From a virus (Duplodnaviria; Heunggongvirae; Uroviricota; Caudoviricetes): 15,900 bases of DNA. Location of the stretch: the IMG/VR virus record IMGVR_UViG_2695420863_000009. One strand, written 5' to 3'. The notes below the pieces were generated by a model that was given only the letters and a program-made list of their open reading frames with translations, searched no databases and was not told where the DNA came from. Shown piece after piece: positions 1 through 15,900 of the stretch. The position numbers were made by a program, and so were the translations under genes. How positions within the stretch are numbered: position 1 is the stretch's first letter; each line of letters starts with the position of its first letter.

Positions 1-241
1 TCTGACGGCGACGCCGCCCTGACAACATCATAGTGTTTAAATGCCATGAATCCTCCCGGCCGGGATAATATTGTGAGTAAAATGAGGAGCGGGCTGAAGT
101 CCGGAAGTTACAGGACAATGGCAGAAGAGAGACAACAGTCCGCAATACGAAAAAGGCCGCGCTATTGCGCAGAGTGATTACTGTCGGATATTATTCGCCA
201 GCTGAAATATTACTTCACGTTTTGTTGTTTATTCCTTGCCG

Positions 242-269
242 CCCGCGTCTCCCAGCGCGGGATTTTTTT
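242..269 (+). terminator. putative rho-independent terminator
   Basis: Stem cccgcg (242-247) / cgcggg (256-261) with 8-nt loop, followed by a 7-T run (263-269). The gene it would terminate lies outside or at the window edge. Confidence 0.4.
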
Positions 270-271
270 GT

Positions 272-299
272 CCATAAGAAAGCCCCTCCGGAGAGGGGC
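272..299 (-). terminator. putative terminator hairpin downstream of the tRNA cluster
   Basis: 7-bp stem gcccctc/gaggggc (282-299) with cgga loop; on the minus strand it is followed by tttctt. The T-run is weak. Confidence 0.3.
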
Positions 300-536
300 T
301 GGAGAGTGGCGCTATGTGCCATTGCATGGTGCCGGGTGCCTCCCGGTGAATTCAGTACCAGCACCTGAATCCGCGATTATCCCATATACCTACTCGCTGA
401 TTGCCCCTCCGCACAGGGGGATTCACCATGCCAGTTTCTTTTAACAAACTCCCCGCAAACCAGACAACAGTCAACCGCCTGAATTGTGAGACATTTAAAA
501 AAAAGGCCCGCAAAAGCGAGCCAGGGAAAATAAGTG

Positions 537-613
537 TGGCGCGTTGTACTGGATTCGAACCAGTGACCGATTGCTTAGAAGGCAATTGCTCTGTCCGGCT
601 GAGCTAACAACGC
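537..613 (-). tRNA. tRNA-Arg (anticodon TCT)
   Basis: Reverse complement folds as a canonical cloverleaf: perfect 7-bp acceptor stem GCGTTGT/ACAACGC, D-stem GCTC/GAGC, anticodon loop CTTCTAA, T-loop TTCGAAT, 3' CCA encoded. It resembles argO of Stx-type lambdoid phages (recollection). Confidence 0.8.
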
Positions 614-626
614 AGGATACAGATAA

Positions 627-703
627 TGGACCGCCTTCGGGGACCCGAACTCCGCGCAACCAGCTTCGAAAGCTGGCGCTCTTTCCTGATGAGCTAATGG
701 CGG
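627..703 (-). tRNA. putative tRNA-Arg (anticodon TCG), possibly degenerate
   Basis: Cloverleaf-like: D-stem GCTC/GAGC, anticodon arm CCAGC-TTTCGAA-GCTGG, CCA encoded. The acceptor stem (A-A at 6-67) and T-stem (A-C) each carry one mismatch, and the T-loop TTCGGGT is atypical. It sits in the position argN holds in Stx-type phages. Confidence 0.5.
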
Positions 704-710
704 TATGTGA

Positions 711-786
711 TGGTGGCCCTTGCTGGATTTGAACCAGCGACCTGGCGATTATGAGTCGCTCGCTCTCACCACTGAGCTAAAGGGCC
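711..786 (-). tRNA. tRNA-Ile2 (lysidine type) or tRNA-Met, anticodon CAT
   Basis: Cloverleaf with acceptor GGCCCTT/AAGGGCC, anticodon loop CTCATAA, T-loop TTCAAAT, CCA encoded. It closely resembles E. coli ileX / phage ileZ as I recall them. Confidence 0.8.
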
Positions 787-814
787 GGGTCAAAAAATAA
801 TAATCAGATGAAAA

Positions 815-1528
815 TCAATAATCAAGCCCTTGCCTGGATACATATCTGTCTGGCGGGAAGCCATAATAGCGGTGAAATACAGAAATAAAGTAGGACCAGC
901 TTGAATAACCGCATTTTTCTGCTACAGCCTGTCCATATCCATGCCGGGAACATAACATATTCACAGCAACACGCATCCGCTCTTCCAGCAACAAGCGACT
1001 GAACATGTGCCCTTCATTTTTCAGTTTTATCTTTAACAAACTCTCACTCATATGCAGGCGTAACGCAATCGCACCAAGCGTCCAGCTTGCTGATATATCT
1101 GTCTGAATTATCGCCCTGACTTTGGTACTTATACTGGATAAACATCCACTTAAAAATAATAATATCCGTTCATCTGATTCAAACAGCGACAGGCATGCCA
1201 TCATAAGAAACATATCCGTGGTATCTCCGGAAAATCTCTGGCTGGTAATTAAAGCCTCAGCCAACGCAGGGTTGTTGGGTTCCAGTGACAGATAAAGCGG
1301 AACGTCAGTCAGATGAGTTCTTGTCAGCTTATGCTGAATTTCCAGATATTGACTTACTATGGAATGGTTTATATCGAAAATTTTAACTTTGCCATAATGC
1401 ATAAGGAAAAGCGCCCTGATGCATTTGGTGGCCAGAACGACTGAGCCGGGCTTAAGTGACAACGTATCCTTTTCAAGAAAAATATTAATTGGGGAGCAAA
1501 CCATGATAACTGAACAGACAACAACCAT
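815..1528 (-). CDS. AraC-family transcriptional regulator (AppY/YdeO/GadX/PatE-like)
   Basis: 237-aa ORF. The C-terminal ~100 aa carry the AraC double-HTH signature (…SESLLKIKLKNEGHMFSRLLLEERMRVAVNMLC…AEKCGYSSWSYFISVFHRYYGFPP). The gene is AT-rich relative to the phage core and has no clear SD. Confidence 0.8.
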   Translation of the reverse strand: MVVVCSVIMVCSPINIFLEKDTLSLKPGSVVLATKCIRALFLMHYGKVKIFDINHSIVSQYLEIQHKLTRTHLTDVPLYLSLEPNNPALAEALITSQRFSGDTTDMFLMMACLSLFESDERILLFLSGCLSSISTKVRAIIQTDISASWTLGAIALRLHMSESLLKIKLKNEGHMFSRLLLEERMRVAVNMLCSRHGYGQAVAEKCGYSSWSYFISVFHRYYGFPPDRYVSRQGLDY

Positions 1529-1654
1529 TATAATTTTACTTTCATTAGCAATTGGTTAGTTCAATTATAGCCCCAAAAGGTAAATTATCATCAACACATA
1601 AGCAAAGGACTGACAGGTGCCGCTAACACCCACCAGCCGCCCATTTACCACAAA

Positions 1655-1679
1655 TAAAAAAGCCTTCAGGACTGAAGGC
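1655..1679 (-). terminator. rho-independent terminator
   Basis: Stem gccttca/tgaaggc (1662-1679) with ggac loop; on the minus strand it is followed by a 7-T run (plus-strand A-run 1655-1661). It overlaps the stop codon of the 1666..1863 ORF. Confidence 0.5.
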
Positions 1680-1863
1680 GTCTGTAACAACCGCACTGAT
1701 AGTCTGCCAGACCCGCCATAACAAGCTGGGTCAGTATTAACTGGCAGCGTTCGCGTGAAAGGTAAGTATTCTGCGCAATCTCCCCGACTGTCGCCGGTTC
1801 GGTGACGCTTAATTCATCAAACACAACTCTGGCGGTTTCTGTCATATCCTGCTGTTTCAGCAT
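1666..1863 (-). CDS. small hypothetical protein, possibly a winged-helix DNA-binding protein
   Basis: 65-aa ORF with ATG start and its own terminator. The central segment (TVGEIAQNTYLSRERCQLILTQLVMAGL) looks HTH-like. No family is confidently recognised and the SD is weak. Confidence 0.45.
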   Translation of the reverse strand: MLKQQDMTETARVVFDELSVTEPATVGEIAQNTYLSRERCQLILTQLVMAGLADYQCGCYRRLQS

Positions 1864-1984
1864 GTCTTTTTACCCTTTCCGGTTAACGTGACACACCAAT
1901 AACTCTTGCCGAAAAAGCCAGCAAGCTGAAAGACCTGTATTAATAACTACCAGCACATTTAACGCACTGCGCTACTTTGCGGGC

Positions 1985-2009
1985 ACAAAAAACCCGCTCA
2001 GAGGCGGGG
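1985..2009 (-). terminator. rho-independent terminator downstream of the CPBP gene
   Basis: Minus-strand stem cccgc/gcggg with 6-nt loop, followed by ttttttgtg (plus-strand A-run 1987-1992). Confidence 0.5.
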
Positions 2010-2149
2010 TCAAGCTATGCGGCGAAATAACCACTCTTAACAGCATACCTGATTTTTTACGTACGTAAATGCTTTGCCGTGCATATTTTTCATGCAAATG
2101 TCACGTCCTGCTATTTTTCAGTCTTATAAATTTAAAACCATAGAAAAAA

Positions 2150-2968
2150 TCAATTATGTTTTAAAAATGGATAGGTAAAGAATAACAAGTGACACAGATT
2201 CAAACCAAAATGGAAAAGGGTGGCAACCCACAAACGCCCACTCCACATCCATGACAATCCATACACAACACCAGATAACGTGGCAAATAATACAAGTAAA
2301 GCACCACCTGAATAGTGATAAAAACCAAACAACAAAGCCGCCACAATTAATGCAACCAATGGAGACGTTACTTCTGATAGCCGTGATTGAATATACCCTC
2401 TAAATAATGATTCCTCTGCCAGAGACACAAAAAACAAATTAGCCAATATAAACTCTGGCAACCACTCAGGAAAATGAATCTCTGGCTTTAATCCACCAAA
2501 AAAAACAGCCAAAAACAGGATAAGAGGAACAGAGAGCGACAGAGCCCCCCACTTCCACAAAGACACTTCTGATTTTACTTCTTTTTTAAACAAAGAAGAT
2601 GTACACAGGACTAACAAAAATGGCACCAGCGCTTTATCAAAATTAAAATACATTGTATAGGGAGTACTTTGAGGGCCAACAGTAACAGAATTTAGCACTA
2701 CAGGATTGTGAAACCCTGGCCATAGATGGAAAGATAATGCTATGGCTGATAAAACTATGCCAACTTCATATATAGATTTAGCCCAGGCGTTATATTTCCA
2801 GTTGAACTTCAAAATAATAAAAAAAACGATTGTAGCAACAAAAAATAACACCGACCAATCAATAATATCATTAAGCACAGCCAGGACAACAGACACCGTC
2901 AACAATGAAAAAGCCACTACCTTATGCCAACTGAGAGTTGACAGTGACAGTACTAACACAATCCACAT
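2150..2968 (-). CDS. CPBP-family intramembrane metalloprotease (CAAX protease / Abi domain)
   Basis: Polytopic membrane protein with the three CPBP motifs: EExxxR (SLAEESLFRGYIQSRL), FxxxH (LLFGFYHY) and HxxxN (HFGLNLCHLLFF). Strong SD (aaggag, 6 nt) before the ATG at 2968; the track ORF starts 6 nt upstream at a GTG. The gene is markedly AT-rich. Confidence 0.8.
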   Translation of the reverse strand: MWIVLVLSLSTLSWHKVVAFSLLTVSVVLAVLNDIIDWSVLFFVATIVFFIILKFNWKYNAWAKSIYEVGIVLSAIALSFHLWPGFHNPVVLNSVTVGPQSTPYTMYFNFDKALVPFLLVLCTSSLFKKEVKSEVSLWKWGALSLSVPLILFLAVFFGGLKPEIHFPEWLPEFILANLFFVSLAEESLFRGYIQSRLSEVTSPLVALIVAALLFGFYHYSGGALLVLFATLSGVVYGLSWMWSGRLWVATLFHFGLNLCHLLFFTYPFLKHN

Positions 2969-3119
2969 AAGCACTCCTTTTATTTAATGATGAAGATTGA
3001 TTATCAATATTTTCAATTCACCAGGCAACATTTTATCTACCTTCCACAATACATGACCATCAAAAAATAAACATGTTAATTATAAACACAGAAAACATAA
3101 CCCTCATCACTATATATCC

Positions 3120-3491
3120 CTACCGCATATCCATATCTAACCGGACATTCAGAGCCATAAGCATTCCTTCAATAATACCTTCCGCTTTATAAAGCCTTTT
3201 ACCAATAAGCCCATCAGAACATCTATGCTTACGTGCAAGAGCCATAAATGTCATTCCACCTACGTAATAATCCACCAACAAATCGTGCAAATACTGATTA
3301 TTCTTGTTTAATCGTGCCATACAACCACAAATTATCATGGCGTCATCATCAGAACACTGAGGACGTGATTTCACTTTAGTCGGGATTAATCCTTTAAAAC
3401 CAGCAGCTATCGAGGGCCATGTTACATCTTCATGATTATTTGCTGCCCATGCCCCCCATCGCTCAAGAACCATCTGGATATCACGCGCCAT
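3120..3491 (-). CDS. late-gene antiterminator Q (quuD-like)
   Basis: N-terminus [25 protein letters not shown]… and the CGCMARL cysteine motif match the DLP12 QuuD-type Q family as I recall it. Start taken at the ATG at 3491 with SD gaggtgg; the track ORF begins at a GTG 9 nt upstream. It follows rusA, as in DLP12. Confidence 0.7.
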
Positions 3492-3852
3492 CGTTACCAC
3501 CTCTGATTTCGTAAATCTTCACGCCCAGCCGTCCACCTGGCACAGGCTGACCGCGCACAATATTGATTTCATCAAACTGCTCGTCATCAATGAGCACTTC
3601 CGCATGCGTCAGCGCATCCAGCGGTGCTTTCAGAATGTTGTCCAGGTCACGGCGGCGCTTATCCGGTGGTTCTGCAATAATTTTTATTGCCAGCCGTCCG
3701 GACAGGCTTAATTTCAGCCGCTGCTGGCGAACAATAAGCGCCACAGCCCGGCGATAACGCTCACCGGCTTTTGATACAAAATATGTGCTGCCACGACGTC
3801 GCCAGTAGGTGTTCACCGTCGGCGGGTAAGGCAAAACAAACTCTATACGCAT
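3481..3852 (-). CDS. rusA: RusA Holliday-junction resolvase
   Basis: 123 aa with the RusA signatures (YPPTVNTYW…, RRRDLDN, DALT…DDEQ, GGRL). SD aagagg precedes the ATG. The 3' end overlaps the Q start. Confidence 0.85.
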
Positions 3853-3864
3853 CAGTAACCTCTT

Positions 3865-4914
3865 TTACCCGAGCACGCCGGTTGCAAAAGCGTGATCAAG
3901 AAAACGAAAAATTAAATCAACCTGGGAACCATGCTTTTCTTCGAACGCCAGCGGATCCGCATGAAGCTCGTTGTGATGCTCCCGACACAGCGGTAGCGTG
4001 AAAATATCGTGGGATTTTGTTCCCATTCCACCCTGACCATGACCAATCAGATGATGAGGATCGTCCGCTGGCTTACCACAACACGCACACGGCTGTGTCT
4101 TTACCCAGCGTGTGTATTTCTCATTTACCCAGAGGCGACGTTTAGGTCGTTTCATGAAGGATTCCGGAGACTCCGGATCAACGGCAATGCTGACCACCGT
4201 CTTTTCCTGTGGTGGGTTCTGTTGCTGGTGGGTGTGAGGCGGTAGCGCAATATTTTTTGTGCGCTGCTTCAGTATGCTGGTGGCGGTCTGTTCTCCCGGT
4301 ATGATGTCGCTTTCACGGTATACGGAGCGGATTTTTTCCGCCGGTAATCCCAGAGAACGACGCGATACTGCCTCAGGTAATGCGTCCACCACCTGATTGC
4401 AGACTGCCCACCAGGATAATTCAGCCAGCGATAATTCCCGTTCCTGTATGCCATTCATTGCGTGGCGGATGACGTCAATCATCCATGCTGACAGGTTTTG
4501 TTGAGCAAGTTGCTCAAGTGATTCGGATGTCTGGTCGCGCAGCTGGTTGTCGCAGTGCCAGCACAACACCATCGCGCCGGTACCGTAACGATGTATGACA
4601 GTTTCGCTGTGATGATAATCACCATGAGGCCACTGGCAGGATTTAACGTGACGTAATAACCAGTCAGACAGTGCACCAGCGCCACCAGCAGCACGAATCA
4701 CACGCTCATTGCTGAAAAATGGCAGTAATGATTTATCTTCCGCCAGCGGCTGGCGAACGGCAGGAACGACCCCGGACGGCAGATTACGCATGCTTTTCGG
4801 TTCAGACTCCACCAGCACCCTGCCGCCATGAAATACCCGCATGGATTCACGGCCTGGCTTAACGATAACCAGACCGAGTTCCGGTACCAGAACAGGTCGA
4901 AGTAATACCCGCAC
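3865..4914 (-). CDS. DUF968-family phage protein with C-terminal HNH-like zinc-binding motif
   Basis: 349-aa ORF with GTG start preceded by ggagg. The C-terminus carries CACCG…HHLIGHG…CREHHNELH (HNH-like), typical of the YdfU/DUF968 proteins found between the replication genes and Q. Confidence 0.7.
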   Translation of the reverse strand: MRVLLRPVLVPELGLVIVKPGRESMRVFHGGRVLVESEPKSMRNLPSGVVPAVRQPLAEDKSLLPFFSNERVIRAAGGAGALSDWLLRHVKSCQWPHGDYHHSETVIHRYGTGAMVLCWHCDNQLRDQTSESLEQLAQQNLSAWMIDVIRHAMNGIQERELSLAELSWWAVCNQVVDALPEAVSRRSLGLPAEKIRSVYRESDIIPGEQTATSILKQRTKNIALPPHTHQQQNPPQEKTVVSIAVDPESPESFMKRPKRRLWVNEKYTRWVKTQPCACCGKPADDPHHLIGHGQGGMGTKSHDIFTLPLCREHHNELHADPLAFEEKHGSQVDLIFRFLDHAFATGVLG

Positions 4915-4915
4915 A

Positions 4916-5194
4916 TTACCTCCAGATCCGTTGCTGGAATGTGCGGGACGGACGCGGTGGCCGTTCGGAGTAAGGGAGCCTGACGGAGATTATCCAGTGA
5001 CGGTAGTCGAGGCTAAGGGCTTTTTTAACCTCGCATCCGCGCCTGCGGTAACACTGAATGAGCCATTCGGCCTGTTCTTCAGTGCATGGGGGATGCTGGT
5101 ACCAGTCAGATTTGAATGCGTGAAAACACCGTCCGCGCCTGCTGGCAAAGACGGCAGAATCATCAGAATTGTATAATTTGGTATCGTGCGCCAT
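4916..5194 (-). CDS. hypothetical phage protein
   Basis: The ORF runs to 5275 in the track, but its first 27 codons overlap a terminator, so the start is placed at the internal ATG at 5194. Cys/His-rich; no family recognised. Its stop abuts the DUF968 start. Confidence 0.45.
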   Translation of the reverse strand: MAHDTKLYNSDDSAVFASRRGRCFHAFKSDWYQHPPCTEEQAEWLIQCYRRRGCEVKKALSLDYRHWIISVRLPYSERPPRPSRTFQQRIWR

Positions 5195-5264
5195 CGGTTG
5201 TCTCTGCTGGCGCAGCAGGTGCCAGTTGTTCAGGCTGGCGTGCGAATTGTAAACCAGAATGCCA

Positions 5265-5292
5265 GGAAAAAACAAAACCCGCCGAAGCGGGT
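5265..5292 (-). terminator. rho-independent terminator of the hok cassette
   Basis: Minus-strand stem aacccgc/gcgggtt with ttcg loop, followed by ttttgtttttt. Confidence 0.55.
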
Positions 5293-5361
5293 TAAGTGCG
5301 GGTGCGTTGAGGATGCCTGATTCATCAGAGGTGGCGAGGGATTTCTCCCCCGCCGGGTCTC

Positions 5362-5517
5362 TTACTCCTCAGGTTCGTAAGCTGTGAAGACAGCGACCTC
5401 CGTCTGGCCGGTTCGGACTCGTACCTCGCAGAGGTCTTTCCTCGTTACCAGTGCCGTCACTATGACGGTTAAACAGATGACGATCAGGGCGATTAACATC
5501 GCCTTTTGCTGCTTCAT
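5362..5517 (-). CDS. hokD: Hok/Gef-family type I toxin (small membrane peptide)
   Basis: 51-aa product MKQQKAMLIALIVICLTVIVTALVTRKDLCEVRVRTGQTEVAVFTAYEPEE, which is near-identical to my recollection of RelF/HokD. SD aaggag precedes the ATG at 5517. The track ORF extends 19 codons further upstream in frame. Confidence 0.85.
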   Translation of the reverse strand: MKQQKAMLIALIVICLTVIVTALVTRKDLCEVRVRTGQTEVAVFTAYEPEE

Positions 5518-5732
5518 AGCCTGCTTCTCCTTGCCTTTCGGCACGTAAGAGGCTAACCTACGTTTGTGAAGCATAGATTGGGCCTCAGATTAATGTTAAG
5601 CGTCTTGCAGGACGCGTAATGTTAACTGGGGCTTTTCTCTGTCTGCCTTACGGTGGCATGCCCGAGGCAGACAGCCTCAAGCACCCGCAGCAATTCTACT
5701 TAACTCTCGCTTTACCGCAAACCGTTTTTACC

Positions 5733-5754
5733 CGATATGGGAATTCCCATATCG
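5733..5754. promoter_or_regulatory. perfect 22-bp palindrome (candidate protein-binding site)
   Basis: cgatatgggaa|ttcccatatcg is exactly self-complementary and has no flanking T-run on either strand. It lies about 215 nt upstream of the hok ATG. Confidence 0.35.
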
Positions 5755-5762
5755 TAATGAAT

Positions 5763-5867
5763 TCAGTTCCCTAGTCGATCCATCAAAAACACAACCAGGC
5801 AGTAAACGCCCACAACAGCAACAACAGCCAGCGCACCTTCCATTGCCAGTGATATATCATCCGACAT
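5763..5867 (-). CDS. putative 34-aa hydrophobic micro-protein
   Basis: ATG preceded by a strong SD (aaggaggg, 4 nt). Product MSDDISLAMEGALAVVAVVGVYCLVVFLMDRLGN has one predicted TM helix. Below the track's 60-aa cut-off. Confidence 0.35.
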   Translation of the reverse strand: MSDDISLAMEGALAVVAVVGVYCLVVFLMDRLGN

Positions 5868-5908
5868 ATTCCCTCCTTTGGTGTTAATCCCGGCGAACGT
5901 TTTTACCC

Positions 5909-5986
5909 TCACCGACAAATAACATATACTAAAAAAGCGATAGCCATAGCAACGCCTGTAATTGCAAATGCTTCAGGCCAGTTCAT
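5909..5986 (-). CDS. putative 25-aa hydrophobic micro-protein
   Basis: ATG overlaps the stop of the upstream DUF551 gene (ATGA) and is preceded by aggagg. Product MNWPEAFAITGVAMAIAFLVYVICR. Confidence 0.3.
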   Translation of the reverse strand: MNWPEAFAITGVAMAIAFLVYVICR

Positions 5987-6852
5987 TGGCGCACCTCCTG
6001 CGGCGGTTCTGGTAGAGGCATCCAGTGTGATGGTATCCACGACGCACCAGGTATTATCCACCCATCATTAGCGTCAGGATGCCCCGGGATGTAAGTCGCC
6101 CATTTCATTCGCCAGTCACCTTTCCTGCCAAAATCCCTGGCAACAAGAACGGCTGTTTTGGTATCCGGCATTCGCTCACTACAGCTTATCCAACTATCCG
6201 GAGTTACCGGATAGTTGCCCGATAGTGCATTCTGCTCCAGTGATGCTTTTACAAACCACGCTGCCTGAACTATAACGCCATGAATCCAGCGCAAATCAGC
6301 ATCGCGATCTTTCTTTTTCATCTTTTCGCCACTTAAGGCCTTGCTTATGTGGCTGCGTGCCAGGTCTTCATGTAATTCCTTCGCCTCCTCAATGGTGAAA
6401 CCACCAGGCAGAAGAGCCGGAGTTACCGGAGAGCTGGTTGACGCTTCCGGGATTTTCCGAAAATTATTGGTTGACGAATCTTTATTTTCCCGAAAGTTTC
6501 CGGACTGAAACATGGCTTCGCGGCAATCGTTCCAGCCTGTAGCGTATGCAGCCGCTTTGCTGCTGCCTTCAACTGGCGCATCCTGCCAATACATTTCTTC
6601 CGGCACTATCGGCGCTGGAGGGGCGGCAAATAGATATCCGCCAAAGTCAGGAAGCTCTCTAATGGCCTGTACAAATTTTTGTTTGCCTACGTCAACCCCT
6701 AATGGGTAATGAGCTATAATCTTTGCCACCGGCTCTGCTTCCAGCGATGCCAGCGCAATCCGTGCCAGTTCCATTTGTTCACCACGGGTAAGCCCGTTTT
6801 CAAGCGGATTTTTAATGAACAATTCAATACGTTCTTTGGTAATAGTGGTCAT
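5983..6852 (-). CDS. DUF551 domain-containing phage protein
   Basis: 289 aa with SD aaggag before the ATG. The C-terminal ~70 aa (…PDSWISCSERMPDT…GWIIPGASWIPSHWMPLPEPP) match the DUF551 pattern as I recall it. Confidence 0.6.
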   Translation of the reverse strand: MTTITKERIELFIKNPLENGLTRGEQMELARIALASLEAEPVAKIIAHYPLGVDVGKQKFVQAIRELPDFGGYLFAAPPAPIVPEEMYWQDAPVEGSSKAAAYATGWNDCREAMFQSGNFRENKDSSTNNFRKIPEASTSSPVTPALLPGGFTIEEAKELHEDLARSHISKALSGEKMKKKDRDADLRWIHGVIVQAAWFVKASLEQNALSGNYPVTPDSWISCSERMPDTKTAVLVARDFGRKGDWRMKWATYIPGHPDANDGWIIPGASWIPSHWMPLPEPPQEVRQ

Positions 6853-6862
6853 GTGTTACTCC

Positions 6863-7126
6863 TTAACCCGCAGTGCTTTCAACTGATGAGGGGAACAAAA
6901 TCTTTTCATCAAACCCTGCATTCATATCATGAACAGCAACACACCAATCCATCGACGAACGATTATCAAGAGCCTCCATGATTTCATCCATGCGGCGTAG
7001 GTCATACAGGTAAATGCTTTTATCGCCAATGGTGTAAAAGCCAATTTTTTTCGGTGATGGACAGCGATCAAGAACTTCCTGTAATTCGTTCAACCATGCC
7101 CGTTCTTTTTTTGTCAAAGTTGCCAT
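6863..7126 (-). CDS. hypothetical phage protein
   Basis: Start placed at the internal ATG (MATLTKKERAW…) preceded by aagga; the track ORF extends 30 codons upstream without an RBS. Confidence 0.5.
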   Translation of the reverse strand: MATLTKKERAWLNELQEVLDRCPSPKKIGFYTIGDKSIYLYDLRRMDEIMEALDNRSSMDWCVAVHDMNAGFDEKILFPSSVESTAG

Positions 7127-7377
7127 ATCAGTTTTCCTTATACGGATTAATTTTATTGTGCAGTGTGTTGAATGACGCCCATACCACGTCGTTATACAAT
7201 TCAATAACTGGCTCAATTATTTTTCCGATTATCCAGACTAGGATTAACGGGGATATCGGTATCATCAACACGATAAACAGAATGAGAAACAGAAATTCTG
7301 TTGTTCTACTCTTTCGCGGATATTTTTTCTAAATAATGTGACCATTCATTACCGCCCTTTCGGGCGGCCTCCTGACA

Positions 7378-7590
7378 TTAATCGTTGTGATAACTCATAG
7401 CTTCATTTGCAGCATCAACTGGATCAACCTCCCTCCAGCAATAATTTGGGTCGGCTCCTTCAGGCGTCCACGGTTCTAATTCATTTTTTGCCGCATTCTC
7501 ATCGCCAGTAATTTTAAAAATCTGCTCAGAGAATTTTCTTGCCCACTCGTTATATTTTTCCGCATTAATGGCTTTCTGTGTATTTAACAT
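7378..7590 (-). CDS. hypothetical phage protein
   Basis: 70-aa ORF with SD ggagg before the ATG. A GC hairpin with GAAA loop (7355-7372) sits just downstream of the stop. Confidence 0.5.
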   Translation of the reverse strand: MLNTQKAINAEKYNEWARKFSEQIFKITGDENAAKNELEPWTPEGADPNYCWREVDPVDAANEAMSYHND

Positions 7591-7640
7591 AAATACACCT
7601 CCAGTTAAGGATTAGATTTTATTTACAGCGCTAAATTTAT

Positions 7641-14488: not shown

Positions 14489-15019
14489 GGTCAGGTGGAG
14501 TGCGTGCGCCGGACACGGGTGAGCATCCGGCACTGACAGTTTACTGAAAGGATATGTCCCTGAAAAGTCAGGGCATAACGCGAAAGCGCACGGCGAAATT
14601 GGTCTCTCTGTACGGTGTCGTTAAATTTAGTTCGACCGTGCGCTTCCGGTTGTGGCACTCCGCGAAATGGCGCGGCGGTAAGTATGGCTGGGGTTTCCTC
14701 CATTGCTCCAGAAAATGCACCGGGTTGTCAGGTTGACCATACGCTTAAGTGACAACCCCGCTACAACGCCCTCTGTTATCAATTTTCTGGTGACATTTGG
14801 CGGTATCAGTTTTACTCCGTGACTGCTCTGCCGCCCTTTTTAAAGTGAATTTTGTGATGCGGTGAATGCGGCTATGCGCACGCGGAACAGTTAAAGCAGT
14901 AAGGCGGTATTTTACGGGCGTAACGAGCATCAACTAACCCGGCGTTAATTGTTAACTGGTTAACGTCACCTGGAGGCACCAGGCACTGCATCACAAAATT
15001 CATTGTTGAGGACGCGATA
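14489..15019 (+). repeat. repeat copy 2: structured leader + dicF + dicB 5'-UTR
   Basis: Aligns with copy 1 across its length with scattered substitutions and a small insertion. Confidence 0.8.
14784..14836 (+). ncRNA. dicF: DicF-like sRNA, copy 2 (G-to-A variant)
   Basis: Same 53 nt as copy 1 except A at position 12 (GTGACATTTGG vs GTGACGTTTGG); followed by TTTTT. Confidence 0.75.
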
Positions 15020-15208
15020 ATGGAAACGTTATTACCAAACGTTAATACGTCTGAAGGTTGTTTTGAAATTGGTGTCACTATCAGTAACCCTGTATTTACT
15101 GAAGATGCCATTAACAAGAGAAAACACGAACGGGAGTTATTAAATAAAATATGCATTCTTTCAATGCTGGCCCGTTTACGTCCGATACAAAAAGGATGTG
15201 CACAATGA
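15020..15208 (+). CDS. dicB: cell-division inhibitor DicB
   Basis: 62 aa, METLLPNVNTSEGCFEIGVTISNPVFTEDAINKRKHERELLNKICILSMLARLRPIQKGCAQ; near-identical to my recollection of K-12 DicB. Lies downstream of dicF as in Qin. Confidence 0.8.
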   Translation: METLLPNVNTSEGCFEIGVTISNPVFTEDAINKRKHERELLNKICILSMLARLRPIQKGCAQ

Positions 15209-15396
15209 ATACAGCATTTGCACTTGTTCTGACAGTTTTTCTTGTTTCCGGAGAGCCAGTTGATATTGCAGTCAGTGTTCACAGGACAATGCAGGAGTGT
15301 GTGACTGCAGCAACCGAACAGAAAATTCCCGGTAACTGTTACCCGGTCGATAAAGTTATTCACCAGGATAATAACGAAATCCCGGCAGGTCTTTAA
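15205..15396 (+). CDS. ydfD: YdfD-like small membrane/lysis protein
   Basis: 63 aa, MNTAFALVLTVFLVSGEPVDIAVSVHRTMQECVTAATEQKIPGNCYPVDKVIHQDNNEIPAGL; ATGA overlap with the dicB stop. Confidence 0.7.
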   Translation: MNTAFALVLTVFLVSGEPVDIAVSVHRTMQECVTAATEQKIPGNCYPVDKVIHQDNNEIPAGL

Positions 15397-15488
15397 AACA
15401 GTTCCGTAATAAATATCCGGTTTCATTCTTATATGCCAGCAATGGCAGGGATTTGTTCACCCTTAAATCTGTAATGAGGTAAAACAAA

Positions 15489-15550
15489 ATGAGTAAAGTC
15501 TTTATTTGCGCCGCCATTCCGGACGAACAGGCAATAAAGGAAGAAGGTGC
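15489..15550 (+). CDS. 5' fragment of an ORF truncated by the assembly gap
   Basis: ATG with SD gagg; MSKVFICAAIPDEQAIKEEGA… runs into the N-run. Confidence 0.3.
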
Positions 15551-15574
15551 NNNNNNNNNNNNNNNNNNNNNNNN
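15551..15574. other. assembly gap (24 N)
   Basis: Run of N; the sequence resumes inside the leader repeat. Confidence 0.95.
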
Positions 15575-15869
15575 GACACCGGGTTGTCAGGTTGACCATA
15601 CGCTTAAGTGACAACCCCGCTGCAACGCCCTCTGTTATCAATTTTCTGGTGACGTTTGGCGGTATCAGTTTTACTCCGTGACTGCTCTGCCGCCCTTTTT
15701 AAAGTGAATTTTGTGATGCGGTGAATGCGGCTGAGCGCACGCGGAACAGTTAAAACCAAAAACAGTGTTATGGGGGGATTCTCTGTATCCGGCGTTAATT
15801 GTTAACTGGTTAACGTCACCTGGAGGCACCAGGCACCGCATCACAAAATTCATTGTTGAGGACGCGATA
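15575..15869 (+). repeat. repeat copy 3 (partial leader + dicF + dicB 5'-UTR)
   Basis: Identical to copy 1 over the shared region 12785-13032, then continues into a dicB start. Confidence 0.8.
15643..15695 (+). ncRNA. dicF: DicF-like sRNA, copy 3
   Basis: Identical to copy 1; followed by TTTTT. Confidence 0.75.
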
Positions 15870-15900
15870 ATGGAAACGTTATTACCAAACGTTAATACGT
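15870..15900 (+). CDS. dicB: dicB 5' end, truncated by the window edge
   Basis: ATGGAAACGTTATTACCAAACGTTAATACGT encodes METLLPNVNT, identical to the dicB start at 15020. Confidence 0.6.
   Translation, partial: METLLPNVNT

Follow-up and report, generated by a model that had tools for sequence, protein, structure and literature searches.

The window, by which we mean the whole 15,900-nucleotide stretch of viral DNA analysed (IMG/VR record IMGVR_UViG_2695420863_000009), harbours on its minus strand the following genes and signals, in order of transcription: the antiterminator gene Q (3120–3500; QuuD/Q933W type, Pfam Phage_antitermQ at E=4.9e-52), a cassette with the gene for a 274-aa CPBP/Rce1-like intramembrane protease (2150–2974; Pfam Rce1-like at E=1.4e-19, phrog_13291), an inferred late promoter PR' (2042–2069) with an intrinsic terminator behind it (t1, 1987–2008), an ORF of 65 aa (1666–1863) with a second terminator at its end (t2, 1656–1679), a gene for a 237-aa AraC/XylS-type regulator (815–1528) within a cassette of its own (790–1591), and a cluster of three tRNA genes (537–786) found by ARAGORN and Rfam, namely (with the names used for prophage Sp4 of Escherichia coli O157:H7 Sakai) ileZ (CAT), argN (TCG) and argO (TCT). 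Both the 237-aa and the 65-aa ORF lie exactly where the initial annotation had drawn them. Rfam gave no match within 1529–2150, and PADLOC returned no meaningful defence-system match for the CPBP, 65-aa and AraC-type proteins.

The same arrangement is found in known prophages. Positions 1–5716 of the window are 98.8% identical to Sakai Sp4, and positions 1–12200 are 99.8% identical to a prophage of the O111:H- strain 11128. The Sp4 neighbourhood comprises DUF968, RusA, Q, CPBP, the small ORF, psrA, ileZ-argN-argO, nanS-p, IS629, pchA and lysis genes, and the genes for the RusA and DUF968 proteins are also present upstream in the window, on the strand of the regulator gene. After the tRNAs, the near-identical loci continue with nanS-p, the genes for lysis and one for a pch regulator. 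Genes of the Psr family are encoded on lambdoid prophages only, alongside effector loci and pch-type regulator genes, and in the O111 11128 and Sakai Sp4 loci the PerC/PchA gene and TccP2/EspV do lie downstream, at a place that would fall beyond the left end of the window. We consider it very probable that 500–3500 (minus strand) is where a lambdoid prophage of the Sp4 type, from attaching-effacing/Shiga-toxigenic E. coli, has its late-regulatory region, a judgement that takes in both the identity of the regulator gene as psrA and the reading of PR' and of the cassettes set out below.

[quoted passage not shown] The single substitution is at residue 134 (T in the window protein, A in ECs1087). 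The paralogue in Sakai Sp11, ECs2191, shares 214 of 237 residues with the window protein (90.3%), a value matching the 90% identity published for PsrA and PsrB (PMC10877973, PMC8565820), and PsrB (z2104) is thus most likely ECs2191. The tag given for psrA in reviews, z1789 in O-island 50 (CP-933N), conflicts with the Sp4 location and probably reflects the old EDL933 assembly; at the O-island 50 position, an AraC gene is absent from both Sakai Sp6 and the re-sequenced potC-adjacent prophage of EDL933. A search for psrA or psrB in Sakai Sp6, Sp9 and Sp10 and in the EDL933 equivalent of CP-933N returned none, the second copy being the one in Sp11. Across 5426 complete E. coli genomes, a psr gene was found in 726, with a median of 2 copies per genome.

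Sakai annotates both psr copies as 195 aa, a length to which PsrA is cut in older records generally, and RefSeq gives it no more than the label ‘helix-turn-helix domain-containing protein’. The 237-aa reading is nevertheless the right one by homology, because the similarity to YdeO, GadW, AppY and ECs0287 (presumed PatE) begins at residue 1, with an M..VCSVI motif that is common to all of these proteins and missing from GadX, and because the YdeO profile aligns to residues 1–229. The window protein is 37% identical to ECs0287, 35% to GadW, 31% to YdeO and 29% to AppY, in each case over the full length, and 39% to GadX in a partial match (residues 87–234). This range of 29–39% agrees with the initial annotation, which had placed the regulator in the AppY/YdeO/GadX/PatE group, and the AraC-type helix-turn-helix (HTH) likewise held up in profile searches, with scores above the Pfam gathering thresholds for both HTH_18 (36.6 bits versus 33.6, residues 155–230) and HTH_AraC (35.4 bits versus 26.6); the closest characterised homologue is PsrA itself. 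The best NCBIfam relatives are YdeO and GadX, but as the equivalog cut-offs were missed (104 bits versus 348 for YdeO, 90 bits versus 500 for GadX), PsrA is, by these scores, a paralogue and not an orthologue of the YdeO/GadX-group regulators. The closest structures in the PDB are the DNA-binding domain of GadX (3mkl; phmmer E=4e-19) and Rns. Superposition of the DNA-binding domain of an AlphaFold2 (AF2) model of PsrA on 3mkl gave a target-normalised TM of 0.85–0.88 at 42–43% identity. The model is confident in this domain only (pLDDT of about 55–70 in the N-terminal domain), and owing to the poorly modelled N-terminal domain a fold search with full-length PsrA recovered Rns, CsvR and ToxT, all with low TM.

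Comparison with phages that carry another gene at the same place defines the limits of the psr cassette. In Sp9 and in Stx2a phages, of which Stx2a_1447 is an example, a DNA methylase gene takes the place of the AraC gene between the 65-aa gene and the same set of tRNAs, and homology of Sp9 and Stx2a_1447 to the window is confined to 496–789 and 1592/1594–1995/2065. The gap in this homology, from about 789 to 1592/1594, delimits the psr cassette to 790–1591, i.e. 802 bp that comprise a candidate promoter, the 5' UTR, psrA and 25 nt behind it. The candidate sigma-70 promoter (1564–1591; −35 ATGATA at 1591–1586, 16-nt spacer, −10 TATAAT at 1569–1564) lies just inside the 1591/1592 boundary and is the top site of our promoter scan, with 10 of 12 matches; its −10 is invariant in the psr cassettes of Sp11 and Stx2k. 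A scan for terminators between psrA and tRNA-Ile (786) yielded no convincing one. The cassette accordingly shows the discrete boundaries, the low GC content (40%, and 42% for the psrA coding sequence, versus 53% for the backbone) and the promoter-like site of a moron, and is devoid of a recognisable terminator ahead of tRNA-Ile. To judge from these loci, psrA is horizontally swapped cargo, with psrA and the DNA methylase as alternative cassettes at one hot-spot; the description of the regulator as cargo in the initial annotation was therefore correct.

Upstream of the 65-aa gene, the stretch from 2069 to 1988 (minus strand) is 75–85% identical to sequence that adjoins Q, or lies downstream of it, in P13374, DLP12/434B and PA-2. 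In P13374, a 933W-type Stx2a phage, this PR'-like element begins inside the last codons of q; in DLP12 (known here via the recombinant phage 434B) and PA-2 it comes after an inverted porin gene, about 120 nt before the holin gene, and in Stx2a_1447 after two inverted genes. Sp9, Sp11 and Stx2k, whose Q proteins are of unrelated types, have unrelated sequence upstream of the terminator. The Q protein of the window is 86% identical to QuuD of DLP12, 83% to Q of P13374 and 46% to Q of Stx2a_1447. The element of P13374 reads TTTACG-N16-TATCAT, and a start 7 nt downstream would give 257 nt to the end of tR', in line with the 258 nt published for the PR'-tR' transcript of Stx phages (PMC7547250). 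This match supports the pairing of a −35 TTTACG with a −10 TATCAT or TATGCT, from which we infer PR' of the window at 2069–2042 (−35 TTTACG at 2069–2064, 16-nt spacer, −10 TATGCT at 2047–2042), with a start near 2035. One could also read TAAAAAAT as the −10 and TATGCT as a pause element, but the transcript length in P13374 (257 versus 258 nt) favours the TTTACG/TATGCT pair.

With PR' at 2069–2042, the CPBP cassette would be an insertion that separates Q from PR', the late transcript would have the 65-aa gene as its first ORF, and psrA and the tRNAs would form part of the late unit, at the place taken by stx in Stx phages. The CPBP gene alone would remain outside, upstream of PR'. The protease it encodes has 271 identical residues over a 274-column alignment with Sakai ECs1085, and the low GC content extends over the gene (38%) and the cassette as a whole (2070–3119, 36%). 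Two small RNAs were considered in this region and discarded. A homologue of StxS is not apparent in the window, where the 933W-type 3' seed region is unmatched even with 3 mismatches and only the PR'-proximal part is common; an HnrS-like sRNA ahead of the 65-aa gene was rejected as well, HnrS being absent from the window. With the 15-nt complementarity to the mazF end published for it, HnrS was traced in Sp9 and Sp10 to a place behind the lysis cassette, on the opposite strand.

The terminator scan detected 9 sites with a hairpin and a T-run in 2.9 kb, compared to 3.2 ± 1.7 in shuffled sequences. The hairpin of t1 (2008–1993; CCCGC-CUCUGA-GCGGG by RNA fold, followed by U6) precedes the 65-aa gene, is at the same time the first terminator behind the CPBP gene, and is conserved in DLP12/434B, PA-2, Stx2a_1447, Stx2k and the 933W-type phage P13374. 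It is situated at about +28 to +49 from the inferred PR' start, and we take t1 to be the presumptive promoter-proximal terminator of the PR' leader. This terminator may be weak or leaky, since the homologous Stx-phage hairpin falls inside the reported 258-nt transcript, in which case the stronger t2 (1679–1656) would be the effective barrier in the lysogen. The latter (scan hairpin 1679–1662; GCCUUCA-GUCC-UGAAGGC with a 7-bp stem by RNA fold, then U6AUUU) overlaps the stop codon of the 65-aa ORF and is conserved in Sp4, Sp11, Stx2a_1447 and Stx2k.

These signals bear on the reading proposed in the initial annotation, according to which the CPBP, 65-aa and AraC genes would be three independently acquired cargo genes, each with a promoter and a terminator and none part of a late operon. 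Two intrinsic terminators do separate the three genes, with hairpins inside the ranges that had been cited, and psrA and CPBP are indeed low-GC swappable cassettes with promoter-like sites. However, the two terminators stand on either side of the 65-aa gene, none being left for psrA, and the low GC content that had been taken as a sign of foreign origin holds for psrA, its cassette and CPBP but not for the 65-aa coding sequence, whose 51% is backbone-like. Moreover, a promoter scan of 1864–1984 found no promoter-like site with at least 9 of 12 matches for the 65-aa gene, this gene follows Q in phages whose cargo differs and whose Q proteins are of three types, and the conserved PR'-like element at 2069–2042, as recognised by comparison with 933W-type phages and DLP12/PA-2, would put a late promoter ahead of the 65-aa gene, psrA and the tRNAs. 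Three independent cargo units are improbable in our view, and we favour a late unit that begins at PR', with the 65-aa gene as a resident of the phage and psrA as cargo within it.

Several lines of sequence evidence indicate that the 65-aa ORF is a real, conserved small phage gene. It belongs to phrog_331 (E=6e-37) and has 295 homologues in Escherichia, Shigella, Salmonella, Klebsiella, Citrobacter and Buttiauxella, with identities of 77–100% among the 120 matches listed. In many lambdoid prophages it would be the first ORF behind the late promoter, and in many Stx2 phages it is located directly upstream of the methylase-tRNA-stx2 block. A different possibility is that the ORF is untranslated, and that 1656–2035 is a long non-coding PR' leader or sRNA akin to the 258-nt StxS precursor. 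The stretch does resemble StxS in its position, with the inferred PR' on one side and a strong terminator on the other, and the copy in Sakai Sp4 (ECs1086) has a 1-nt deletion that shifts the frame and replaces the C-terminal wing of the protein, which is intact in the window. Yet in 9 of 10 pairwise comparisons synonymous codon differences are at least as many as non-synonymous ones, a form of 63–65 aa is kept at 77–98% identity across several genera, an AAAGGG-type ribosome-binding site precedes the ATG, the best AF2 model folds compactly as a winged helix, and the window has no homologue of the StxS seed. A non-coding leader is thus even less probable than independent cargo units, and we retain the ORF as a protein-coding gene.

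As to what the 65-aa protein does, the label ‘TrmB family regulator’ is an annotation label only. Its profile matches are below threshold (TrmB 17.8 bits versus 25.6, E=0.003; MarR_2 14.1 versus 27), and NCBIfam gave no match. The best of the AF2 models reached a pLDDT of 89 with an H1-H2-H3-beta-hairpin topology (60–65 for the other four), and Foldseek matched it to winged HTH (wHTH) domains of IclR, MarR and O-methyltransferases with a query-normalised TM of 0.7–0.8; the best E-value was 1.4e-3 (query-normalised TM 0.69), and the IclR/MarR wHTH domains were found with a TM of about 0.8 at E=3e-3. The protein is plausibly a winged helix and probably binds nucleic acid; the suggestion of a small DNA-binding protein made from the sequence at the outset finds weak support in the sub-threshold profile matches and in the predicted fold. 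More tentatively, and with doubts of our own, we suggest that it might be a DNA- or RNA-binding regulator of the late phase that tunes the expression of late genes, toxin or host genes, and that could be present at a low level in lysogens if transcripts from PR' pass the weak first terminator.

The function of PsrA, an AraC/XylS activator with two domains, has been described by others. Deletion of psrA raises type III secretion, PsrA and PsrB act via raised GadE and YhiF, and for PsrB, binding to the hdeA and gadE promoters and increased acid survival have been reported (PMC10877973, PMC8565820). In Sakai, psrA is transcribed, is repressed in an hnrS mutant, and is induced together with gadE by a pulse of HnrS, a prophage sRNA that controls psrA indirectly; the gene responds to the HnrS/Hha axis (PMC13502914). 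The guess that this regulator rewires acid resistance and virulence of the host was therefore right but not new, PsrA and PsrB being published activators of gadE/yhiF, and our analysis leaves the knowledge of PsrA itself unchanged. Its recognition matters all the same for the correct annotation of this prophage, and PsrA ties prophage carriage to two central traits of EHEC, acid resistance and the timing of type III secretion. H-NS commonly silences AT-rich genes, and the prophage is defective in relatives (in O111 11128, the lysis genes abut an IS element, effector genes and tRNA-Ser, and head or tail genes are not annotated), but that the regulator should be an inactive remnant here, be it silent or a pseudogene, is very improbable given an intact ORF one residue off the transcribed Sakai gene, the deletion phenotype reported for psrA, and the finding that in all 726 psr-carrying genomes some place covers at least 80% of the gene, with the listed copies annotated as CDS, which also speaks against pseudogenes in the homologues.

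On the reading that we favour, with PR' at 2069–2042, psrA would be transcribed in the lysogen from its own promoter (1591–1564), insulated by t1 and t2 from transcription coming from PR' or CPBP, and would be subject to silencing by H-NS/Hha, which fits its AT-rich sequence and the HnrS data. According to the literature, PsrA activates the acid-island regulator genes gadE, the master gene of acid resistance in the host, and yhiF, and GadE enhances acid resistance while repressing the LEE, such that type III secretion is damped indirectly. Upon induction, Q-modified RNA polymerase starting at PR' would read through t1 and t2, giving a late transcript that carries the 65-aa gene, psrA, the tRNAs and the lysis genes, comparable to the transcript that carries stx at the equivalent site of Stx phages. 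The 65-aa protein would be made from this late transcript or from PR' transcripts that read through t1.

Compared with known systems, the locus is overall ordinary and known. Sakai Sp4 has the same psrA (236 of 237 residues) in the same neighbourhood, but its 65-aa gene is frameshifted whereas that of the window is intact. The presumed psrB cassette of Sp11 occupies the same slot between the 65-aa gene and ileZ and has the same −10 TATAAT, although Sp11 possesses a different Q type and is without the CPBP cassette; the Sp11 gene and psrA are separated by 23 non-synonymous and 14 synonymous codon differences. Two further Sakai genes, ECs1779 and ECs2192 (phrog_331, ‘TrmB family transcriptional regulator’), encode proteins 92–98% identical to the 65-aa protein of the window (61–64 of 65 residues) and lie ahead of a cargo cassette, as the 65-aa gene does here. 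PatE, AppY, YdeO, GadW and GadX are AraC/XylS regulators of acid resistance, chromosomal or prophage-borne, with the C-terminal double HTH also seen in PsrA, and all converge with PsrA on gadE and the acid fitness island, but PatE and AppY, unlike psrA, are encoded elsewhere in their prophages. The late region of 933W-type Stx phages resembles that of the window in Q (83% identical), in the −35 and −10 of PR' and the first hairpin, which are homologous, and in the same ileZ-argN-argO cluster; it differs in that the window has the CPBP cassette parting Q from PR', is devoid of the 3' part of StxS with its tR', contains the 65-aa gene and psrA, and has nanS-p and not stx after the tRNAs. What our comparison would add is modest and organisational: an inferred PR' parted from Q by cargo, the exchange of psrA and a methylase gene at one hot-spot, and a 65-aa gene that appears to head the inferred late transcript, including that upstream of stx2 in many Stx2 phages.

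In the Sakai annotation, both psr genes, which encode AraC/XylS-type regulators, are given as 195 aa, starting at an internal ATG (ECs1087 in Sp4, L003:28804-29391; ECs2191 in Sp11, L014:933-1520). Because the homology of the psr proteins to YdeO, GadW, AppY and PatE begins at residue 1, the comparison with these relatives shows the predicted 237-aa product to be the correct form. When the psrA-type gene of the window (815-1528, minus strand) was aligned with the Sp11-type gene (L014:933-1646), non-synonymous codon differences outnumbered synonymous ones (23 versus 14), and the promoter and 5'UTR, spanning 63 nt, differed at a single position, a pattern suggesting that the protein is under relaxed or diversifying selection. 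The designation of psrA itself differs between publications: reviews give it as z1789 in O-island 50 (CP-933N), whereas a 2026 paper from the Tree laboratory gives it as ecs1087 in Sp4 (PMC13502914). No AraC gene lies between Q, the antiterminator gene, and nanS-p in either Sakai Sp6 or the potC-adjacent prophage of re-sequenced EDL933, and the mismatch probably goes back to the original assembly of EDL933.

The neighbouring 65-aa gene is intact in the window (1666-1863), while its Sakai Sp4 copy (ECs1086, L003:28344-28583) carries a 1-nt deletion that replaces the last 16 residues, corresponding to the predicted wing, and lengthens the reading frame to 79 aa.

The tRNA with a CAT anticodon at 711-786 (minus strand) was called tRNA-Met (CAT) by ARAGORN; in the RefSeq and Sakai annotations it is ileZ, a tRNA-Ile whose CAT anticodon is modified. 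Rfam returned a strong match to the sRNA STnc100 (270-460, minus strand; 138 bits, gathering score 47) directly after the tRNA cluster, in the stretch that separates it from the nanS-p start (1-47). The DicF sRNA is present in three copies (12851-12902, 14785-14836 and 15644-15695, plus strand; ∼77 bits each), all inside a 3-kb part of the early-left region of the prophage and within repeated blocks that match one and the same stretch of Sp4. A sok antitoxin RNA (5512-5686, minus strand; 117 bits) is part of a hokD-type toxin-antitoxin locus, as annotated in a near-identical O111 prophage, and an isrK-like match at 5272-5353 was sub-threshold. The published sRNA HnrS, recognised by the 15 nt in which it is complementary to the mazF end, is absent from the window; in Sakai Sp9 and Sp10 (L008, about 22640-22700, and L007, about 25940-26000) it lies on the minus strand after the lysis cassette, opposite to the late genes.

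A promoter-like site with a terminator (1987-2069, minus strand) forms a conserved element common to DLP12, PA-2 and 933W-type Stx phages, accompanied in every case by a QuuD/Q933W-type Q, and we interpret it as the late promoter PR'. Between Q and this putative PR', the window carries a very AT-rich cassette (36% GC) with a CPBP/Rce1-like intramembrane protease gene (2150-2974, minus strand; phrog_13291), whose product gave no match in PADLOC. Unrelated cargo of 1-2.9 kb occupies the same interval in the window, DLP12, PA-2 and Stx2a_1447, and the Q-PR' junction is probably a cargo hot-spot.

Follow-up and report, generated by a model that had tools for sequence, protein, structure and literature searches.

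A conserved CPBP-family membrane protease gene beside Q in lambdoid prophages, placed by inference ahead of the late promoter

Why do lambdoid prophages carry a membrane protease gene next to the antiterminator gene Q, and from which promoter is it expressed? The question was raised by an AT-rich reading frame in a 15,900-nt stretch of Caudoviricetes DNA (IMG/VR record IMGVR_UViG_2695420863_000009; below, the window). The initial annotation had described it as a CPBP/Abi-family protease with its own terminator, occupying the pR'-driven slot in which Stx-type phages hold their toxin genes. The gene and the features upstream of it, in coordinates of the window, are the following:

2150–2968, minus strand: CPBP/Rce1-like intramembrane glutamic endopeptidase, 272 aa (Pfam, RefSeq, motifs and fold; corresponds to ECs1085)
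2974–2979, minus strand: ribosome-binding site AAGGAG, separated from the ATG by 5 nt (read from the sequence)
3000–3028, minus strand: candidate sigma-70 promoter of the CPBP gene, with -35 TTGCCT, 17-nt spacer and -10 GATAAT (consensus scan and conservation)
3120–3491, minus strand: antiterminator Q of the Q21 type, 5' neighbour of the CPBP gene (PF06530; RefSeq CDS of 372 nt; 6p18 match)

The frame at 2150–2968 runs on the minus strand from an ATG at 2968–2966 and encodes 272 aa. It corresponds to the RefSeq CDS WP_000265267.1, named 'CPBP family intramembrane glutamic endopeptidase', and to ECs1085 of prophage Sp4 in O157:H7 Sakai. The CPBP gene beside Q is genuine, conserved and has been annotated before. 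Its protein matched the Rce1-like Pfam family PF02517 over residues 169–258 (profile positions 3–92 of 93) with 70.6 bits (E=1.4e-19), the curated cut-off being 22.4 bits. The catalytic motifs are found as EESLFR at residue 185 (motif 1, EExxxR), FGFYH at 214 (motif 2, FxxxH) and HFGLN at 253 (motif 3, HxxxN/D), in agreement with the earlier statement that all three are intact. In a family alignment of 73 sequences, E185, E186, R190, H218 and H253 were invariant and N257 was kept in at least 90%; judged by this alignment, the catalytic set E185, E186, R190, H218, H253 and N257 is complete. The same alignment contains 48 invariant columns common to phage and chromosomal copies, all 48 of which are kept here. 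The protein was also found to have a helical polytopic membrane fold like that of Rce1, and it is a predicted multi-helix inner-membrane protease of the CPBP (Rce1/SpdC) fold. Its full-length PHROG match is phrog_13291, a family of unknown function. A sequence search of the PDB gave no match, and the matches in the BFVD viral structure library, to CAAX proteases of giant viruses and of Bacillus phage G, were weak, with none at E<=0.001.

Comparison with characterized CPBP proteins gave only distant relatives. The best structural match was SpdC/LyrA of S. aureus (PDB 6U0O), with just 14% identity. SpdC is a CPBP-fold membrane protein of a Gram-positive host that partners the glucosaminidase SagB and acts as a cell-wall-hydrolase scaffold, whereas the phage gene is accompanied by no partner gene. 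The type II CAAX prenyl protease Rce1 (PDB 4CAD) shares 17% identity and acts on prenylated CAAX proteins; E. coli is not known to produce such proteins. The Abi/CPBP immunity proteins of Firmicutes belong to the same Pfam family and have the conserved motifs in common with the phage protein. Kjos et al. are said to have reported in 2010 that Abi/CPBP proteins (PlnI, SkkI, SagE and others) confer bacteriocin self-immunity in Firmicutes. These immunity proteins are encoded inside bacteriocin operons of Gram-positive bacteria, whereas no bacteriocin gene lies near the phage gene or its orthologues.

The nearest homologues, at 55–100% identity, were all prophage-borne, and the phage copies group together in a neighbour-joining tree. 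The initial annotation had stated that it would be refuted if close homologues were confined to housekeeping chromosomal genes; they are not so confined. One further IMG/VR locus (L141, 47% identity), in which the CPBP gene lies past the tail-fibre genes and adjoins an LPMO gene, is probably host flank and was excluded from the phage-borne count. The next-closest relatives (45–54% identity) are single-copy, syntenic chromosomal genes of about 80 Enterobacterales species, located between modE/modABC and gpmA/aroG/pnuC, and relatives occur also in Pseudomonas. In P. aeruginosa, the orthologue shows 60% identity over 203 aa and a native GC content of 0.70; it is flanked by gpmI and by an M23 peptidase gene, after which comes CtpA. 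Contamination or recent transfer as the source of this match was rejected on account of the GC content and the native neighbourhood.

PA5132 ('putative protease') and the gpmA-adjacent genes of Serratia, Proteus, Photorhabdus and Xenorhabdus encode proteins of about 270–276 aa, similar in length to the phage protein. The chromosomal orthologues are 45–60% identical to it and share the 48 invariant residues, including the three catalytic motifs and the additional blocks HLxPGFxN and GPxSxPxxMYxNxDKAxxPF. Like the phage gene, they are single genes without a partner. They differ in having fixed positions and host-like composition, whereas the phage gene is AT-rich and lies between Q and pR'. The one phenotype found for the orthologues relates to biofilm: a promoter insertion suppressed the hyper-biofilm phenotype of tpbA, and the single mutant formed less biofilm (PMC2691606). 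This protease is otherwise widespread in enterobacteria, but a chromosomal copy appears to be lacking in E. coli, for which the prophage would therefore be the sole source.

Among 5426 complete E. coli genomes the CPBP gene was present in 574 (~11%), with an intact reading frame in 572. Carriers include EHEC of O157:H7, O26, O111, O145 and O103 and some Stx1 prophages. The dN/dS ratio among prophage copies was 0.10–0.30, with synonymous sites saturated (dS up to >2). By this measure, the prophage copies are kept by purifying selection. The Q allele and the CPBP gene showed the same genome counts, 548 each at >=99% and 20 each at 95–99% identity, and Q was immediately 5' of the CPBP gene in 42 of 44 IMG/VR loci and in all prophage contexts retrieved. 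To judge from these counts, the CPBP gene and the Q21-type Q are inherited jointly and form one co-inherited Q-CPBP-pR' module of the Sp4/CP-933M type of EHEC. A tblastn search of the protein against 50,697 INPHARED phage records gave no match. As a separate observation, Sp4-type prophages contain IS elements and pseudogenes.

The initial annotation placed the gene directly downstream of Q, and this is correct: the frame at 3120–3491 matched PF06530 with E=4.9e-52, distantly matched the solved Q21 structure 6p18 by sequence (E=6.9e-8), and is separated from the CPBP gene by 151 nt. The strong ribosome-binding site was likewise found (AAGGAG at 2979–2974, 5 nt from the ATG). The claim that the gene is visibly more AT-rich than the flanking phage core needs qualification. 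With a GC content of 0.379 (GC3 0.352), it does differ from the phage core at about 0.53 (RusA 0.535, DUF968 0.527). However, low GC is also found in Q (0.419) and in the Q-CPBP spacer (0.285), so that the AT-rich block extends beyond the gene itself.

The candidate promoter TTGCCT-17-GATAAT ends 31 nt ahead of the ATG and is the best-conserved block of the Q-CPBP spacer among 12 distinct variants, down to ~85% identity. In these 12 variants the -35 hexamer is TTGCCT, TTGCCA or TTGTCA; neither the spacing nor GATAAT varies. CPBP variants of 62% and 59% identity have promoter-like hexamers at a comparable distance. Conservation thus suggests that TTGCCT-17-GATAAT may act as the promoter of the CPBP gene. 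Promoter-like hexamers are about twofold enriched in the AT-rich region, with 10 observed against 5.4 +/- 2.5 in shuffled sequences. The conserved promoter-like block also contains a 9-bp tandem repeat, ATTGAAAAT/ATTGATAAT. No terminator was found in the Q-CPBP interval.

The position of the late promoter was addressed by comparison with related phages, which pointed to a promoter-terminator unit on the other side of the CPBP gene:

2042–2069, minus strand: inferred late promoter pR', with the Q-type-specific element TTTACGTACGTAAA at 2069–2056 and the -10 hexamer TATGCT at 2047–2042 (comparative)
2028–2041, minus strand: conserved initial transcribed region GTTAAGAGTGGTTA, candidate sigma-dependent pause site (near-invariant across phages)
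1987–2008, minus strand: intrinsic terminator tR', CCCGC/GCGGG stem followed by T6 (common to CPBP-less phages)

In the CPBP-less phage 1720a-02, the pR' block follows Q directly and takes up the ~70 nt that lead to the terminator; the match to the window is taken up again at 2042, on the far side of the CPBP gene. In PhiR40_1 and Stx2a_1447 the block comes after other cargo. The Q of PhiR40_1 is 80% identical to the Q analysed here, and this phage has neither the CPBP gene nor the Q-CPBP spacer; ahead of its lysis genes there is a single promoter-plus-terminator unit, TTTACAATCGTAAA...TATGCT, homologous to 2069–2042. The block can also be aligned with the lambda-type pR' of SfV. Its upstream element varies with the Q group while the remainder of the unit is constant, and the Q-specific palindrome occurs once in the window. 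Of 41 IMG/VR loci with a Q21-type Q, 40 have the element 79–104 nt past the CPBP stop. The segment GTTAAGAGTGGTTA is near-invariant among phages whose Q proteins share just 42–50% identity, and by analogy with the general architecture of Q cassettes (10.1101/651190) it may function as a sigma-dependent pause site. The short pR' leader is not represented by any Rfam family.

The only good intrinsic terminator, CCCGCCTCTGAGCGGG followed by T6 at 2008–1987, lies 142 nt beyond the CPBP stop, and no terminator was found between the stop (2150) and pR' (2069). It lies at a constant 59–63 nt from the Q-specific element in nine loci, and the SfV record annotates the homologous hairpin as a terminator. 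What had been taken for a terminator of the gene's own is therefore tR', which is common to CPBP-less phages. With the pR'-tR' unit (~2069–1987) downstream of the CPBP gene, the gene would lie between Q and pR'. The former assignment to the pR'-driven stx slot is contradicted by this placement and by the co-variation of the upstream element with Q type. In a Stx1 prophage relative, the order is Q, CPBP, pR' and stx1AB in series. In Stx-phage lysogens pR' is constitutively active and its transcripts are terminated at tR' (PMC7547250); a location of the CPBP gene between pR' and tR', with constitutive expression from pR', was rejected in view of the homologous sequence in CPBP-less phages and of the Q-type co-variation. 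A location 3' of pR'-tR' is found only where Q is of the lambda type (L007 and L139); in that lineage the CPBP gene follows the unit and directly precedes the holin gene. In an 83% variant (L149), 800 nt that include the pR'-tR' unit separate the CPBP gene from the holin gene, with no annotated gene between them.

Its description as cargo, horizontally acquired next to Q, is supported: 1720a-02 runs from Q straight into the post-CPBP sequence and the gene is inserted between sites that are adjacent in that phage. The same Q|pR' slot contains other cargo, on the reverse strand, in the related phages PhiR40_1 and Stx2a_1447. Beyond tR', the window contains the following:

1666–1863, minus strand: TrmB-like small ORF of 65 aa, first gene past tR' (phrog_331, E=6e-37)
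815–1528, minus strand: AraC-family regulator, YdeO/GadX-like and Psr/PatE-like, second cargo gene (Pfam HTH_18 and HTH_AraC)
537–786, minus strand: tRNA cluster ileZ-argN-argO (ARAGORN, Rfam and the Sakai annotation)

Many Stx2 phages, phiP27 and SfV also carry the TrmB-like ORF after their pR'-tR' unit. The AraC-family regulator matched the NCBIfam models for YdeO (1e-29) and GadX (1e-25), both below cut-off; this Psr-like gene lies 620 nt 3' of the CPBP gene, and the prophage regulators PsrA, PsrB and PatE have been reviewed (PMC10877973). In Stx2a_1447, stx2AB comes after the ileZ-argN-argO tRNAs, which in Stx phages mark the start of the stx slot. The genes stxAB and nanS-p and those of the Psr/PatE AraC regulators resemble the CPBP gene in being AT-rich, acquired and located in the interval from Q to the lysis region of EHEC prophages; they lie 3' of pR'-tR', however, whereas the CPBP gene lies 5' of pR' in a separate slot.

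We also searched for signs of a defence or immunity function. No model of PADLOC-DB 2.0 matched the CPBP protein at E<=1, and PADLOC gave no match for the alternative cargo in the Q|pR' slot. In none of the CPBP contexts examined was there an adjoining toxin, bacteriocin or partner gene; the neighbours are Q, pR', the small HTH ORF and the AraC regulator in phages, and mod, gpmA, aroG and pnuC in chromosomes. Literature searches on CPBP/CAAX in connection with prophages, anti-phage activity, O157, WP_000265267 or ECs1085 returned nothing relevant to E. coli, and no publication was found in which CPBP proteins are tied to defence against phages. The gene does not figure in the supplements of the EHEC modulon paper.

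Several explanations of the gene can be weighed against these data. If it were pR'-driven late cargo like stx, pR' would lie in the Q-CPBP spacer, and the CPBP gene would be the first Q-dependent late gene or stand between pR' and tR'. Adjacency to Q, the conserved promoter-like block with its tandem repeat, the location of the only strong terminator 3' of the gene, and its true position downstream of pR'-tR' in the lambda-type-Q lineage would fit. Yet PhiR40_1, with a closely similar Q, has no spacer and a single unit homologous to 2069–2042, the pR' block of 1720a-02 fills the space from Q to the terminator, the upstream element co-varies with the Q group and the palindrome occurs just once in the window, which makes this arrangement very unlikely. 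Somewhat less improbable, but still quite unlikely, is a lytic function, in which the protease would be synthesized along with Q, or from the first of the late genes, remodel the envelope and tune lysis through holin, antiholin, spanin or a host hydrolase. The gene is co-oriented with Q without an intervening terminator and linked one-to-one with the Q allele; it immediately precedes the holin gene after pR'-tR' in the lambda-type-Q relatives, and in the 83% variant the 800 nt with pR'-tR' leading to holin contain no annotated gene. SpdC, its best structural match, partners a peptidoglycan hydrolase, and the Pseudomonas orthologue adjoins M23 peptidase and CtpA genes. Against such a role, close relatives such as PhiR40_1, with Q proteins 80–85% identical, do without the gene, its orthologues belong to chromosomes and have no connection with phages, and the conserved candidate promoter of its own together with an array signal in uninduced cells would point to expression in the lysogen. 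Moreover, the gene is absent from the 50,697 deposited phage genomes and is therefore dispensable for lytic growth.

Exclusion or immunity would have the lysogen-expressed protease block a superinfecting phage, by abortive infection or at injection, or inactivate a membrane-targeting bacteriocin. Prophage inner-membrane proteins in add-on slots are often exclusion factors. Membership in the Pfam family of the 'Abi' self-immunity proteins, purifying selection within phages, the probable promoter with the array signal in uninduced cells, and the varied, unexplained cargo in the same slot of related phages all speak for it. The PADLOC results for both the protein and the alternative cargo, the lack of a bacteriocin, toxin or partner gene in every context, and the literature search all speak against it, as do the relatives in about 80 species, whose single copies in a conserved position are unusual for defence or immunity genes. 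We consider this explanation unlikely. That the gene is a neutral passenger, a hitch-hiking or decaying host fragment without prophage function, could be argued from the IS elements and pseudogenes of Sp4-type prophages and from its absence from sequenced free phages. It is highly improbable in view of the frame intact in 572 genomes, the low dN/dS at saturated synonymous sites, the retention of all 48 family-invariant residues and the conserved ribosome-binding site and promoter block.

The explanation that we prefer, and hold to be about evenly poised between right and wrong, is that the gene is a lysogen-expressed phage add-on ('moron') with the ancestral envelope-protease function and not a dedicated anti-phage or toxin-immunity device. 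Lambdoid phages would have captured it from a chromosomal gamma-proteobacterial lineage, and purifying selection would have maintained it. In the lysogen it would be transcribed from its own conserved sigma-70 promoter, with transcripts ending at the shared tR'. During early lytic growth it would also be read through with Q from the early rightward operon, because no terminator separates the two genes, and it would stay outside the Q-antiterminated late transcript, which carries stx in Stx phages. Since all invariant residues of the orthologues are kept, the protein most likely performs the same biochemical job, and would cleave or process a membrane-associated envelope substrate as the chromosomal orthologues would. 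E. coli lysogens would thereby gain a function that is chromosomal in Serratia, Proteus, Photorhabdus, Enterobacter, Dickeya and Pseudomonas, and the outcome would be lysogenic conversion of the envelope.

Some observations weigh against this add-on with an ancestral function. Promoter-like hexamers exceed the shuffled expectation just about twofold, the position right before holin in the lambda-type-Q relatives makes a lytic-cycle role possible, none of 50,697 sequenced phage records contains the gene, and a purely 'housekeeping' benefit poorly explains its long retention in phages. A more speculative proposal, which we consider unlikely, is that lambdoid phages captured a PA5132-type envelope protease family and fixed it at the Q/pR' junction for a conflict-related advantage. 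It might then be the first Gram-negative phage-borne CPBP protein to block superinfection or a membrane-targeting toxin, or it might time lysis through a host cell-wall hydrolase, as in the SpdC-SagB pair.

For Q21-type phages, our comparison describes a cargo slot from Q to pR', separate from that of stx, a point of importance for annotation; genes in this slot would be outside Q control. Any phenotype linked to the CPBP gene, be it in phage exclusion, lysis timing, colonisation or envelope homeostasis, would open a first way into the family as a whole.

The open reading frame at 2968-2150 (-) reads as a 272-aa protein with an ATG start, identical to RefSeq WP_000265267.1, 'CPBP family intramembrane glutamic endopeptidase'. 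Residues 169-258 match the Pfam Rce1-like family (PF02517) at 70.6 bits (cut-off 22.4). As the initial annotation stated, all three family motifs are intact: EESLFR (185), FGFYH (214) and HFGLN (253) were located, and the catalytic residues occupy invariant or near-invariant columns in an alignment of 73 sequences, in which the phage copies keep 48 of 48 family-invariant residues. The strong ribosome-binding site was also found, as AAGGAG 5 nt upstream of the ATG. The gene had further been called more AT-rich than the flanking phage core. This holds against RusA and DUF968 (GC 0.379 vs 0.535 and 0.527), but the Q gene (0.419) and the Q-CPBP spacer (0.285) are AT-rich too.

Gene order around the CPBP gene in the window
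4914-3865 (-), DUF968 gene
3852-3481 (-), RusA gene
3491-3120 (-), Q antiterminator gene, Q21-type
2968-2150 (-), CPBP gene
1863-1666 (-), TrmB-like ORF, 65 aa
1528-815 (-), AraC regulator gene, YdeO/GadX-like
786-537 (-), tRNA genes ileZ, argN and argO

Complete genomes continue after the tRNA cluster with a nanS-p esterase and lysis genes. The counterpart in O157:H7 Sakai is prophage Sp4, where the gene carries the locus tag ECs1085 and the product name 'phage CAAX amino terminal protease family protein'. Of 5426 complete E. coli genomes, 574 carry this coding sequence, one copy each, with at least 99% identity in 548. Among these 5426 genomes the Q allele (3120-3491) and the CPBP gene gave equal counts (548 at ≥99% and 20 at 95-99% each), which indicates that they travel as one module.

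Several other elements lie in the window. The AraC regulator (815-1528, -) is a second cargo gene, encoding 237 aa of the prophage Psr/PatE kind; its Sakai counterpart ECs1087 has an annotated length of just 588 nt. Prophage regulators of this kind control acid resistance and type III secretion in EHEC. Just beyond the tRNA cluster, where stx would stand in an Stx phage, is an STnc100 sRNA match (270-460, -; Rfam 138 bits, cut-off 47), and the early region holds a hok-family toxin ORF with sok antisense RNA (5362-5686, -; Rfam 117.5 bits). Within 11900-15900 there are three DicF copies (12851-12902, 14785-14836 and 15644-15695, +) inside direct repeats (12782-13032, 14716-14966 and 15575-15825), with N runs at 13033-13043 and 15551-15574. 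In the best-matching complete genomes the counterpart of the 15.9-kb window spans only 13.6 kb. This end has the look of a duplication made in scaffolding or assembly, not of a real triplication.

The view of the CPBP gene as cargo beside Q was borne out by comparison with the Stx2 phage 1720a-02. There, homology to window positions 2042-1594 (terminator and small ORF) sets in 37 nt past Q, and the CPBP gene and its 5′ spacer are absent from the corresponding spot. Diverged prophage copies (55-84% protein identity) retain an intact frame; their dN/dS is 0.10-0.30, and in many cases their synonymous sites are saturated. In phages, therefore, the gene is functional rather than debris.

The 3′ side of the gene carries TTTACGTACGTAAA (2069-2056), 8 nt, TATGCT (2047-2042) and GTTAAGAGTGGTTA (2041-2028), followed by a hairpin with a T6 run (2008-1987). 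The distance from this terminator to the first element is fixed at 59-63 nt in the window and four other settings. The same architecture directly follows Q in 1720a-02, where no other place for pR′ is left between that gene and the first terminator. In PhiR40_1, an isolated phage, it comes after a single reverse-strand cargo gene, and in Stx2a_1447 after two reverse-strand genes, with a methylase, tRNAs and stx2AB next. At the aligned position SfV has a lambda-type promoter (TTGCAT-17-TAAGAT), then AACGAT, the pause element of lambda, and a hairpin annotated as a terminator. With five Q proteins that are 80-95% identical, the first element is always TTTAC(G/A)(T/A)(A/T)CGTAAA, and with two that are 42-50% identical to that group it is ACGCGTACGCAAA or GCGCGGTCCGCAAA. 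The -10 hexamer, transcribed leader and terminator stay constant while the first element co-varies with Q, the pattern expected of a Q-binding element beside a common pause site and terminator. A Q-binding element adjoining a common pause site and terminator is the general Q cassette (10.1101/651190). The first element occurs once in the window; of the 41 IMG/VR loci whose Q is Q21-type, 40 have it 79-104 nt past the CPBP stop. Based on the shared architecture, the co-variation with Q and this position, we assign pR′ and tR′ to the region downstream of the CPBP gene, whose slot would then lie between Q and pR′. The gene had been assigned to the pR′-driven slot that holds stx, with a terminator of its own; the comparison puts the pR′-tR′ unit after the gene instead, and that terminator is the shared tR′.

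An 84%-identical variant in Stx1 prophages (L010 7479-10833, also L011 and L012) shows both slots in series: Q, CPBP, a conserved pR′ element with a degraded tR′ hairpin, a reverse ORF and stx1AB. A separate lineage with a lambda-type Q (PF03589) has the order Q, pR′, tR′, CPBP, holin, with a clear pR′ (TTGATT-18-TATGCT, then TCTAAT). Thus, across lineages CPBP is found on either side of the Q/pR′ junction. The reverse-strand cargo genes that stand in the Q-pR′ slot of related phages encode 148 aa in PhiR40_1 (L017 3458-3904), beginning MNKMTVLLLSATIISGC, which by eye resembles a lipoprotein signal, and 179 and 343 aa in Stx2a_1447 (L019 884-2447). None of these has a PADLOC match; the 179-aa protein alone gave a Pfam match, weak and below threshold. 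In the prophage with the 62% variant, a perfect 24-nt palindrome, CTAGATATTGCATGCAATATCTAG, overlaps the Q stop codon (L002 7858-7885); it was ruled out as an intrinsic terminator, as no T-run follows.

No terminator was found between Q and CPBP, so early rightward transcription reaching Q should run on, and its transcript would extend into CPBP. Across 12 distinct variants the best-conserved block of this spacer is AAATGTTGCC...AAATATTGATAAT, that is TTGCCT/TTGCCA/TTGTCA, 17 nt and, in all of them, GATAAT, which stops 31 nt short of the ATG. At similar distances from the gene, the 62% variant has TTGCAT-18-TATAAA and the 59% variant TTGACA-19-TATAAT. This candidate CPBP promoter is likely but unproven, because promoter-like hexamers are frequent in AT-rich DNA (10 observed vs 5.4 ± 2.5 expected in the region). 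A tandem 9-bp repeat, ATTGAAAAT/ATTGATAAT (3002-3019, -), spans its spacer and -10 hexamer; the repeat is conserved among the variants, and a regulator could bind there. Any transcript starting at this promoter would end at tR′. In lysogeny, tR′ of Stx phages constitutively terminates pR′ transcripts (PMC7547250).

Single-gene homologues (45-54% identity) occur in about 80 Enterobacterales species, including Photorhabdus, Xenorhabdus, Serratia, Proteus, Morganella, Enterobacter, Cedecea, Pantoea and Dickeya. Most share one syntenic locus, with modE/modABC on one side and gpmA, aroG and pnuC on the other; no E. coli chromosomal copy appeared in the homologue searches. The P. aeruginosa orthologue, by gene order PA5132, is 60% identical over 203 residues with native GC of 0.70, flanked by gpmI on one side and an M23 peptidase, then CtpA, on the other. 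Phage-borne copies cluster in a neighbour-joining tree with two chromosomal sequences (P0010 and P0011) interleaved, which would fit one capture event or two. Chromosomal orthologues adjoin a phosphoglycerate mutase in two lineages: of 80 Enterobacterales loci, 45 have gpmA there, and P. aeruginosa has gpmI; the two enzymes are mutually unrelated, and the adjacency may be coincidence or a clue.

In its behaviour the ancestral gene resembles a core envelope gene, not a defence or immunity gene. We favour, with roughly even confidence, a lysogen-expressed add-on gene doing its ancestral proteolytic or processing job; the lysogen would gain this processing of a membrane-associated envelope substrate. 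That ancestral behaviour makes the exclusion or immunity role first proposed unlikely, as do PADLOC, in which no model matches the CPBP protein or other cargo of the slot, and the lack of a toxin, bacteriocin or partner gene beside CPBP in any context examined. A lytic-cycle role near the lysis genes, to which we give little credence, gains some colour from the adjoining holin in the lambda-type lineage, from the M23 peptidase and CtpA beside the Pseudomonas orthologue, and from SpdC, a CPBP-fold protein whose partner is a peptidoglycan hydrolase. The sole phenotype found for any CPBP relative concerns biofilm: a transposon in the PA5132 promoter suppressed the hyper-biofilm of a P. aeruginosa tpbA mutant, and the single mutant had reduced biofilm (PMC2691606). 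This may be a polar effect.

The gene's annotation, family, fold and the add-on-gene concept are already known. What is new is where exactly the gene lies relative to pR′, that it is linked one to one with a single Q allele, that it came from a conserved chromosomal lineage and that some Stx1 prophages carry it. The CPBP gene is not very surprising to a specialist, and it is a reasonable target for experiment.

What the first reader, a model, noticed from the sequence alone, without database searches (positions are those of the whole stretch)
5265..5754. Hok-family type I toxin cassette in the nin region, with no located Sok antisense and a perfect 22-bp palindrome upstream
The 51-aa Hok/Gef toxin has an SD and its own terminator. 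The extended leader contains long-range pairing (ctgtctgcc…ggcagacag, 5639-5673), which is typical of hok mRNAs. Hok loci normally need an overlapping mok frame and a Sok antisense RNA; I could not confidently locate a Sok promoter on the plus strand, and unlike the relBE-hokD arrangement I recall from Qin there is no relBE upstream. The exact 22-bp palindrome at 5733-5754 (containing GAATTC) is not a terminator and may be a regulator-binding site.
Basis: partly seen in the sequence, partly recalled or inferred. Interest (0 to 1): 0.45.

Follow-up and report, generated by a model that had tools for sequence, protein, structure and literature searches.

The report
Ordinary hok/sok plus orphan KilA-N palindrome
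The toxin cassette is a complete, ordinary hok/sok toxin-antitoxin locus with its antisense RNA in the usual place, and the 22-bp palindrome beside it is not part of that locus but a leftover piece of a neighbouring phage-defence-type (KilA-N/BstA-like) gene, from the spot where such genes across many bacterial phyla carry a conserved palindrome.

Summary
The Hok ORF, its SD, its terminator and the perfect 22-bp palindrome are all real. The claim that Sok and mok are missing is not. An in-frame mok ORF starts at 5574(-). The annotated 5' ends of K-12 sokC and sokB both map to 5566(+). The Sok promoter (-35 TTGCCT 5531-5536, -10 TAACCT 5554-5559) lies in a stretch identical to hokW-sokW of Sakai prophage Sp5, where that -10 was mutated experimentally. 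tac and fbi pair in the minimum-energy fold. The cassette occurs in 4738 of 5426 complete E. coli genomes, so it is already known.

The palindrome lies outside the conserved cassette. It is absent from Sp5, hokC, hokB and R1, and its segment occurs in only 667 genomes. It is identical to a stretch inside a KilA-N + BstA-C-domain gene that sits next to hok in phage vB_EcoS-673R7. The window keeps an 11-codon relic, DMGIPIS**IQ.

In KilA-N genes from many phyla this 22-nt box is held palindromic at the nucleotide level. Codons are fixed, it is read in two reading frames, and 9 of 11 pairs show compensatory changes. I found no description of this. Whether the orphan copy still works, for example as an aba-like decoy, is untested.

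The parts
5693..5720 (-). hok/mok mRNA promoter: -35 TTGCGG (5715-5720), 16-nt spacer, -10 TAGAAT (5693-5698); inferred +1 at about 5686
   Evidence: Read directly from the sequence. The region is conserved with Sp5 hokW and similar in hokC and hokB. The Rfam sok/hok-leader model starts at 5686. The transcription start site is inferred, not mapped.
5675..5686 (-). tac (translational activator) element at the 5' end of the hok mRNA, GGGUGCUUGAGG
   Evidence: It pairs with 5297-5312 in the minimum-energy fold of the 417-nt mRNA (-180.3 kcal/mol, z = -7.4). An exact 9-nt inverted repeat joins 5297-5305 and 5681-5689 (I5).
5512..5686 (-). hok mRNA leader: 5' hairpin, Sok target region, mok start and hok SD
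   Evidence: Rfam RF01794 gives 117.5 bits against a gathering score of 59, E = 1e-26, over the full model 1-157.
5362..5574 (-). mok reading frame: ATG at 5572-5574, SD GAGG at 5583-5586; 70 aa, in frame with hok and ending at the same stop, as in K-12 mokC
   Evidence: Found in the ORF list. The mokC start maps to 5574 in alignment A1. The homologous ORF is annotated 'MokW protein' or orf74 in related phages.
5362..5517 (-). hok toxin gene, 51 aa; SD AAGGAG at 5527-5532
   Evidence: Pfam HOK_GEF at 1.5e-22. Annotated hokD in 100% identical genomes. From my recollection of the K-12 HokD sequence it differs at one residue (Val for Ile); one search shows the corresponding nucleotide difference, but no protein comparison was run.
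5531..5559 (+). Sok promoter: -35 TTGCCT (5531-5536), 17-nt spacer, -10 TAACCT (5554-5559)
   Evidence: It lies in a stretch identical to Sp5 sokW. The sokW 'pro-less' primers YO-421/YO-422 replace exactly this -10 (PMC8621323). It has the same layout as the R1-type sok promoter TTGCGC-17-TATCCT.
5566..5642 (+). Sok antisense RNA, about 77 nt. Its 5' tail is complementary to the mok SD and AUG. A long hairpin (5580-5633) is followed by a U-rich tail.
   Evidence: The annotated 5' ends of K-12 sokC and sokB both map to 5566, and their 3' ends to 5642. The fold is -33.2 kcal/mol with z = -6.0. The ends are inferred by homology, not mapped.
5297..5312 (-). fbi (fold-back inhibition) element at the 3' end of the hok mRNA
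   Evidence: It pairs with tac in the minimum-energy fold and in the inverted repeat I5.
5266..5293 (-). Rho-independent terminator of the hok mRNA
   Evidence: The stem AACCCGC-TTCG-GCGGGTT is followed by TTGTTTTTTC.
5733..5754 (.). Perfect 22-bp palindrome, an orphan 'KilA-N box'. It is intergenic: 9 nt past the stop of the 34-aa ORF and at -47 to -68 from the inferred hok transcription start.
   Evidence: Confirmed. It is identical to L270 3674-3695 inside a KilA-N/BstA-C gene.
5734..5766 (+). 11-codon relic of a KilA-N/BstA-like gene. It reads DMGIPIS**IQ where the intact gene reads DMGIPISELIQ. It is oriented opposite to the nin genes, like the intact gene in phage 673R7.
   Evidence: tblastn gives 9/11, translation confirms it, and a 41-nt alignment gives 35/41.
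5763..5867 (-). Upstream 34-aa hydrophobic ORF. It is a neighbour, not part of hok/sok, and it travels with the palindrome in the window-type copies.
   Evidence: Annotated as WP_001278454.1 in an identical genome. The 141-nt palindrome segment overlaps an annotated 'hypothetical protein' in every listed hit.

Best explanation
Positions 5266-5720 hold a complete, conventional hok/mok/sok type I toxin-antitoxin locus. It is the intact form of what PGAP calls hokD, and a close relative of hokW-sokW of Sakai prophage Sp5.

How it most likely works. The hok mRNA starts at about 5686 on the minus strand. It is stable, and its 5' tac element is locked to its 3' fbi element, so it is translationally silent. 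Sok is a roughly 77-nt unstable antisense RNA made from a constitutive promoter on the plus strand (+1 about 5566). It pairs with the mok SD and start codon. That blocks mok translation, and with it the coupled hok translation. In R1, Sok also marks the duplex for RNase III. When Sok synthesis stops, for example on loss of the element or on prophage induction, the 3'-processed hok mRNA refolds, is translated, and Hok depolarises the inner membrane. What is shown here is the presence and arrangement of the sequence elements. The mechanism is inferred from R1 hok/sok and from hokW-sokW.

The 22-bp palindrome is not part of this locus. It is an orphan fragment of a KilA-N + BstA-C-domain gene. 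In other lambdoid phages, such as vB_EcoS-673R7, that gene lies about 310 bp from the hok promoter and is transcribed divergently. A deletion of roughly 480 bp, with one endpoint at the edge of the palindrome, would give the junction seen in the window.

The retained fragment is the one spot of KilA-N genes that is kept as a dyad-symmetric 22-nt box at the nucleotide level across many phyla. The box is most plausibly a protein-recognition DNA site, perhaps for the gene's own product. Here it is most likely a junction relic with no role in hok control.
For: hok/sok:
- Pfam HOK_GEF at 1.5e-22.
- Rfam sok model at 117.5 bits against a gathering score of 59, over the full model length.
- The mokC start, the hokC start and stop, and the sokC and sokB ends all map cleanly onto the window.
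- The Sok fold has z = -6.0.
- tac and fbi are paired in the minimum-energy fold, z = -7.4.
- About 92% identity to the hokW-sokW region of VT2-Sakai. That locus was shown to be a type I TA system, with its sok -10 mutated (PMC8621323).
- The cassette is in 4738 of 5426 complete E. coli genomes.

Palindrome outside the cassette:
- Homology with Sp5 ends 2 nt from it.
- Its segment is in 667 genomes only.

Relic origin:
- In L270 a hok locus 89% identical to the window lies next to a KilA-N gene that contains the identical 22-mer. The gene is in the nin region and opposite in orientation to the nin genes.
- A 41-nt alignment gives 35/41, and the window reads DMGIPIS**IQ.
- The gene is KilA-N by Pfam (4e-27) plus the BstA C-terminal domain by PADLOC (3e-21).

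Nucleotide-level constraint on the box:
- Codon entropy is about 0 at GAT/ATT/CCC/ATA, against 0.4-2.3 bits at all but one of the other conserved residues (F99, TTT, is the other fixed codon).
- The same 22-mer is read in another frame (RYGNSHIA) in Saprospiraceae KilA-N genes.
- In a sample found through a downstream protein motif only, 91.7% of cells are paired against 25-46% when partners are slid. 9 of 11 pairs change on both sides. There are 65 compensatory cells against 20 in shuffles, with 0 of 500 shuffles reaching the observed value.
Against: - No transcript ends were mapped. The Sok and hok transcription starts are inferred by homology.
- The flanking similarity that supports the relic origin is short: 12 of 18 positions outside the palindrome.
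- The orphan palindrome is exact in 117 of 119 related copies among 120 flank-anchored viral-contig matches, although the bases directly next to it vary. It also occurs as an orphan in many unrelated contexts, and in clusters with other box variants. Both points hint at retained function rather than a neutral relic.
- Conversely, two divergent E. coli copies carry a 1-nt deletion in the palindrome.
- Its position at -47 to -68 from the hok start would allow a bound protein to influence the hok promoter.
Confidence: 0.7

Rival explanations
1. The orphan palindrome is still functional as a DNA site recognised by KilA-N/BstA-like proteins. When carried on a replicating prophage genome, it would act like the anti-BstA (aba) element. 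It would titrate or signal 'self' to a KilA-N/BstA-type abortive-infection protein made by another prophage, giving this phage immunity without the gene.
For: - The box is under nucleotide-level constraint with covariation in KilA-N genes.
- The parent gene has the BstA C-terminal domain.
- BstA is suppressed by a DNA element located within its own locus, and each variant has a cognate element (PMC8585504).
- Box variants differ in their half-sites, as cognate specificities would.
- Orphan boxes occur in many unrelated contexts, and as clusters of different variants: L140 has 4-5 boxes in about 200 bp, and L165, L176 and L060 also have clusters.
- The orphan segment is in 667 E. coli genomes and the gene in 137. 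Strain 95NR1 has both.
Against: - The mapped aba of BTP1 is a different sequence, 63 bp long with CCCGCC direct repeats, at the 5' end of the gene. BTP1 bstA has no such palindrome.
- No binding or defence activity is known for the 673R7-type protein.
- Two divergent orphan copies have a 1-nt deletion.
- The high prevalence may only reflect hitch-hiking in successful STEC prophages.
Confidence: 0.2
2. The palindrome is an operator for a regulator of the hok promoter.
For: It is centred about 57 bp upstream of the inferred hok start, 12 bp from the -35. A perfect dyad is typical of dimeric regulators.
Against: - It is absent from the functional hokW-sokW, from hokC and hokB, and from R1.
- It is present in only a minority of copies.
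- hok loci are regulated post-transcriptionally.
- The sequence is explained by the neighbouring KilA-N gene.
Confidence: 0.05
3. The palindrome acts at the RNA level. It would be a hairpin that ends, processes or stabilises read-through transcripts coming from the upstream nin genes, and so insulates hok.
For: It forms a 9-bp stem with a 4-nt loop, -14.5 kcal/mol, z = -4.1, on the minus-strand transcript. It lies 9 nt after the stop of the 34-aa ORF.
Against: - No U-tract follows on either strand (the next bases are GGUAAAAAC and UAAUGAAUUC), and the terminator scan does not call it.
- In KilA-N genes, symmetry is kept even at the central positions, which would be in the loop of a hairpin (GGA-ATT versus GGT-ATA). 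That favours a double-stranded dyad site.
Confidence: 0.05

Closest known systems
hokW-sokW of Sakai prophage 5 / VT2-Sakai (Takada et al. 2021, PMC8621323)
   Same: Both are hok/mok/sok loci in lambdoid prophages, with about 92% nucleotide identity over window 5290-5730. The Sok promoter and hok SD region are identical, Hok is 51 aa, and mok is in frame.
   Different: The Sok 5' tail and the mok start region differ at several positions. Because Sok is cis-encoded, complementarity is kept automatically. Sp5 has no palindrome upstream and has different flanking genes.
K-12 Qin hokD (relF) downstream of relBE
   Same: The Hok coding sequence is nearly identical, and the fbi and 3' region is the same. 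PGAP names the window gene hokD.
   Different: Homology with Qin starts only at the hok SD. The mok start, the Sok gene and promoter, tac and the hok promoter are replaced by the end of relE. The window holds the intact form and Qin a truncated one.
K-12 hokC/mokC/sokC (gef) and hokB/mokB/sokB; plasmid R1 hok/sok (parB)
   Same: All elements are in the same order: promoter, tac, 5' hairpin, Sok target, mok, hok, fbi, terminator. mok is in frame as in mokC. The Sok ends coincide in the alignment.
   Different: The Sok hairpin is 18 nt longer than in sokC. Hok is about 44% identical to R1 Hok; that figure is the one published for HokW in PMC8621323.
BstA / aba self-immunity system of prophage BTP1 (Owen et al. 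2021, PMC8585504)
   Same: The parent gene of the palindrome shares the BstA C-terminal domain (32% over 142 aa). It is prophage-borne and carries a short conserved DNA element inside its own locus.
   Different: The BTP1 aba is 63 bp with direct CCCGCC repeats and lies at the gene start. The box here is a 22-bp dyad inside the KilA-N domain coding region. BTP1 bstA lacks it. No function has been shown for the box, and in the window the gene itself is absent.
Phage lambda ori inside gene O (from general knowledge)
   Same: A dyad-symmetric protein-binding DNA element is embedded in the coding sequence of a phage DNA-binding protein.
   Different: This is only an analogy. No evidence here shows that the KilA-N box is an origin or is bound by its own product.

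Membership tests
hok/sok type I toxin-antitoxin | Small Hok/Gef-family membrane toxin ORF | tested here: met
   Pfam PF01848 at 1.5e-22, residues 25-66 of the 70-aa ORF.
hok/sok type I toxin-antitoxin | Overlapping mok leader frame with its own SD upstream of hok | tested here: met
   ATG at 5574(-) and SD GAGG at 5583-5586; the frame is in frame with hok. The mokC start maps to 5574. Translational coupling itself cannot be tested here.
hok/sok type I toxin-antitoxin | Cis-encoded Sok antisense RNA with its own promoter, complementary to the mok translation-initiation region | tested here: met
   The sokC and sokB ends map to 5566-5642(+). The promoter TTGCCT-17-TAACCT lies in a stretch identical to the experimentally mutated sokW promoter region. 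The RNA folds into a stable hairpin with a U-rich tail. Expression was not measured.
hok/sok type I toxin-antitoxin | Long-range tac-fbi pairing that closes the full-length mRNA | tested here: met
   An exact 9-nt inverted repeat lies 375 nt apart. The two elements are paired in the minimum-energy and centroid folds, z = -7.4.
hok/sok type I toxin-antitoxin | Conserved leader sequence and structure (Rfam RF01794) | tested here: met
   117.5 bits against a gathering score of 59, E = 1e-26, model positions 1-157 of 157.
hok/sok type I toxin-antitoxin | Toxicity of Hok and neutralisation by Sok | not testable with these tools
   This was shown for the ~92%-identical hokW-sokW (PMC8621323).
relBE-hokD arrangement of Qin | relBE directly upstream, with hok lacking its own mok/sok/tac region | tested here: not met
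   The window has the full regulatory region and no relBE. Homology with Qin starts at the hok SD.
Intrinsic terminator (for the palindrome) | G+C-rich hairpin followed by a U-tract | tested here: not met
   No T-run follows on either strand, and the terminator scan does not call it.
Conserved operator of hok loci (for the palindrome) | Present at the same position in homologous hok loci | tested here: not met
   It is absent from Sp5, hokC, hokB and R1. Its segment is in 667 genomes against 4738 for the cassette.
BstA/aba self-immunity element | Short DNA element located within the locus of a BstA-family gene | tested here: inconclusive
   The box lies inside genes that have a BstA C-terminal domain. 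It also lies in KilA-N genes without that domain, such as the Nostoc and Saprospiraceae genes. In the window the gene is absent.
BstA/aba self-immunity element | Sequence or architecture like the mapped aba of BTP1 (63 bp with terminal CCCGCC direct repeats at the gene start) | tested here: not met
   The sequence, position and symmetry are all different. BTP1 bstA has no comparable palindrome.
BstA/aba self-immunity element | Suppresses the cognate defence protein when present on replicating DNA | not testable with these tools
   This needs phage infection and induction assays.

The most novel reading that the evidence does not exclude
KilA-N/BstA-like genes from many bacterial phyla carry a 22-bp dyad-symmetric DNA site inside the coding sequence of their DNA-binding domain. 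Its half-sites diversify through compensatory changes, which drag the encoded residues along with them. The site would be the protein's own recognition or self-immunity site, an aba-like element. The palindrome at 5733-5754 would then be a stand-alone copy that this bstA-less prophage keeps as a decoy, to escape KilA-N/BstA-type abortive infection from co-resident prophages.
Probability: 0.2. Interest if true: 0.8.

Novelty: new variant of a known kind. Interest (0 to 1): 0.45.

Why it matters
The hok/sok part only confirms textbook biology. It also shows that this prophage carries the intact form of the truncated K-12 hokD.

The palindrome matters because of where it comes from. It is a palindrome embedded in coding sequence and kept symmetric by covariation at synonymous sites. 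It sits in a gene family linked to prophage abortive-infection defence.

How BstA recognises its DNA-based self-immunity element is an open question (PMC8585504, Discussion). This box gives a concrete candidate site that can be tested directly. Orphan copies such as the one here would be candidate anti-defence decoys.

Tried and rejected
- Fetching plasmid R1 by accession failed. I used an IncFII plasmid that encodes a Hok identical to my recalled R1 Hok query instead.
- The sigma-70 consensus scan did not find either the Sok or the hok promoter. Both were placed by homology.
- I considered the palindrome as a CRP-like or other class I activator site. It matches only 3 of 5 positions per half-site and is centred at about -57.5, so I dropped this.
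- I considered that the exact 22-mer in 63 genomes of unrelated phyla (about 0.03 expected from my own 4^-22 estimate) was contamination or an adapter. I rejected this because it lies in frame in homologous genes whose flanks have diverged.
- I considered that its spread is explained only by coding for a conserved peptide. I rejected this on three grounds: fixed rare codons, a second reading frame, and covariation at synonymous positions.
- I checked BTP1 bstA for an equivalent palindrome and found none.
- A PDB sequence search gave only marginal Mbp1/APSES hits, E about 0.3.
- A literature search for a KilA-N palindrome found nothing relevant. That library does not cover subscription journals.
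- Template-switch 'quasipalindrome' mutation could help restore symmetry without selection. This cannot be excluded as a contributing mechanism, but it does not explain conservation across phyla against coding constraints.

Full report
**Setting.** The window is the nin region of a lambdoid prophage, read on the reverse strand. In the direction of transcription the genes are a DUF551 gene (5983-6852), a 34-aa ORF (5763-5867), hok, a DUF968 gene (3865-4914), then RusA and Q. Positions 5230-5800 are 100% identical to many STEC chromosomes, where the gene is annotated hokD.

**Checking the observation.**
- The 51-aa Hok ORF at 5362-5517(-) matches Pfam HOK_GEF at 1.5e-22.
- It has an AAGGAG SD.
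- An intrinsic terminator follows it, with the stem at 5276-5293 and a T-run.
- The ctgtctgcc/ggcagacag pairing is real, but it is the local 5' hairpin of the leader.
- The long-range pairing typical of hok mRNAs joins 5297-5305 to 5681-5689.
- The palindrome CGATATGGGAATTCCCATATCG at 5733-5754 is exact. It is the only perfect palindrome of 22 bp or more in the window, with about 0.004 expected by chance.

**The locus is a conventional hok/sok.**
- Rfam's sok family, which models the leader strand, matches 5512-5686(-) over its whole length at 117.5 bits against a gathering score of 59.
- A 70-aa ORF starting at ATG 5574(-) runs in frame into hok, exactly like K-12 mokC.
- In an alignment with Sp5 hokW, K-12 hokC, hokB and Qin hokD, several annotated features map without offset. 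The mokC start maps to 5574 and the hokC start to 5517. The 5' ends of both sokC and sokB map to 5566(+), and their 3' ends to 5642.
- Upstream of 5566 lie TTGCCT (5531-5536), a 17-nt spacer and TAACCT (5554-5559).
- The stretch GTAGGTTAGCCTCTTACGTGCCGAAAGGCAAGGAGAAG is identical in Sp5.
- In the hokW-sokW study, the 'promoter-less' sokW mutant was made with primers that replace exactly this -10. The locus was shown to be a type I TA system (PMC8621323).
- The predicted Sok has a 5' tail complementary to the mok SD and AUG, a long hairpin and a U-rich tail. It folds at -33.2 kcal/mol with z = -6.0.
- The 417-nt hok mRNA folds with its 5' GGGUGCUUGAGG paired to CCUCAACGCACCC near the 3' end (tac/fbi), z = -7.4.
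- The consensus promoter scan misses the Sok promoter because its -10 has only 3 of 6 matches.

**Relation to Qin.** Qin hokD aligns only from the hok SD onward. Everything upstream is replaced by relE. The window therefore holds the intact form, and K-12 a truncated one.

**How common it is.** The cassette is in 4738 of 5426 complete E. coli genomes, with a median of 2 copies and up to 11. It is also in 79 phage records.

**The palindrome is outside the cassette.**
- Homology with Sp5 ends 2 nt from it.
- hokC, hokB and the R1-type locus lack it.
- The 141-nt segment around it occurs in only 667 genomes.
- It is followed by GGUAAAAAC on the minus strand and UAAUGAAUUC on the plus strand, so it is not a terminator.

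**Where the palindrome comes from.** An exact search found the 22-mer in at least 120 viral contigs and in 63 representative genomes. These include Nostocales, Saprospiraceae, Dehalococcoidia, Spirochaetia, Bacillota, and alpha-, beta- and gamma-proteobacteria. My own estimate of the chance expectation is about 0.03.

In 37 of the 63 genome loci and 16 viral loci, the 22-mer lies inside a KilA-N domain gene, where it encodes DMGIPIS. The E. coli version, in phage vB_EcoS-673R7, is a 257-aa protein. It has a KilA-N domain (Pfam 4e-27) and the C-terminal domain of the abortive-infection protein BstA (PADLOC 3e-21; 32% identity to BTP1 BstA over 142 aa).

In that phage the gene lies in the nin region, opposite in orientation to the nin genes. 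It starts about 310 bp from the promoter of a hok locus that is 89% identical to the one in the window. The window matches the gene over 41 nt (35/41). On the plus strand it reads DMGIPIS**IQ where the gene reads DMGIPISELIQ. A deletion of about 480 bp ending at the edge of the palindrome would produce the hok-side junction seen here. I conclude that the palindrome is a relic of such a gene.

**The box is constrained at the DNA level.**
- In 36 distinct KilA-N coding segments from viral contigs, conserved residues use 2-7 codons each (entropy 0.4-2.3 bits). The box is the exception: GAT 34/34, ATT 35/36, CCC 36/36 and ATA 33/33. The only other fixed codon is TTT at F99.
- In Saprospiraceae homologs the identical 22-mer sits at the homologous place but is read in another frame (RYGNSHIA).
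- In a metagenome sample retrieved through the downstream motif only (QGTWVHP / WLSPxF), the box is a perfect or near-perfect palindrome in nearly all genes, with many different sequences. Examples are CGAAACGGGAATTCCCGTTTCG, CGATATCGGAATTCCGATATCG, CGTGACGGGAATTCCCGTCACG, CGATGCCGGAATTCCGGCATCG and CGATATCGGTATACCGATATCG.
- On 49 distinct sequences, 91.7% of cells are paired against 25-46% when partners are slid. 9 of 11 pairs change on both sides. There are 65 compensatory cells against 20.4 ± 3.1 in shuffles, and 0 of 500 shuffles reach the observed value.
- Synonymous third positions covary: GAT/ATA, GAA/GTT, GTG/GTC, ATG/CCC and ATC/CCG. Protein-level selection cannot explain this.
- Symmetry extends to the central bases (GGA-ATT versus GGT-ATA). 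This favours a double-stranded dyad site over a hairpin, though only weakly.
- Template-switch mutation at quasipalindromes may contribute to the symmetry.

**Link to BstA and aba.** BstA is suppressed by a DNA element (aba) within its own locus, and each variant has a cognate element (PMC8585504). The mapped aba of BTP1 is a different sequence at the gene start, and BTP1 bstA has no such palindrome. The box is therefore at most an analogue of aba. I found no paper that describes it.

**Is the orphan copy functional?**
- Points for. It is exact in 117 of 119 related copies among 120 flank-anchored viral-contig matches, although the adjacent bases vary. Orphan boxes occur in many unrelated contexts, and in clusters of different variants: L140 has 4-5 in about 200 bp, and L165, L176 and L060 also have clusters. 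The orphan segment is in 667 genomes and the gene in 137. Strain 95NR1 has both.
- Points against. Two divergent copies have a 1-nt deletion. Nothing ties the palindrome to hok regulation.
- I rate a retained function, as a decoy or immunity site, at about 0.2.

**Verdict.** The hok/sok cassette is ordinary and already known. The palindrome is real but belongs to a different story. It is an orphan copy of a conserved, covarying palindromic box of KilA-N/BstA-like genes. That box appears to be undescribed and is worth an experiment.

Noticed in passing
L190-L269 and L313-L392 (KilA-N genes from viral and metagenome contigs); alignment A5: KilA-N domain genes carry a 22-nt dyad-symmetric box at fixed codons. 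It is kept palindromic by compensatory changes, including at synonymous third positions, and is read in two different frames in different lineages.
   Followed up: yes
L140 2528-2704 (Alcaligenaceae MAG); also L165 7879-7973, L176 4447-4496, L060 13856-13913: There are intergenic clusters of several different GGAATTCC-cored 22-24-bp palindromes about 30-40 bp apart. They include the window's palindrome and other KilA-N box variants. Their function is unknown.
   Followed up: partly
window 12782-13032, 14716-14966, 15575-15825 (+); N runs at 13033-13043 and 15551-15574: Rfam finds three DicF matches (12851, 14785, 15644). The first and third lie in 251-nt copies that are 100% identical and abut runs of N, so part of this 'triplication' is probably a scaffolding or assembly artefact. 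The middle copy is 76% identical and looks like a genuine second dicF region.
   Followed up: partly
window 270-460 (-) and 540-786 (-): An STnc100 sRNA match (138 bits) lies next to three tRNA genes. These are annotated Ile, Arg and Arg in an identical genome. They are downstream of Q, at the place where Stx phages carry their tRNAs and stx.
   Followed up: no
L002 2050-2360 (K-12 Qin) compared with window 5290-5530: K-12 hokD is a 5'-truncated copy. Homology starts at the hok SD, and mok, Sok, tac and the promoter are replaced by the end of relE.
   Followed up: yes
window 5763-5867 (-) and 5909-6061 (-): Two small hydrophobic ORFs (34 aa and 50 aa) lie upstream of the palindrome. The 34-aa ORF has a strong SD and travels with the palindrome in the window-type copies. 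No family match was found for it.
   Followed up: no
NZ_CP021339.1 (E. coli 95NR1): 1122094-1122664 and 2238420-2239193: This strain has both the window-identical hok-plus-orphan-palindrome segment and an intact KilA-N/BstA-C gene with the same box, at different chromosomal sites. It is a natural test case for the decoy idea.
   Followed up: no
L311 and L312 (E. coli PV0838 and OkiPb01701), box region: The divergent orphan copies read CCG-TATGGGAATTCCCATATCG. A 1-nt deletion leaves only the inner 16-bp palindrome intact.
   Followed up: partly

Follow-up and report, generated by a model that had tools for sequence, protein, structure and literature searches.

Two probable micro-genes for single-pass inner-membrane peptides in the early accessory region of a lambdoid prophage

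Organization of the locus

The window analysed here is a 15,900-nt stretch of DNA from a virus of the Caudoviricetes (IMG/VR record IMGVR_UViG_2695420863_000009). It includes the early accessory region of a lambdoid E. coli prophage, in which the gene order was cro, ydaT and, further along, DUF551, ORF1, ORF2, hok/sok, DUF968, rusA, and Q; the early region that holds ORF1 and ORF2 is non-essential and accessory. The ORF list and the sequence confirmed the two hydrophobic micro-ORFs of an earlier note and showed both on the minus strand: ORF1 encodes 25 aa (MNWPEAFAITGVAMAIAFLVYVICR, 5909-5986), and ORF2 encodes 34 aa (MSDDISLAMEGALAVVAVVGVYCLVVFLMDRLGN, 5763-5867). Upstream of them is an ORF of 289 aa on the same strand (5983-6852), a mosaic early gene whose C-terminal DUF551 domain (residues 220-285) was matched by Pfam PF04448 with E=6.7e-19 and 69 bits, against a gathering cut-off of 22. 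On identical RefSeq DNA, PGAP splits this ORF and calls only its final 62 aa as a DUF551 protein. The TGA stop of the DUF551 gene (5983-5985) and the ATG of ORF1 (5984-5986) form the ATGA overlap that the note had described, found at 5983-5986. The strong ribosome-binding sites reported for the two ORFs were also present. The Shine-Dalgarno AGGAGG of ORF1 (5994-5999, minus strand) is held in the last codons of the DUF551 coding sequence, 7 nt 5' of the ATG, and the AGGAGG core of ORF2 (5872-5877, minus strand), part of the full stretch AAGGAGGG at 5871-5878, lies 4 nt before its ATG.

An intact hok/mok/sok locus lies downstream of ORF2 on the minus strand (5362-5686) and consists of mok (5362-5574), hok (5362-5517), and the leader and sok region (5512-5686). 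The hok gene was matched by Pfam HOK_GEF (E=1.5e-22) and sok by Rfam RF01794 (117.5 bits); PGAP names the gene hokD. A repeat search detected two 100% identical copies of an 11-bp direct repeat 175 nt apart, one directly past the ORF1 stop (5898-5908; CGTTTTTACCC on the plus strand, GGGTAAAAACG on the coding strand) and the other directly 5' of the hok promoter region (5723-5733). These repeats flank a 175-bp cassette, which carries ORF2 and separates ORF1 from the hok promoter. The cassette is absent from 933W, and alignment with that phage confirmed the cassette edges. Directly past the ORF2 stop is a perfect 22-nt palindrome (CGATATGGGAATTCCCATATCG, 5733-5754) with 11+11 nt of 100% complementarity, which as RNA gives a 9-bp hairpin without a U-tract. 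The RNA fold of 5690-5775 had an energy of -22.3 kcal/mol (z = -3.07).

The best 17-residue Kyte-Doolittle window was 2.48 for ORF1, 2.94 for ORF2, and 3.22 for Hok, in agreement with the one hydrophobic helix per ORF that the note had predicted. Of the 186 ORFs of 20-60 codons that start with ATG on either strand of the window, 6 had a strong Shine-Dalgarno core and 6 had a comparably hydrophobic stretch; the two features occurred together only in ORF1, ORF2, and hok.

The ORF1 family

ORF1 shares with its relatives the consensus M-[TNSG]-W-P-[ED]-A-F-x3-G-x-A-x-A-x-A-...-Y-x-x-C-R-W-G, with a typical length of 27 aa. The ORF1 of the window fits this family, having the M-x-W-P-[ED]-A-F cap followed by a hydrophobic helix with G11 and A13/A15/A17. 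A tblastn search found the family in 92 phage records; among them are 933W, VT2-Sakai, BP-4795, Av-05 (a virulent phage of the Vequintavirinae), and SJ46, which is P1-like. When viral contigs were scanned with a degenerate DNA pattern, 128 of the 130 hits were hydrophobic ORFs of 19-34 aa. Of 5426 complete E. coli genomes, 718 encoded an ORF1-type peptide, and Shiga-toxin-producing strains account for many of these. The E. coli K-12 prophages CPS-53, Rac, and Qin contained neither ORF1 nor ORF2. Relatives of the MGWP[ED]AF type occurred in contigs of 40-62% GC, where they sit after DUF669 and Rv2179c-like exonuclease genes and start -1 to +8 nt from the upstream stop. Of the 20 matches in a genome-wide taxonomic scan, roughly 9 would be expected by chance by our estimate; Escherichia, Shigella, and Achromobacter (a homologue) were the only sources of clear members, and a Planctomycetota MAG provided one plausible member. 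ORF1-type peptides on two very short contigs, labelled Xanthomonas and Acinetobacter, were of the E. coli phage type and look like contamination. The family spans temperate and virulent phages of enterobacteria and contigs of 40-66% GC.

The length was exactly 27 codons in 145 of 171 instances, and this form was represented by 60 distinct DNA sequences. Part of the set had been collected with a search pattern fixing codons 1-7. Over codons 8-27, to which that pattern does not extend, pN/pS was 0.40 in frame versus 0.72 and 1.74 in the other two frames, for sequences that share descent. Over the same codons, entropy was 0.90 at the third position versus 0.51 and 0.30 at the others. G11, A13, A15, A17, R25, and G27 were maintained despite synonymous codon changes, and the alignment showed that homology stops at the stop codon.

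No fitting model for ORF1 was found in Pfam, NCBIfam, or PHROGs, and a comparison of ORF1, ORF2, and 18 relatives with these collections gave only sub-threshold noise (PTR2, KdpF, SecE, TRI9, and DUF883_C). Full-text literature searches with the peptide strings and WP accession numbers gave no match, and neither peptide was present in the accessible part of the supplements to an Enterobacteriaceae microproteome preprint. ORF1 is a member of a widespread phage micro-protein family that is absent from curated databases. One 90% cluster joined ORF1 with 121-aa DUF551 proteins; its long members lacked the peptide, and a DUF551-ORF1 fusion was rejected as a clustering artefact. A lipoprotein was also rejected, as the residues before C24 (Y-S-I; Y-V-I in the window), read by eye, form no lipobox.

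Coupling of ORF1 to the upstream gene

In 7 of 7 annotated phage records inspected, the start of the ORF1-family member shared 4 nt or 1 nt with the upstream stop, and the upstream proteins differed among these records. Across all inspected members the start ranged from a 4-nt overlap to 8 nt past the upstream stop, and the preceding genes were DUF551 or Ea22-like genes, a DUF669 gene, an exonuclease gene, and others. A purine-rich GGAGG-like motif was retained at the Shine-Dalgarno position across relatives with unrelated upstream genes. Because the gene coupled to ORF1 varies, the selected unit appears to be the micro-protein itself. Ribosomes ending the upstream gene would reinitiate on ORF1 as the last coupled cistron. 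Termination-reinitiation at ATGA or TAATG stop/start overlaps was reportedly described by Huber et al. in Nat Commun in 2019. Like such cistrons, members of the ORF1 family start at the upstream stop and have their Shine-Dalgarno inside the upstream gene; unlike them, it is the downstream cistron that is conserved and the upstream gene that is variable, and the coupling is predicted. Of the predicted microprotein ORFs in one preprint that run in the direction of the upstream gene, about 13% start no more than 10 nt from its stop (PMC11188072). A programmed -1 frameshift fusing ORF1 to DUF551 was rejected: no slippery heptamer was seen by eye within the final 75 nt, and family members differ in how far upstream the nearest in-frame stop lies (0 to 47 codons).

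The ORF1 allele of the window

In the window, TGG is changed to TGA at codon 26, and ORF1 ends after R25 without the W26-G27 of the C-R-W-G motif. W26 was present in 59 of the 60 distinct DNA sequences of the family; the window ORF1 is therefore a truncated allele and an atypical member, and the missing residues mean that it may be impaired. We also analysed 70 ORF1 loci sampled via ORF2, that is, irrespective of the state of ORF1. A17D was found in 24 of these loci, W26C in 5, loss of W26-G27 as in the window in 7, W3R with a 2-codon deletion in 7, and a stop at codon 3 in 1. The ORF1 of Shigella phage POCJ13 likewise has a stop at codon 3. To judge from these sequences, the radical alleles in the sub-clade of the window point to relaxed constraint in these defective prophages.

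The window ORF1 could then be a decaying remnant, open by inheritance and no longer functional in a defective prophage. The absence of both W26 and G27 agrees with such decay, as does the alteration of an otherwise conserved position in 44 of the 70 unbiased copies of the same sub-clade; on identical DNA, PGAP moreover marks a frameshift in the adjacent DUF4014 gene and places partial fragments within the DUF551 ORF. However, the frame, start overlap, and Shine-Dalgarno of ORF1 are all intact in the window, its transmembrane helix and WPEAF cap are unchanged, and the truncated allele is common to several lineages, the 7 loci that carry it including O111 and ML35. We consider decay of the window copy rather unlikely.

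Identity, translation, and conservation of ORF2

ORF2 was 100% identical to the RefSeq hypothetical protein WP_001278454.1, which is annotated on 100% identical DNA. The earlier note had described both ORFs as unannotated. This holds for ORF1, for which PGAP makes no call on the inspected RefSeq sequences identical to the window, but not for ORF2, which was already known, being annotated in RefSeq and reported as translated in 2017. A tblastn search of phage and plasmid collections with ORF2 gave no match, and a large protein search with the 51-aa extended ORF2 frame returned only E. coli hypothetical proteins. ORF2 was confined to E. coli prophages; 716 of the 5426 complete E. coli genomes carried it, and the median copy number was 2.

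ORF2 also corresponds to the C-terminal 34 aa of the 54-aa XECs145 of E. coli O157:H7 Sakai, with 33 of 34 residues identical (V16I), and XECs145 is likewise flanked by a DUF551 gene and by hokD. Hucker et al. (2017, PLoS One) scored XECs145 as translated and predicted an inner-membrane protein with one helix (PMC5597208). Ribo-seq in LB gave 79.1 RPKM for RNA and 346.1 RPKM for footprints, with an RCV of 4.35 and a coverage of 0.99, although ORF2 is multi-copy in O157 and the assignment of reads is therefore imperfect; the mean RCV of short annotated genes was 1.55 (PMC5597208). The ribosome profiling that the note had proposed as a check thus provides translation support for a near-identical form of ORF2. 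XECs145 was given 54 aa, from an upstream alternative start, because that study always chose the longest possible ORF; it set a minimum of 30 aa, which left out ORFs as short as the 25-aa ORF1 (PMC5597208). The extra 20 N-terminal codons overlap the 3' end of ORF1. The conserved Shine-Dalgarno and ATG of the sequence point to the 34-aa form of ORF2, which is also the call made by PGAP.

The collected ORF2 copies form two types, A and B, which differ by about 26% in DNA and have the C-terminal LMDRL motif in common. All 125 copies of both types were intact with a Shine-Dalgarno; its context was maintained in 71 of 71 type-A copies, and the start was GTG in 6 copies and ATG in the rest. Variable sites were distributed over the three codon positions as 3/2/8 in type A and 2/0/8 in type B, so that 16 of 23 fell at third positions (binomial p = 4e-4). 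The A-vs-B pN/pS was 0.51, which does not distinguish the frame at this low diversity with two clades only. The reading frames of ORF1 and ORF2 are both conserved in homologous regions, the comparison that the note had itself put forward.

An intact hok gene was found just downstream in 107 of the 110 ORF2 copies with enough flank. The distance from ORF2 to hok was fixed at 243-247 nt in type A and 210-211 nt in type B; hok of the window begins 245 nt past the ORF2 stop, like other type-A copies. The palindrome belongs to the type-A cassette only, and none follows type-B ORF2.

Alternative explanations

Translation as such might matter rather than the peptides: acting in cis, the ORFs would either protect or adjust the adjacent hok promoter and leader, or determine transcription polarity where the upstream operon ends. 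A small ORF does end directly 5' of the hok promoter region in three arrangements, with hok beginning 210 nt past the ORF1 stop in 933W, likewise 210-211 nt past type-B ORF2, and 243-247 nt from type-A ORF2 with its palindrome. The near-constant linkage of ORF2 to hok (107/110) and the stable hairpin at the end of the type-A cassette fit the same idea. However, close linkage is expected by proximity alone for a 105-nt gene 40-80 nt from a promoter. In addition, ORF1 had no downstream hok in 63 of 146 contexts with enough flank, it is present in virulent and P1-like phages, and its amino acid sequence is kept through synonymous change. For ORF2, the third-position bias of its variation and the conservation of LMDRL across two clades likewise argue for the peptide. 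A purely cis-acting role is improbable.

Equally improbable, in our estimate, is that ORF1, ORF2, or both encode a type I membrane toxin that is silenced by an RNA antitoxin and kills or arrests the cell when expressed. The earlier note had suggested a membrane toxin, and like Hok/Gef (PF01848) the two are small, strongly hydrophobic prophage peptides with a single helix; a bona fide Hok toxin adjoins them, and ORF2 is almost always linked to a hok locus. On the opposite strand, facing the ORF2 start and the ORF1 3' end, are two weak pairs of sigma-70-like hexamers (5843-5870 and 5902-5930) from which antisense RNAs could in principle be transcribed. But these pairs match at only 9 of 12 positions, the region has 3 promoter-like sites versus 0.8 +/- 1.0 expected, and the hexamers fall in the N-terminal part of ORF2, not common to type B. 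Hok/Gef models (Pfam PF01848 and NCBIfam PRK09738) matched neither ORF and none of 18 scanned relatives, and no other toxin model in Pfam, NCBIfam, or PHROGs matched either ORF. The Rfam gathering scan detected one antitoxin RNA, sok (5512-5686), which belongs to hok. Unlike Hok/Gef, ORF1 and ORF2 show no sequence similarity to that family and have no mok-like overlapping leader ORF, no sok-like RNA in the Rfam scan, and no counterpart of the roughly 25-residue polar periplasmic tail of Hok with its conserved Cys. ORF1, unlike type I toxins, would have neither its own transcript nor a long leader, being coupled to an ordinary upstream gene. ORF2 is actively translated during growth and, in exponential cultures of Sakai in LB, ranked with the small ORFs that are translated best; its RCV of 4.35 is incompatible with a potent, repressed toxin.

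A lysis protein (holin, antiholin, or spanin) was rejected: both ORFs are early-region genes flanked by the replication genes and by Q, no holin or spanin family in Pfam or PHROGs matched either of them, and on identical DNA the annotated holin lies some 8 kb further downstream than ORF2. Finally, it is most unlikely that the conserved ORF1 block is a non-coding RNA or DNA element (a structured RNA, or a recombination or binding site), since, although its first 21 nt are strongly conserved as DNA (CCT in 57/60 and GCA in 54/60 distinct sequences), the consensus fold by RNAalifold had next to no structure (-3.4 kcal/mol, with a covariation term of -0.12), no Rfam match was found at ORF1, variation is concentrated at third positions with 27 codons in 145/171 copies, and distant relatives in contigs of 40-66% GC retain the peptide and not the DNA.

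Proposed roles of ORF1 and ORF2

ORF1 and ORF2 are probably two genuine, unrelated micro-genes of the lambdoid prophage early accessory region, each encoding a single-pass inner-membrane peptide, and two accessory inner-membrane peptides is the best reading of the locus. In the predicted topology of ORF1, the WPEAF cap would lie at the periplasmic interface and the R-W-G end in the cytoplasm, and the small-xxx-small faces G11/A15 and A13/A17 would pack against another transmembrane helix. Given this topology and these packing faces, ORF1 is most likely a small accessory subunit or modulator of an inner-membrane protein, and it would modulate a host or phage protein of this kind early in the phage programme. 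A role of ORF1 and ORF2 as modulators of membrane complexes is possible. ORF2 would behave as a lysogen-expressed 'moron' membrane peptide and not as a silenced toxin; it is physically, and perhaps functionally, tied to hok/sok.

KdpF, CydX, AcrZ, MgtS, MgtU, and MgrB are small regulatory peptides of the inner membrane of enterobacteria, encoded on the chromosome next to their partner genes. They have 25-50 aa, one transmembrane helix, and small-xxx-small packing faces and serve as a working model for ORF1, which, unlike them, follows soluble phage early proteins of varied type. Of these families, those represented in NCBIfam gave no significant match: the KdpF model TIGR02115 gave 14.7 bits versus a cut-off of 26.85, and the MgtU model matched only Hok, weakly. 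Weak partial matches between ORF1-type peptides and phrog_38566, phrog_4612, and phrog_33078 (E 0.005-0.09, none significant) aligned to the C-terminal part of profiles of 46-57 aa with no function assigned. Such matches would be expected if some phage annotations had called ORF1 with a spurious N-terminal extension.

A bolder proposal, which we put forward only tentatively, is that ORF1 represents an uncatalogued phage micro-protein family of about 27 aa that is always coupled and has a conserved inner-membrane target in the host, and that ORF2 is a component of hok/sok. The ORF1 family might, for example, block superinfection or re-tune a transporter or sensor early in infection, and ORF2 might be a third, protein component of a hok/sok variant, for example modulating the insertion or toxicity of Hok.

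Small hydrophobic phage proteins are systematically overlooked by gene callers, and ORF1 offers a clean, testable case, a peptide conserved across lambdoid, Stx, P1-like, and virulent phages. If ORF1 targets a host membrane protein, it would be one of the few phage micro-proteins whose host targets are defined, and DUF551 and Ea22-type accessory operons would gain a component that faces the membrane. ORF2 is of lesser weight on its own; its near-absolute linkage to hok/sok and its strong translation in uninduced O157:H7 make it an obvious candidate for a part in the biology of hok. In practical terms, genome annotation should include ORF1 and place the start of ORF2 at the ATG of the 34-aa form.

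Layout and genomic setting of the two micro-ORFs

Both micro-ORFs lie on the minus strand, following a DUF551 ORF of 289 codons (5983-6852, minus strand) with a C-terminal match to Pfam PF04448 (E=6.7e-19). ORF1 (5909-5986, minus strand; 25 codons, MNWPEAFAITGVAMAIAFLVYVICR) begins with an ATG at 5984-5986 that overlaps the DUF551 TGA stop at 5983-5985, and its Shine-Dalgarno sequence, AGGAGG, is located 7 nt 5' of this ATG (5994-5999, minus strand). ORF2 (5763-5867, minus strand; 34 codons, MSDDISLAMEGALAVVAVVGVYCLVVFLMDRLGN) starts 41 bases 3' of the ORF1 stop and is preceded on the same strand by the signal AAGGAGGG, in which the AGGAGG core is 4 nt from the ATG. The two peptides show strong hydrophobicity, with best 17-residue Kyte-Doolittle windows of 2.48 for ORF1 and 2.94 for ORF2. 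A strong Shine-Dalgarno core was combined with a hydrophobic helix in only three of the 186 ATG-started ORFs of 20-60 codons in the window, namely ORF1, ORF2 and hok. Re-reading of the sequence confirmed the coordinates of both ORFs in the earlier note; its description is therefore correct, and the signals exceed chance. An intact hok/mok/sok locus (sok at 5512-5686; Pfam HOK_GEF, E=1.5e-22; Rfam RF01794, 117.5 bits) lies directly 3' of ORF2.

Several complete E. coli genomes, such as that of strain ML35, carry the same DNA with 100% identity; in the latter, the gene order given by PGAP is LexA-family repressor, cro, ydaT, replication-region gene, DUF977, DUF4406, ..., DUF551, 34-aa hypothetical protein, hokD, DUF968, rusA, Q, ..., holin. 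This order on identical DNA places ORF1 and ORF2 within the early-right accessory region of a lambdoid prophage, the counterpart of the 'nin' region of lambda. The DUF551 ORF is unbroken in the window (7149-8018 in comparison locus L272), and PGAP divides it, on 100% identical DNA, into two 'incomplete' pseudogene fragments and a 62-aa DUF551 protein, apparently an artefact of annotating a mosaic gene.

ORF1 belongs to a widespread phage family

When the 25-aa ORF1 peptide was used as a tblastn query, 92 phage records were matched, including the Stx phages 933W and VT2-Sakai, BP-4795 and ArgO145; homologues were also found in Av-05, a virulent phage of the Vequintavirinae, and in SJ46, a P1-like phage of Salmonella. 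Seven phage records were inspected; in each of them the homologue was without annotation and its ATG overlapped the upstream stop codon, as ATGA or, in SJ46, as TAATG. An intact homologue of 24-27 aa was present in six. The upstream proteins differ at their C-termini (...PEPPQEVNQ, ...NIEQKVNQ, ...LISVEDVLR and ...AMLKKKGMNQ). In Shigella phage POCJ13 (locus L002, 1514-1597), codon 3 is changed from TGG to a TAG stop.

Viral contigs were scanned with a degenerate DNA motif that encodes M-x-W-P-E/D-A-F and begins with ATGA, which gave at least 130 matches; among the matches listed, 128 were hydrophobic ORFs of 19-34 aa. As a check for a pattern artefact, the motif was rescanned with a non-A base after the ATG. 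This complete scan gave 15 matches, 14 of which were hydrophobic ORFs of 21-30 aa (13 with MGWP[ED]AF starts and one with MSWPEAF) from contigs of 40-62% GC. Ten of these relatives were checked for neighbours; an upstream ORF was detected for eight, and all eight started -1 to +8 nt from its stop. The genes 5' of non-ATGA relatives include DUF669 and an Rv2179c-like exonuclease, which again suggests a location among the early or replication genes. When one genome per species was scanned, Achromobacter yielded a clear further member and a Planctomycetota MAG a plausible one. Of 5426 complete E. coli genomes, 718 carry window-type ORF1. ORF1 peptides were also encoded in two very short contigs of non-enterobacterial assemblies, L242 (431 bp, titled Xanthomonas pisi) and L251 (369 bp, titled Acinetobacter idrijaensis); the peptides do not differ from alleles of E. 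coli phages (933W type and MSWPEAFTTVGIVMAAALGLYSICRWW type), and the contigs are probably contamination.

ORF1 was exactly 27 codons long in 145 of the 171 instances from all loci collected by then, and its diversity amounted to 60 different DNA sequences and 39 different peptides. The selection analysis was limited to codons 8-27, which lie outside the constraint of the search pattern. Over these codons pN/pS was 0.40 in frame, compared with 0.72 and 1.74 in the other frames, and third-position entropy was 0.90 versus 0.51 and 0.30. The residues G11, A13, A15, A17, Y21, C24, R25, W26 and G27 were near-invariant, with three or four synonymous codons used for each of G11, R25 and G27. Homology ended at the stop codon on the 3' side and just past the Shine-Dalgarno sequence on the 5' side. 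Lack of frame conservation had been named beforehand as a refuting outcome, and by these values the ORF1 frame is kept.

No significant Pfam, NCBIfam or PHROG model match was obtained for ORF1, its peptide strings had no match in full-text literature, and it is named 'hypothetical protein' in a few GenBank entries. ORF1 is a small hydrophobic phage protein whose family was found in no curated library or searchable literature. The interest of this family lies in its breadth and in its invariable coupling to whichever gene precedes it.

The ORF1 allele of the window

ORF1 of the window has lost W26 and G27 of the family end, ...C-R-W-G, by a TGG to TGA change. Allele frequencies were taken from 70 loci retrieved via ORF2, a sample unbiased for ORF1. 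Copies of 27 codons with all conserved positions unchanged accounted for 26 of the 70, copies of 27 codons with A17D, a charge inside the helix, for 24, and copies of 27 codons with W26C for five. The 25-codon allele of the window was found in seven copies, W3R with a two-codon deletion in seven, and a stop at codon 3 in one. Thus, 27 codons were kept in 55 of 70 copies and the frame was open in 69. The A17D allele, with Asp for the conserved Ala17 within the helix, is that of O157:H7 PA20 (locus L012, 799-882); together with the codon-3 stop of POCJ13, it points to decay or altered function of ORF1 in some lineages. From sequence comparison, the frequent radical alleles suggest relaxed constraint in the ORF1-ORF2-hok lineage of largely defective prophages. 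We therefore hold with high confidence that the ORF1 family is real, and the function of the window's own copy is uncertain. That this copy is a decaying remnant is favoured by the same survey, and we consider it possible though doubtful.

Translation and conservation of ORF2

Of 5426 complete E. coli genomes, 716 contain ORF2, and the median copy number is two. The earlier note had called both micro-ORFs unannotated, which is true of ORF1, left out by PGAP on identical DNA, but not of ORF2, which is hypothetical protein WP_001278454.1. XECs145, a translated ORF of O157:H7 Sakai, differs from ORF2 at only one of its C-terminal 34 residues (33 of 34 matching). In LB, XECs145 had 79.1 RPKM of RNA, 346.1 RPKM of footprints, a ribosome coverage value (RCV) of 4.35 and a coverage of 0.99, where the mean RCV of short annotated genes was 1.55; in BHI the values were 121.3 RPKM, 150.1 RPKM, 1.14 and 0.84, and under cold and osmotic stress its translation collapsed (RCV 0.01) (Hucker et al., 2017; PMC5597208). 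These footprints of a near-identical copy support translation of ORF2. XECs145 was defined from an upstream alternative start, giving 54 aa (PMC5597208); the conserved Shine-Dalgarno sequence and start codon point to a form of 34 aa.

A pattern scan of viral contigs for ORF2 gave two clades, type A, that of the window, and type B (MLVLKCALAIAAVMAIYCLAVVLMDRLSD), in which AGGAGG precedes a GTG start codon; over the C-terminal part common to both types, DNA identity is about 74%. All 125 copies were intact. Variable sites at the three codon positions numbered 3/2/8 in type A and 2/0/8 in type B, so that 16 of 23 were third positions (p = 4e-4), and the frame of ORF2 is likewise conserved; pN/pS between the types was 0.51, over an alignment too short to inform. 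No ORF2 homologue beyond E. coli was found by phage and plasmid tblastn or by protein search with the extended frame. In E. coli UMNF18 (locus L011, about 960-1055), a 29-aa type-B ORF2 with GTG start and AGGAGG lies directly 5' of hokD; the 5' neighbour of this ORF2 is encoded on the other strand, so type-B ORF2 must have its own promoter. Type-B ORF2 was without PGAP annotation in four of four listed genomes. Both the annotation of ORF2 and its translation had been reported before; the only new details are its linkage to hok and the structure of its cassette.

The ORF2 cassette and hok

Intact hok was found at a fixed distance in 107 of the 110 ORF2 copies with enough flank (243-247 nt in type A and 210-211 nt in type B), and the hok leader was still present in the other three. 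ORF1 was followed by ORF2 and hok in 51 cases, by hok directly in 29 (as in 933W) and by neither in 63. Alignment of the window, 933W and a type-B locus showed near-identity from the hok promoter region onwards, and the ORF1 stop of 933W occupies the same place relative to hok as the type-B ORF2 stop. The type-A segment is a 175-bp insertion between 11-bp direct repeats (5898-5908 and 5723-5733); at the cassette end, beside one repeat, is a perfect 22-nt palindrome (5733-5754) with an EcoRI site at its centre (CGATATGGGAATTCCCATATCG), a candidate terminator-like hairpin, recombination scar or binding site. We read these arrangements as ordinary phage mosaicism around the hok module; ORF2 and Hok could conceivably be linked in function. 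On the plus strand, two weak sigma-70-like hexamer pairs (9/12 positions) are antisense to the start of ORF2 (5843-5870) and to the 3' end of ORF1 (5902-5930); they are not conserved in type-B loci.

Probable roles of the micro-ORFs

We consider it fairly probable that ORF1 and ORF2 are accessory inner-membrane peptides and not toxins. For ORF1, the observed basis is the stop/start overlap, the Shine-Dalgarno placement, the conservation at the amino acid level and the hydrophobic helix; for ORF2, it is the hydrophobic helix, its own ribosome-binding site and the published footprints of a near-identical copy. Ribosomes finishing the upstream gene would reinitiate on ORF1, and the peptide would be inserted with its acidic WPEAF cap outside and its R-W-G end inside. 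Its G11/A15 and A13/A17 faces could then pack against another transmembrane helix, and ORF1 may act in the manner of the small accessory peptides by which transporters and sensors are tuned. ORF2 would be a 'moron'-type membrane peptide expressed in the lysogen.

The earlier note had suggested membrane toxins. A type I toxin is unlikely, because neither ORF matches a family model (Pfam, NCBIfam, PHROG), the Rfam scan gave no antitoxin RNA for either (sok belongs to hok), the operon arrangement of ORF1 is unsuited, and ORF2 is highly translated in growth (XECs145 data, PMC5597208). Translation acting in cis on hok would fit the position adjoining the hok promoter, but ORF1 often occurs without hok and is conserved at the peptide level, and we give this reading equally little weight. 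It is very improbable that the conserved ORF1 block is an RNA or DNA element, since RNAalifold found no conserved structure over ORF1 (-3.4 kcal/mol) and Rfam gave no match.

Other features of the window

Within 3 kb there are three DicF sRNA matches, each of about 77 bits (12851-12902, 14785-14836 and 15644-15695, plus strand), in repeated segments, of which the copies at 12782-13032 and 15575-15825 are 100% identical and each abut a run of N (13033-13043 and 15551-15574). The region may therefore be stitched, masked or mis-assembled and not a true triple dicF array. An STnc100 sRNA match (138 bits; 270-460, minus strand) and three tRNA genes (540-786, minus strand), called tRNA-Ile, tRNA-Arg and tRNA-Arg by PGAP on identical DNA, lie 3' of the Q-like antiterminator region.

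Follow-up and report, generated by a model that had tools for sequence, protein, structure and literature searches.

The sRNA DicF and the protein DicB are two cell-division inhibitors of Qin-type prophages, present in several copies in EHEC-like strains, and how much of each is obtained from one transcript is set both by termination at DicF and by the processing of the RNA that reads through. The lambda N leader and the T7 early mRNA RNase III sites offer an analogy, of mechanism only, in which a cleaved helix lies in the leader of an early operon just before a ribosome-binding site; in the case of lambda N, cleavage by RNase III changes translation. Two 3' ends have been described for DicF itself: in PMC5069750 and PMC9438474, both citing Faubladier, Cam & Bouche 1990, the 53-nt form is ascribed to intrinsic termination, and the 3' end of a 72-nt form, in E. 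coli K-12, is ascribed to RNase III (Faubladier 1990 J Mol Biol 212:461). In PMC10448788, RNase III is described only as the maker of the 5' end of a 190-nt DicF precursor.

Here we describe a long-range RNA helix between dicF and dicB in a 15.9-kb stretch of viral DNA ("the window," by which we mean the whole stretch analyzed). The locus has the same operon position as the K-12 dicBF site and nearly the same sequence; the RNase III cleavage reported in the literature is that of the K-12 site. The K-12 arms of the helix (UGAAUUUUGUGAUGUGGUG / CACUGCAUCACAAAAUUCA, at about 1649443-1649462 and 1649572-1649592 in MG1655) differ from those of the window only in the wobble states of two adjacent pairs: U-G and G-U in K-12, C-G and G-U in the second DicF copy of the window and C-G and G-C in the third.

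The window consists of three stretches joined by runs of N (13033-13043 and 15551-15574) and carries three DicF copies, all on the + strand (12851-12902, 14785-14836 and 15644-15695), each of which matches Rfam RF00039 at 76.7-77 bits, above the family threshold of 48 bits. A complete dicB comes after copy 2; copy 3 leaves the window just past the dicB start. By the MG1655 annotation of dicF (1649382-1649434), the 5' end of DicF copy 2 is at 14784, the equivalent of MG1655 1649382. The region 14700-15210 has 100% identity to E. coli strain 118UI, and of the 5426 complete E. coli genomes 4646 have similar sequence, at a median of two places per genome. The features of the locus are collected in Table 1. 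The sole candidate for a coding reading of the spacer was a 184-aa minus-strand ORF (14872-15426) that overlaps dicB, and we treated it as spurious. The first segment of the window has a match to the sok antitoxin RNA (5512-5686, minus strand, 117.5 bits), which implies a toxin-antitoxin locus of the hok/sok type.

Table 1. Features of the dicF-dicB region and of the other DicF copies, in window positions.
Feature	Position	Strand	Basis
DicF sRNA copy 2, 53-nt form as annotated in MG1655; 3' end is the intrinsic terminator hairpin	14784-14836	+	Rfam RF00039, 77 bits at 14785-14836
DicF terminator U-tract; weak predicted pairing with the dicB Shine-Dalgarno region in read-through RNA	14837-14841	+	sequence, folds, pairing probabilities
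5' arm, copy 2 (core 14846-14864); putative RNase III cut for 72-nt DicF at ~14855-14860	14844-14864	+	repeat search, folds, covariation; cut by arithmetic from DicF 5' end
Multi-hairpin domain inside the helix, ~120 nt	14865-14983	+	MFE structure, covariation, STnc100 model match (31.1 bits, E 3.9e-5)
3' arm, copy 2 (core 14984-15002); putative partner RNase III cut near 14994/14995	14984-15004	+	repeat search, folds, covariation; cut from 2-nt 3' overhang geometry
dicB Shine-Dalgarno GAGGA	15008-15012	+	sequence, pairing probabilities
dicB, 62 aa (METLLPNV...)	15020-15208	+	ORF list; named dicB in matching E. coli genomes
5' arm, copy 3	15703-15723	+	repeat search, fold
3' arm, copy 3; G-C where copy 2 has G-U	15834-15854	+	repeat search, fold
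5' arm, copy 1; 3' arm lost in the N run starting at 13033	12910-12930	+	sequence

A long helix between dicF and dicB

The inverted repeat exists, is far beyond chance, and pairs in the RNA as a long helix that encloses the spacer between dicF and dicB. The original prediction, made from the sequence, had proposed a stem of about 19 bp closing about 18 nt before the dicB ATG, and its description of the site holds in detail: the arms at 14846-14864 and 14984-15002 are 19 nt long and 95% complementary with one G-U, 119 nt lie between them, and the 3' arm ends 17 nt ahead of the ATG at 15020. The claimed difference between copies is also there, with cactgcatc (G-U) in copy 2 and caccgcatc (G-C) in copy 3, so that the arms of copy 3 (15705-15723 / 15834-15852) are 100% complementary over 19 nt and contain no wobble. 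Across 1000 shuffles of 14700-15100 that kept the dinucleotide composition, no inverted repeat with one G-U or none exceeded 14 bp, as against the 19 bp observed.

RNA folding agrees with the predicted stem, since every arm base falls inside the long-range helix in the folds of 14837-15025 and of its copy 3 counterpart (15696-15875). Both folds lengthen the helix to 21 bp (14844-14864 / 14984-15004 in copy 2), beyond which there is a weaker continuation that sets the DicF terminator U-tract opposite UUGUUGAGGA. Fold energies were -64.7 kcal/mol for copy 2 (z = -4.2) and -68.2 kcal/mol for copy 3 (z = -6.2) relative to dinucleotide shuffles, and the 20-nt and 19-nt arm cores had probabilities of being unpaired of 0.00-0.02. 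A search upstream of dicF for another partner of the 5' arm found none. In copy 1 the 5' arm is present (12911-12930); its spacer stops right after CACCTGGAG at an N run (13033-13043), in which the 3' arm is lost.

The enclosed domain, with the DicF terminator on its 5' side and the dicB ribosome-binding site on its 3' side, is made up of a hairpin at 14868-14883, a variable insert at 14884-14940, a 10-bp hairpin at 14941-14967 and a further hairpin at 14969-14983 (CCUGG AGGCA CCAGG). The middle of the spacer is mosaic (14884-14940 in copy 2, 15743-15790 in copy 3), with the arms and flanking hairpins kept: copy 2 has an insert different from the one in copy 3 and K-12, which it exceeds by 9 nt. 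Several further insert variants are carried by viral contigs, with inner lengths of 98-124 nt.

Conservation and covariation of the helix

It had been pointed out that the difference between the arms of copies 2 and 3 preserves the structure. This is true, but as evidence a single G-C/G-U change between two copies is weak, because mismatching variants circulate too: at this position, 173 dicB/kilR/rha-type loci have G-C (113), G-U (51) or an A-C mismatch (9), and at the neighboring arm position they have C-G (125), U-G (45) or C-A (3). Among close dicB relatives the arms are nearly invariant, with changes at two or three positions; the sets of 88 and of 173 loci show only single transitions in the arms, some of which give A-C or C-A mismatches, and a DicB scan of genome contigs yielded 7 loci only and added little diversity. 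Since the close relatives cannot by themselves prove a structure, we added distant ones, obtained from phage records with blastn and from viral contigs with a pattern scan (the pattern, used for part of the set, fixes some of the junction residues), and aligned the resulting 101 distinct sequences with MAFFT.

In this set, 10 of the 21 pairs of the helix are changed on both sides with pairing kept, and the inner 9 bp are paired in essentially all relatives, compensatory changes included. In Klebsiella phages, for example, the arms are CCUUGCAAUGCAGUG / CACUGCAUUGCAAGG, with A-U replacing the G-C or G-U of the dicB loci, and further relatives have the arms CAAUGCGGUG / CGCCGCAUUG. One relative (L146) has GCGAA / UUCGC in place of GUGAA / UUCAU and GGUG / CACC in place of GAUG / CAUC, and another (L140) has UGGGAUG / CAUCCACA in place of UGUGAUG / CAUCAACA, giving GGGAUG / CAUCC pairing. 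The enclosed hairpins vary in the same manner: both sides are changed in 7 of the 10 pairs of the hairpin at 14941-14967, and in the hairpin at 14969-14983 a U-A has become G-C in 27 sequences. For the three-helix structure as a whole, 91.8% of the alignment cells of the 101 sequences are paired, as opposed to 34-44% after a shift of the partners by 1-3 columns. The covariation score of 0.193 compares with 0.110 for shuffled alignments and was reached by none of 500 shuffles. The complementarity recurs in homologs, with compensatory changes in the distant ones.

Many of the pairs are G-U or U-G, which on the opposite strand would be A-C mismatches, and we therefore read the structure as RNA of the + strand, the strand of dicF and dicB. 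The same pairs bear on a reading at the level of DNA, in which the repeat would be a palindrome bound by a protein, or a recombination joint where phage modules meet, and pairing in the RNA would be incidental. The arms do flank a mosaic middle (14884-14940 vs. 15743-15790), and the module is joined to different downstream genes. However, the wobble pairs would also be mismatches in a DNA cruciform, the compensatory changes preserve the pairing and not the sequence, and the 119 nt between the arms are far for a protein-binding palindrome. We rejected the palindrome on the strand asymmetry of the G-U pairs and regard a DNA-level role in general as very improbable. The helix is a genuine, conserved and strand-specific RNA structure, with compensatory changes that maintain it.

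Probable RNase III processing and the dicB leader

In size the helix suits RNase III, having 21 bp where about two turns (at least 20 bp) are needed. Counting from the DicF 5' end, the 3' end of the 72-nt form would fall at 14855 (14784 + 71), or as far as 14860 should the U-tract belong to the 53-nt form. Both positions are within the 5' arm, at a distance of 4-9 bp from the inner helix end. Such a place is normal for an RNase III cut in a two-turn duplex, and the enzyme leaves 2-nt 3' overhangs; for a cut after 14855, the partner cut would lie near 14994/14995. It seems probable that the long-range helix is the RNase III processing site that gives the 72-nt DicF. We infer that the site mapped in K-12 is this helix, an identification that rests on coordinates, arithmetic and secondary citations. 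The proposal that the stem is an RNase III substrate tied to the formation of the DicF 3' end was probably right, given a helix of at least 21 bp with the calculated 72-nt end in its 5' arm, but it is a rediscovery: this reading has been known since 1990 and is not new.

RNA-seq of wild type and rnc cells lists an RNase III-dependent position at 1649470, between dicF and dicB and flagged as known, with 26 reads in rnc and 0 in wild type (PMC5371410 Table S1, Gordon 2017). This position maps 8 nt past the 5' arm, in a table that is noisy and has many low-count entries. Because it lies outside the arm, it supports an RNase III-dependent loss of spacer RNA and not an exact cut.

A second, shorter inverted repeat is found upstream of DicF copy 2: 13 nt at 14581-14593 / 14636-14648 (CGAAAGCGCACGG / CCGTGCGCTTCCG, 92% complementary), a hairpin also present in K-12 (L001 1365-1377 / 1423-1435). 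Its 3' arm covers 14647, a position 137 nt upstream of the DicF 5' end, where one would expect the 5' end that, according to the literature, RNase III makes on the 190-nt precursor.

If transcription reads through the DicF terminator, 14844-14864 would pair with 14984-15004 and close the multi-hairpin domain of ~120 nt. RNase III would then cut both arms and part the ydfABC-dicF RNA from the dicB-ydfD RNA, leaving the dicB mRNA with a leader of ~25 nt and excising a spacer domain of ~140 nt that would still be closed by ~9 bp.

The helix could also have a role that involves no cleavage, its compact fold shielding the operon RNA, which is untranslated over a long distance, against RNase E or Rho-dependent termination and letting read-through transcription reach dicB. 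There is indeed a long stretch to protect (567 nt from the ydfC stop to the dicB start in K-12), the arms are firmly paired in the folds (unpaired probability 0.00-0.02), and the same module stands ahead of kilR, which is under NusG/Rho-dependent termination control (PMC5793797, PMC10798246). Shielding would, however, leave unexplained both the stem extension to at least 21 bp, which is specific to the versions that follow a terminator, and the reported RNase III-dependent end, and we judge it to be quite unlikely.

With cleavage as the preferred reading, the original prediction had further suggested that the stem could couple DicF 3'-end formation to dicB translation. In the uncut RNA (14784-15060), the GAGG of the Shine-Dalgarno sequence has a predicted probability of being unpaired of 0.04-0.11 (0.02-0.19 across dicB-type RNAs); it would be masked in the full-length RNA because it is paired with C and U residues just past the DicF terminator. 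For an RNA that begins at 14995, as would be left after cutting, the predicted unpaired probability is 0.99 for AGGA and 0.02 for the first G. Copy 3 and K-12 behave as copy 2 does for Shine-Dalgarno exposure in the folds, and for the start codon of copy 2 pairing is predicted in the uncut and the cut RNA alike. The masking mini-helix has 4 bp, two of them G-U, and among the 173 loci there are 13 dicB loci with GCCG for GCCC ahead of the U-tract and an unchanged Shine-Dalgarno sequence, so that the mini-helix is uncompensated in these 13; in the kilR-type module of Rac, the Shine-Dalgarno sequence is predicted to be mostly unpaired (0.57-0.95).

A masked Shine-Dalgarno sequence is predicted by folding, but the comparative data do not support masking. 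Coupling to dicB translation is a reasonable hypothesis; we found no demonstration of it in the literature examined, where the 2023 study of dicBF regulation contains no assay of dicB translation in rnc. That cutting of the helix affects dicB translation is possible, although we lean against it, and our best guess at the effect would be a modest activation by unmasking of the ribosome-binding site.

The spacer domain, STnc100 and reuse of the module

When 14700-15100 was searched against Rfam at a relaxed threshold, the only families at E < 1 were DicF and STnc100 (RF02076). The STnc100 match extends over the full model length at 14834-15052 (31.1 bits, E 3.9e-5), and the inner stem falls on the closing helix of the model. 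Because the gathering threshold of STnc100 is 47 bits, the spacer is not a member of the family by the Rfam rule; on the strength of the model match and the motifs described below, it is a sub-threshold relative. Spacers of the dicB, kilR, tciA and Klebsiella types all match STnc100, at 28-43 bits, with no other structured family matched there, and they have in common a GGUGAAU junction and the CACCNGGAGGCACCNGGCAC hairpin. The residues at the junction do not vary among E. coli, Klebsiella and P1-type phages, some of them being fixed by the pattern with which part of the sequences were gathered.

STnc100/PasD resembles the spacer in having a multi-branch fold under a long-range helix, whose 5' strand leads into GGUGAAU and whose 3' strand follows a CCNGG AGGCA CCNGG hairpin, and in being prophage-borne. 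The closing helices differ in a compensatory manner (GCAUGGUG / CACCAUGC in STnc100, AUGCGGUG / CACCGCAU in the dicF-dicB spacer) and in length, with at least 21 bp in the spacer and 8 bp in STnc100. The spacer, unlike STnc100, has no terminator of its own and lies between an sRNA terminator and an ORF, not downstream of tRNA or stx genes. A 2026 preprint ties PasD to STnc100 and makes no mention of DicF (bioRxiv 10.64898/2026.05.13.724894); in the literature we found no paper linking the dicF-dicB spacer to STnc100. A true STnc100 is present in the same window (270-460, minus strand, 138 bits), downstream of three tRNA genes (540-613, 630-703 and 714-786, minus strand), and it has the GGUGAAU junction and the CACCNGGAGGCACCNGGCAC hairpin.

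This kinship raises an alternative in which the helix serves mainly to close a structured RNA that stands on its own and is a sister of STnc100/PasD: RNase III would free the ~140-nt domain, or the domain would bind a protein or ligand in cis, and the DicF 3' end would be a by-product. STnc100 being the only other Rfam family at E < 1, the scores of 28-43 bits among the relatives, the common GGUGAAU junction and CACCNGGAGGCACCNGGCAC hairpin, the compensated inner 9 bp and the junction residues that stay invariant from E. coli to Klebsiella and P1-type phages (fixed in part by the pattern) are all in keeping with such an RNA, as is the 9-bp closing stem that a cut near 14855/14995 would leave, comparable to the 8 bp of STnc100. 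All of the scores, however, fall under the gathering threshold of 47, and STnc100 itself has no known function. The K-12 spacer, with its 0 wild-type and 26 rnc reads (PMC5371410), suggests decay after cutting and not a stable product, yet the operon is repressed under laboratory conditions. On balance, we consider a mainly autonomous RNA unlikely.

The same module recurs ahead of other genes. It is found ~20 nt upstream of kilR in Rac, in Rac-like phages and in Stx phages of Shigella, and also upstream of a rha-like gene, of tciA/terB in P7 and D6, and of small ORFs in Klebsiella phages, with STnc100 matches of 28-43 bits at all of these places. The KilS-kilR leader of Rac has the same order as the dicF-dicB region: sRNA terminator, 5' arm, spacer domain, 3' arm, Shine-Dalgarno sequence and the gene for a cell-division inhibitor. 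KilS is a Rac sRNA (MG1655 b4833; PMC8175672) and scores 39.1 bits on the DicF model, which is sub-threshold. The Rac leader differs in that a single bulged A interrupts its 3' arm, where U-G also replaces U-A, in that the downstream protein is KilR and not DicB, and in that its U-tract (U5) pairs with an A5 that ends one nucleotide before the Shine-Dalgarno sequence. The rnc-dependent position listed for kilR-sieB in PMC5371410 Table S1 (1418510) lies upstream of KilS and outside the helix. In MG1655 the Rac leader is at 1418229-1418502 on the minus strand (L102; also L089 and L093), and its spacer ends 21 nt before kilR.

Judged from this shared arrangement, Qin-type and Rac-type early operons have in common a module in which sRNA terminator, long helix with its domain, Shine-Dalgarno sequence and division inhibitor follow in this order. 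Two modest new leads come out of the comparison, the kinship with STnc100 and the recurrence of the module before kilR, rha-like genes and tciA; specialists will not be surprised by the recurrence. A broader reading would make the ~120-140-nt domain an unrecognized class of structured leader RNA, sister to STnc100/PasD. In P1-like phages and in the temperate phages that infect E. coli, Shigella and Klebsiella, it would stand immediately before early genes that are toxic or manipulate the host (dicB, kilR, rha-like, tciA), in most cases directly behind an sRNA terminator, and cleavage by RNase III would switch on the downstream gene or free the domain as a third RNA of the operon; this we put forward as speculation with a small chance of being correct.

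Leaders of the E. coli dicB/kilR type, at 81-85% identity, also appear in records from unrelated hosts, namely Aeromonas phage AP1 (H31), Actinobacillus phage vB_Apl-pPE4 (H56/L101) and a Veillonella parvula MAG (L006), the last with a DicB of 87% protein identity; these are probably due to contamination or mis-binning. A different arrangement is seen in one viral contig (L106, 8046-8330) and in ~25 similar ones, where the STnc100-like domain (43.1 bits) comes first and is followed by a DicF/KilS-like terminator hairpin, after which there is a second, unrelated long-range inverted repeat (ACAAAACAGAGAAGA ... TCTTCTCTGTTTTGT).
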